Positions 1 through 64,000 of a stretch of DNA of 64,000 nucleotides are shown here, one piece after another. Origin of the DNA: Setoptus koraiensis (taxonomy: Eukaryota > Animalia > Arthropoda); contig CM106586.1 in NCBI GenBank assembly GCA_048013815.1, forward strand, positions 4,216,001 to 4,280,000, read 5' to 3'. The first letter of the stretch is position 1. Every line of letters starts with the position of its first letter. The position numbers and the translations under genes are program-made. The notes beneath the pieces are model-generated. The model was not told the DNA's origin. It ran no database searches and worked only from the letters and a program-made list of their open reading frames with translations.

Positions 1-3000
1 GGTGCCTGATGGACACTCGCTTGCTGTTGCTGCTGACTACTGTTGCCACCACCTACGTCCTGGCTACCTGATTGCTTTTGATTGACCAGGTGACCCGACG
101 ATTGTTGCTGTTCGTTTGTGACCGACGACGGCGGGGGCGACACCGACAAGGAATGATGCTGAGACTGGTAATTGGCCGACGACAATGATCTATCTAAACT
201 TCTGAACTCCGAACCGGTGGTTGTCTTGCTATTCTGCTGGTTCAGGTGTGCCGAGTGTTCGGCAGGCGGTGTCGCAGTGTCTGGCGACGAGGTTGCCCCC
301 GACTTTGCTGACACCGAAGAATCTCGGAGAGATTGTTGTTGCGTCAGTATTGCAGAACTGTTGTTGTCAGTGGACAATTTTGACTGTTCGTTGAGTTTCT
401 TAGTGCCATTGGCTGGCACATTATGAGATGAGCTAGCGCCAATTGAGCCGGCTGTCAAGTTGGTGACATCATTAGCGGCGCTGCCCATGAGTAGACTGGC
501 CGAATTAGGCTGACTATTGTCAACGGTGGGTATGATATTCTGATTGAATCTGCTCAGACCGTAATGCTCGCGATTTTTTATCGCGCTCACCGATATAATG
601 CGCTGGATTTCGCTCAATTTAGACGCCTTTATTCCCTTGCCAGCGGATATCTGGGGCGGTTCGGGAGCGGGCAAGCCCAACACAAAACAGCCAGTTCCGG
701 TGGCCACTCCTGTTAGCATGTTCTCGCCAACGGATATGTCCACAGTGAGACCATACAAACAATTCATGCCCAAAAACTTGAGCTTACTCAACAATTGCCT
801 GTGCAATTCATATTCTAAAAATGGCAAGGCATCGTCGACCTCTTTGGCGCTGACCTCACCGTGCGAGTCGCGTTTGTTACGACAAACTCTTGCTTGTACC
901 AAAGTGCCAATGCTGGCAGTATTTAGATTACTCGGTGGCTCTATGGTGAGCAACAGAACATCGGGGACCTTGTTCTGGTGGCATAGTGTACAATCGGCAA
1001 ACGAGGACACCGAATTGAGACAGGTCAATGGCGTATGGCACAAACTGCAATCGGGTTTGGCCGGAGCATTTTGCTTTGGACAACTGCTTGACGGTTGCTG
1101 TTGCTGATCGGTTTTTAATGATTGCTGCTGCGAAGTATTAGAATTGGTCTTGTTCAGTTTGCCGTCGCTCTCTAATTTTGTTGCCGGAATGTCGGACTGC
1201 TGAATCGTTGCTGCGTCTACGAAATCTTGGGCATAGATGATGGGCGTCGGCTTCAAGACGGCCGCTGTGCCCGAAGCGGACAAAATGCAAACATCCTCTC
1301 TAATGCGACTGTTTTCGCGATATCCCAAAATTGTGTTGCAGTTCAGTGATTTTGCATGAGATTTTATCTCTTTTCGTATCTCAGTCCACCAAGTGTCCCG
1401 TTTTTCGCTCTCGACATCGTTGATGATGTGCAATAACTTCACCGAATGCACCGACACAACTCCTCCAATTGACTGTATCATTCCATCTGGGTATTTTTTT
1501 ATTGTAACAAACGGATATTCGGCCTGTTGTATTCTGTTGGGATGGATGAATATATTGCGATTATCGTTGGCCTTGCACAGGCCAAGACTCAGATTTTGCT
1601 GTTTGATCATCTGCTGCAATAGATGCTGTTGTGTCTTGACAGTGCTAACAGATTGAGCAAATTGATAGGCTGGCTGTCTTAATTTTAGCGAAGAATGACT
1701 CGCTTGTTGTTGGTACTTGTGATGTTGTGGCGCATTTTGTGGATTGGACAAAATTGTGCGAGATTGTGACAAATGTCGGCTTGCCTGATCCGAGCCGGTG
1801 GCACTGGCATTAGTTTTGTTGTTTGTGGCCAACTTTGATGGATCGGCTTGATTCTGCATCATAGATATCGAGAGATCCGAATCAGATTTGTGCAAGGAGC
1901 CTCGCCGGCCATTGTTTATGGGCGCATAGTTGCTTTTCAGGCTGCTGCTAACCGCCTGAGGTGAGCTACTTGAGCTTTCGCTTCTCAAACATGGAATTGC
2001 GCCCTCATTTATAGATTTATCTTGTAGTTGTTTGTTAGATGCGGATTGATTTTGTTGCTTGCGTTTTGGCGATGATGGCGAACCACTCGTATTCAATCTG
2101 GCATTGCTTGAATTGGGTCGTTGACGTGACATAGTGGACGACGTTTGACTACTAGCGCTGGTACTAGATTTTTCCGAATCTGATGAATCACCGCTAAGAT
2201 CCTCATCGGATATATCCACCTCTTTGCCTCTGGACACAGTTCTATGTCTGCCCGCAGTGTTGGGACTAGATACTGACGCATTGCAAGTTTTACTTGAATC
2301 TTGCACACCACTACAGGAAGTGGTGGTCGATGGTGGATGCTGTTCGTCGTCCAATTTCTCCTCAATGACAGACAAATTGTCTGCGCCTGTCGATGTAGAT
2401 AAACTTTTCTCGTATTTTGCACTCCTTCCACTAGTGGCCTCTTTGTTACTTGTTTGTTGATTTGCGCCGGCCGTTGTTAGAGATGGAGACACGGCCGAGC
2501 TCGATGATACAGACGACGAGGCCTGATGTGATATATTTTTTGATATTGATTTTCCATTTGCGGTGGTCTGTGCATTTGCGGAAGAAGATGCACTTGTGGA
2601 CTGATTTGCTGTCTTGCCAGCAATTGTTGTTGTTGCTGTGGTGGCTGGGTTGCTGTAAGATTTAAGAGTTGCATTAGAGATTGATTGTGTGAGATGATGT
2701 AATTTTGTAAAGCCAAAAAGTTTAGAAGATATAGGTTGATTATTGTTGTCAGTTTGGAATTTGTTGTTATTAGTAGTAGTAGCGACGTCGTTAGTAGGAT
2801 CTAGAGCGTCATCATCTGACAGGTTAGTTGTTGATTGCGTCATATCGTTATCATTATGACTAGTTGTAGTGGCAGTTGCTAAAATGTTAGCTGATCTCTT
2901 TGTCGGCTTAATAGAGGAATTCATCAATGTTGCCAGATAATTTTCACCAATGGAAAGAAGGTTTTTGTTAGACTTTCTAGAGGGACCTAGCTTAAAACTG

Positions 3001-4354
3001 AATTGTTTTGATTTTTTGTTTGACAGTTGCAATCTATGTTGGTTAGCTGCTGTTGTTATTGTATTGTCGTCATTGGTTGGTGACAATGAATCGTTAGTAT
3101 AAGTAGTAGTGACAGACGACATCCTTTTCTTGTTTGCATAGTAGTTTGGTGCATAGTTGAAAAAACTAACAGCAACAATTATGAAGACAAGATAGACACA
3201 TTTGACAGACAGATTGTGTGTGGATGGAAAGACATAAGTTTGAGTAATATATACTAGCGAAGCTATTCTATTTTGGCTAGAGCAATTGAGAAAGTACTCT
3301 GAATATTGAAAAAGGAAACCAGTCTGGACAACATAAAGGGATAGCATTCACGGGTCAGGCGGAGGCTTGGATCAATTATGAAATATGGGACTAGAGAGAA
3401 ACAAATTGATAACAATAATCCATTAGATACTTACTCGGCCGAAGCAGAATGATGCAAGGTTCGATTAGTTCGTGGCCTGCTACTCAAACTGTCCACTTGG
3501 TCGGGCAAGCGACCAACGGAACTTGGTGTGGTAGCCTGGTTACTCTGGTGATGGTGACGATTGTTGGCGGTTGAATATTTAATTGACATTAACGGCGACA
3601 ATCCTCCTAGCGGCGATCCAATCTTGTTCAATACAACCGCCGTTCCGATACCCCGGCCAACTAGTTTGCGGCCTTCGAAATCAAACGACAACTGGTAACC
3701 AATGACTGCGTTGCCGCCATAAATCTCCGCCTTGAGGCCCAGTTTTCGTTGAACTTCTCCACCGAGCTTAGTGAAAAGTGTCTGTCTGGCCTCATTCGAT
3801 GCTCTAGGTGTGCGTATTTTGTCGATCCATTGATATTCGGGATCATCGTTGACTAGCAGTTCGTCTACGAAGCCCAATATTGCGTCGCATCTGTAACCGT
3901 TTGGTATGTCGGAAAAGAAGAACCTAACACCGCAAGATGATTGCCTGTATCGATTGTTGTCGGCAAACAAATTCACTTTTACCACACAATTTATTTCACC
4001 TCTAATTCCGTGTAATGTGTCATAAATGGGCAACCAACCGCTCATGGAATGGCCATAATTAGTGAGCAAAGGATTGAGATTGATGTAGACCTTGCCAATT
4101 GCATCGTTAGCCGAATAGGTGTCGTAGTCCATGATTCGTATTTGTAGTGGTTCGTCTTGGAGCTCTAAATCGCTCACCTCAAATCTGAACCATTCGCTGT
4201 TCCAGAATGGATTTAGCGATCTACGATACACCTCTGTCTTGTAGGTCGTATTGCCCAGTTTGACCTCAACAAACGCATCGCTGGCATCGCTTGATTTATC
4301 CATGACCGGCAAGTTTCTGCCAGCCAATATTCTAACTTTTACCTTGGCGGGCAT
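1..4354 (-). CDS. C2CD5: C2 domain-containing protein 5 (partial; exons 4354..3435 and 3165..<1, open past the window edge)
   Basis: N-terminus MPAKVKVRILAGRNLPVMDKSSDASDAFVEVK...DEPLQIRIMDYDTYSANDAIGKV is the C2CD5 C2 domain. Donor GA|gtaagt at 3434 and acceptor ctgttag|t at 3166 are phase-compatible. Hand translation of 3165..1 has no stop and contains the C2CD5 blocks EYPFVTIKKYPDGMIQSIGGVVSVHSVKLL, RDTWWTEIRKEIKSHAK and LPFLEYELHRQLLSKLK. The ORF track misses this exon because it has no stop in the window. Confidence 0.93.
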
Positions 4355-5751
4355 CTTGCTTGCCTAAAATGTTTAGTTGCTTTGGCGAAAATGTATCCTA
4401 TTGAGCTGTTGTATCAAACAATTTGCTGATAAACGTGACGTCAAATTATATATATATATTATTCTAGATGTAACTCTCAAATGCAACCTGCATGGTTGGC
4501 GATCTTTGGCTCAACGAGATGACACCAACTTGGAAATAAAAATCTTTCAATCAGTGCTTGTGTGCTAGATAAATCCTTGTGAGTTTATCCTTTTGGCCGT
4601 CTATAGCTCCGTTACGATTCTAGGCTGCTTACATAACAATGGCAGTAGTGAACGTATATCATTGGAAAATCGCTATCGCTATGTTGTTGGCGGCGACTAG
4701 ATCGAAACGGTGGCTTGTTGAAATTATTAACGTTGAATATTTTCACTTTCACAATATAAAATAATAATTACTTTATAGCTGCTTAAATTGACTAGCTAGC
4801 GGACAATAGTAGTGTGGAAGACTAAAAAAATGGTTTGGGAGTATGGCAACAATGTTGTAGCTTGATCGATAAATAGCGCTATACGACGCTCTTACTGAGG
4901 ATGTGGTGCTTGGCTAGCTAGTCAACATGACACGGCCATCATTGGGCCAACTGTAAATGGTTACTAAATGGGGGCAATCTGAGCAACATCCAATGCATAT
5001 GCTAATTCTTACCATGTTAACTATTGGTAATTACAGACACTCAATCGCACACACACACACACACACGCCAGAATAAAATACGTATTAATAATTATATACA
5101 ATGCTATGTTACATAATAACCTATCCAGTGCTATTTGGCATTGTTTGGGACTGACGCTGGTGAGTTCTGTAAGAATAACAAGGCAATAGGCGATAGTAAC
5201 GTATAGAGACTAGATGGCTCTACTCAGGCCGAGCACATACATCAGCGTATATCATGGTGACTCACAACATGAACGAGCTATGGTATTTCAGTCTAGGATG
5301 CAGAGGAATGTAACAATTTCGCCTTGATAAACTCAGCTGTTGTACCATATGCGCATGTATTAACCTAGCGTGCGAGAACATAGCGCTCACCCCAGCGCGC
5401 GAATAACAGTTCGCCTAGAATAGATATCCCAAATACCACCAGTAAAGTTTGTTTTAACGTTATCTTTATTTCCTTTTCAACTGTGGAACCCAACGTGGAC
5501 TTTTTGTATTAGCTAGCCGTCACTGAAATTATTATAGCGTTCACACCTTAGAATAGTTAGCTAGTCACACAACAAAATCGCATCTCAAATCCGGTGTATA
5601 AGGGAGTGCGTATACATAGATAGATTACATTAGATATGCGATGAGATTTTGCAGCGATATGACGCTACAACACTTCAGTTATGGCTACATGGCTAGCACA
5701 TAGTTGATTGTGTGCACAGACATACACAAACAAATAGACACCTGGTCCAGC

Positions 5752-6408
5752 CTAGTACAGTCTCTGTGGAGGTCCCATAGTTGATTTGATATGAAGTGAT
5801 CTAATATTTTGCCAATTCTTTTTAAGGAGCGATATTAAGAAGTTGATGGCCAAATTGATGTTTTGCACAAGCTGGTCCAACTGCATATCGACATGTCCTA
5901 CAGCTACAGCCAAACACAAGACCTTCTTCATTTGTAATTTGATTGTTGCCTTCACCTCATCCACTTTGGCGACCATGTTCTCGTTGTGAGTCAACAAGGT
6001 TGGAAATTTACCAGCTTTGTTCAAACCTGGACCCAACAAACGGGGAATCTGTTTGATGAGTGATTCGGAAGCTAAGAAGGCATCGTATTTCTTCGCCAAT
6101 TTCTTGACCAACTTCTTGTTCTTATTTAATTTTTTCAATGCTTCAGCATCCATACATTCGACGCCATTGGCTGTGGCCTCGTCACAATGCTGTTGGTCAC
6201 CAAGGACGCAAACTCTGTACTTTGGCCTGGGGATGTGCTTCAATCGTACAGTACCAGAGAAACGTTTGTCCTTCTGTGGGTCGTAGTTCTTGAGACCTAT
6301 CTGCAATTCTACTGTTTCTAAGAAGCCTCTCTTGTTTTCCTTGCTGTGTTTCAACATGGTGTTGATACAGTCAAATAGTGTCTCTCGACTGATTTTGCTG
6401 GTGCTCAT
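5752..6408 (-). CDS. RPL10A: 60S ribosomal protein L10a (uL1), 218 aa, no intron in the CDS
   Basis: Full-length eukaryotic uL1 motifs: [64 protein letters not shown] on the minus strand at 5470..5465. Confidence 0.98.
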
Positions 6409-7039
6409 TTTGAGTTTTAATTAATGAATCTGTTGTACAAAAATGGGTATTTTGGTAGTTCCCAAACAATTGAATTGAATGAATTACGGCCACTGAAATC
6501 CAAGAGCAAACGGTGAGAATGTTGGTACGGTCAGAACGAAATGGAAGATGAGAGATGGGTTAGTTAGGTAGTCCGTGTGATGATAATAGTTTAGAGTATC
6601 GGATATTTAGAGATTTGTTAGCTACAGAATTGGCACGGATGGCATGATGTGTATTACTGAATGCATCCGCTTCCTAAGTAGTCATACTCATTTAATTTCG
6701 TCTCTAACAATTACAATTTTTGTTTTAAATTGGCACCGCAGCCAACCAGAGAATAGGTTGCTCGGCGTGGCGTTGAGACATTGCTAGTGCATGGTGCTGA
6801 GGCTGATTTTTTGTTTTATTGATAGAACTTACCCCAGATATACTATCCTAATAATGATAATGATAATTTAGATTAAATAATAATTTTGCAAGTCCGGTAA
6901 TAATTTTGCATATATCAAATGCCTTGTAAAAATCATTCGTGGTGCTACTATTTCCCATTGACCGCACTGAACACACTGCCGAAATGTGTGTGTCTGTCTG
7001 TCTGTGTGTGTGTGAGTGTGTAGAATTGATCGGCAACCG

Positions 7040-7263
7040 GAAAATAGAGAACTGCGTGTGCCGAACAGCAGCATGAATTTTCTGTGCCGCAAACCCTGTT
7101 TGCGCTATTCGGGCGTCTCGCTGTGTGGCGAACGAAGGGAAAAGAGTGCACGAATTTGCGCAAAGTGACCACCACTGCGCTGTGGATGGCATGCTGCAAA
7201 ACTGATGTGCGCGGCGCAGAGTAGGACATGCTGTCGGTGCGATGCATGCAGTTCTCGATTTTC
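7040..7263. other. Rod-like structured element with ~36-nt imperfect terminal inverted arms (candidate ncRNA or MITE-like relic)
   Basis: 7041..7058 AAAATAGAGAACTGCGTG matches the reverse complement of 7245..7262 at 16/18. CCGA (7061) pairs with TCGG (7234) and CAGCATG (7069) with CATGCTG (7227). There are several internal hairpins. Confidence 0.4.
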
Positions 7264-7274
7264 TGATGCGAAAC

Positions 7275-7301
7275 TACAGCATCTCACAGTGAGATGCTGT
7301 A
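7275..7301. repeat. Perfect inverted repeat, 13-bp arms, 1-nt spacer
   Basis: TACAGCATCTCAC-A-GTGAGATGCTGTA read directly. Confidence 0.95.
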
Positions 7302-7739
7302 AAAATAGTTGCCTGCTATGTTTCAGCCATCAAAACTAGATGGCGCCTAGGAAGCCAAAAAACACATCACACAGGCCGAGGTGTCCCGCCGAATGTCGTC
7401 GTTTTTCTGGCGCTCTCACTAACCGCTCTCACAAGTTTGTCGTTACGTTGAGCCGCCAAGTGGAACTTTACGGAAAGTTTCAATGCAACACTTGCACGTG
7501 ATATAAAAGGTGATATCGACCATGAAATCAAACATCACCTTTGTTTGAAACATGTGACAATAATTTCAACAATTGTGCACGTTGTATTGCCAGATAAAAT
7601 TGTAATCTTATTGCATATTGATTAGCTGCTCAGGTTATTATCGGTTTTCCGCAGTGACAATTCTCAGGGAGTCACATCATTATGACATTAGCGAGTCCCA
7701 ACCAATACAACCAGGCCTTTCATCACATATTTGGACACA

Positions 7740-8708
7740 ATGGTCAGCCATCACACAAATTCTGTGGTTCCGAGCACCACCCCTCACTTGAGGATGATTC
7801 CTGAATGTCGTATTAAGGACATTTTGGACAAGTACGCTCAGGGAGGATTTCGTTTTTATGTTGAATCATACCCGAAACGTATCACGTTAGGTCTCCTTAA
7901 AATATTATTCCCAAAGAATATCATCTTTTGGGATGAAATTCTCATTGTTACGGACAAGTCAACAATGCAACCAACTGATACTGCCCTGCTCGTCCTTCAA
8001 AATGAGAAAGCTCCTATGATGTCGAAATTTATAAATACCAGAAGAGGTAGATCTGAGGTATGTGCACTGAAATCGCATAACTGTCTAGTAAGGGAGGATT
8101 TCAAGAAATTCCAGTCTTTACTGCAGATTCACCAGAATAGTATTGCAGAGTTCGTTTCAACTGTTGAAACGAACTCCCCAGAGAGAATCACTCCTATTTC
8201 ATCCAAGACAACTACCTGTAATATTACTTCAACAAACACCGACATTCAAAGTAGAGAAAGAGTTTCCAGCACTACAATGGTAAAGTTCAAAGATGCCCCA
8301 TCCGGTCCCAAAAGACTTAGACCTGCGGATCTCCTTGATGCTAGCTTTTTTCTACGAAAGATACGAAATAAAATCTATAAAGCATTCTTGGTTTTTTTGG
8401 ACTTTCTCCGTCGACGTGATATAGAATTTGATGAGATAAATACTGTCTTGGGTGATATTTTCGGCCCAATTAAGAAAAAGCGTCTATTCATAAGATCGGA
8501 TACTTCGCAGCAGGATGCTTGTGCGCCACTGCCCAATGGTTCATGTTTCATCATATGCGATGATCGTACAGCTTTGGATTATGAGACACTGAGGCAAAGA
8601 GCTCGCGGAAAAAATGTATATTTTGGTGCAGTTCGGGTAGAGACGATAGCGACAGCTATAGTTAGCGGCAAAGTGCTGGTGTTCAGTAACCCAAGGACCC
8701 AAGGATGA
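7740..8708 (+). CDS. Hypothetical protein, 322 aa, family not recognised
   Basis: Stop-free 969-nt ORF from ATG 7740 (the track starts at TTG 7731). Globular, non-repetitive composition in two halves joined by a Ser/Thr-rich linker. No motif confidently recognised. Confidence 0.7.
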   Translation: MVSHHTNSVVPSTTPHLRMIPECRIKDILDKYAQGGFRFYVESYPKRITLGLLKILFPKNIIFWDEILIVTDKSTMQPTDTALLVLQNEKAPMMSKFINTRRGRSEVCALKSHNCLVREDFKKFQSLLQIHQNSIAEFVSTVETNSPERITPISSKTTTCNITSTNTDIQSRERVSSTTMVKFKDAPSGPKRLRPADLLDASFFLRKIRNKIYKAFLVFLDFLRRRDIEFDEINTVLGDIFGPIKKKRLFIRSDTSQQDACAPLPNGSCFIICDDRTALDYETLRQRARGKNVYFGAVRVETIATAIVSGKVLVFSNPRTQG

Positions 8709-11612
8709 CCTAAGGAGACGAAGTCGTAGAGTTTATTCCAACTTATGTTCCACAACTTGCCCAGGGAGAATCGACTGGTACCTAACACCAAAACATGTCA
8801 GAAACAAATGCTCTCAGCAGAGCCTAAATATAAACTCGAACAAAATGCGTCTAATTCTACATTAGCCTGGACACGATAAGATATCAGGAAACAGCTAGTA
8901 TCAATGTCATTGCAACAACCTATATAAAATGTTGTTTAGTTTTAAATATAATGTTCCCTTGATTGAAAAACAATAGCAGCCAACAAATGAAAATTCTCTA
9001 CTTGGTATTAACTGGTTTAATGAGTGTACTTTTTCGTACACAGATTGCCAACCAGGTCATGCGGTGTCTAAAATAAGGTTGGTGCATCTGCTTCGGGCAT
9101 CTAACGTCAAGATCATATAGGACAAGCGAAGGATGTGAAGATTGTTTAGAATAACGTAAAGGCTTCTCAACTTGGTTACGATTTAATGACCATTATTGAT
9201 CTTATGATTATGCAAATGTTATATGTTTGTTTGGCACGAGCTGGTCGCGCGCAATAGATTTAGATTGAGGAGAAGATGCATGGATCTGTACGACAATATG
9301 CAGATTGTTTGTGTTCGCGTATGATACAGTTTGTTGCATCAATTATGTGTGGCGTCGCAAGCCGGAATAAGTGTTTGTGATAGTTATAAGCTCGGATGTT
9401 GAGCATTTGAAACAAATAAGCCGCTCAAATAAGATAATCTGTTGAGATAGAGAGAGAGAGAGAGACAAAGAGAAAGAATATAAATTAGTGTTATACAGAC
9501 GAAGAGTTTGGCATGACAACAACAATTGAATCAAGTCATAATTGTTTGCTTGTCTATGGTGATGATATCAGCGGCGCTATCATCAGCATGACGTCTGATA
9601 TCTGTCCATTTGATCAAGAAAATATGAAGTATTATACTGCTAGTATAGTGCAGTATATTATTGTTGGCAGTTATTTGCATGAAATGCAAATTTATCTTGA
9701 TGATGGACAATTTATGAATTCATGAATTTATGAATGATGAATGTTGCATGTTGCATGTTGAAGGAATTGCGCCAGAAATTGCGAAAGTGTGGCCTCTGTG
9801 ATTTGCTACGACGAGCGCATAGATAGATAGAGTGTGATAGTAATGAATTGTGTAGTGGCTGTCGTATACGGATAGCTGAATGTGAGGCCGACGACGACGA
9901 CAGCAATATGTTTATGGCGACACGGTTATCGAGGTTGCCAATCTATTGATAACGGTGTTTGCGAGCAAATGTTGTGCAAAGTATTACACAGTATGGAAGC
10001 GTTCGTTTGTGGGTGGACGCGTGCCAAATATAAGTATCGCACTGGCTGTTTGTTCATTTGCATCATGACGCCGATAATGATACGCGGCACTAGCCTCCAA
10101 TTTGAGCTGGCCCATATGCTAATGTTGGCGTTGGCCAGCAAGCGATTAAGCGAGCGTGAGATGGACACTGGCCAGTGGCGTGCGTATTAGCGCGGATATG
10201 TCAGCGCGTATCTATTGGCCTGTATATATTAGAGTGCGGCCAGTGCAGCAAGTGGCCAGGGATTAAGGAGTGAGTCGGGCCCAATCATTAGGGGGCCAAC
10301 TTGAGAGAGAGAGAGAGAGCGAGCGTAATCTCCGGCGCGAATCGACCTATCGCCGCCAGGGTGCTCATTGGGCAGTGTGCTGGCGCCAACTTGCGATACC
10401 GACGAGTCGTGCAAACGATGCGACAACCGGCAATCGATCCGAATCGAACCGCCAATGTCCAGTTGAGCAACGGTGGCCGAAACGGTGGGCCACTGTTGAC
10501 TTTTGCCGCCGGTCGGTGCCAGTGGACAGTGTCGTGTTGTGAGCACATCAATCAAACCGGCCGGTGGCTTGCAAGCCGGCAGCCACGGCCAGCAAACGGC
10601 TAAAATTAGCCCAGTAGTCATGGTGCAATATACTAATTAGAGCGGCCCAATGTCACGCTCAATCATGCGCCTATTCACTCTCACTGGAAACCGATCTGTC
10701 TCGCAGTGGTTGTCGGTGTCTGGCAGTGGCGGTCGAAGTCGCTTTCGATGTCGCTGTCGACGCCAGCGAGAGCAGAAGCGACGGGCAAACAAGAGGAAAA
10801 AAGCTAACCCGTTCGCCGATAAGCAATTAATCAGACTAATTAATTGATTGAAAGCAATCGCATGCAAACAGTCGGCCACAATTGAGGCTGATTGGTTGTT
10901 GATAGCCGATTGTGGGTGACAAACGCGAGCGCAAACGGTGAACGGTTGGACGCGCGCAAACAACGCGCACTGTTTGTCGGATTTGTCACCACAAGCGGGC
11001 ACGAATTGATTGCAGCGGCAGCAACTGGAGCGAGCGGGGCCAAGTGTCGCCGTTGCTGTTGCCGGCCAGCGAAAAGTGTCGCAAACCGGCAAACCGTGGC
11101 AAACTGAGGCAAACTGAGGCAAACTGAGGCAAAGGCAAGTTTGCCTCGGTTCGCCTCGGTCTGCGGGACAGCGTTTGTTTATTGTTGCAGGCCGGTGGAC
11201 GCGACGCGATTGTCCCGACCGGACAATTCGGTGTGCACACAACTCTGGTGTTGAAGCGCACTCAAACGAGCCGAATCAAGGTGAGCTCAGGTGAGCGCGT
11301 TTGCGTTCAAAAAAGCGCTGCTCCCCCGGACACACCCAGCAGCGCCAATTGACGAGAGTGCAACAAGAGTTTCGCGAGTCTCTTTTTCGAGATGGTGCTA
11401 AATGCTGAATGCAACTGGAACAAATTCAAAAGCTCGAAAGCTCAAAAACTCGATAACTCAAAATCTCGAACACGCAAAAGCTCGAACGCTCAAAAACTCG
11501 AACACTCGACGACTAGGAAAACGTCGCCCAGTGCACGCCGGTTGCCCGTGCACGTGCTCGCTGGTGCTCGTGTGAATGGTCGTTTTATTGCCTGTTGGAC
11601 GTGTTGTTGTTA

Positions 11613-11654
<42 letters not shown>

Positions 11655-13385
11655 TTGTTGTGACAATCTGAGCGCGCGCGCATTCTTGCCCAATGGGTCC
11701 GAGCGGCCCGATGAATCGGGCCGAGTCGGCGGTTAGCGCCCGACCGAGCGTGTCTCGTTGGGCGCTGTGGGGCCGCAAGCGGGCACAATTGACAAGCAGT
11801 CAAGAACAGAGAGAGAGCGAGAGAGAGAGGGAAAATCGGATCAAAAGAATCAACAAGTTCCAGTTGGTTTCGTTGTTTGTTTGTTGCTTCGTTGGGGCTG
11901 TTTGTCTGACTGGCCAACGACAATTATTATTTATACATATGCTTGTCATGGCATAGCGCGTGTCTCGCAAAGCGCAACAATACAATGATGAACTGGCTCT
12001 CGTCAATGGGCGAGTTGTTGTTGCATGATGATATTTGTTGCAATGATGGCTCGCAGTGACATAACAGTGGCATAACAGTGGCACTCGATGAGACGAGAGC
12101 GCTGTCAATCATGTGTGAGTGTGTCGAACAAATTATTTGATTTGAGTATTTCGAACAGCGAGTTCTCTCGGTTGTTGCCGTCGGTTGTTGCCGTCGGTTG
12201 CTGTCGTCGGTGTTGCCGTCGGTTGTTGCCGCCGGTTGTTGCTGTTGGCTGTTGAGTGGCGCAAGTTGCATTGTCGCTGTCATGTTGCCGAACTGTCGCA
12301 TTACCAAACTGCCGCACCATCAAACTGTCGCATTACCAAACTGTCGCACTGTCGAATTGTCCTGTGGCATCACGGTTACAGCGGACACAACAATGGCAAT
12401 TGGCTCATGTTGCGCCATCGTTGCCAATTGTCTCCGAACGAGCCGATGAGCGCCGCCACAGCCGAGGCCAGACGAGGGGCCGGTCGAGGCCGGACGAGGC
12501 CGAAGCGGAGAGACAGTTCGTTAATTTGTCGTGTGTGCCGCAAGGCCGACAGGCACCTCATCAGCGGGCCCCAGTTCGCATTTCTCATTTCTCATTTATC
12601 GGCTCTCATTTCGCATTTCTGTGCGCCGCCGTTCCATTTATCCGCACCCGTTCGCACACGTATGACCGCGTTCGTGTGGCACACGCTTGCTTCTGGCGCT
12701 CGCTTTTGGCGCCCACGAGCCGACGGGAGCCGCCGAGAGCCGCAAGCCCGACGGGAGCCGCAGCGTTCGTTATAGGCCGCTGACAGCTAGCATAGATCAC
12801 TCGCCAGCGGGCCTATATCCGCCGTTGTGGCGCGGGGAGCCGCTGGCTGGCGTCGGCGGGCATCCGCGCACGGAGATGCAGAGATGGCGCGTACCCGCGC
12901 AACGGAACACACTGACAACACTGACTGAGAGCGGGCACGTGCTTGCACAGGCATACAGGGTATAAATTGTTGCACACGTAACTAATGTTGCACAAGCTAA
13001 GCTCATTTGACACTAAGCCGGCTGATTTGGGGCGCGATCGTTGGGCCCCAAAGCGAGTCGCAAATCAGCCTTGGGAACGTGTGACACAATGTCTGCGCGA
13101 ATGGGGGTGGGGGAGGGGGGGGGGCATACACAGCATGCCGCGTTGTGTTGTATTATATGTAAATGAGAGTGTGTTTGTTTAGGGCGCGTGCAGCGTGCTC
13201 CGTGGGCCGTGGGCCGTAATTTATCCCTACGGTGCAAGCGTTAATGCGGCTCGGCTTTGGCACTCAACTTGCAACTTTATCATATATTTCGCATGTATAA
13301 AAGAAGCCTTGTACTTGTATATGTTGTATGGTTTATCTGCAAAGTGGCCCTCATCAGCTAAACGGCTATCATCAAGTTGAGCCAT

Positions 13386-13420
<35 letters not shown>

Positions 13421-14011
13421 GGCTTCGGTTGGCGTTCGCACAAGCGACTTGTCAGACTGGCTGGCATTCGAGCTTCTGGGCTTCTGGGCTTTTAGGCTTT
13501 CGAGATTTCGAGCTTTTGAGAATTGCAAATTCGAGCAAACAAACAAACAAACAAACAGTCGACTTGTCGTCTGACAACAGCGCAAGTATCAAGTGTCACT
13601 GGTCAGCACCGTCTGACAATTGCGTATCGCCAGTGTCCAGTGTTGGCGGCCGAGGCGCAAACAACAATAAATGTCATAATAATTTTCGAGTGCGCAACTT
13701 GAGCCCGGCTCCGTCCAATGGGGATCTGATTTTAATTTCACTATTCATTTTAATGTCACGCTCATGTCGTAACTAGCGCTCACTTTGCGAGACTCGCTGC
13801 ATTTTCGCTGCCTCTCACGAGCTCGATATCCACGAGGACGCCAATCGGCGAGCATGCGGCATGAGCACGAATATGAATTGTCGAGTTGGCAGTCGCTTGC
13901 ATCTGCTGGCAGCCTGAATCTCTCTGAATCTCTCTGAATCTCTGGCAGTCGCGTCTCGTGAGACTGCCTCTCTGCCTCTCTGCCTCTCTGCTTCTCTGCG
14001 CCTCTCGCTCT

Positions 14012-14085
14012 CTCGCTGGATACATAAACTCACTGGATATAAACTCGCTGGATATAAACTCGCTGGATATAAACTCGCTGGATAT
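14012..14085. repeat. 15-bp minisatellite (CTCGCTGGATATAAA), ~5 copies
   Basis: Tandem units read directly; the first copies are slightly degenerate. Confidence 0.9.
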
Positions 14086-14521
14086 TAAGTCGGTTCGCGA
14101 ACGATGCGATGCAGCCACCGCGACAACAACAAGATGACACTGACACCGCAACAACAGCGACAACAGCCAGCCAAAATGAATGACGAGCAAAGTTGGCAGG
14201 ATGCAGTTTGTTGCAGCATGAGGCAGTCGCACTTCATTGGCTCTCCTCTCCGCTCTCTCCGCTCTCTGTCTCCGCTCTCTGTCTCCGCTCGCCGGCTTCA
14301 TATCGGCTGCTTGTGGGGGAGCCACATGCACTTGGAGCGACACTGGCAAGGACAACACCGGCAGCGACAACGACAACAACGACAGCAGCAGCAGCAACAA
14401 CAACGACAACAGCGACAACGGCAACAGCGACGACGACAATATGACAATTGACATGCTGTCGTTGTCGTCTGAGAGATGATTCATTGTATTAGGCAACATG
14501 ACGATGATCCATTTCTCGGCA

Positions 14522-14553
<32 letters not shown>

Positions 14554-15799
14554 CAGCCAGCCAGCCAGTCAGTGAGCCATTGACGCAATCGGCCCTTAAG
14601 TAGACGGTTCAATTCAATTTGAGAGCATTGCAAGCAGCGCAAAGTTTCCCACGATTGCAGCGTCGCCGCCGCCGCCGCCGCTCATGTTGCCTATGGGCCT
14701 GCCACATGAACTTGCCCATACGAGTGAATGGTGCTCTATGGGTATGCCAAACCAATCGAGCGCCATTCATATTTGCCTCGTCATCTCGTATGAGCGTATG
14801 AGCGTATGAGCGTATGAGCGTATGAGCGTACGAGCGATATGACATAACATGTCAGGTCCAGGTTAGCGTAACGTTATTTTAGTTATTTTATTGTGTGTGA
14901 GTGTTATTTTGTCCGATGAACTCACTCAACTCGAGCCCACCGCACAACCGATTTCGGCGGAAGTGAGCGCTCACTGTCCAGTGATCGGTGTCCAGTGTCC
15001 AGTGATCGGTGTTCAGTGTTCGCCGTTCACTGTGTGCCACTCAATTTGTCCGCTAGGCTGCGTGCGAGTGTGTGGCCACCATGACAAGCATGCACCATTG
15101 GTCACTAATGAACGCACGCTGCCACTCCGCTGCTCGACGCCCCTCGAACCGTCCGGCGCTCAAACAAACGTATAAATCCGCCGGCCAAACGGATAAATCC
15201 GGCGGCCAAACGAATGATTCCGCTGCCCAAATGACCGGTCGGATATCGGGCATAAATATTTCTCGGCACGCGGGCCCGTGGGCCGAGTCAAGCTGGACGC
15301 AGCGGCACAAGATGGGACATAAGATAAGGGGGTCGCGCGGGACGAACAAACAAGCGAAATGGCACTTGCACTTGATTATACGAGATCTGGTTTATTATCC
15401 GTGCGTATTGAACAGTATGGCACAGTGAGTGCCAGTGAGACAATTGGTGTGGCGAGTCGACCAAATCACCGGCGCATGGCGCGTAATAGAGACAATGGGC
15501 CGGCGTGCCCAATAACAGCACACGGGCACCGATGAAAAGAGTTGGCTCATTAAGACACACTAATGACGGCCACGCTGTCGCGGGTCGCCGCGGGTGCCCC
15601 TGGCCTCGTTTCGAGCCCGAGCAGCCGAGCAGCCCGAGCAGCTAGAATCGCTGAAACGGCTCGGCAAACAGGGCCGGCCAGTCGGGCCGCTCGGGCTAAC
15701 AACAACAATAATTTTGCGCGACAAGACAACACGTGGGCCCCCACATCGGGTGCGTTGCAGTGGCCAGACAATAGTTACACTCAACTGCTGGCCAGCCAA

Positions 15800-16145
15800 C
15801 TTGGGACCAGCTCGAGGGGCCGACTCGAGGGGCCGACTCGAGGGGCCGACTCGAGGGGCCAGCTCGAACCTGGAATGGAGCGGCTCGAACCAACTCGAAC
15901 GAACCAACTCGAACGAACCAACTCGAACGAACCAACTCGAACGAACCAACTCGAGGCGGCCGCCGACTTGAGGCGGCCAACTCGAAATAACGGACTCGAC
16001 TCGAGGCGCCGATCGAACTCGACATTGGCTATGATATTGAGTTCTACGGTGAGTTCGCTGTCGAGTTCGACGGTGAGTTCGCTGTCGCGTTCGACAGTGA
16101 GTTCGCCATTGAGTTTGATAGTAAGTTTGATAGTGAGTTTGATGT
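15800..16145. repeat. Compound minisatellite cluster (GACTCGAGGGGCC, AACTCGAACGAACC and degenerate 12-mer units)
   Basis: About 3-4 copies of the 13-mer and about 5 of the 14-mer, followed by degenerate GAGTTCGACGGT-like 12-mers. Confidence 0.9.
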
Positions 16146-16645
16146 TGAGTTGGCCGAGCGCGCGTTGCCAAAACGATGAGCTGGACTCATCCGCCAATTG
16201 CACCAATTGCATGAGTTGCACCATTGGCGCAATTGTGTGTGATTGCTAGTCTAGTGTTTGCAAGCAACAGCAACAACAACAGCAACAACAACAACAACAG
16301 CAGCAACAGCAACGGCAGCAACAACAACGACAGCAACAACAAGGACGACGACGCAACTACAAAGAGACAAAGAGAGAAACGTCAGACAAAGACGATCGAC
16401 ACACGGGGGCTGGCTCGAGTTGGCAGCACAACTCGACGATAACGGACAACGCGGCCAACAAGCGCCAACAACGACAACGACAAATTGCGTCGTGTGTAGG
16501 TAGTTGTTATTGTTGAGTTAATGTGAATACACTAACAGTCTGGTAACAGTGGCGAGAGTTATGAAAGTTGAGTTACGTAAGCGCGCGCGCGCGCGGCCAG
16601 CACAAGCACGTGCAGGTACTCGCAGTGTGTCTCGACTCTGTCGCT

Positions 16646-16650
<5 letters not shown>

Positions 16651-16697
<47 letters not shown>
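16651..16697. repeat. (TG)n microsatellite, ~23 units. Similar CA/TG arrays lie at ~27368-27436, 46903-46980, 49059-49127 and 54430-54530
   Basis: Read directly. Confidence 0.95.
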
Positions 16698-16698
<1 letters not shown>

Positions 16699-19600
16699 GG
16701 TGTGCGTCGGTGTGCGTCGCCGTGTGTCGCTGTGTGTGTGTGTGTCGTTGGCTGTCGCTGGCTCAGTGGCTGGCCATGGAGTATTTGTCAAAAAGGTGCA
16801 CGCGTTGGCTCTTATCCACTCACTTAAGCGGCCCCATTCTTGCCATCATCCTTTTCGTCATCGCTACTACTCAACTTATGCCCGCACACTTATCTATCTT
16901 GATCTCGCTCCAGTTGGCGCTGCGTGTTGCTCATTCAATTGGGGCCCGCTGCTACGCTACGGCTGCCGCTGCCGCTGCCGCTGCCACTGCCACTGCCACT
17001 GCCGCTGCTACACTGCACCTATATAGGTCGCCACCGACAACTTGCGAGGCTCGTGAGGCTCGCGAGCCCCACAAAGCTGGCCAGCCTGGCAGTGGCTCGT
17101 GGCGATTGCTGCTTGTCGATGCACGGTTTTGCACAATGCGAGCGCGTTGTCGCTATTGTGAATAATTGCCACACAGCCAGCGGCCAATCGTCGGGGCCCC
17201 ACGCTTTTCGGGCGACTGTTGGCAGCGAGGCGGCGACACGCCGATACGGCGACGCAACGCACGACAGACACGAGAATATATTAATCTCTGATTCGCCGCC
17301 AGTCGCTAATGAGTGACTATTAATTTGACAGCGTGTGTGTCGCGCTGTGTCTAGTCGCACGGTCTGGGGCACACACCTTGACAATGCCAACAACAACAAC
17401 GACAACAACAGCGACAACAACAACAGCAGCAGCGGCAACAGCAGCAGCGACAACAACAACACGACACAGCGACGATCTCAATGACGCAATGCGCTGTGAC
17501 ACAATCGGTCAGACAAAATAATCAGACAATTGCAGCCGAATGAATTACAACCAGACAGTCAGACACACGCCAGACAGACACTGATAGACACGCCAGACAG
17601 GCCGCGTAACAAGCCGCCAGGAACTGACAATTGTCGCAGTTAATTTGCTCCAATTTTCCACCGATTTGGCGCCTTAAAAATGTCACTAAATTGGTCACAA
17701 ATTTCTCCGTTTGTGACCAATAAAATGGGCGCCTCCAACTGTGTGCGTTTAGAAGGGGGGGGGGGCACCGATTGGCTGGCGAGCAAAAACTTGTTTGTTT
17801 GTGTCTCGCGTCTGGCTGGCTCATATCATCATTATTGCGGTGTGTGGGTTAATCGCGTGTCTAGCCAGTTTCTGACACGGTCGCAACACGGTCGCAACAC
17901 GGTCGCAACACGGTCATAAGCAACACGGTCATAACATAGTCATAACACAGTCATAACACGGCCAGATTATAGGGGCAGTCTTGGCAGCTAGATTGCAGCA
18001 AAAAAGTAAGTGAATTATCGCTAATAACACTGTTTGTGAGCAGACTTATCGCGGCTGCACAACAGCGGGCACAACAACAACAAGCGGCAAGTCGACGCAA
18101 CGACGAGCCAAGTCGACGCAACAACAACGCGAGTCGCGCATCATTTGCCTAGTTGTTGCAACGCGGCTGATCACGCATTTGAGCAAATAGGCACCAATTT
18201 GACGGGCCTGAAAGCTGACAGGCGAGACAGGTGAACGGGCGAGCCAGAGGGGAGCCCCATTGTGCGGATTAATCACACTCAATTGAGACAATTGCGAGCA
18301 TCTCAAAATGGGCCAGTGTTTTGGGCCACTTTCTCACACACCAAAGTGAACAAGTTTGAACTTATCATTAGCAATGCAATGCGTCCTCTAACTTGGGCCA
18401 TCCTTATTGGCCCATCTAGTGGCAGTGTTTGTCATTGTCTTGATTGCATGCAAGCTTGCCGAACAGTGCTGAGGCATCTCGATCTATACGAGAGAGGATA
18501 TCTCTCGGCGCGACTGTGTACACAACAATCTTGCATACACAACAATACATGTCGTCTCTCGTATGGATATCCGCTGTTGCGTGGATAGTGGTAGACGTGT
18601 AACAAGCATGATGAAAGGATATTGTTTGCAAGGTAAACAATGGCTGTTGCGGGATAAGTTGCGGATAAGTTGCGGATAAGTTGCGAATAAGTTGCGGATA
18701 AGTTGTTAGATGGCAGATAAGCCAGATACATAATAGATAATGTGTGGTAGGTGTACAGTAGGTGCTCGCTAGGTGTACAGTGGATATATAATGGATGTAT
18801 AATGGATGTATAATGGATATGTAATATATGTGCATGTTTAGCACAACGATTCGTGTGTGCCTATAAGCTGTTTATTTGTTGTGTTTAACATTTGCGGCGC
18901 TTGCGAGCTAACCTATAACAACAGCGACAGCAACAGCAGCAACAACAGCAACAACAACGCTTGCTTGGCTAGCTAACTTTGGCTAGCTCGGCTTGTGCTG
19001 GCTCGGCTTGCGCTGGCTCGGCTTGCGCTGGCTCGAGTCGGAGTGGAATTTTGAAAAGTGAACCAGTCAACAGGTGAACTGCTCGGCGGAGACGCGGGCA
19101 TATGTTAGAAATATTTCAACTATTTGCTAGAATGCTCGCACTAGACAGATAAACAAATAAACTGATGATGTGCTAAACAATGAGAGGCACACACTGAATG
19201 ACAAATGAAAAAAGGCAACTTCACTATTCAATTCTTGTTGTTGTGTGTCGCTCGCTGTTTTGCTAACTAATGCTGCCAACAGATAGCAAATAGCAAATAG
19301 CAAATAGATGTAGTTAGTTAACAGAGCCAGCTCACGGCCAATCACGGCATCTTACGTAACTGGTTGGTGAGCAGCACACAACCATGTAATAACGATCCAA
19401 AGTTCAGCACACACACACACACAAGCGAGATGGCATGCGAAGAGTTGGATTTAATTTATGTTCATTGTGGCCATTATTTATCATTCTCTAATTATGCTAA
19501 TTTGATTGATGGCTCGACAGTCGACACACACACACGCACACGCACAACACAATGGGTCTCGTCATCGTGTGCTCGCTAAAACTCATCACTTACACTACAC

Positions 19601-22570
19601 ACACACACACACACACACGCTGTAAACATCCGCATACCTGGTGATTTATGTCACTGTTCACTGTCACTGATAGCACAGCGCACTGATACTATTACTATAT
19701 GCGTATTACTGCGTGTACGCACATTAATTATTTAGCAACTAATGACTTGGCAACTCATACTTGAGATAAATGTAGTTGAGTAGTTGAGCGGTAGAGCGGC
19801 AATTGTTGTTATTGTTGTTTATTAGTGTTTAAACTATGACACAACAATGACGCCAACCTGGACCACCTAGAAAGAAGCCGCGACCCGGCAACAGGCAACT
19901 GGCAATTGGCGCAAACTTAATTAAGCGCTTGCGTTATTCAAACTCATTCTCAGGCTTCAACTTGTTCGAGCTTCAACTTGTTCTAATGCTCGCAAATGGC
20001 CTCGTCGCCAAGCCACAATAATAACAACAATTATCGTTTTGCGCCACTCACCTGTTCTCCACTCATGTATGATGCAATGCATACATGTGATGTATGCATT
20101 GGTTGTTGTATGCAACAACAACAACAACCATTTGAGTCATCTGTCACCTGTCAGCTGATTGGTCAGCTGTCAGCTGATTGGTCAGCTGCAGTGGGTCAGT
20201 GGTTGGTGTATCATGTGTTCATGTTAGCGATGGTCAAGTGAGCAATAATTGGCCAATTTATTAGCCGATTTGCATAGATGCACAGAAACAGTGTGCTGTT
20301 GTATATATAGTCATTGTTGTTTATAACACACTATACACGCTATACACCTGTGCCAGTGCCAGCACACTGTGCACTGCAACTTGAAATGTTGCCAACTGTC
20401 CAGTGGTTGAGCGAGCCACTGAGTGACGTAACTGACAAACAAGATTCATTGTTGGGGCTACCACACAATGCCTCACAACGCCTGACACAGTGGCCTGTGT
20501 GAGCCACATACATGTTACGTATTATGTTACGTATTATGTTACATGCGTGTTTGTATCACATGAGTGTGTATGCAAATTTTGTGGGCGCACGCTTGCGTGT
20601 TTGTTGGCGTAATACGGGCGAGCGGCTGCTAATTGGGATAAATCACGACCACTGCTCACTCCAATATCTAATATCCAATGTCCAATATCCAATGTCTAAT
20701 ATCTGCGCTAACATCTATACTAATATATCTATACATACTTACATCTATATCTGATATCTTAATGTATAATAGCACACTGTTGGCATCAGATGCATGCTAG
20801 TGAGATTGGCCAGTGCAACGTCAAAATCAATGTTGTTTGCAGTTTGACAAGTCATGTCAGCCGACGAGACTCAACGAGAGCGACTCAATGAGAGATTGAT
20901 TCACGTTTGTAGTTTATCGAGCACGAGAGTTTCATTCACTCATCCGCCAACTCATGTGAATGCGAATGTGATGCAATAATAATAGCCTACGAGCCCAACA
21001 GCAACAGCCAACAGCAACAGCCGACAGCAACAGCCGACAGCAACAGCCGACAGCAACAGCCAACAATGGCAGCCGCATCGTGCTGCCATTGATGAGAACA
21101 TGATACTTGTATAAAATTGATATAACCGAGATACTTGATACTGTTGATATGAACAACTTAATACACTTGATATCTCGTTGATACACTTACTGTGTATCAA
21201 CTCACTGTAATAATACAACAACCTATTGCTGTGTACGAGGCTGCAGCAACAGTGCGAGAGTATAAAATAAAATAAAATATAAAATAAAAATATTAGCGCA
21301 ATGTTTGTTTTGCGAGTTGCTCCAGTTTGCTATTTCCAGTTTGTTGCGGTTTGTGTCGGTTGCATTGTTTGCATTGGCCAGCTTCGTGTGTTTACATGTA
21401 ACAAGTCACTGTTACGACACACTCACACAGCACATACACCAAAAGTCAATTGGTCAATCAATCGACTATCTGACACTGGTAACCAGTGGCCAGTGACTAG
21501 TGACCAGTGACCAGTGAATAGTGACCAGCAACAACACAGTCTGTAAACTGGTTACTGGCATGCCCAAACAAACAACCGAGTGCAACAACTACTCAGGCAC
21601 AACAGCAATGCAGCAACACATCATGGCAACATATCAAAGCGATGTTATGTAAGCAGCAACAACATAAAACAATATCTTGTCATGGTAATGATAATCCGAC
21701 ACTTGAATGCCTGTCCGACGTTAACAACACTGAACTGAGCGCTGCTGTCGGCCATGCTCCACTTGGGCCTGACCATTGCGGCCTAGTCATGACAGGTATT
21801 AGTGAGGACAGGTGACCTGTGCCCACTAATAGTGCGTCACTATGCGACTATTGTTGTTGTGGCCAGCAACAGCAGCGGCATATTCATGTATTTCATTCAT
21901 ATTTATTATATTATATTATAGAGTCAGTGGCAAATAGACGAGCACCACTTTATGCTGTATACCGGTATATTTGTTTTAGGTTTTAGCCACGACGTGACAT
22001 TTTGAGCTTGTGAGGTCAGTCCGTTGTGGCGCAGGTCAACAACTGACCAAGTACCAATTTGTTTTGTACTCACTGTTGTGGGCACATTTAGTGATCGCTA
22101 CGTGTGTTTGGCCAAGTTGGTTTGTGTCGAGCTATTGACATTTATTCATTTAAAATGGCCATCCATTGATCATTACAGCATTACATGTATTACATGTATT
22201 ACATGTATTACATGTGTTATTATTATGGCCATACTAAATATACCAAATACGATGATGTAATATGATGAATTGATGTCAATAATGACAATACTTAATTGAC
22301 CGTCATTGTGGCCTATAAGCTAACAAGATGATAGGTACAGGTGATAGGCGCTTGACAGGGGCGCATTACGTCACACGTTACAGTGTGTACAGTTATTTGT
22401 AGCTCAAGTGCAGCTATTAAGTGAGTGAGTGCAACCAAGACAAGTGCACACGATATAACGGCACATGCGGCCAGCGCAAATTGCCGGCAATTGCATCAAT
22501 TGTTTGCCTGCATCGAATGAGTGCAATTTGTACATTTTGCCACGTTACGTAACACTAACAACCTTACAAT

Positions 22571-22792
22571 ACTAATACTAATACTAATACTAATACTAAT
22601 ACTAATACTAATACTAATACTAATACTAATACTAATACTAATACTAATACTAATACTAATACTAATACTAATACTAATACTAATACTAATACTAATACTA
22701 ATACTAATACTAATACTAATACTAATACTAATACTAATACTAATACTAATACTAATACTAATACTAATACTAATACTAATACTAATACTAAT
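22571..22792. repeat. Perfect hexanucleotide array (ACTAAT)37
   Basis: 222 bp of uninterrupted ACTAAT units. It produces the spurious poly-IL and poly-IS ORFs in the track. Confidence 0.98.
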
Positions 22793-25700
22793 CAAACAAT
22801 TTATCCGGTGCCGTATGGCCCGCTGTTGTTGTGCCTAATGAGAGCCATTGGGGCCAGTTGCGACAGCGACATGACGCTGACTTGTGCTGAGCAGACAAAC
22901 ACTTTGCACTATTGGTGCGGTGCCCCAATGCATTTTTGTTACTGTCTGACAGCAACAACAACAAGGCAACAACAACTGCGCAACAACGACAAATATGCGA
23001 CAACGAATATTGCGTCAGCTAGACAGAATTGAAATGAAATGATAATATTGACAACAGCACAACAGCGACATGAGCAAAGGCCAGTGCACGAACGAACAGA
23101 AAACAATTGCAACATCTCTCTCTCTAGCCAACAAACATGTAACAGCACATTTGTGATTGGAGAGCGTTTACATTTGCTGGCCTATATGGTGACATATGGC
23201 CGATATGTTGTTGCTGTTGCTCGCTATGTTGCTGTTGCTTGTCGTTGGCCTGTCAGCCCTGTTGTTGTTGCTGGCTGGCGCGCGTAGGTGTGCAACAACA
23301 CTGTCAACAACAACAACTTTGCATACAGCGGCCCATTATAGGCGATCTATTAACATAATAATAATGGCCAAGCTGCAACCACCTATTTGCCATACATAGG
23401 CTAAGGCTGCTTACATTCAGACTGCAGCTTGCATTGAGTTGGTTGCGTAATGCTGGCACTTGTTTGCCATGGGCGCCTATATGATGGCGCCCTGATCAAT
23501 TATTATCAATTGCTCGCCGTGTCATATCATTTCTATCGGCACCGGTGGCGCCACCGAGGCCACCGATGGACGCCAGCGAGTGACCACAACAACCGAGCAA
23601 CAGCCGAGCGACAGCCGAGCGACCATGAGGCAACAACCGAGCGCTCGACAAGACGACATTTTGTCATACGATCCGCGTTTGTTGTGCCTTCGTTCGTGGG
23701 CTCGTTTCATAAATGTTGTCGCACATCTCAGGTGCAACTACAAGTGACAATGTTGCCACACAGAGGCCACACAAACAACGCCAACCGAGACACCGAGACA
23801 CCGCAAGCGAGCAAGATGGCGCGTCATCTCGACATGACAACATGGGCCGACATTTGCCATTTAGTTTTCATTTAATGTAGCTTGTGATCTCTACAGCGCA
23901 AATAGTATGTTAGCAATTGTTGAGAATGTTGAGATTTTGTTCATTTGATGTGAGCAAGACGACGACGGCGAGCCGAGAGAGAATCGGCGAGCTTATAAAA
24001 TGTGTTGTTGTTCTTGTCATGTTATCGTCGTCTTGTGATGATCAAATGCGAATCGTCGTCGTCGTCGTCGGCGGCGGCGAACACAACGACAACGACAACA
24101 ACACTGTTGGCTGCTCATCTACGGCGCGCTTCTCGCCATGCCCACGCCACCGCAAGCAACGGCAGCACCAACAGCAACGACAACAGCAACGACAACATCA
24201 ACAACAACAACAACAACAACAGCGACAACGACAGCAACGACGCCAGCCAGCGCCATGAGTCATATGGCGTAGGCGTCAGTGTCTGCAAACAAGTCTATCG
24301 AGTGAGTGCCAGTGGAGCATCAATGAAGTCGCTGGCTGGCATGAGACGGCTTATGATACTTTACATGTTGTGGCAACACAAACAAATTCCTCGCCGCTCG
24401 CAAGATTCTTCTCTGATTCTCTGATTCTCTGATTCTTGTCTGATACTTGTGATGACGCTGCGCACTGCAGCCAGACACTGCAACAGACGGTTTGTTGTCG
24501 TTGTGGTTGCTGTTGTTGTCGCTGTCGCTGCTGTTGTCGCTGTCGCTGTTGTCGTTGTGGTCGCTGCTGTTGTCGCTGTTATTGTTGTGGGCCAGCGACA
24601 ATATTTCGGTGAGATATTGTTGCCAACTGGCCGGCGCATGCATGCTCGCAACTGCGCTCTGTCGCGCCAACAACCGGCCGCGCTGCAACAACCACGCGGG
24701 ACCTCCACGAAGCTGCTTGACCGCACACCAACCCGAAATGTTAATTGATCGCTGTTTGCAATCGCTTTTTGCGCTCCTTTGGCCGGCTCTCGCCATGCAA
24801 AATATGTGCGATATGGCAGCAGCAGCAGCATCGGTTGTTTGCGTCGTGCGAGCGCTGCAAATGTTGACATCTCTTCCGCCGCCCCTATCATTTCTTGGCG
24901 TTGTCTCAACGATCGCATCACAATAAAATCATATCTCCCCCGGCCCGATTTGCGACTCTCGGCCGCCACTCTCAAATGCGACTCTCGGCTGCGACTCTCG
25001 GCCGCGACAGCGACAATGACGCAACAACGTCCGACCGTTTTAACGTGGCTCTGTCGTTTGGTGGCCGTTCAAAGTTTCAACTTGAGGCAACACAATCCAA
25101 CTGTGCCACTGATCGACTGTGTGGTCCAACTGTGTATTGATGGCGGGCGATTATTCAAACTCATCACTTGCATGCCGCATTGGCGATGATAAATCGCTCT
25201 CCGGCTCACTGGCGAGTCTGTTAATTGTGGCATGAGTTTCTTTCACTTGCCACCACTATCCCTGCCACCATTATCTCGGGCAATATCTCGGCGAGCGACA
25301 TGTCGGCCGGCGAGCAATTATCATGAGTGAGCCAGTCGATACTGGCTCACTCATGATAATTGCGCTGTCCACCGCTGAGACCACCGCCGACTGTCAATGT
25401 CAATTACCAAGACACACAAATATAAGTGCAAAACATATGCAAATTGCGCAATGATGCCACCAACTGACAGCCACCCAGGGCGCCGTGGCCCGCAACCGTC
25501 TCTGCCTGCGCATACTATACTATTTTGTCTGAGACACATTTTATTTATTTGAGACAACATTTCGCTGCTAGATGGGCGCATTTGTTGCTGTTTTGGCCCG
25601 TTTTGAGGGGCTTCTTAACGTTATTATTAGCGATTACAAGCGCACAAATTCATGCAATGCCACGCCGAGTATCCGGCCCAGCACCGACAACACCTATAAA

Positions 25701-26545
25701 CTGTTATCGACAGGCCGGCCATTAGCTGGTGGCATCGATGCCCATGCCAGTCAATAGTTAATTAAGATGCAAGTCGCAAGCTGTGGGCGAACATTCCACA
25801 GCGTCGGCCGCAGCGATACATTGTAAATGTGGTGTGTGTGTGTCGGTGTGACAGATAGTGGATAATACATATATATATATTCAAATGATCCGATCTGTAG
25901 TATCGCTGGTCGTGATTATAAACCGATTTCCAGTGAACATAATCAAAAGCTGAAATCTCTGCCGAAGCAAAGTGTGCACATTCTCAAATGTTGATTTTAT
26001 CCCCCAGAAGCCAACTTAACGGCCAACAAGCAGCACACTTGTCCACCGTTGTTTGTCTGCCCACTGGCCACTGGCCACTGTCCACTGTCAGATAATTGGA
26101 TCATGGCCCGTCTTGTGTGAACCGTTCACCTGCATTCGCTGTTGTTTGCCACATCAGCTGGCTCCGTTTGCCGTCCATCTGCGCCCCAAAATAATACGAA
26201 CCGAGCCCAAGTGACACAAACCGAGCCCAAGTAACTCAAACCGAGCCAAATAACAGGGAGTTGTCCGCTTGAGTCGCAATGAATCATCGTGCTGCTCTAG
26301 TTTACTCGACAGTTTGCCCGACAGTTTACCTGGGAGGCTTCGAGAAGCCCTCGCTGACAATGGCTCAAACAATGTGCACCGCGTCAGCCTCGCTTCGGTG
26401 TCCATCTAATCAAGCTGTTGTCGCCGCACCAACTCTCGCCTCGTCCCGTCGTGTCCCGGCTCGTCCCGTCGCCGGTGACAAGCGTCAGCGGGTACGCACA
26501 ACCTCAATATATATATGTATCGTTTATAGGTTCGCGATAGCCACC

Positions 26546-26620
26546 TATTGAGATTTGCACTATTGAGATTTGCACTATTGAGACTTGCACCACAGAGACT
26601 TGCACCACTGAGGCTTGCAC
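26546..26620. repeat. 15-bp minisatellite (TATTGAGATTTGCAC) x5 with progressive divergence
   Basis: Units: two identical copies, then TATTGAGACTTGCAC, CACAGAGACTTGCAC and CACTGAGGCTTGCAC. Confidence 0.9.
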
Positions 26621-27764
26621 CACGGAGCATCATCAATGGCACAAAAGTGGAATAGAAAGCGTGCGGACAACAATGCTCATGTCGGCCAACCAGAGAGGGA
26701 CGGGTCAAGGGCTGTCGTCGGTGCACGCTGTTGTTGCTGGTCAATAGATGGAACGGATAAAAGCGAAGGCGAGATAAAAGTCAACAAGAGCCACTGTCAC
26801 GCTTCTTTTGCAACGTGATCTATTTTTAGCAATCATTAAAACTCGCCCGCTCGCTCTCTCACTTGAAAAAGCGATCGCAGGCTGACCAGTAGCGTTTATT
26901 TCGGGACGAATAGACTTGAAGAATGCACCACAATGTGTGCCGGCACACATACAATTATAGGCCGGCAGCATCCAGCCACAATTGTCGCCGAAGTGTTGCG
27001 AAAAGAGTTGACTTGGCCCCGTCCAGCCTTGCTCGCCGTTGAGTTACCTGAAATCGGTTGAATTTGGAGCTTCTCGGCACTATGCAAATATGGTGCCAGT
27101 ATTCAGGTATATGGTGGCAGCACGGGGGAGGCACTCGTTGGAAGCGTCAAACGTTGTACAGTAGTTGCTGTTGTTGTTGTTGTCGTCGTGGTTGTTGTTG
27201 TCGTCGTGGTCGCTGTTGTTGTTGTTGCTGTTGCTGTTGCTGCTGTTTTCGCTGTTATATAGCCGTATATAGGGTAATGGCGCATGCGCGCTACTTATCC
27301 ATGTCGAGAATCATTCGAGGCAGAGGCCAGAGTGCGATTCCGAACTGGCTTTTGCCACAACAGCATGTACACACACACACACACACTCACACACACATAC
27401 ACACACACACACGCACACACACACACACACACACACTCTGTTAGAACACACATATACAGGTTTGTTTGCAGAGAGTTACGATATACAATTGCCAATCTAT
27501 CGTGTTTGTGTGCCGAAAGAATTCGCAGCTCTAAGAGATCGTCAATTGAGCTCACCGTCGACAAGCCATTGAGAGAGACCATTGAGATGGCAACAGCAAT
27601 CGCAACAACGGCAACAACAACAGCAACTGCAACAATATCATCGAATTCAAGACGACGCATCGAAACAATAGACGAACCACAACAACGACAACACAACCAG
27701 CGAGCAATCTCGAGCAAATGCACTCGTGCAAACTATGAAACACACCAATCAAATCACCTGTAGA

Positions 27765-29474
27765 ATGACCACTATGTGCGCCGGATGTGACCGGCCCATC
27801 AATGACAAATTCATATACTCTGTTATAGATAGATCCTGGCACGAGGATTGTGTTCAATGTGTCGATTGTTCATCGCGTCTCAAAGATAAGTGTTTTGCGC
27901 GAGAGGGCAAGATATACTGTCGCGACCACTACTACAGGTAAGCATCATACTATCACAAGCTTTATTATTATTATCGTTGGCATTGCATCATACGATTCCA
28001 CCACAAACAATCTAAATAATAATATAAATCATAGTAATCTAAATAATATTATCGCAGCAGTCATCTCACCAAGAGGCCACTAACACTTCTTTCACACTAT
28101 ACCTACCCCTGTCTCTCTCTCTCTCTCCATATATCGTCTTGTATGAATGTCGTCATCTATATCGTCACCCCTGCAAATACTATTGACTACCCATTCAATC
28201 TGTTCGTTCAGAAGTTTCGGCCCAAAATGCTCCAAGTGCTGCCAAGGAATTGGACCCAGCGACCTTGTGCAACGAATCAAAGATAGTATTTTTCATTTAC
28301 ATTGTTTTATTTGTTCTTTTTGCCAGAAGCTTCTATCAACCGGCGAACAATTGTACCTGATTGACAACAACAAATTTGTATGCAAGGAAGACTATATGAA
28401 GCAACAACAGTTGCACCAACAACAACAACAACAACAACCGCCTCAATCGCGACAACAGCAGCTTAAACTAAAACTTCAACCACAACCACAATCTCAACCT
28501 CAATCACCCACACAACAACAACTGCAGCAAGCCAAACAACCTGCAACAACACAATTACAACCACAAAAACCTCCATCTTTGGCCTCGCCACAAGCCCAAG
28601 CTACAGCAAATCCAGCGGTACAATTGCAAACGCAAGCCCAGTTAACCCAGTTGCATTATGACACCACATTAGCTAATAATTCAAATAATTCAATTACAAC
28701 TCTCACAACAACCACACCACCAAGATCTCAATATTCATACCCTGAACAAATGTTTCCACAATATATAGAACAACAACAGCAATCTATGTCATCGGTTCCA
28801 AACAATTGTGCCAGCGACGACGACGCCTGTTCACCTTTATCTAGTATCATAGGTAGCTCCCGATCACATGCCAATAGTATTTGTCACAGTGATTTTGGTG
28901 GTGCTGGCGGCAACGGCACAAGCAGCAACGGAACCAATGGTGGTTGCAACAACACCACCAGCACCAATGGTAGTTGTGGTGCTGGTCCTGGTGGTGGGCC
29001 TCAACCTGGTACCGGTGCAGGTTCTAATGGTGGAAACGAAACCAGTGGTGGTGCTTCTAATGACAATGGCAATAGTGGTGGAGTACTCACTAGGAATAAG
29101 AGAATGCGTACCTCATTTAAATACCACCAATTGAAAACCATGAAACAGTGGTTTGCAAAAAATCAGAATCCCGATTCAAAAGATCTCAAGCAGCTTGCAG
29201 CGGCGACAGGACTTTCCAAACGAGTTCTTCAGGTAAGACGACAACAACAAGCCTCCATTAATAGCAATTGAATAGCGACATTCTTAACAGTAAGAGATAA
29301 TTGTACTAACTACCTTCATCCTTCGCTTCTGTACAGGTTTGGTTCCAGAATGCAAGAGCAAAAGACCGTCGTAACAATCTACGTAATAGCCATCATTTTG
29401 ACCATCACAATCTACATGGTCAACAATCCCAATCATCTAGTTTGCTGAACAGTTGCTCGGCTTTACTACCTTAG
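27765..29474 (+). CDS. LIM-homeobox transcription factor, ~443 aa (exons 27765..27937, 28212..29232, 29337..29474); Lim1-type LIM domains with an Apterous-type homeodomain
   Basis: LIM1 is [12 protein letters not shown]...[11 protein letters not shown]...CRDHYYR and LIM2 is [14 protein letters not shown]...[11 protein letters not shown]...CKEDYM. The homeodomain is [45 protein letters not shown]|[12 protein letters not shown]. Both introns are GT-AG and in phase, and intron 2 has a TACTAAC branch point at 29304. AATAAA at 29569. The start codon is uncertain (27735, 27765 or 27774, or an unseen upstream exon). Confidence 0.93.
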
Positions 29475-29644
29475 ATGATTCACGCGATTCAATGTCGTGT
29501 AAATTAATATAGCCATATCAGGAACAACAATGAGAACAGAACAGCCAATCTATAAAGTGCAATCATTCAATAAAAAGTAATATTTTGTAAGTCACCATGT
29601 ATCTCACTCGGACAATAGTGTATGGAACATTTTAATTGGGTTAA

Positions 29645-30409
29645 TTAGCTTTTCTGCTGCTCTTCTTCTTTTTGTGTCTCTTCTTTCTGCGTCTCCTCTT
29701 TCTGTGCCTCTTCATTTTGCTCCTCTACTTTTTCCACTTCTTCTTTCTGCTCTGGCTGGCCATGCGACCCGTCGGATTTGTTGTTGTTCCCTTTATTCTT
29801 CTTCTGCAGATACTTTTCTTTCTTCTCTGCTTTCCTTTTGCCGTATGCATCCAGGTCCTCTTTTAGAAGTTCTCTATCTTTTAATTTTAAAAGTTGCATA
29901 TCCAATACTTTTTTTGCGTCCTCTTGTTTCTTGAAGACAGCCATAATGCAACCCTTAAAGGCTCTAGTTTTGAAATGTCGTCTCATAGATACAGACTCCA
30001 CCTCACCAAATCTTTCGCAAAACCTGTGTAGATCGTCGAACGTTGAATCCAATGGAAAGCCTGAAATGTGCAACGTGCGAGCCTTAAGCTCCTTCTTGAA
30101 TTCATCTATATCGGGCAATGGCTTGGTGCGTCTCACTTTGCTCTTACAAGAGCTTAATTCCAGAAAGCCTTCGGTACCATGATTCTCCAGTGACTTGGCT
30201 AGTTCTCCCGGATCTTCGGTTAGATTTTTCAATCGCTGGAATGTGAGTAATGTTGTTAATTTGATCCAGCCATCGTCTTTCTTGAATTCATCCAGTAGGA
30301 ATTTGTCGTTGACGACATTGACATCACTGAAGTAATATTCTAATTGATTAGCCACTTTAGATAGTTCGTTGTCTAGTTTCTGCTTCTTAGAAACCTTGTT
30401 GTCTTCCAT
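29645..30409 (-). CDS. SSB: La autoantigen-like protein (La motif + RRM1), 254 aa, intronless
   Basis: La motif QLEYYFSDVNVVNDKFL...DGWIKLTTLLTFQRL. RRM with RTLHISGFP (RNP2) and FKGCIMAVF (RNP1). Basic then acidic tail. Confidence 0.9.
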   Translation of the reverse strand: MEDNKVSKKQKLDNELSKVANQLEYYFSDVNVVNDKFLLDEFKKDDGWIKLTTLLTFQRLKNLTEDPGELAKSLENHGTEGFLELSSCKSKVRRTKPLPDIDEFKKELKARTLHISGFPLDSTFDDLHRFCERFGEVESVSMRRHFKTRAFKGCIMAVFKKQEDAKKVLDMQLLKLKDRELLKEDLDAYGKRKAEKKEKYLQKKNKGNNNKSDGSHGQPEQKEEVEKVEEQNEEAQKEETQKEETQKEEEQQKS

Positions 30410-30760
30410 GATGATATATGTATGTTGGAAATTTTATCTTAATTTATTTCAAACCAAACCATTCGGTTGCATATCGAGAGTGAAGAATGAACGAGCTCCA
30501 CATGGGCGAAATGGCCGACCCAAATCGGCGAAACGCACGCCGTTCATATTAATCGAGCGCCAAACTTAAATTTCAAAACAAATCTTATGTAAGGGAATTT
30601 CGTACAGTGCAAACAACCATTTCAACGCGGACCAATGACATTGCGTTAGAGAATAGTCCAACTATTTTTATATATTCATGTATTATTAATTATTATTATT
30701 ATTGTTATATTTATATTTATTATTGTTGAGTATTTATCTCGTCCATTCGAGCTTCTAATC
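30410..30760. promoter_or_regulatory. Putative bidirectional promoter between head-to-head La and RAD17
   Basis: Only 351 bp separate the two divergent start codons. No specific core element identified. Confidence 0.6.
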
Positions 30761-32542
30761 ATGGACACGGACAGTTTATGGATATCAAAACCTCCTGCAA
30801 CCAGGGAAGAGTTGGAACGCGTCGTCAGAAGAGAAAAGATTGATGCACTGGCCTCATGGCTCACAAAACATTTCACTTGTGATCAAAGAAGTTACATCGA
30901 GAAATCACCTATACTCATATTGAAAGGGGCCTCAGGGTGCGGCAAAACAACCACTCTAAGATTGCTGGCAAACGAAATAGGCATTCCGATTCAAGAGTAT
31001 CATGACACTGTCGACGATACAGCTGTTTTCACTGCAACCAAACAAATTAAGTCGGAGCCGACATCTTTTGATTTTGATAAAAGACAAGCCAACAAATTTG
31101 AGCAATTTGTTCTGAATAATCTCAAATTCCCCAATCTGTCCGCATTTAACCAGACGCCAAAGAACAATTCTACGGGCCACCCTTCAACCTCACAAACAAA
31201 GAAGCCTCAATCGAGTAGATTGTCGCCCACTCTCGGTGTGATTATACTTGTTGAAACCCCTATGAGTATTGTCAGATCTAGAAACGTACTCATTGAAACA
31301 ATGTTTCGTTTGAGGCAGCATATAAAACAGCTGTCTAGACGTATCAGGAGAAGAGCTGCCATAATATTTGAGACACTCGAAAATGAAGCCTATTTATTGT
31401 TGCCTGACAAGACTAAGCAACAGCTGCAAATTGATATTATTACTTTCAATCCAGTCACCAAAACAAATCTAGTGAAACTCATCAAAACGTTCATTGGCGA
31501 ACGTGTACTCGACAAAGAGCAAATCAACACAATTGTGAACCAATGCGACGGGGACGTTCGCTCTTGCATCAATTCGCTTCAGATTATGTTCCAGCATAAG
31601 TTTGATTTGAATGATATACAATTCGCTCATCCATCGAAAGCGAAAAGAATCAAGCATGATACGTCCTTGAATACAGCCATGCTCAAAGGAGAGAACCTAC
31701 ATGTTAACTTTTTTCATATTCTGGGAAAAATATTTTATCAGAAGCGCATATATCCAGATAATTCGTCTGGGCGTCAAATGGATTCAACAAGATACCGCCC
31801 ATTTGTCACATGTGGAGGTCAGGACGGCCAATCAATGAACTATAGGTCCATCGATCGACCTTATCCAACTGAAAATAGTTCGGAATCAATACGAGAAATG
31901 TTGGATGTCAGTCCAGATACCTTGATTTCATGGTTACATCATAACTACTCGGAATTCTGTGATTTCAGAGATATCTCTAAGGCGTCAACTTTCACTGAAA
32001 ATTTGAGTTGCGCTGACATGATCTCGCTCAACATGTGCCAATCAACTCAGTTCTTTGAATCTCAATATCTCAAATACATTTGTGATCAAATTCAATCCAT
32101 CATTGCCATCGAATCAACCACATATAGCCTCTATACTGACAATTCGAAAAAAGAAACTAGCAATAGTAGCAAGAAAAAGATTATTGTTAATGGGAGGACG
32201 GGGATAGTCAAATCTAGTGTGGACCATCAAAACAAGACTTTGAGTTTTGAAAAACCACCGTTTCACCTATTTAACAATCTACTAAAAAACTATGAATTTC
32301 TCGTAGAAAAATGTTCGATAGATCTCATGATGATTGACCGTAGAAAAGTTTACCTAGATTATATGCCTTATGGATTAGATCTTAATCATTCGCAAGCCTT
32401 CTTCCAGTCTTTTTGCGAAAAATATAATTCATTCAACTCTGCTAGATCAAATGATGAATATGAAAACTTAGATCACGAACTCAAGAATATTATAGATGAT
32501 TATAGTCACCAAGTGTCAGAGAATTTCATGAATGAAGAATAA
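30761..32542 (+). CDS. RAD17: Cell-cycle checkpoint clamp loader RAD17, 593 aa, intronless
   Basis: N-terminal W..K..P...EEL...R.KI motif, Walker A LILKGASGCGKTTT, Walker B-like IILVE, ITFNPVTKT, CDGDVRSCINSLQ, and FFHILGKIFYQKR. Confidence 0.92.
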   Translation: MDTDSLWISKPPATREELERVVRREKIDALASWLTKHFTCDQRSYIEKSPILILKGASGCGKTTTLRLLANEIGIPIQEYHDTVDDTAVFTATKQIKSEPTSFDFDKRQANKFEQFVLNNLKFPNLSAFNQTPKNNSTGHPSTSQTKKPQSSRLSPTLGVIILVETPMSIVRSRNVLIETMFRLRQHIKQLSRRIRRRAAIIFETLENEAYLLLPDKTKQQLQIDIITFNPVTKTNLVKLIKTFIGERVLDKEQINTIVNQCDGDVRSCINSLQIMFQHKFDLNDIQFAHPSKAKRIKHDTSLNTAMLKGENLHVNFFHILGKIFYQKRIYPDNSSGRQMDSTRYRPFVTCGGQDGQSMNYRSIDRPYPTENSSESIREMLDVSPDTLISWLHHNYSEFCDFRDISKASTFTENLSCADMISLNMCQSTQFFESQYLKYICDQIQSIIAIESTTYSLYTDNSKKETSNSSKKKIIVNGRTGIVKSSVDHQNKTLSFEKPPFHLFNNLLKNYEFLVEKCSIDLMMIDRRKVYLDYMPYGLDLNHSQAFFQSFCEKYNSFNSARSNDEYENLDHELKNIIDDYSHQVSENFMNEE

Positions 32543-32577
32543 AATAATCACTATGTATTACAATTTACTGTATACAA

Positions 32578-34185
32578 TCATAAGTACAGTTGAGATGTTC
32601 GCTTTCCATCTTGTCTTGCTATTTTCCTTGCGTTAGTTTTTTCTGAGGTGCCACGTATTTTCTTCGAAGATTTTATATAAAGTGGATGAGTCTCTGCGAG
32701 ATTAAGAATAAGATGTCAAAGTTAGAATGAATCTGGCTTATTTGAAATAAACATAGAACAACCACAGATTGAAAACTTACCGTCCTTAGGGGCATTTTCT
32801 AAATGAATTTCTATAACTGGGGAGTCTAAATCCATGGGACTTTCTTCAGGGACGGCACATAGAGGTACTTCACTTGAGGTGTTGTTCGAGGTGCAATCGG
32901 AGTCCTGTTCAATACCTTCAATAACCACAGGTAAGAATATAAGTGCGTTGGGATCTTCACCTTCTTCATCGCTGCTCACTAATTCTCTTTCTGACTTCAA
33001 AGCTATGACATCGACATCCTCGTTCTCGTCGTCGTTGTTTGGATCATTCTGATTTGGCTTGTTGTCTTCATCCTCTAGATCGAATTCAGATTCTCGTTCC
33101 TCGTATTCCATGTTCTCTTCGAGTTCTTTAAAATCAGGTGCAAAGGCTGACCAATTTTCAATCTGAGCCTTAGACCAAATGGAAACATAACCACTAGATA
33201 TGCTGGCCATGATTGGTCTCAAAGGGTGCCATTGTATATCAAGGAGTAGCTCGCCTTTCGTTCCTTGGAGCATCTTTTTTATTGTACCGGTTTCTGTTTC
33301 CCAAATATAGAGTGCATGTTGACGAGCGGATCCACCACAAACGTGGGCCGCTTCTCCTGAAAAACAACATCTTCTCCACATGGTTTTGTTTACGAGGTCT
33401 TGAAATTTTCTGATCTCCTCGCAAGTACCATTGATACCGGCCTTGATTGCGTCTTCACACCTGAATAGACGTATTGTTCGGTCTGATGAATTGACAAGAA
33501 AATATGTTTTGCTACGTGCAGCAAATTCAATCTCTCTGATAGCTGCGGGCGTTGAACCGGATGTCTGTATTTTGAATGATGATATTATATCCACTTTAGT
33601 TGATTCGTCGATAGTTTTGGGACATTTGAGTATCACAATACGGCCTCGAGCGTTACCTGTATAAATGTACTGCCCACGTCGGTCGAATGAGGCAATGACA
33701 TTGGGATCGGCTTCGTCGGGATCCGTGGGAAGTATAATGTGCTTGCTAGTTTCTTTTTCATAGATAACCTGTAATAGTATGGCTGCATGCTTGAGAGGAC
33801 AAACAAGTAGCAGATCATCATTTCTTGGATTAAATTGAACCTTGAGAATAGGCGAGGGGAATTTCCAGCGCATGGAACAATTGCTTGACATGACATCCCA
33901 GACGGCAATAGTGTTATCGGTGGCTGCCGACACTAGCCTACGCCCATTCCTGGACCAGCTAACCGAACACACTGGATGTGCGTGTCCCTGTATACTCTTG
34001 GCGACACCACGAGTTAGGAAGTCCCATATGACAACGCGTCCGTCGTTACATCCCACTGCAAGTAATGATCCTTGTCGATTGAATGAACAACAAATAGCTA
34101 AACTCATACAGTCTAGTACGCCGTCGAATTCCTCTGGCAAATTCTCCAAATTTGAGGATTGTATAAAGGCCAAACTGAGTGTCAT
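32578..34185 (-). CDS. RBBP5: Retinoblastoma-binding protein 5 (COMPASS/MLL subunit), ~506 aa (exons 34185..32781, 32693..32578)
   Basis: WD40 repeats (LLAVGCNDGRVVIWDFLTRG) and WSAFAPDFKELEENMEYEERESEFDLEDED. Donor G|gtaagt at 32780 and acceptor cgcag| at 32694 rebuild the conserved APKD|ETHPL junction. Confidence 0.95.
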
Positions 34186-35244
34186 CGTGAATACTGTCGT
34201 GCGAGTGAGAGAATATTAAAAAAGATGATCTGATATGCTATGACAATGGTGCCGACTGGTAGTTGGAGGCGAGCCAAGATTTCATTAAGATATTATTGTC
34301 AGTTGATTTGATTGAATGTGTAGTGTGTTAAATTCATTAAATGTGTGTAGTATGTACAAGATGTGTGCTGAAGTTGATTGATAATTGATTAATAATTGAT
34401 AAATGACAATAACGATAAGACGGTCAGGTGACCAGACACATAGAAACGGGTGCTGCAATGACCACGGCGTCTAATGGCAACGATGAGAGCAGCAACAACA
34501 TGAGCAACACTGCAATTTGCAAAACAAAAATGTAGGTAAGTTTCTGTCATTGACACAAACAACCATTGTGTGTCTGTTTTTAATGAACACCATGTACGTT
34601 GTGTGCATGCGTGTGTGTGTGAGCATAAGAAACACAGACAGGCACACAGACAGACAGACAGACTGAGAGAGTGCATTGACAGCGCAATCTGTCTCGCTCT
34701 GTTCTGCCGTGTTCTGCGGCAATCGAACTTCTTGTCCGATGCAACACAACGCACGTCTTAGTGGCCAATCAAACACCCCGCATAAAGTTGCGCTGACTGT
34801 GAAAGCCACCGAGGGCTTAATTTGAAAAAACTCTAAAACCAAGACTCGACACTGTTGCGCATTCCAACACTTTCGGGGATTTTGCCATCTCCTCTACCCT
34901 TGAGGCTTTTTTGTAGCACCCTGTACGTGTGAGCGCATTGCATTGCCGGCTCGCGAGCGGCTAAAAAGTTCGATTCTCGTCCTCGATCGAACTTTTTTTT
35001 GTTGGTTTGTATTTCATCTCTAGGCGCTAACACACGAGCCATTGTCCCATTTGGTCACACTTTCACTTTTGCACTTTGTAGTTACAGCAGTACATTAATT
35101 AATTACAAATAACCCATCCGACAGCAATAAATTATTTTACTGTTGAAATAAAAAACAATTAACTTTCACAATCACTTTTCCATTACAACTAGAGCACCAC
35201 ATTAGAAGAATCGACGTACGTTGATAGAGAAACAAGACAAGACG

Positions 35245-35643
35245 ATGGAACAACGATATCAGCAAAACTTGGCCAACAATATGCCATTGCAAAATAACTC
35301 GCACCAAGATCAACCCATGGAAGTCAATCAAGGCAACCCACAAGAACAGCAAGCAGAACAGCAAGCTTGTGAAAATTACAATGACAGTGTTGTAGAAAAC
35401 GAAACCAGGAGTGATCTCGGCCCAAACACCGAGTCGCGCAATATTGACCTGGATCAGGCAGCCGATGATCTTACTATGATGATCAAAACGATGGCTAAAA
35501 CTAGCCAGACTTTGAAGAAGATCAAATTTGAGTCTCTCAGTACTTTGGTCAGTCTATACTCGAAGATTGACATACCCCTCCTAGTGATGGATACATTAGA
35601 GAAGGAAATGTTTGAAACTCTACCAAGAGTTGAAAATATATAA
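35245..35643 (+). CDS. Small hypothetical protein, 132 aa (Q/N/E-rich N-terminus, helical C-terminus)
   Basis: Open frame from ATG 35245 inside the dense gene block, with AATAAA at 35707 downstream. Family not recognised. Confidence 0.6.
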   Translation: MEQRYQQNLANNMPLQNNSHQDQPMEVNQGNPQEQQAEQQACENYNDSVVENETRSDLGPNTESRNIDLDQAADDLTMMIKTMAKTSQTLKKIKFESLSTLVSLYSKIDIPLLVMDTLEKEMFETLPRVENI

Positions 35644-35829
35644 TTACGGAGTACGGACCAATAGCTCAAACTGGGGTCCCTGGGTCGAGCAAGTTAAAGA
35701 TATTCAAATAAAATGACAAACTTTTGTATTCACTAACAGGGTGTTTGATTTATTTGTTTGATGTAATGAACTATCTATCCGATTGCTTGTAGATTGAATC
35801 ATAACGATTTACAGGTTAACAGTTGTTCA

Positions 35830-36855
35830 TTAGTCCTTGGGTACTAAATTAGGCTTATATGAAATTTTTCTAGTCTTAATTGTGATCCACGTATGCCTCT
35901 TCCAATACCATGCTGCTGCAAGAAGAGGTATAATGATGGTGTAGAACTAAAATCGACAAAGTATTAGTATAAAGATTTACTTTCAGAACAGAAATGATCG
36001 GAAAAAGAATGCCTCTTTAGAGCCAAGACTTACTTTGATTGCCATCTTTTTACGATCCTCCAATTCTGGCATTGAGCACCAGGCCAAGAATGTAGTCACA
36101 TCTTTAGCCATTTGACTTGCTGTTGCTGGAGTTCCATCAGAATATTCTATCACTTCGTCGTAAAGTGCTTGTGCCATACTGATGTTTCCTCCTAAAAAGT
36201 ATGGATTAAAATGTTGACCCTCCTCCACCTTAACTCCTGCAGGAGGCTCTACATAACCAGTTAGAAGAGAAAATATATAATCCTGTGCACGAAAATGAAG
36301 ATAAAGATGGGTATAATCAGTTGATATAAATAATATGTTGTAATGATTATAGGAATGATGGAGATATTTTTTTCATCTGATACTCACTTCGCTTCCTTCA
36401 CGTGCCAATACAATGTAAGAAAGATCAGGTGGCAAAGCACCATTGTTAGCAGCTCTAGCTGCCTCTGGGTTTGCATATGGGCTAGGTACAACGTCCGATA
36501 ATTTGCCTGGCCTCATGAACATTTTACCTGTATCGTCAGGTCCATCTTGAATCAGAACTTCTGCAGCTTCTGCTTTGGCTTCATCTTCGGTCAGGAACAC
36601 ATTCACCATGTCTCTGTAGGGAATATATTGCAGACCATGGCAGGCCGCACATACTTGTTTGTATACTTCCCAGCCCCTTCTGATGCTAGCGTGGTCATAT
36701 GAGTTTAATCCCTTCTTGTGATACCAATCCATCTTTGGTGGGTGAGCTATCAATTCTGCTGCTTCAACGGGTTGACTGAGAGAGTAGACTAACCCAGCTC
36801 CTGAGCCCAAAAAAAGAAGTCTGCGGGCATTCTTAAATATCCGATTAACAATCAT
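35830..36855 (-). CDS. CYC1: Cytochrome c1, mitochondrial complex III, ~277 aa (exons 36855..36388, 36282..36034, 35946..35830)
   Basis: Heme motif [25 protein letters not shown]|[30 protein letters not shown], then a C-terminal TM and WKRHTW. Two phase-0 GT-AG introns. AATAAA on the minus strand at 35753..35748. Confidence 0.97.
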
Positions 36856-37664
36856 GGTAACTAAAAGTAAGCTAAGGTTTTGAGTTGTTTCCCAATATGT
36901 ATGTATAATTGTAATAATATTAATAATATGATTTTAACTAGATAAATAACATTAGACCATATAGTTCATGGATACAGGCAATTTATGCTAAATGTTTGCA
37001 GATGATTCTGAAGGACAGACACGGATAATACAATTCTCAATGGTTTGGTTTGCGAGCCAAACACACTAGCGCAAGAATGGCTCACAAGCGCACAGGATCA
37101 CGCTTGCTCTAGTGCAGCTATATGCTGGATTTCAGGTGACGGTCTGTCGGCACATAAACATCGGGAGCACAGTTTTTCCCCTATTTCTTAACGTGCATCG
37201 AATGGGATGCATTCAAATCAACGCTAAACATGCCACATGCGCTCACAACGGGGGCGCGCATTCCGCAAAATGATTCTGCACAGTTTGTACTTGATTTGTG
37301 GGAACGGACATTGTCAAGGGTACAAGGGTACCTTGTTTATCGAGATATAATCGGTTGGGTTGAATCACATGATACATTTAGGAAACTCTTTCATTTATAA
37401 TAATAACACATTGTCTATGTAATATATAAATCATTGTGAAATACATAGAGTCCAATGAATATACCGGACAAACTGAGTTTCGAACATTCGATTTATACTT
37501 CAGATTCCACCAGAATCTCAACAAACTATTGACCAAGAAGGATTGTCCACCCTGGATCGCGATCGATTTGTGTGTTTGAACCACTCTGATGACTAGAATT
37601 ACTACACTTGACCGAGACAAAAATACATCTAGACACATTCGGGAGTATTGAACCATTTCAGAAC

Positions 37665-38447
37665 ATGTCTCGTCTATTGCCAGAGCCCATTCCGAGGACA
37701 TCGGCGAGGAAGTCGTCTTCGGGGCTCACATCACTTAACAAGTGGACAAAATTCGTGACCAGATTATTTCGATTCAATCAAATGGACTTTGAATTTGCCA
37801 CATGGCAAATGATATATTTATTCATATCGCCTCAGAAAGTATTCAAGAACTCAAGCTACAGGAAGCACACCAAAAATCAATACGCCAGAGACGATCCTGC
37901 CTTTCTCGTACTACTTGCCGGTTGGTTCATATTGAGTGCTGCAGCATTGAGCATCGTGCTACAATTGCATTTTGTCGGATTCATAAAGTTTATATTTTGG
38001 CTCATTCTTGTGGACTGCATAGCCATCGGACTTGTGGTAGCAACAATTTTTTGGTTTGTTACAAACAAATTCTTTAAACAGAAAAGCATCAATCAATTGC
38101 CAACCCAACAGGAGGATGTAGAGTGGGGCTATGCCTTCGATGTACATCTAAATGCCTTCTTCCCACCGCTCATAATACTCCACGTATTCCAGATGTTATT
38201 CTTCAATTACTTTATTAGCCAAGACTGGTTCTTGGCCAGATTGTTTGGCAATACACTCTGGCTAATATCGTCCATGTACTATTGTTACATTACCTATTTA
38301 GGTTACAATTCATTGCCATATTCAAAGAATACAAAATATATACTGTATGGCGCCGCACCCCTAGTATTAATCTATGTTATAACAATATTATCGGGCATCA
38401 ATATTATGAGAATGATTATGGATTTTTACAAGTACCGCGTATACTAG
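37665..38447 (+). CDS. UNC50: UNC-50 family Golgi membrane protein, 260 aa, intronless CDS
   Basis: QMDFEFATWQMIYL..SPQKVFK, KNQYARDDPAFLVLL, VEWGYAFDVHLNAFFP and YYCYITYLGY..LP motifs. First ATG at 37665. Confidence 0.96.
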   Translation: MSRLLPEPIPRTSARKSSSGLTSLNKWTKFVTRLFRFNQMDFEFATWQMIYLFISPQKVFKNSSYRKHTKNQYARDDPAFLVLLAGWFILSAAALSIVLQLHFVGFIKFIFWLILVDCIAIGLVVATIFWFVTNKFFKQKSINQLPTQQEDVEWGYAFDVHLNAFFPPLIILHVFQMLFFNYFISQDWFLARLFGNTLWLISSMYYCYITYLGYNSLPYSKNTKYILYGAAPLVLIYVITILSGINIMRMIMDFYKYRVY

Positions 38448-39290
38448 TCGTAATTACAATGAGAAACAAATATGAACTAAAAAATAAAACAACAATACAA
38501 AGTGCTTCATGGGTGTATCTGTCATCATGGTGTTAAAACTTTCTAGATAGAGATCAGAGATGCTCACTGACACCATGTTCGGCAACCGGCAATTAACTTG
38601 ATCTAGACAATACAAACAAGTACTTGTAATACTGAATATAGGTTGTTGTATTTAGGCGGTGTTGATTGATATATATAGGCTGATAATCTAGATAATCTCT
38701 CGATGAGCTGGCGAGATGAAAACTATGATAGCAGACAGTGGAAATGACGAATGCCTTCCCTCCGTCTACAAGATTACAAATTCACTGGGTAGCTTAACTT
38801 GGCTACTACCAATTATGACATTCTTGGTGCGACTCCTCAGCATCTATTCAATGTATAGTTTTGCAATGTTAGTACACATGAGATAAATCTAAACCATTAT
38901 GTGTAAATAGCAATAATAGCAATAATGACTAGTGTAATATTGCTACAGACGTTTAATAGTGGTTTTTCTCGCCATTATCGTTGGTTACGAAATAACTACT
39001 TGTGATAAAGCGTCATTTTTTATTGTCTTGTGAAATCGATTTTATTTTCACAAAACAAATTGCCATTATTAGTTTTCACAATCAAGCGAGCAGTTACTCA
39101 ATTCGGCCATCATTAAAAGACAAATAGAAATGAAACGGAAGTGTGTATATATACTACTCGTATGAAGTATATTTTATTCTGATAATAATAAATTTAAAAA
39201 AACGTTTAATTGTTTGACTAAAAAAAATCCTTTGAAAAGTTTCGTCAAAACTAACTAAAGTTTTAGGAGAAAATTTTGCAGCCTCAAACA

Positions 39291-41361
39291 ATGTCTACAG
39301 AGGACAAGCTATTCAGATCTAAGTTTCCCTATACTTCGCCTGACAAGAATGCCACTACTGCCTCGTACCTTTTGGAGTCCTTCGAGTATCATCATGATAG
39401 GACTTTAATAGTAGATTGTACAAGCAAACGAGAATGGACTGGCGAACAGTTGAAAGAGGCAACCCTCAGAGTGGCCTCTGGTCTGATGGACATGTGTCAC
39501 ATTAAGAAGGGTGACGTGATATATATGATGTGTCCTCATTCTGACCATGAGATCATTATGTGCTTCGGGGCCCAATTGACGGGTGCCACCGTTTTCGGAT
39601 CAACACCTCGAGATGGATACAGCGAACACAAGACAATGTGTGGCATCGTTAAGCCAACTGTTCTTGTTGCCAGTTACAGAATGCACCACGAAATGGTTCA
39701 ATTGGTAGAGGACATCGCAAAGATAACACCGGAACGAGAAAACAAGGCCAGGATAATCTGGATAGACACAATCGATAAGCCTCTAGCTGATGTCGATGAC
39801 TATAAGACGGCAATTTTCAGCAACAACAACAGTAACGACAACAACACCAGCAACAACAACAACAACAACTCGTCAGAGTATATCGAATTGATGCAACGTG
39901 ACAACGTGATTGTCTATTATGACGATCTGCTTAACTACAAACATTTACATTATGACCAGGTGAGAGATGTTCTCGAGAATCAGATAGATGCAGCCAAAGA
40001 TGCAGCCTTTCTGTTGCTGACGTCGGGTTCAACAGGTAAACCAAAGGTGGTGCATCAGACTCACCACACTGTAGTGGCGGCGGCATATGCCACTATGACG
40101 GCACCAAGAACAAAGGACAAGAGTAGAAATAAACGATTGAGTCAACTCAAGGAACAATTGCCCATTTCTGACAATGGTGACATTTGGTATCTGGACGAAA
40201 ATTCCATCGTAGCTGGTGATTTACCATTGGATCATGGCGCTGGTCAAGATGCAATGTTTGTATCGATACACAAGGGCTGTAAATTTGCCGTAATGCGCAG
40301 CTACGACACTGACATCTTCTGGGAGAATGTCTCTAACTACAAAATAACCGATTGTATGGCAAGCTCAACGTTTGCCCATAAGCTATTGTCGCGTTTCAAG
40401 ACACAATTAGACAAATGCAACAAATTTTATCAGGATCTCGACATAACTTCGTTTAGGACATTGATCTTTTGTGGCTCCCGTATCGGCTCAATAGAATTGT
40501 GCGAAGAGTTTATGCGAGATCATCCCCATTTAGCCATAATGCAGGGCTATGGGTGTACCGAGGCGGCTTACATATCGCTGCTCGTGCGAGGGTGGGTAGC
40601 AATCTAATTATATTGATGATATCGAAATGACGTAATGAGACGTAAGAGCCAGAGCCAGAAATTGTTAACTATTTTGTTTTTATGTCAATGCTTACACGTT
40701 ATTGTCATCATTTTGCTATAGGTACCACATTGGCCACTTAGACTCGGTGGGCTATCTCGCTCCAGGCGTCACAGCCAAAGTGGTGGACCCAGACACTGGC
40801 GAGGTATTGGGCAAGAACCAAATGGGTGAATTGTTCGTTAAAACTTCTGCTTGTTTCTTGAGATATTATGGCGATGCAAAGATGCTAGAGATCACCGAAT
40901 CGGTGTACGATAGCGATCGCTTCTACAAGACAGGCGACCAAGTGTATTTCGACGACGACGAGCGCCTCTATGTGATTGGTCGCTACAAGGACACACTGTT
41001 TTTAGATGAGGATTGGAAGATATTGCCCAAAGAATTAGAGGACATTGTAGAGCAGCATCCGCTAGTTGAGCATGCCTGTATAGTGGGCATGCCAGATCCT
41101 GAGTCGCCCTCTTCTCACGCCCCGAAAGCGTTTATAAAACTGGTGCCAGGGGTCAGGGGCTACTGTATTGAGCTGGGCGAGAGGCGCCCTGATGTGGGCC
41201 AGGGCGAGGTTGTAGTCAGCGACAAGGACATTTTTGATTTTATGACCACCAAGGTGGCTAAGCCTAAATATTTGCGAGGCGGTGTGAGATTTGTGGACGA
41301 ATGGCCCAGAAACGGCCTGTTGAACAAAATAGATCGTAAGCAGTTGCGATTGATGCCCTGA
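39291..41361 (+). CDS. 4-coumarate-CoA ligase / firefly-luciferase-like AMP-dependent acyl-CoA synthetase, ~646 aa (exons 39291..40591, 40722..41361)
   Basis: ANL-superfamily motifs: P-loop LLTSGSTGKPK, QGYGCTE, GELFVK, YKTGD, GRYKD, PKELE, KYLRGGVRFVDEWPR and the C-terminal catalytic Lys (NKIDRK). A phase-2 intron GG|gtgggt...tatag|G joins the two ORFs. Confidence 0.88.
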
Positions 41362-41748
41362 ACAATTGATCTCACCTGACGACAGTGAGCCTCAATCATT
41401 GAGACAAATAACAAGTTATATGAATATTCTAGACAATTCAAATGACAGCAATTATATACAGCCGTAATTGTTACAATTGCAGCATAACAAAAGAGCACTA
41501 ATATATCAATAAATGGACCTCACTTTAGAATTGTTTACTTGAGAGAAAGAGATAGTTTATTTCCTATTGACAATTATCAATTCTGTTGTTGCCTCGAATA
41601 AAAGTATTCACATACATATCATGGGCCTGTCAGTACATCAACAGCATCGGCAGCATGTTGGGCGTCTGTCAACAATAATTTATATTTGTTGTTTGTGTTT
41701 ATTAGTATCATTGCTGCAAGATTGAATCAATGGTTGTTGTTGCTATAA

Positions 41749-44700
41749 CTATTCGTCTTTGGTTATCTCCTCCGTTGAAGGTGATTTATGAGCGGATATA
41801 TTTAATTTCTCATATTGTGTCACTAAATCTTGTTCACGTTGATAATTATTGCTTGTTATCCTCTTAGATGGATCAATCATAACCTCTTGTTGGCTCACCT
41901 GTGCCAGATTCTCCAAACTAACGGCCAACTTGATCTGTTGTTGTTGCTGCTGTTGTTGTTGCTGTTGCTGATCATTTTGAGGCTCATCGTCTTTTCTCGT
42001 GATGGCTTTAGAGCCGCCAGCGCCGCTAACTGCCGTTTGCAATGGTGTTTGTTGGTCTGGCCCCATTGTTGTTGTTGCCGCTGTTGTTGTTGTTGTAACA
42101 ACAACCTGTGGTTGCTGATCGTTGATACCACCGGTTGTCATAGGATCTATGTTGGCAGCCAGAATTTCGCTTGCCATACTGCCGCTACTGCTACTACTAC
42201 TACTACTACAACTGCTACTACTGCTACTACTGTGGTTGAGTTGCTTGCTTACAGTTACAGTTGTGCTGTCTTGCTGCGATGTCTTGCCTTTCACCGGCGT
42301 CTCTCTTTGCTCTTGGCCATTTCCGGTCGGTTTAGTTGTGACAGAGATTGATTTGTTGGCCTTTGTGTTGTCGCTGGAGGACTTTTTCTTCTTGTTGTCC
42401 TTGTCTGATTCATTAGCAGCAACATTGTCGTCTGTAGTAATGGTAGTGGCTTGCTTGTTGTCAATGGAAACAATATTGGTTGTTGCTGATTTGTTGTTAT
42501 TATCAATATTTTTGGCCGGTTCAAGCTGTTGGTTCAATGTGTCTTTATTATTAGCGCTACTGCCGCTACTGGCTGCCTGAACAGATGATGATAACGGCTG
42601 AGATTGCGGTTTTTGTTGTTGTGACGTCGCCTGACTGTTACTGTTGTTGTTGTTATTGTTGTTGTTGTTGTTGTGCTGATGTGCTGTTACAAAATTAGTG
42701 TTGGAACGGTGATGGTGACGATGGCCAGACGAGCGCTGCTGCGACTGATTGGACAGCGACAACTGACAGCTACTATCGGTGGTCAGTTGTTGCTGATTAG
42801 TTGGTTTGGTAACGGGAGTATTAATATTAGTGACTAGTGACTTTGACTGGGCAGCGCCGCCAGCAACCGGCTGACCGGTCGCTGACCCGCTGGCCTGATG
42901 ATGATGCGATCTGTGATGGTGTCCTCTATGCTGGTGTCTATGTTGATGTTTGTGCGATGTTGAGCTTGACGTTGTTTGTGAGCTCAGCGAAGCTGACGTG
43001 GTTGTCGTTGTCGTTGTCGGACAATTACTATTGCCGGCCAATTGAGTCGATGAGCCAACAACAGATCTCGAGCCACCAGTAGACGGGCTGTCACTGTAGG
43101 TGGTGCTGGTTGAGGGCGACGCAAAAGCGCCAGCCCGACTAGGGTTACTGGCAGCCTGTTGTTGTTGTTGCTGCTGTTGCTGTTTCTTTTGCTGCGACGA
43201 GGTGAGCTGTTCTTGGATGAGTTTCTGTTCTAGATTTGTGACGGCGCTATTGGCCTCCAATTGCAACTGCTGGCGTCGCTTTCCCAAATGTTTCAATGGT
43301 ATCTCGGTGCCGTATATTTTGGTGGCCTTTTCCGCCATAGTTGTGAGCATATCCAGGGACTCCTTGTGGGCCGCTTTGAGCGACACGTGCCACTCCTTGA
43401 GGCCGATTTCGTCCTTGATTATCACGAGATCAATCGTTATCAAACAAATTAGAGAGAGAGAGAGAGACAAATAGGTAAATTGTCAAATTAGCAAATTATC
43501 AAACTGAAATGACGATCAATTCAATATCAGCCACTGAACAAAACTCACCGAATTGGTAAAGACGTATTTGGAATGATTGTACATCTTGATGACAATGCAC
43601 TGTTCGTTTTTAATTTGAACATAATCATTGCACACCTCCTCTATCTGGTCCATAAATATAAGCTCCGGCTTACCGCTATCACTATACAATTCCAGCCTAT
43701 TTGGATATAAGCGCAAATATCTAGTTAGCCAAGTGGCTGTAAATGTGCCACCCAAACGCTTTACATAGCCATGCAATATACAATCGGACCATTCCTCCTC
43801 TTGGTAGCCCAATTTGTTTTTGTTTTTTCGTTTCATTTCCGCTTTGTCAGCCTCATGGTTTATATAATCAAATATAGTTTCCGCTATTTCGTGTTGCCAG
43901 CGTTCGCTAACAACAACGGGAAAATTTCTATAAAGCTCTTGATCGGCTTCAGTCAAATTAATATGCTTAGTGTCCTCCTCATCGAATGAGCCTATATCAA
44001 AGGCATCGGCCGCATTGACCTCACCGCGGGCGGGTATTAGGGGCGGCGGAAGCCGTTGCAAATAGACAACGCGCCAATCGATGCCACGAAAGAATGGATG
44101 ATTTTTGAGCTCGTTGGCGCCCTGGCCCCGGCATCCCAAGCGTTTGCTGACGTCACGTTGTAACAGGCCCACAAGCATGGATTTGAGTTCTGGCGAGAAC
44201 GAGTCAGGCATTTCGACCGCCTTCATGATGACGACCATGACGATTAATATTATATTAAAAATGGCCACCAACATGCACAATGTGCGTTCCGGGAATTAAA
44301 TGTCCGAATATGTCCGAATATATCCAGTCGTTGCAAGTGGGTCGTCGTCGGCGGTGGTTTAGGTTGACCAGTGCGACGTGATTGGGCCAGACCGTTGCGT
44401 TGGGCAAAGTTGCAAATTGAAACAACAACAACAACAACAATTTGTTAGATTAGATTGCGTTGGACACACAACTTATAATTGATTGGGTGGTATAAATTAA
44501 TAATTGATTACTGCTCGCGCTGCGCCCGAGAGGTTGGCCACGAGACAGGGGCCGGCACTCTCATAGATGACAGTTTTAATGCCAGCTCGGCGCCATTTGA
44601 TCATGATCAGAATAATGGTTGCAAATGGTTGGGCCACTGGCCACTTGCAGACACGACGTGATTATCTTGTTGTTGTAGTATTGAGATAATGTGATTCACA

Positions 44701-44939
44701 TACTAATAATGTCATAACAATAATGACATGATAATCACGTTAGATTGCTGCTGCTGCTGCTGCCACTGTTGGCAAACACACACAATCATCAGCAAGCGGC
44801 CTCATCGCAACACATCGGCTTCGGGCATCGGGCATCAAATGAGTGACAAGTGAAAAGCTGCAAAGTACTTACCATGGTCAAGGTCATTTTATCAATTTCG
44901 TGCTTATCTTTAGTCCGATGTTGACGGAATGGACTGTGT
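41749..44939 (-). CDS. Gprk1: G-protein-coupled receptor kinase of the GRK2/3 (Gprk1) class, 3' portion only (exons 44939..44873, 44220..43549, 43413..41749)
   Basis: A 67-nt exon encodes [22 protein letters not shown]. The next exon encodes [14 protein letters not shown]...[28 protein letters not shown] plus a PH domain. The last exon begins [19 protein letters not shown]. All junctions are GT-AG and in phase. The upstream kinase and RGS exons were not found in the window. Confidence 0.93.
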
Positions 44940-45095
44940 CTGTATTGTTTGCACATTGCATTGTTGTTCAAGTGGACAGGAGAGAGATGCGCATATTAGT
45001 GGTGATATACAGGTAGACAAAGGTAGAGAAAAGTGTTTATTCTCGCAGTTTGTGCCAGTCATTGGCTTAGTCATTCATTTTGCTAGCTCGTGGAG

Positions 45096-45462
45096 AATTG
45101 AATTCTTTGTCAAGCAGCTCGGCAAAGAATTCAATTTTAACTTGTCGTACACATTTGCTGCCGTGGCTGACAGCAAATGCCGGCACAAGAAGAATGGTGT
45201 AGCTCGACACAGAACGACGGCCCATGGCGAGCGCCTCTATCCGACGATAGTGCAACTAATCTCAACTGAAGCATCGACCATTGGCAAAGGAATTGCTCTC
45301 TTGCAAATGGCTTTTGTTTAGCTCGCCAAAACCAGCGGCCAGATCAACCAGATTGCTGTCATTGAGCGCTGATTCACTTGCCAGTGTTGTGAAGGGACTC
45401 ATTTACATTATATTTATATTATGATTGGATGATTATGGCAAGCCTAATTGACGAGCTTGCCA
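45096..45462. other. Cluster of stem-loops in the GRK intron
   Basis: 14-bp perfect stem 45096..45109/45123..45136, 9-bp stem 45152..45160/45171..45179, and 8-bp stem 45436..45443/45455..45462. Confidence 0.6.
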
Positions 45463-46488
45463 GTTTACAATGTGTTCCGTATAGTGGCGCGTTTTAAAGC
45501 ATTTGACTGTGTGATTTTGTGACATTTTTCGCCAACGCTGACGATAGAGGCGCCACAGTGGGGTTCACACGGTGACAAATATCGATAGAAAGTGCACACC
45601 TTGTAACGAAAATGCCGGAAGAAATGGCACAAAGTGGCAGCGTTGAAGCGTTGAGTTTGTACCGGAACATTAGAGCAGTGGCGACGAAAGGAAATTATTT
45701 TTGGGGCGCGCGCGCGGGCGCCCATCGACGGACGCAACGGGCGACAGGCCGGCGATACACGATCTGACCATCTGATCCAATTCAATTCAATCCATCTATC
45801 TATGTAATTCTCCGAAGCGGCGGCTCTGTCACACGTGCGGGCCCATCAGCGCTGATCACCGCTGATCACCGCTGATAGGCTATCGGGGTGCGTGTTGCGA
45901 GCGAGCTAATTTAGCTTCAAGATTGATGATAATCCAACATGATAATGATATATTGTTATTAGCATAACAAGATAACATCTTTAATTAGAGCGCTATCCCT
46001 CAAGCGATCTACAGGCACAGGCCGTGTGCCTATGAATAGGATAGTGAGCTGCTATAAATACGATACAGCGAGCCGATAAACAAAACGGCTACTTGAATTA
46101 TCTTATCATCTGGTGTCGCTGGAATCGCTGGTATCGCTGGTATCGCTGGTATCGCTGGTATCGCTGGTATCGCTGGTATCTAGTGTCTGGCGGACGCAGG
46201 CGGCCAGTGATGCGCCTCCGAAGGGCCCCAAATGCAAACGGAAGCACGCAAATCACAGCCGACACAAGCATGCTGATGATGGCGCCGGCGCCATCGGTGA
46301 GATGGGCCATTACAACATCATCATGATACTAGCGCCATAATAATGGTGCTATATTGTTGGCGCGGATCATTATTTCAAGTGACAGGCTAATAAGTTAGGC
46401 GTGGACAGTGTGTGAACAGGATTGAGGAGCAGCTTTTGTTAGCACAAGCACACACAATGCAAACAACAGAGCAACTATTCTGGGTATT

Positions 46489-46528
46489 CTGGCTGGTCTT
46501 GTCGGGGCCCCCCGACAAGACCAGCCAG
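46489..46528. repeat. Perfect inverted repeat, 19-bp arms, 2-nt spacer
   Basis: CTGGCTGGTCTTGTCGGGG-CC-CCCCGACAAGACCAGCCAG read directly. Confidence 0.97.
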
Positions 46529-46947
46529 TGCAGCCGATGGCGGCCAGCTAATGGGGCCAGCGAGCCTCGTTCGAGAAACATGCCAGACATAGGACTCCTG
46601 TGAGCGGGGCCACCTTTGGCCCAGCTTGTCGACATCTGTGATACCGCGATGCATGTAGGCATGTAGACGCGTGTAAGCTCGTGTTGTCGATTATGTTACA
46701 TAATGGGCCTTTGCACGCGCAATTCTAGCCAAGCTGTTGTGCTGCCGGACAAAGGTAATGATACGCTTGTCCGGCTGACTAGATGAAAAAATGGCTCAAC
46801 GCGCGCTCGCCGGCTAGCCGCACAGGTGAACTGGGCAACAATGACAATAGGATACGGTCAGTTTGGGCAGCCGCTGGCAATCAAATAGCCACTGTCCAGC
46901 AGTGTGTGTGTGTTGGTGTGAGTGTGTGTGTGTGTGTGTGTGTGTTG

Positions 46948-46978
<31 letters not shown>

Positions 46979-49900
46979 AGGGGGAGCTGGCGTTGGGAAC
47001 CCCCTCCCCCACACCAACACACATACCAACGCACACGCACACACAGCAAAAACATACAAAAGTATGGTGGCGGTATTTGTATAATGGCGCTATCAACAAT
47101 ATTAGCGACGATATTAATAATAATAGTGTGCGCCATTGCTGCGCGCCCCTGCCGGCCCCACAACTGACCACAAACAGAAGGGAGCGAAGAATGGGAGAGA
47201 GCAAGGGAGCAGCACAATGAGCAGCAGATAAGGCGGGCGCAGGGGAGCTGGCGCCGCTGCTATCATTGGCGCCAGATCTAATGTATGAGTAGTCGTTGCT
47301 GGTGTTTGTTGGTTGGTTACGCAATACTGGTCGCCGCTTGCAACACACCTACGGCTCGCCACTGCTGGCTAAATGTCGCGCCAGCGCATGTTTTCGCTGT
47401 CGTTGGCAGTTCTTTGTTTGCTGGGGCTTCTTTTATATATATATTTTCACCAAGAATATATATGTGTATGTGTTCGGTTGTGCATGATGTTGCTGTTGGG
47501 GCTATTGCTGTCGCTGTTGCTGTTGTCGCTGTTGTTGTTGCGCCGCTGAAGTGATCTTAGGTGACCAGAGAATTGAACTGAACGAATGTGGAGCCCAATG
47601 AATGGACGGCTGGCTCCCGGTGGGAGTGAGGCCAGCGAGGCCTGCAAAGAGACAGCGGTCTGTTGGGCGGCACGGGCACCATTGGCCTCACTGAGAATCC
47701 ATGGGGGCCAATAGGATAAGTCACACAACTGACAGTTGCTGCTTTGTTTGTGCCCCCAATCCATTAAATTCTCAATGGGGTCAAGCCGGCCGGGGCCGAG
47801 CGAGGATGCCGCGCAATTGTTCTTTTGCTCTCTCTCTCTCTCTTTCTCTCGTTTGCGCCTCTGATTGCCACTGGCCACTCGGTGTCGATCAGCGTGCCCA
47901 CTCATAGATTAAGCCAATTGATAAATTGGCAAGCTCTCACACGAGTGCCAATGGGAGCCAGCCTTCAAATGGGATTTGAATTGGCCTGCCAGCCAACCAA
48001 CTATCACTTGTTTAGTGGTGTCCGATTGGCTTCGGTTTGCTCCAGTCGGGCCTCAGTGAGGCCCCAGTTGGGCCCGCGTTGGCTGCGTGTTGGCTGCGCG
48101 TTGGCTGCGTGTTGGCTGCGTGTTGGCGTTGGCCTAGGCAAAGAGATGATGACTGGCCAATGATGATGATGATTGCATCACCATGATGACTGCTCATCAT
48201 GACAAGTGTCAATATGGATAGATGAATGGATCAAGTTTGGCCGGAATCGATTAGACGGAGGCTCGCTCTCATTATTGTTGGCGATGCTGCTGCTTTTGTT
48301 GGCTAGCTAGCGCTGGTCAAGTCAGACATTGAATTGAGTCTGACATGTGATATTAGGATATGATGGTGATGCATACACACAATTGAATCATCGCTGGCAT
48401 AATGATGACGACACACACACACACACTCACGCCGAGTATCCGTGGCCATGACAACCGCGAGCAAACACAATACAGCAGCAGCAGCAGCATCATATACAAA
48501 CAACGGCATTGTTGGTGCGCGCGCTCTATTTGCTCTATAGAGGATATGATGAGGTCAACAGCGGGCCAGCCACAATTTGTTGTTGTGTCGCCCAGATAGG
48601 AATGGGGCCCCATTCTTTAGAGAGGCGCTTGTGTGTTTTACAGAGAGAGAGAGAGAGAGAGAGAGACAGTTATTTTGAGTTGAGTCTTGGCGCTGTGCCA
48701 GTGTCACTGTGCGAGCTGCACTGCGCCAGTTGCACCCCCGACAGTGTCTTGAGAGAAGGGGGCGCCGCCGCCGCCAGACACGCTGTTGTGGGGCACCTAA
48801 CAGCGAGTCGCGCTGCAACGACCACCGGCTACTACAACAGATTAAAAACAATCTCGCCGGAACAAGCTCGCTCGATAGTGATCTCATTTGGGCCCCCATT
48901 GTGGCTCCGTTGGGCTGGCGCTGTTGCTGATGAATGATATTGGCTGACACGATGTGTGTATCGTGTTACTCGAAGCGGCACGATTAGATTGGGTCCACTC
49001 GAGACAGCAGCCATCACCATCCGATACACATTGACAGCCCGCCCGCGCCCCCCTCACACACGCACACACACGCACACACACGCACACACACGCACACACA
49101 CGCACACACACGCACACACACGCACACATGGCTTGTGGGGCCGGGCTCCTCTCAGGCTCATGAGATCGATTAGCCGATTGAATTAATGGGCTACTGGTGG
49201 CGAGGCGCTGGACAGCGGCAGCAGCAGCCCGCGTGTGCCGGCGAGCCGCCCAATGTGAGCTGACCAATACAATTATAGTCAGCAGCTATAGCGGCTAGGG
49301 GGCCCCACTATCGGCCAACAAACTGACATGCTGCTGGCGCCGCTCGCAAGCGTCCCGGCAAGACGATCGATCAATGGACATGGATACAAACTATACTGTG
49401 TGCGCATGCTATAGATGGGCCAGCGAGACATAAATGGGAGGGCATAAATTAAAATACGATACTGGCCACTAGCGACAAGTGTCAAAAGAAGTCGCTGGTG
49501 TCGCTGCTGTTGTTACTGGCTTGCCACAAATATCAGGGCCCGGCTGGCCAGATTGGCACAGCTATTTGGAAGGGAGGCACAGCCATTTGCAGCGAGGCAC
49601 AGCTCGCTTCGTTACAACAGGCCCACAACATGTAATATATATATAATATATATTGCCTGGCCTCACCTATGACCTGGCCTCTATCAGCTATCAGCTGCTA
49701 TCGGCTATCAGCTGCTATCGGCTATCAGCTGTGTCGTGCGGCCGCTCTGATTGTGATCATTATTATCGCTATTGACAGTGAGCCGCACAATCAGTGGGGC
49801 CCCATTGTGTGTGTGTGTGTGTGTGTTTGGTTGATTGTGATTTGTGTGGGCGCAACACCGTTAAGTGCCATTGCGCCAATATTAGCCGCCATGGGGCCTC

Positions 49901-50682
49901 AATGGGGCCCCTCTTTGCATGCAGCAGCGCACTGCAATGAGTCCGGCCAAGCGGGCAATCAGGCAATCACGTGCAGTTGAGGCCACCATTATTTGCGCAG
50001 TGACTTTGCGAGCGGGGGCCTGGCCGACAGAGTGCGCTGAAAACAGTGGCGCACAAGTTACCTGGCTGAAACAAAACCAACTTATACCCCTTTTATGTAT
50101 TATGTGGCCCCAATGCCACATAATACAGCCATATAAATGGCTGCGGGTGTAAACTCGATGATGAGATATACCCAAGTGTCACCAATGTTACAGCAGCTGA
50201 CGGTATGTTGGCGGTGCCATTGCACAGTGTTCAACGCCGGTCGGATCGCCGAGAAACAAGTGCACCCAACAGATAACCTGTGCAGCAGCTATCTGTGGCA
50301 TTGTTAATGACATCATTACTTTGGCAAGGCGCACTCATCGGAGCAGCCAGTTAGCTGTGCGCTATGCGCTGTGCGAGCACCAAATAAATTGATCCTCATA
50401 TCACATGACATTGTTGTGCGTGCCGGACACAACATGCATTATTGTTGTTATTATGTAATAGTGAGAAGTTAAAACGGCAACAACTGCCAGCTCCCCCGCT
50501 TCTTGCGTGTGTGCACTGCTGTTATGTAAGAATGAATTATATATGCATCAACCGATGAATGAATTAGAGAGAGAGAGAGAGAGAGAGAGTCTGTCAAGAA
50601 AAAACCCAATCCCCGCACGCAGCTCTAATGGCTGGCCCCCTGTCTTGCCGGAATACATAATTTGAGGCGGCGCTCTTCTTCT

Positions 50683-50713
<31 letters not shown>

Positions 50714-53700
50714 TGTCGTTGTTGTCGTTGTTGTCGTTGTTGTTGTCGTTGTCGCTGTTTACGCTCATGTCTAACTTGATGTAAGTGCCCGGCGAGCCAA
50801 AGTGCGCTCCGCCGGGCCCCTCTCTTATCTTGGGGCCCATTATGTGCGCCTTGGCGAGCACCAAACAATTTCCACAATTCCAAACAGACACAAGCACTCA
50901 CAATTTCAATGGCGAGCCGAGCCGAGCCAAATGAAATGCGGGGCCCAGGTACCGGCTTGGTATACAGTTGCAAATTAATATTATTATTCGCTCGCATTGC
51001 GCACCGATGATTGATATGGCTCCAGTTGGCAGCCTCTATCTGTGGCCTCTTCGATGTCGATGCTCGGGCTGTTGGTGGCATCGGGTAGCATTAGGAGCCG
51101 GCAGGGCGCACGGCAAGCGATTGGCATCGTTGCTCGCTGGCGGCTCAACTGCAAAACTCAACCCATTTAGATGTATAGCCTGGCTGGCCGGCCGGCCATA
51201 TGTAATATTATATACAACTGGTGTATAATACCCGGGGTACAGCGGTGATATACCCATAACGGTATAACGGTGTGATCGGGCCGATATTGGCCAGAGAGCA
51301 ACAATTGCCACTCTGTTGGCCTCTGGCCCCCTTTTGGCGTTATGCTGCGCTCAACAAGAATAAGACGATTTTTCATTTGCCTGCAATTTATTTAGCCAAG
51401 CCAAAGCGAGCATCATATCATATGATATGATGCTCGATTATTATTATATTACACGGCCATACGACCATGATCTGCATGATGATAATCTCGTTATTTATGC
51501 CATTTATTACATAACGTTATATGAATATGTGTGTGCGTATGCCAGCAAGTGTCCGCGATGGAATGCCGACTTGAGTGGATAAATGAAGAGCCGGCCCGTT
51601 GAGATATAGTCATATTAGTTGTGCCCGTGTGTGGGCCGCGTCGGGAGCCCCTTGCCCGCGCTCTTCCCGTGCTGGCTGGCTGGCCGCCGCTGCCCGCGTT
51701 TTTGTTGTTGTCGCGCGACAAGCGTCGCCGGGCTGCGAAGCGGCTCCCCTCGCGCTCCCATCGCTGTGCTGCTGGCCTCGATTGCGCGCGCTGGCCTCGC
51801 CATTTGTTTGTTGGGCCCCATAGGGTGGGCTCCTCTGGCGATGCTGCTGCTGCCAGCGTGCCAGTCAGTGAGTCAGCGAGCCAGCGAGCCAGCGAGTCGG
51901 CGAGCCAAAGACGCCAGGTCGACGCGCAGCTCGTCAGCCGGGCCCCAATGTATTGGTGATTGAGACATTATCGGGCCGGCAGCAGCGGCGGCGGCGGCGG
52001 CATCGACGCGCGATGTGCAGCAAAAGTTGTCAGAAAAAGAGGCCCGTTGCAATTGATTGCGCTTTCTGTGTGTCTAGTCGTCGTTTTTAGCTTTAGTTTT
52101 GCTTCTTGTTTTAGTTTTGGCACTAGTTTTAGTTTTAGTTCTAGTTTTAACCGGCGGGCGCCCCGCGCGACAACACACCGAGTTGGCGCCGCACAAAGGG
52201 TGTCGTTGTGTCGACTGAACCCTGGCGGCGGGTTGCCAGTTACCAGTTTAGTGTCGCCGGCGCACCAAACTGGCTGACATCGGCGTTATATAATCAATTC
52301 GCTATCCGTTATGAGACAGCCTGGCAGAGGCGCCTTCGTTAACTTTAATGAACGACGCCTAGCGCCGAGCCGAGCCGAGCCGAGCTGGCTGGCTGTTACC
52401 GCGACCGGGCGACAGGGCGACTGGGCGCCGGGCTCCGACGACGGCGACAATCATGGCAGCGCCCCATCGCCAGTGTGACAATTGGCAACTAAAGGACACA
52501 GTGCTGCGAGGCGACAACATTTCGCTAGCCGGCGTGGGGCCCAGATCGATTTCGGATTCGCGTTCGGATTCGGATTGGGGCGCGCCAATGCGAGCGCCAA
52601 TGCCAGCGCCAATGCCAGCGCAAATGCCAGCGCCAATGCCAGCGCCAACGCCAATCCGACTGCCAGTCGATGGCGGGCCGGAAAAAAGCCAGTCGGTGGT
52701 AATGTGGGGTGCGTGCGCGAGCAAAAAAGTGTTTTGCTGTTGTTGCACTGGATAACGGGTATTAACATGGAGTGTTTTATCTGGTCTCGTGTTGCCGTTG
52801 TCGTTGTTGTTGTTGTTGTCGCTGGCGCTGTCGCCGTTGGCTGGGGCGCTGGGGGCCAGCCGCAGGAGGATAGCGGCAGCGAATTGCCGTGTGCTGACAA
52901 TAGACAATTTTAAATTTGATTAAATTCCTCGTTTCTATAAGTGCGCGCACACGTTCCAAATGGCCAGCCATCGAGCCTGCCACGAGCCTGCCACGAGCTT
53001 GCCGCGAGCCTGGCGCGAGCTTGCCGCGAGCTCGTGCCGATGAGTGGCGAGGGCGCCAATCGAAAATAAGAATCGAGAAGAAGAGATCACTTTCAAGTCA
53101 TGTGACATAATGAATTGATTCGCACATTCTCGCCCAGATGTTTCGCTCGCCTTGGCCGTTGTCGCTCTTTTTGGGCGCTCTTCTTTTTGTGGGCCACTTT
53201 TCAATTCTGGCTCACTTCTCGACACTCGCATGTGTGCTCTGCCCAGACAGGATAAGCCCGCTATCTGGGCGCCATCGCGTCGCCATTGGGGCGCTTTCTG
53301 GGCGCTGTTCGGGCGCTATTTGGGTCACCAAATAGCTGCGAAACAGTGGCCATGATTGGCTCTTAATCGGCTCCATCTACAACCTAGTGCGCGTATATAG
53401 AAGCGCGCGCGCGCCATTGTCATGATGCCCGACATTCGGCCGGCATTCGGCTGGCATTCCGCCGGCATTCGGCCGGCGTTTGTGTAAATCAATTGTGTGA
53501 TGATGTCATCAGTCAGTCATTTGAAAGAAGTCACCTGGCCAGGTAAAGAACACACAATCGCGCGCATTCGAGCTGAGTCTGGCAGTGTCTCGCCGAATAG
53601 ACAATTGCTGACAACGATACAGCCAGCCAGCCAGGGCGTGTTATGCTGACAGGCTGGCTGGCAGCGAAATTTTGAGAGTTGGCTGGCTCGCAAAATTGAG

Positions 53701-56482
53701 CACTTGCTTGGGTGCGTGCCCGCTTACGTAACCAGTGTGTGCCGTTATGTAACCAGTGTGTGCCTTTACGTAGCCAGTGCGTGCGGCCAACAAGCGAGCA
53801 AGTGAAAAGTTTGAGAATTGCCAGTATGAAAAGAAGAGGCCCCAACGTAATAAGAATATATAGTTGTGCGTGCCGTCAAGACGACCAGAGCGGGCCGATG
53901 AAATTCAATGGCAGAGCTCTTTTACTAGCAGTCTGGCTCTGACCAGACCAACACGCGACTAGTATCACATTCCGGGGGCCCCTTTATCTGGCCCCAGGGT
54001 ACACAGTGTGTGTGTGTGTGTGTGTGTAATACACACAACACGGGCCCAATATAACGGGCATTGTTTGTGTTTGCCAGGCAAGACTTTGCTTGTCTGGCAA
54101 ACGCAAGTTTTGTCAGCTTCTTGGATATTTTTCCCGCTAGCTAAGCGATTGTTTCGCTTAGCCGCAACAACAACATTGCCACGACAACAACCGAAACAAC
54201 AACCATCACCGCGACACTGACGACAGCGGCCCCGGCAGATTAGCGCTAAAGGCAACATTCACGGCTGTTGGCTCGGTCGCTGTTGTTGTCGTTGTTGTTG
54301 GCTCGGTCGCTGTTGTTGTCGGTGTTGTTGGCTCGGCTGTCGGCTCGGTTGTTGTCGCTTCGGCTGTTGTGTAACATACTGCTGCCGCGAGCGTGCCAGA
54401 GACGAGATGTTATTATTCCCGTTGCCGCACACACGCACACACACACGCACACACACGCACACACACACGCACACACACGCACACACACACGCACACACAC
54501 GCACACACACACACACACACACGCACACACAACAAACGCTCGCTTGCAATCGAGCGAAATGATCAAATCAATGATTAGTTGTCAGTTGTTGTTACCTGTG
54601 CGCGCTCGTGTGCGTGTGTGTGTGTGTGTGCTGCGTGGCACGCCAGACCGACAGCACGACAGGTGAGTGTGATTGAGAGAGGGGGCGCCCCTCGCCAACA
54701 GACACACTGTGCGCCCGCAAACTGGAGCGCCTCTCGTGGAGCCAAAGTGAGAAGGACAACTGATAATCGCGCGGGCCCCCCGAACTCGCTGCCAGCCGGC
54801 CGGCCGGCCGTCAAGCGAGCGCCAGTCAGGCCAGTGCCAGCTCCGGCGCTCACCTGAGCCAAACATGTGAGCGCAACAATATTTTCGGCCCCCCTCACAG
54901 GGGCACGTCATTTGTTGGGCGCCAAAAAAACACCAGCCAGCAACATGATCAAAAGGGGATTAATTCTGCTCTCTCATAGTTAATTCCTACTGATTGGTGG
55001 CTGTTGTTGATTTTGCCAGCGCGTGCATCAGAGCACGCGTTGGGGGCCCCCGAACTCAACATTTGACTATTGTGCTCGTTGCGTCGTCGTCGGCGTGCCC
55101 GTCGTTGGCCGCTGCTGCCGCCTTTATCCGGCTTTGTCTGGTGCACGGCGCCAGCCCCATTCTGGCCTGGCCAACAATTGATTGCGACAGGCTGCATCAC
55201 TCAGCCAGCCTGTCAGCTGAGCCGGCCCTTAATCTCATCAGGCGCGCTCGGACGTATTCGGGCCCCAACGTATAGCAGTTGTTGGCTGGTGGCGCTGGTG
55301 GCGCGCTTGCCACGGCCCAATTGAATAATGTCTAATGGACGATCCGACAACAGGACAACGGCCCAAACGCCAACAACACATCCGAGCGCCAAATCCGTCG
55401 CTGCTGGCCGGACGGGCCCCAATTGCGCCAATTGTTTGGCTGTTCTGTTTTGGGCTTGCCTCGTCTCTGTCTTGCTGTCCGTTGTCCGTTGTCGGAGATG
55501 ATTCGCACAACGCACAACGGACAGCAACAACGACAGACCACATTAACTGACACTGCTAAGCTATATCGTCATTATTATTGGCAATGCCAACATGGCTTAT
55601 ACATGCGTTAGCGATGGCTTAACGTTTCGTCGTCGTCGTCGTCGTCGTCGTCGTTGCTTTATCCGGCGCTCGTGTCCGCCGAAATTAAAAGGCAGCTCGT
55701 GCATGCCAGCCAAGTCAATCGCCTGTCAGCGTTCTCGTTTGGGTTGGAACAGTTGGCTCCAGCCGAGATGTTGTTTTGGTAAAAAGTCCCGCTATCCATT
55801 AGGCACACCGTTTGTGAATAACGCCTCTGGAGCGCGCAAATTTTGTTTGCTCGGGCAACTTGTCGAAATTATCGAAATTCTTCAACGGTCTAGGAATATT
55901 GGACGGCCGAGCGCATTCACTCGCTAGATGGTCGCTAGATGGTCACTAAATAGTGTTCCGGTAGAGGGCCAAACACCGCCAGTGCCTGGCAGACGAAAAA
56001 AACGGCAGAAGAAACAGTTGATAGTGTGGCAAAAAGTGGCACAAATTCGAGCCAGAGTATAAACCGTCTCTAGCGAGTCGCCTGGCATTAAGCGTTTGCC
56101 GTCAGACATTTGGGGCCTCCAACAGTCGGGTGTAACTTGTAAGCGACCATACTATAGCAGAGCAGTCGACTTGATGTTGGTGATAATCAATACCAACTTG
56201 AGATATTCATTCATGTAATATATTCATTTCGGTGGTAGTTGGGCCATCGGCATTTATTGGCGCACCAGCGGATATATTATGGCACGACAAATATTATTAT
56301 ATAATGTTTATATGCCATCGTGATGAATTGAATATATTGCTGATGGGAATCTCTTGTCGGGTCACTTTCATCGACAATAATATATAAATAATGAAATAAT
56401 ATTGGCCATTGCCGTTGCCATTACAATAGCATCAGCCGAGCAGCCGAGCAGCCAGCCAGTCAGCCAGCCAGTCAGGCAGCCA

Positions 56483-56508
56483 GATCTTTTTGCTCAATCA
56501 AAAAGATC
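56483..56508. repeat. Stem-loop, 10-bp perfect stem, 6-nt loop
   Basis: GATCTTTTTG-CTCAAT-CAAAAAGATC. Confidence 0.8.
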
Positions 56509-58656
56509 GTCGCTTCGATTGGGCGACAAAAACGCGAGCGAATAAAACACTTAATAAACAGGCGAATACATTAGCATAAATATTAACATAAACAAATCTA
56601 TAAATAAAGTGCAATGGCGATGATGTAATTGCAAATAGCAACTAATTATCCGCTCGGGATACTTGACTCGGCACTGTTATACATACTGTGTGTATATGTG
56701 TGAATCTCGGCTGTGAATTTGCATTTTACTCTGGCGATTCTAATCAACAACGACGGCGCAACAACATTGCCAGGCCAGCCTACAGACAGTGCTACAATGC
56801 TAAAAGTATCTATCTGTCCAAATAGATAAAGTGGCGAGTAGCTAATTCATGCCCGTTTGCATTGTCTTTCTGGATGGTTGAATAGCGAATGGCATCAGCA
56901 TACGATTGAATTGAATTAAATTGAACCGAACCGAACTGAACTGCATTTAATTGGCTCGTATCAAACGATGGCGCCGGTTCGATAAATGTTAATAGAGTCG
57001 ATGCACGGCCAGATCACATCAACAGTACCATTGTCAAATATCTGGATATTTGTCGCAACAACACCATCGACCATTGAGTCACAACTGCACTCGCTGGCTA
57101 GTCGCTCGCTGGCTAGTTGCTCGCTGGTTAGTGGATCTGAAGGGCTTACGTAATAGAGCCACCACCATCCACCACAGGGTGGCGCAACAGCAGAGCCAAC
57201 ACATACAGCCTAATGACAGTCACGGTTGTTCGCGTTGGCTTTTTGGGCACTTTTTTGGGAACTGTTTGATTTGCTTGAGATGCTCGCTTGATATCAATAC
57301 AGCAGACAAGCCGCCAACAATGCAGCAGTCCGTATGCAGCCCATTTCCCGATTACACAATTTAAACTTTCACCTTGGCTAGACAAAATCACCTGTCACGT
57401 AGCGCTGGTGGCTGGTCGCTTGACACTTGTATGTGTGATCAACAACAAACTGATCAACAGCAATCACACAAATGTCGCGCAAAACACGAAAGGTTTGCAC
57501 ATTTTTTTTCTTTCTCATTTGACAATTGTGAGCGATGATATTTAAATCGTGATCACCGAGCCAATTTATAATAACCAGTTTATACTTGCTAAAGCCTATG
57601 TGACAAGTGAGATCGCTCGAAGCTAATTATCGCCCAGTAACCTATTGTTTGTGGCACGCCAATCAACCATTATCGTTGCTCGGGCAACACTAGCCAACAA
57701 GGTAAATCGGTTGACTGGTTATTGTGACACCGTTTTATCTCAGATTTTGCTTCTTTTTTGTTTTGTAACTAACAAAGTTGTCAGCTGCTTGTTGTGGCAG
57801 GCACGAAAACGTGCTCCCAGAAACTTTTTTGTTGGTAAATGCCTAATTTATCACCGATGCATCATGCAACCGACCAATCAATTCAATCATTTAGTGTGCG
57901 CGTTCGCCCGTGCATTGAAGCCGGACCAGGCGCACTAAATGAGAAAATGAAAATTGTTGCAAAAGGGGTTTGCAAATAACGGGCGCGTGCCTTATGGCAA
58001 CCACAGGCCTTTTGCACGCGCCAATTGGTGAGATTATTTGAGATGGATGCAGACGGTGTTCGTTTTGCGGATATAGGATTCGCAAAGCGGCCTTTTGTGG
58101 CTCGCCACTGGGAGGAATTCGGGAGTTGAGTTGATGTAGAGTTTTGTCGGAGTCGACGTCATCCGGAAAAGGCTCAACATTTAAGCTTGTGAGATGCCTG
58201 GCTCGCTTGTCAGGTGGATAAGGTGACATGTCTGTCTTGAATGATGCTCGCTCTCATCCAGACAGTCTTGTTGCCACTGTCTAGACGGCGCTCGGCGATG
58301 AAAGGAAAACAACAATTGGCATAATCACATCAATTCGAAGCGTCCCCGAACATGGCATCAATAAATAAATGTAGAAGCTGAGAATTTTGTTTCCTGTCTA
58401 TTAATCTGTGTCTGTGTTGGCCGAATTATCACTAGTGTGCTGATATAAATTGAGAGAACTCGCCAGTGAAAATTATGAATGATTGCGGCTTTTGGTAAGC
58501 TACACACAGCGCTAACAACAAGTCAAGTAGCGTCAAGAAGCTTCGAGAAAAATAGGCCAGCGTGGCCGGATAAGAAGCCGGATAAGAATAGAGACAATTC
58601 AAGAATCAAATCGTATATATATAGACAAATACAGACAAAAGAAGCCAACGATCGAC

Positions 58657-61600
58657 ATGGCAACCCAAACACACGCGCTGCTGGCAATGGTGCTGGCAAT
58701 GCAATTATGCAACATGATGACATTAGCGGCCTTCATGCCGGCAGACTCGTCGACAGGTGGAGGTGCGACAGTGGCGCCAACATCGGCACAGCCAGTGTCG
58801 TCACAACAAACTATGGCCAATGGGGCCCCAAATGAATATGAGCAGGTAACAATTGAACAGCGACGACAATGGGACGTCCAGAATACTTGGCCCTTTTCGT
58901 GGCTAAAACAATTTCTCGATATAGACAATGAGTTTTTGCCAGACATAAACTTGAATTTTAGCCTATTTACGAGCCACCGATTTCACGATATGCAATTAAA
59001 CGACGAAGTGTACAAATATTTCTACAACGATTATCCAAAAAATGCCACAGTTGACGATGTGCTGCTGAGCGCCATCAAGGCCAATTTGCGCTTTCAGCCA
59101 ACACCGTTACACAACAGTTGGGGCTACGCCGATCGCAACGAGCTACTGGCCTCGGGCTCACCTGTGGCAAACTCCATCTTGTGCACCACCCAATTGGCCC
59201 ATTTGGTGCAGCGCCTAGATGGCGCCCCGGGTGCCTCGTGGGCAGGTAGAGCCGCAAGTGGCGACAGTGGCGAATCAAATGAGAGGCAGCAATCAAGTCA
59301 AGATGCGAATGCGCCGGCCAGCAACATAAACAACAACAACAACAACAACAACGAGCAAGCTCGTCGGATATATCGCTCGCAAGACTTGGACTTTTGGCGC
59401 TACATGGATTCGTTTGCGCACGTACCGTCGGACGTGTTACGGGCCAACATCCGCTGGTACGGCTCTTACGCGGGTTGCCTCGATTCGCCGCTGCTCATGA
59501 CGAGCGCAACCAATCAGCGCGGCAACGCCAGTTTGGCGACAACCACGCCGACAAATGGGGCCAGCAGCAGTTTGACGACAACGACAACCAGACAGCAGCA
59601 GCCGCAGCTCATTAGAACGCGCTATTGTTTGGGCGCGCTCAAATCGCGCCACTGGCCCCAGCCAAAACCCGACCCGAATTACCCCAATTACGCGGAGAAA
59701 AACTACTTCTTCCGGTTGGGTCTGTGTCTGCCTGAGACGTGCGACACGACCTCGTTTGATTATAAGCAGAACGTTGATTACATCGAGCGTCTAGTGAAGC
59801 ACAATCTCATCAGTCCGTTCAACAGCGACAGATATTATCTGGCCGATATGTATTGTTTGCCCGACGATCGGTCGCCGCTGCGCAAAGTGCCCCTGATGGC
59901 GTGGCTGTTGGGCGTGAGCGCGGCCTGTTGGATGGGTGTGGTGCTAATGGCGACATTGGTTCAATTGAACGTGGATAAATTTTACACAAAAAACATCGAG
60001 TGCCTCATGGATTTCGACGAAAAGAACAAGCGCGCTAGAGTCGATGAAAACAACACAATCTATTCGAGTGGCAACAACAAAATGGGCCCCACAAACAGAG
60101 AGTGGTCACCGGCCAAGATAAAGTGGCTGCGGCTGAATATGTGGCTCATGTCGAAATCAAAACAATTAGTGTTCGGAGTGGACATAATAGACTGTTTGTC
60201 GCTGTACACCAACGTCAACAAATTCACCGCAAAATGCAAGCGCCACATAATTGATACACACAACAAACAACAACAACAACAGCGGCAGCAGCAACAGCAA
60301 CAACAACAACTGGCCTCGTCCAGCGACACCAGATCAACAACAACAACAACAGCGACCAATTATCCGACTGAATCGACGGACAATCCGACTCAGTCGAAGC
60401 ACAATCCGGCCCCCGATTGGGAGCCCCAGAACAAGGTGAGACTGGAGTCGCTAAACGCCATCAAGGTGATACTGTTATTGTGGGTAATAGCCGGTCATGT
60501 GTTATTTTTTGGCAGCTCAATTGTGCGCGACGCCGAGCTAGTGAAGCATATGGTCCGCGCGGTGCCTATAGTGACTATTATGGGCGGAATATACATTACG
60601 GAGATATTTTTCGTTGTCACGGGCCTGCTGGTGGCCTATTTGGTATTCAAAAACAACACTGTCACTCGTATTATCAACAACAGCAACAACGACAACAATA
60701 GCGACGCCGAGCTAGCCGCCGGCCAGCAAGACAACAGCGAAGACGACGAGCAACAACGACACGACAAACAACAACAACAGCTGATTGTGCCCCACAAGCG
60801 CCTCTTGTCGGCCCCCTTCTGGCTGCTCATGCTGGTGTACCGTTATCTCAGACTTATGCCCACCTATCTGGTTGTTTACAGTCACGTAAAACTGGTCAGT
60901 GTTTATATGGGCTCGGGGCCCAGTTACGATTATGCCGTGTCTGCCAACAGTAAACGGCGCGATTGTGTGCAAGAGTCCTGGTGGCCAGTGTTGACATTAA
61001 CTACTAATCTAGTTGATTTATACTCTCATTGTGTCGTGGGCGGCTGGTATTTGTCCGTTGATATGCAATCATTAATAATTTCCATTCCCTTGCTCATTCT
61101 GATGGCCAAACTGCAAGGTCGCTATGCGCACCAACGACAACAACGAGCGAATAATAAAATCTTCATCAGCACGACAAACAACAACAGCAACAACAACAGC
61201 ACAACCAAACAACAACAGCTATCAAGTGTACACAAGCAACAACAACAACGACAAGCGTTCTTGTCAAAATACAAACTACTACTGCTCGGCTATTTTGTTA
61301 TTATACTCAGCATAATAAGCTCGGCCGTGTTGTGCATCATGTATGTCATACGACAGGATCTAGTTGATTTTGGCTATCTACTTAAACTGGCCCCTCACAC
61401 CTTTGCCATAAGCTCTAAGAATGCCAATATATACACAAACACCCTATTTAGATTTAGATCGTTTGGCCTGGGCCTCATATTGGGTCACATGCTGTATTTG
61501 TATGAGAGAAACGTTTTGCGTATACCCATCATATTGAGACGTTATGGGCCCCAATTGACAGTGGCTACATTTGCAACATGCGCATTCTTGTTGTATGTGC

Positions 61601-62211
61601 CATCATTATATCCGGCACACAAGCTGACAGTATCGCACGATATTGTCAGCATATTAATGGTGTTAGCCGGCATAGGCATGGACCTGGGCCTGTCATTTAT
61701 AATATTCCTTATGTGCATTGGCAAGGCACCAAAAGTGGTGCTGTTCGTAATGGAATCACCTTTTTGGTCATTGCCGGCCTCATTATCTCTGTGTGCCTTT
61801 TTAATACACAGCGAGGTCATAATACAGACAGTAACTGTATTATTGCCGCCACCGTCGAGCGGTTATATTCATTTATTGATTATTTATTGTGCCACTATTA
61901 TAGTGACTTACTTATTGGCAATATTGTTATATCTCTTTTGGGAGCTGCCAATTAGCAGGCTAATAACGGAAATAATGAAGACACTTGTGACCGGCAACAA
62001 CAACAACAAGCAACATAATTTGCAATTAAACAGCAACAACAACAACAACAGCAAGCAAGCCAGCCTAATCTTGCAACAACAACAACAGGCGCTAAACCAA
62101 CATCAAATTGGAACAACAAAACAACAACAACAACAACAACAACACATGGAACTGGGCCGCATTATTGTCAACCGGGGACCCGATAACAACAACAAGCCCA
62201 TTGAGGACTAA
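58657..62211 (+). CDS. Nose resistant to fluoxetine 6 (NRF-6)/OACYL-like membrane acyltransferase (NRF domain + acyltransferase-3 domain), 1184 aa, intronless
   Basis: Signal-peptide-like N-terminus. NRF domain: YMDSFAHVPSDVLRANIRWYGSYAGCL, TRYCLG, RLGLCLPETC. AT3 domain: RLESLNAIKVILLLWVIAGH, EIFFVVTGLL, YRYLRLMP, WYLSVDMQ. Multiple TM segments. AATAAA at 62417. Confidence 0.92.
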   Translation: MATQTHALLAMVLAMQLCNMMTLAAFMPADSSTGGGATVAPTSAQPVSSQQTMANGAPNEYEQVTIEQRRQWDVQNTWPFSWLKQFLDIDNEFLPDINLNFSLFTSHRFHDMQLNDEVYKYFYNDYPKNATVDDVLLSAIKANLRFQPTPLHNSWGYADRNELLASGSPVANSILCTTQLAHLVQRLDGAPGASWAGRAASGDSGESNERQQSSQDANAPASNINNNNNNNNEQARRIYRSQDLDFWRYMDSFAHVPSDVLRANIRWYGSYAGCLDSPLLMTSATNQRGNASLATTTPTNGASSSLTTTTTRQQQPQLIRTRYCLGALKSRHWPQPKPDPNYPNYAEKNYFFRLGLCLPETCDTTSFDYKQNVDYIERLVKHNLISPFNSDRYYLADMYCLPDDRSPLRKVPLMAWLLGVSAACWMGVVLMATLVQLNVDKFYTKNIECLMDFDEKNKRARVDENNTIYSSGNNKMGPTNREWSPAKIKWLRLNMWLMSKSKQLVFGVDIIDCLSLYTNVNKFTAKCKRHIIDTHNKQQQQQRQQQQQQQQLASSSDTRSTTTTTATNYPTESTDNPTQSKHNPAPDWEPQNKVRLESLNAIKVILLLWVIAGHVLFFGSSIVRDAELVKHMVRAVPIVTIMGGIYITEIFFVVTGLLVAYLVFKNNTVTRIINNSNNDNNSDAELAAGQQDNSEDDEQQRHDKQQQQLIVPHKRLLSAPFWLLMLVYRYLRLMPTYLVVYSHVKLVSVYMGSGPSYDYAVSANSKRRDCVQESWWPVLTLTTNLVDLYSHCVVGGWYLSVDMQSLIISIPLLILMAKLQGRYAHQRQQRANNKIFISTTNNNSNNNSTTKQQQLSSVHKQQQQRQAFLSKYKLLLLGYFVIILSIISSAVLCIMYVIRQDLVDFGYLLKLAPHTFAISSKNANIYTNTLFRFRSFGLGLILGHMLYLYERNVLRIPIILRRYGPQLTVATFATCAFLLYVPSLYPAHKLTVSHDIVSILMVLAGIGMDLGLSFIIFLMCIGKAPKVVLFVMESPFWSLPASLSLCAFLIHSEVIIQTVTVLLPPPSSGYIHLLIIYCATIIVTYLLAILLYLFWELPISRLITEIMKTLVTGNNNNKQHNLQLNSNNNNNSKQASLILQQQQQALNQHQIGTTKQQQQQQQHMELGRIIVNRGPDNNNKPIED

Positions 62212-62275
62212 TCACAAGCAGGCGGCTAATCCGTGTGGCTGGCGCGCTCACAGTGCCCAATTTTATTATACAAAC

Positions 62276-62360
62276 ATTCTAGTGGCTATCACATCCTATA
62301 GCCACTAGAATATAGCCGCTAGAATATAGCCACTAGAATATAGCCACTAGAATATAGCCA
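62276..62360. repeat. 14-bp tandem repeat (TATAGCCACTAGAA x~4.5) preceded by an inverted copy
   Basis: ATTCTAGTGGCTAT at 62276..62289 is the reverse complement of ATAGCCACTAGAAT at 62298..62311. The tandem copies follow. Confidence 0.92.
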
Positions 62361-62577
62361 AGTGTGTGGATAGTGGATATAAATCGCTCATCTTATATTT
62401 CTATTTTATTTATAGCAATAAAGAGAAAGAGAGCGCCCCCTTTGCTCCGTTACAAGACACGGCGCCCCATTGGTGTTGATGGGCACCAGCATGCTCGTTA
62501 AATCATGGCCACTTTGCCATGTTATGTAATGACGATATTATTAAAATAATCTGATAATAAAAGTGACATTATATTGG

Positions 62578-62578
62578 C

Positions 62579-62619
<41 letters not shown>

Positions 62620-62667
62620 CGACAACAACGACAACAACAACAACAACAACGACAACAACGACAACAA
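62578..62667. repeat. (CAA)n trinucleotide tract with CGA interruptions, 30 triplets
   Basis: Read directly. Confidence 0.95.
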
Positions 62668-63505
62668 GCGATCCAAACAATATCCTATTCACATGCACGT
62701 GTGACACACATATTCACGGCAAACAACGGCATGCTGGCGACTGCCATAACTCACACAACAAACAGTGTAACCAAACTGTGTGTCGAGCGAGTGAGTGGCT
62801 CAAGTCATAACACCAACTGTCGCTATAGTTAGACCGTATAGCCAGAGCTCAACATGGGGCGCACATTACGCAATGACGTAGTACGTGTAACAACGTGTTA
62901 GTTAACTATCTAAACTAGCGAATGCTAGCTCTAGGTTAGGCGCCCTAAACAACGGCTAGCCAGTTGGCTATGATTGATACCGACTATCGCAAGTTGTTGC
63001 CAGCGTATTAGTGTGCAAGGTTCATTATCATCGTGATCATCAGCTATTAACTGGCTGTTGTTGCCCGATGTTGTTGCTCAACGTGGTTGCTCGTGGTGGT
63101 TGCTCGACACACAGTTGTTGCTCGATGTTGTTGCGTGAAACGAGACACTGCAACTTGCAACCAACCAGCGCCATATGTCGTGCTTGCTTGTGACCGTTAT
63201 TTAGTTATTTAGTTATTTAGCTCGCAGTTTCAAAGTTTGTTGTTGTTTCAAAGTTTGTTGTTGTTTGTCCATGTCGTTTGTTGTGTCGCTCGGTGCTTGT
63301 TTGTTTGTTCTCGCTTGTTTGTTGTTTGTTTGTTCTTGCTTGTTTGTTGTTGTTGTTGTCGTCGTCGTCGGCGCTTGTTGTTTGTGCAACAAATTAGGAC
63401 TAAAGACTCTTTTGTAAAGACTCTTCACAGAGCGAGTCGCTTGCTTCCATGGACAACTCCCCCATTGACAATTGTGAGTGACTCGAGCTAGGCGGCGCTA
63501 CAAAC

Positions 63506-63599
63506 AGTCTTGGCCGGCGAGTCTCGACCGGCGAGTCTTGGCTGGCGAGTCTCGACCGGCGAGTCTTGGCTGGCGAGTCTTGGCTGGCGAGTCTTGGCG
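63506..63599. repeat. 14-bp minisatellite with two unit variants (A=GGCGAGTCTCGACC, B=GGCGAGTCTTGGCT), order A-B-A-B-B-B'
   Basis: Read directly. Confidence 0.9.
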
Positions 63600-64000
63600 T
63601 GACAGTGCGGCCCAACAATTGTCATTTGTCGATGCAAGTCCACTCTGCTATAGAAGCATTAACAAAAAGCGCCATGTGAGCGTGAACCGTAGCGATAAAT
63701 ATCCATTGTTGTTACAGTGTTTGTATCAGCGTGAGCGGCCATTGATTTTGATTACATCACATGAGCGCTGATTGCTGGTCAGTGATGACTAGTTGACACA
63801 GTCGCTACTCGTGTGCCAGTTATATTGCCAATTTGCTTTCATTTGGCACGTGTGTGCGTCATAATTTGTAACTAACACTAATTACCGCGCAACCGAAAAA
63901 GTACCAATAATTGATGATTGTTCATCATACAAATCATCATATAATCGTATATCATATCATTTGCTTTATGGGGCACGTAAACAGCAATATAAAAGAGCAG

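What the first reader, a model, noticed from the sequence alone, without database searches (positions are those of the whole stretch)
27765..29474. Apparent chimeric LIM-homeobox gene: Lim1 (Lhx1/5) LIM domains fused to an Apterous (Lhx2/9) homeodomain
Seen: LIM2 contains QGIGPSDLV and [24 protein letters not shown]1 has the short [15 protein letters not shown] spacing, and the protein can start directly at LIM1 (MTTMCAGC). Established, recalled from memory: these are Lhx1/5/Lim1 signatures (QGI.PSDLV, LSTGE.LY..D.NKF.CK.DY); Lhx2/9/Apterous instead has LESELTCF and SASEMVMRA...TGDHFG. The homeodomain [31 protein letters not shown]...[13 protein letters not shown] is Apterous-type and unlike Lhx1/5 (RGPRTTIKAKQLETLK...NRRSK). 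LIM-HD classes normally have concordant LIM and homeodomain identities. LIM2 and most of the homeodomain lie in one continuous exon (28212..29232), joined by a Q/S/G-rich linker. Inference: recombination or domain swap between paralogues produced a factor with Lim1-type cofactor contacts and Apterous-type DNA recognition. The acidic residue after NARAK (KDRR) also resembles Lhx1/3/Isl rather than the aromatic residue of Apterous.
Basis: partly seen in the sequence, partly recalled or inferred. Interest (0 to 1): 0.88.

Follow-up and report, generated by a model that had tools for sequence, protein, structure and literature searches.

The report
Natural Lim1–Apterous hybrid LIM-homeobox gene
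The window holds an intact developmental transcription-factor gene whose two protein-binding LIM domains descend from the Lim1 (Lhx1/5) class and whose DNA-binding homeodomain descends from the Apterous (Lhx2/9) class; the same hybrid occurs in at least two other mites, so it is an old, selected domain swap and not an artefact.

Summary
A three-exon gene with GT-AG introns (27735-27937, 28212-29232, 29337-29474, + strand; 453 aa) encodes LIM1, LIM2, a Q/S/G-rich linker and a homeodomain.

- **Assembly:** two independent short-read assemblies carry the whole gene on single contigs with 0-1 differences, so there is no misjoin in the CAA-rich linker.
- **LIM pair:** it falls inside the Lhx1/5 clade (support 97-100/95-96). 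It scores 183 bits against a Lim1 class profile, against 130 for Apterous.
- **Homeodomain:** it scores 120 bits against Apterous and 58 against Lim1. At 24 class-discriminating columns it has 16 Apterous states and 0 Lim1 states.
- **Other species:** the same architecture occurs in the eriophyoid mite Fragariocoptes setiger (KAG9510506.1, annotated "Lhx5") and the spider mite Panonychus citri (XP_053210763.1). The window is therefore probably from an eriophyoid or related acariform mite.
- **Selection:** between the window and Fragariocoptes, synonymous sites are saturated (pS about 0.9) and pN is 0.1-0.27. All three domains are under purifying selection.
- **Spider mites:** the P. citri hybrid sits at the same locus as a Tetranychus urticae gene with Apterous-type LIMs. 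The LIM module was therefore exchanged more than once.

Caveats: AU tests are only marginal (p 0.04-0.15), no RNA data were found, and Lmx LIM references were not available. I found no paper describing this. An earlier scan note flags a second "Lim1-LIM" hybrid in this genome; I did not test it.

The parts
27735..27937 (+). Exon 1: start codon (a second in-frame ATG lies at 27765) and LIM1. LIM1 is of Lhx1/5 type with the short spacing, and its eighth zinc ligand is His (CRDH).
   Evidence: Pfam LIM, E 1.3e-15; the LIM1 half scores 98.4 bits against Lim1 and 72.3 against Ap; phmmer gives 87 bits to Lim1; one search gives 74 to Lhx4.
27938..28211 (+). Intron 1 (GT...AG, phase 2, splitting the Arg codon between LIM1 and LIM2).
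   Evidence: The same position and phase occur in Fragariocoptes L001 and P. citri L003. Canonical mite Apterous genes and an ostracod Lim1 gene also have an intron at this position, so it is not class-diagnostic.
28212..29232 (+). Exon 2. It holds LIM2 (about 28225-28398, Lhx1/5 type), a roughly 230-aa Q/S/G/N-rich CAA-rich linker (28399-29094), and homeodomain residues 1-46 (29095-29232, Apterous type).
   Evidence: the LIM2 half scores 107.8 bits against Lim1 and 72.2 against Ap; the only solved-structure match at E<=1e-6 is the Lhx9 homeodomain; the nearest Atlas cluster is 'Apterous a'; the exon is contiguous in two independent assemblies.
29233..29336 (+). Intron 2 (GT...AG, phase 0, between homeodomain residues 46 and 47, VLQ|VWF).
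   Evidence: The same position occurs in L001, L002, L003, Oppiella Apterous and ostracod Lim1.
29337..29474 (+). Exon 3: the end of homeodomain helix 3 ([12 protein letters not shown]), a 33-aa tail and the TAG stop.
29569..29574 (+). AATAAA polyadenylation-signal-like hexamer 95 nt after the stop codon.
   Evidence: Read directly. Function is inferred.

Best explanation
The locus is a functional LIM-homeodomain transcription-factor gene of mosaic ancestry.

**What is shown**
- Its LIM1-LIM2 module descends from an Lhx1/5 (Lim1) gene.
- Its homeodomain descends from an Lhx2/9 (Apterous) gene.
- The junction lies in the linker between LIM2 and the homeodomain.
- The hybrid is older than the split between the window's species and the eriophyoid mite Fragariocoptes setiger.
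- A hybrid of the same kind occupies an apterous-like locus in the spider mite Panonychus citri.
- All three domains are kept by purifying selection.

**What is inferred (origin)**
The 5' LIM exons of an apterous paralogue were replaced by those of Lim1. The route could be non-allelic recombination, exon shuffling through the intron that follows LIM2, or gene conversion. That intron is still present in P. citri and in an ostracod Lim1 gene. It was later lost in intron-poor eriophyoids, which would have put LIM2, linker and homeodomain into one exon.

**What is inferred (function)**
The protein should bind Apterous-type DNA sites, because its recognition helix is identical to Apterous up to residue 55. 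Its LIM pair should recruit Chip/Ldb and other partners in the manner of Lim1.
For: - **Gene integrity:** the ORF is intact, the splice sites are canonical, and Pfam finds LIM, LIM and a homeodomain.
- **No misjoin:** two independent assemblies carry 27447-30500 on single contigs.
- **LIM class, trees:** the LIM pair falls inside Lhx1/5 at 97/95*, 99/95* and 100/96*. The Apterous clade excludes it at 98/90* and 99/90*.
- **LIM class, profiles:** Lim1 beats Ap by 53 bits, and both halves agree. Of 21 discriminating columns, 12 carry the Lim1 state and 3 the Ap state.
- **Lhx3/4 and Islet are poorer matches:** Lhx4 gives 74 and 78 bits and Isl1 gives 52 and 44, against 87 and 90-97 for Lim1.
- **Homeodomain class:** Ap beats Lim1 by 62 bits and Awh by 37. 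Of 24 discriminating columns, 16 carry the Ap state and 0 the Lim1 state. It is 75-85% identical to Ap homeodomains. The only PDB match is Lhx9, and the nearest Atlas cluster is 'Apterous a'.
- **Conservation of the architecture:** P0075 (Fragariocoptes) and P0082 (P. citri) have the same class pattern and the same two intron positions.
- **Selection, window against Fragariocoptes:** pS is 0.88-1.26 (saturated) and pN is 0.09-0.27 in LIM1, LIM2 and the homeodomain.
- **Junction:** the P. citri hybrid keeps the Apterous linker motif GRPR[KR], which is found in 29 of 34 Ap, 0 of 14 Lim1 and 0 of 8 Awh proteins.
- **Specificity of the pattern:** every metagenome locus that carries both domains is class-concordant, so the discordance is not an artefact of the method.
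Against: - AU tests are weak. Forcing the hybrids into the Apterous clade for the LIM pair costs 21-22 lnL, but p is only 0.044 and 0.06. Forcing them into Lhx1/5 for the homeodomain costs 20.8 lnL with p 0.15.
- Only three of the six LIM-homeodomain classes were in the trees. Lhx3/4 and Islet were compared only through solved structures. Lmx LIM domains were not tested.
- In the LIM1 half the discriminating columns are mixed: 4 Lim1 states, 3 Ap states and 3 other of 10.
- The two-residue LIM1 deletion also occurs in two Apterous-type proteins, Armadillidium P0008 and T. urticae P0043.
- No RNA run was found, so splicing and expression are inferred.
- No microsynteny with the Fragariocoptes locus was seen.
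- The window and Fragariocoptes proteins lack the Apterous linker motif.
Confidence: 0.85

Rival explanations
1. The gene is a fast-evolving but ordinary apterous orthologue. Its LIM domains drifted or converged towards Lim1-like residues, and no DNA was exchanged between paralogues.
For: - The LIM domains are only 56-65% identical to canonical Lim1, whereas true Lim1 orthologues are far more alike.
- The hybrids sit on long branches.
- The LIM1 deletion is homoplastic.
- The AU test does not firmly reject placing the hybrids with Apterous (p 0.044 and 0.06).
- The LIM1-half columns are mixed.
Against: - The Lim1 class profile wins by 53 bits, and both LIM halves agree.
- In the LIM2 half, 8 columns carry the Lim1 state and 0 the Ap state.
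- The hybrids fall inside Lhx1/5 with 97-100% bootstrap in three taxon sets.
- Three species show the same pattern. The fast-evolving T. urticae Apterous-type LIM pair still scores as Ap, with 0 Lim1 states.
Confidence: 0.08
2. The hybrid is an assembly or annotation artefact: a misjoin inside the CAA-rich linker between a Lim1 gene and an apterous gene.
For: The linker is low-complexity and CAA-rich. A nearby CAA repeat (27591-27635) collects thousands of unrelated contigs.
Against: - Single contigs from two studies span 27447-30500 with 0-1 differences.
- LIM2, linker and homeodomain form one open reading frame.
- The same architecture is present in independently assembled genomes of two other mites.
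Confidence: 0.01
3. The gene is a decaying or non-functional duplicate: a recent chimeric pseudogene or a transcriptionally silent relic.
For: - No RNA run holding the gene was found.
- The protein lacks the conserved Apterous linker and C-terminal motifs.
- The homeodomain has 8 'other' states at the 24 discriminating columns.
Against: - There is no stop codon or frameshift.
- All zinc ligands and the homeodomain recognition helix are intact.
- pN is 0.09-0.27 while pS is saturated against Fragariocoptes.
- Both intron positions are conserved.
Confidence: 0.05

Closest known systems
Apterous / Lhx2 / Lhx9 class LIM-homeodomain proteins (for example Drosophila ap, P0247; Oppiella nova P0286; Blomia tropicalis P0266)
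   Same: - The homeodomain is 75-85% identical, and the recognition helix is identical through NARAK.
- The homeodomain intron lies at position 46/47.
- In spider mites the hybrid sits in a tandem pair of apterous-like genes.
   Different: - Both LIM domains belong to another class.
- The GRPR[KR] linker motif and the C-terminal ...ELY/ELF motif are absent.
- Asp replaces Trp/Phe after NARAK.
Lim1 / Lhx1 / Lhx5 class (for example Dermatophagoides pteronyssinus Lhx1-like P0334; Parasteatoda Lhx5 P0098; Neanthes Lim1 P0206)
   Same: - The LIM1 spacing is the short form.
- The LIM2 motifs QGI.P.DLV and LSTGE.LY..D.NKF.CKEDY are shared.
- The LIM pair groups inside this clade.
   Different: - The homeodomain shares 0 of 24 class-specific states with Lim1.
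- The LIM domains are only about 60% identical to canonical Lim1.
KAG9510506.1 'LIM/homeobox protein Lhx5, partial' of Fragariocoptes setiger (P0075) and XP_053210763.1 'uncharacterized membrane protein DDB_G0293934-like' of Panonychus citri (P0082)
   Same: Both have the same hybrid architecture and the same intron positions. P0075 is the nearest relative in the LIM tree.
   Different: - The linkers cannot be aligned.
- P0082 keeps an Apterous linker motif and an intron after LIM2.
- The P0082 LIM pair does not group with the eriophyoid pair in the best tree. One clade for all three is not rejected (p 0.11).
- Neither database name reflects the hybrid nature.
Engineered LIM-domain swaps between LIM-homeodomain proteins in Drosophila (from my own knowledge of the 1990s literature; not retrieved here)
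   Same: Those constructs also combine the LIM pair of one class with the homeodomain of another.
   Different: They are laboratory constructs. This is a naturally evolved, conserved gene.

Membership tests
[quoted passage not shown] | Two tandem N-terminal LIM zinc-finger domains followed by a homeodomain in one polypeptide | tested here: met
   Pfam finds LIM (1.3e-15), LIM (6e-14) and a homeodomain (3.9e-09 plus the terminal 12 positions). All eight zinc ligands of each LIM domain can be read in the alignment.
Lhx1/5 (Lim1) class | LIM1-LIM2 pair of Lhx1/5 type | tested here: met
   Tree support is 97/95*, 99/95* and 100/96*. The class profile scores 183.5 bits against 130.3 for Ap. The AU test is only marginal.
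Lhx1/5 (Lim1) class | Homeodomain of Lhx1/5 type (RGPRTTIKAKQLETLK...NRRSKERR) | tested here: not met
   0 of 24 Lim1-specific states. 57.7 bits against 119.6 for Ap.
Lhx2/9 (Apterous) class | Homeodomain of Apterous type | tested here: met
   16 Ap states and 0 Lim1 states of 24. 75-85% identity. The only PDB match is the Lhx9 homeodomain. The nearest Atlas cluster is 'Apterous a'.
Lhx2/9 (Apterous) class | LIM1-LIM2 pair of Apterous type (two extra residues in LIM1, LVMRA in LIM2, GD.FG) | tested here: not met
   3 Ap states against 12 Lim1 states of 21 columns. The starred Apterous clade excludes it.
Lhx2/9 (Apterous) class | Basic GRPR[KR] motif in the linker before the homeodomain | tested here: not met
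   The motif is absent from the window protein. It is present in 29 of 34 Ap proteins, 0 of 14 Lim1 proteins and in the P. citri hybrid.
Lhx3/4 and Islet classes | LIM domains most similar to Lhx3/4 or Islet | tested here: not met
   phmmer bits for LIM1 and LIM2: Lhx4 74 and 78, Isl1 52 and 44, against Lim1 87 and 90-97. These are solved vertebrate chains only, and no tree was built.
Lmx class | LIM domains or homeodomain of Lmx type | not tested
The homeodomain's strong Apterous match makes an Lmx homeodomain unlikely. The LIM comparison remains open.

The most novel reading that the evidence does not exclude
In acariform mites the LIM1-LIM2 module of LIM-homeobox genes behaves as an exchangeable cassette.

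- Lim1-type LIM exons may have been installed independently at apterous-type loci in the eriophyoid lineage (window, Fragariocoptes) and in the Panonychus lineage.
- The positional orthologue in Tetranychus urticae carries Apterous-type LIMs in an intronless exon.
- The same genome as the window may hold a further Lim1-LIM/Islet-homeodomain hybrid (scan note s1-325855).
- It may also hold a LIM1 exon copy 80% identical in DNA to this one.

This would be a repeated natural rewiring of the 'LIM code'.
Probability: 0.3. Interest if true: 0.85.

Novelty: new variant of a known kind. Interest (0 to 1): 0.66.

Why it matters
The six LIM-homeodomain classes predate bilaterians. They are normally defined by LIM domains and homeodomains that tell the same phylogenetic story; the standard family phylogeny concatenates them (PMC2828406). 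In these proteins the LIM pair decides which cofactors and partner factors are bound, and the homeodomain decides which genes are targeted.

A naturally evolved, conserved protein that joins the Lim1 partner-binding module to the Apterous DNA-binding module is a ready-made evolutionary experiment on how separable the two functions are. It also shows how a developmental regulatory code can be rewired in miniaturised, gene-poor animals.

There is a practical point as well. Public annotations call one orthologue 'Lhx5' and another an 'uncharacterized membrane protein'. Homeobox censuses based on one domain will therefore misclassify these genes.

Tried and rejected
- **LIM2-only word search:** it found only 2 candidates and gave nothing. 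One protein search was wasted.
- **RNA evidence:** no RNA run was found. All runs that hold the gene also hold its introns, so they are DNA.
- **Runs X7 and X8:** I took them for relatives. They hold short contigs identical to the window, so they are the same species at low depth.
- **Remnant exons:** I searched the 64-kb window for leftover Lim1 homeodomain or Apterous LIM exons. There are none, so this is not a local tandem fusion.
- **Microsynteny with Fragariocoptes:** the neighbours differ. The window has La, Rad17, a WD40 protein and UNC-50. Fragariocoptes has glutathione synthase and a lipase.
- **Intron positions as class markers:** the LIM1|LIM2 intron and the homeodomain 46/47 intron are shared by canonical Apterous and Lim1 genes, so they are uninformative.
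- **AU tests:** they are marginal, partly because the constraint can be met by placing the hybrids at the base of the rival clade.
- **Atlas look-up of the LIM2 part:** it returned only generic 'LIM domain' clusters.
- **Metagenome scan:** it found no further demonstrable hybrids. L013/L017/L020 have a window-like homeodomain, but their LIM exons lie outside the 3 kb fetched.
- **Locus retrieval:** the spider Lhx5 locus is too long to retrieve, and D. pteronyssinus Lim1 is not on record.
- **Literature:** five searches found no description of such a hybrid.
Full report
**1. What is in the sequence**

Reading 27300-30000 and assembling the frames gives a three-exon gene on the + strand.
- Exon 1 is 27735-27937, exon 2 is 28212-29232 and exon 3 is 29337-29474.
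- Both introns are GT...AG. The CDS is 1362 nt and encodes 453 aa.
The ORF opens at 27735.
- Pfam finds a LIM domain in exon 1 (E 1.3e-15). It finds a LIM domain (6e-14) and homeodomain positions 1-45 (3.9e-09) in exon 2, and homeodomain positions 46-57 in exon 3.
- An AATAAA lies 95 nt after the stop.
- tblastn and six-frame profile scans find no other LIM or homeodomain coding segment anywhere in the 64-kb window.
- The neighbours are La, Rad17, a WD40 protein, UNC-50 and an AMP-binding enzyme. Most are single-exon.

**2. It is not an assembly artefact**

Contigs of two public runs from different studies were laid on 27000-30500. X1 has a 7839-bp contig and X4 a 12452-bp contig. Each covers 27447-30500, from upstream of LIM1 to beyond the stop, with 1 and 0 differences and no gaps. 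The CAA-rich linker is therefore bridged independently. No RNA run was found, so splicing is inferred from the frames, the canonical splice sites and conservation.

**3. Class of each domain**

*Pairwise identity.* Named Lhx1 proteins are 56% (LIM1), 63-65% (LIM2) and 46-52% (homeodomain) identical to the window protein. Lhx2/9/Apterous proteins are 40-46%, 35-49% and 75-85%.

*LIM-pair tree.* I extracted the LIM pair (120 columns) and the homeodomain (61 columns) from about 60 named or looked-up proteins of three classes. In the LIM-pair tree the window protein lies inside the Lhx1/5 clade, with support 97/95*. The Apterous clade (98/90*) excludes it. After removing long-branch rows the values are 99/95* and 99/90*. 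With metagenome loci added the Lhx1/5 value is 100/96*.

*Homeodomain tree.* The window sequence sits among Apterous homeodomains, at path length 0.33 to chelicerate Apterous. The Lhx1/5 homeodomains sit behind a branch of 2.8 changes per column (94/90).

*Class profiles built without the tested rows.*

| Domain | Lim1 | Ap | Awh |
|---|---|---|---|
| LIM pair | 183.5 | 130.3 | 129.4 |
| LIM1 half | 98.4 | 72.3 | 59.6 |
| LIM2 half | 107.8 | 72.2 | 81.4 |
| Homeodomain | 57.7 | 119.6 | 82.9 |

*Discriminating columns.* These are columns where the Ap and Lim1 consensus residues differ. In the LIM pair, 12 carry the Lim1 state, 3 the Ap state and 6 another state, of 21. In the homeodomain, 16 carry the Ap state, 0 the Lim1 state and 8 another state, of 24.

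*Solved structures.* Lhx4 gives 74 bits (LIM1) and 78 bits (LIM2). Isl1 gives 52 and 44. Lim1 proteins give 87 and 90-97. The homeodomain matches only the Lhx9 homeodomain at E<=1e-6. The nearest Atlas cluster for the homeodomain part is 'Apterous a'.

*Weak points.*
- AU tests are marginal. Holding the hybrids with Apterous on the LIM alignment costs 22.3 and 21.3 lnL, with p 0.044 and 0.06.
- Holding them with Lhx1/5 on the homeodomain alignment costs 20.8 lnL, with p 0.15.
- Only three classes were in the trees, and Lmx LIM domains were not compared.
- The LIM1-half columns are mixed (4 Lim1, 3 Ap).
- The two-residue LIM1 deletion also occurs in two Apterous-type proteins.

**4. The same hybrid in other mites**

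The exhaustive representative search with exon 2, followed by per-domain comparison, found two proteins with the same combination.
- P0075 is KAG9510506.1 of the eriophyoid mite Fragariocoptes setiger, annotated 'Lhx5, partial'.
- P0082 is XP_053210763.1 of the spider mite Panonychus citri, annotated as an 'uncharacterized membrane protein'.
- Their class-profile scores and column counts mirror the window's: LIM pair 12-16 Lim1 states against 2-4 Ap, homeodomain 20-21 Ap states against 0-1 Lim1.
- In the Fragariocoptes locus the core gene has the window's structure: a LIM1 exon, a short intron at the same phase-2 position, one exon with LIM2, linker and homeodomain 1-46, the 46/47 intron, and a last exon.
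- The window protein and P0075 are sisters in the LIM tree (80/37 and 85/49). They share derived states such as His as the eighth LIM1 zinc ligand (CR[DE]H) and GIGP..DLVQR.
- Between the two, synonymous sites are saturated (pS 0.88-1.26) and pN is 0.09-0.27 in LIM1, LIM2 and the homeodomain. All three domains have been under purifying selection since their divergence.

Several things make an eriophyoid or related acariform mite the likely source of the window:
- the arthropod affinity of the La neighbour;
- the mostly single-exon neighbouring genes;
- a total of about 56 Mb of contigs in the holding runs, with traces in an air metagenome;
- the extreme intron loss described for an eriophyoid genome (PMC7738191).

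The organism itself was not identified.

**5. Where the junction lies and how it may have arisen**

- The linker motif GRPR[KR] occurs in 29 of 34 Apterous proteins and in none of 14 Lim1 or 8 Arrowhead proteins. The P. citri hybrid has it at residue 276. The window and Fragariocoptes proteins do not.
- P. citri also keeps an intron a few codons after LIM2. An ostracod Lim1 gene has an intron at a similar place.
- The simplest model, which is an inference, is that the LIM1 and LIM2 exons of Lim1 replaced those of an apterous paralogue. This could have happened by recombination in that intron or by gene conversion.
- Introns in the linker were then lost in eriophyoids.
- The LIM1|LIM2 and homeodomain 46/47 introns occur in canonical Apterous and Lim1 genes too, so they say nothing about class.

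**6. More than one exchange**

- The P. citri hybrid (L003) and the T. urticae 'Lhx9-like' gene P0043 (L002) are positional orthologues.
- The downstream DENN-domain gene is shared (up to 93% aa identity over 147 residues). Upstream non-coding blocks, intronic blocks, the homeodomain exon (93% aa) and the last exon are all collinear.
- Both loci have a second apterous-like gene upstream. It is degenerate in T. urticae.
- Yet T. urticae carries Apterous-type LIMs: 8 Ap states and 0 Lim1 states, 124 bits against 96. It groups with acariform Apterous at 100/96*. These LIMs lie in an intronless exon together with the linker and homeodomain 1-46.
- P. citri carries Lim1-type LIMs in separate exons.
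- So the LIM module was exchanged at this locus after, or in addition to, the event seen in eriophyoids.
- In the best LIM tree the eriophyoid hybrids group with a class-concordant Lim1 gene from a metagenome contig (L026, 95/86*, long branch). The P. citri hybrid groups with a LIM-only contig (L027, 100/96*) elsewhere in Lhx1/5.
- One clade for the three hybrids costs 9.4 lnL and is not rejected (p 0.11). Whether there was one origin or two stays open.
- All five metagenome loci that carry both domains are class-concordant. Discordance is therefore not something the method produces by default.

**7. Function (inferred)**

The recognition helix is identical to Apterous through NARAK, so Apterous-type DNA sites are expected. 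LIM-homeodomain proteins act in complexes in which an Ldb/Chip dimer bridges two LIM-homeodomain molecules (abstract of bioRxiv 10.1101/2020.08.24.265207). The LIM pair here should bind Chip/Ldb, and any class-specific partners, as Lim1 does. None of this was tested.

**8. The KDRR point**

The Asp after NARAK is real. Fragariocoptes has Phe and P. citri has Trp at that position, as in Apterous. It is a private substitution and not a sign that the junction lies inside the homeodomain.

**9. Novelty**

Five literature searches found no description of a natural inter-class LIM-homeodomain hybrid. They included the arachnid homeobox survey (PMC6107062) and the eriophyoid genome paper (PMC7738191). 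Database names of the orthologues do not reflect it. I class it as a new variant of a known kind.

Two earlier scan notes on the same genome bear on it but were not tested. Note s1-325855 reports 'Lim1-type LIMs joined to an Islet homeodomain'. Note s1-307648 reports a Lim1 gene whose last homeodomain exon was not found.

Noticed in passing
window 27810-27948 (run X4, record 14): Run X4 holds a 394-bp contig at similar depth (128.8 against 119) that matches the LIM1 exon with 27 differences in 139 nt (80.6% identity). The Fragariocoptes orthologue is only 64% identical over the same stretch. The 19 listed differences translate to HQDCVKCADCSTRLREKCFSREGII. This may be a paralogous LIM1 exon in the same genome, possibly its Lim1 gene, or a close relative in the sample. 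It was not seen in X1, perhaps because it lies at the 80% cut-off.
   Followed up: partly
L002 (T. urticae HE587326.1) and L003 (P. citri JAAABK010000139.1): Positional orthologues in two spider mites carry LIM pairs of different classes: Apterous-type and intronless in T. urticae, Lim1-type with introns in P. citri. Both have a second apterous-like gene upstream. In T. urticae that gene has stop codons in its homeodomain, and its last exon is duplicated downstream (L002 1671-1712 and 20112-20153).
   Followed up: partly
L013, L017, L020 (plant metagenome contigs up to 117 kb), HD at 3031-3171: These contigs carry an Apterous-type homeodomain with the window-like motif MKRWFSKNQNPD. A low-complexity ORF of more than 640 aa precedes it in the same exon. 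The LIM exons lie beyond the 3 kb fetched, so their class is unknown. This is probably a relative of the window's gene.
   Followed up: partly
L026 2833-3900 (metagenome contig Ga0209372_1000303, GC 62%): This is a class-concordant Lim1 gene (Lim1 LIMs plus Lim1 homeodomain, with no LIM1|LIM2 intron). Its LIM pair groups with the window and Fragariocoptes hybrids at 95/86* and shares FIFSVIE, H.ECV.CVDC and RFGPKCS.C. It is a possible relative of the donor lineage, but the branch is long and the organism unknown.
   Followed up: partly
window 27361-27446 and 27591-27635: A (CA)n microsatellite lies about 300 nt upstream of the start codon. A CAA/CAG repeat in the putative 5' leader attracts thousands of unrelated contigs (word depth up to about 115,000), which produces spurious 'joints' in the read-laying output.
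   Followed up: no
window 29645-30409 (-) and 30761-32542 (+): A single-exon La-domain/RRM protein gene ends tail-to-tail about 170 nt after the LIM-homeobox stop codon. A single-exon Rad17-like gene follows, then a WD40 gene, UNC-50 and an AMP-binding enzyme. This is a very compact, intron-poor neighbourhood.
   Followed up: partly
protein P0072 (397 aa, representative search): The best-scoring representative has two successive Lim1-type LIM pairs (four LIM domains) before a Lim1 homeodomain. It may be a tandem LIM-pair duplication or a fused gene model. The organism was not looked up.
   Followed up: no
protein P0008 (Armadillidium vulgare record flagged UNVERIFIED_CONTAM): This Apterous-class protein has the same two-residue LIM1 deletion as Lhx1/5. 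The indel is therefore homoplastic and cannot be used alone as a class marker.
   Followed up: no
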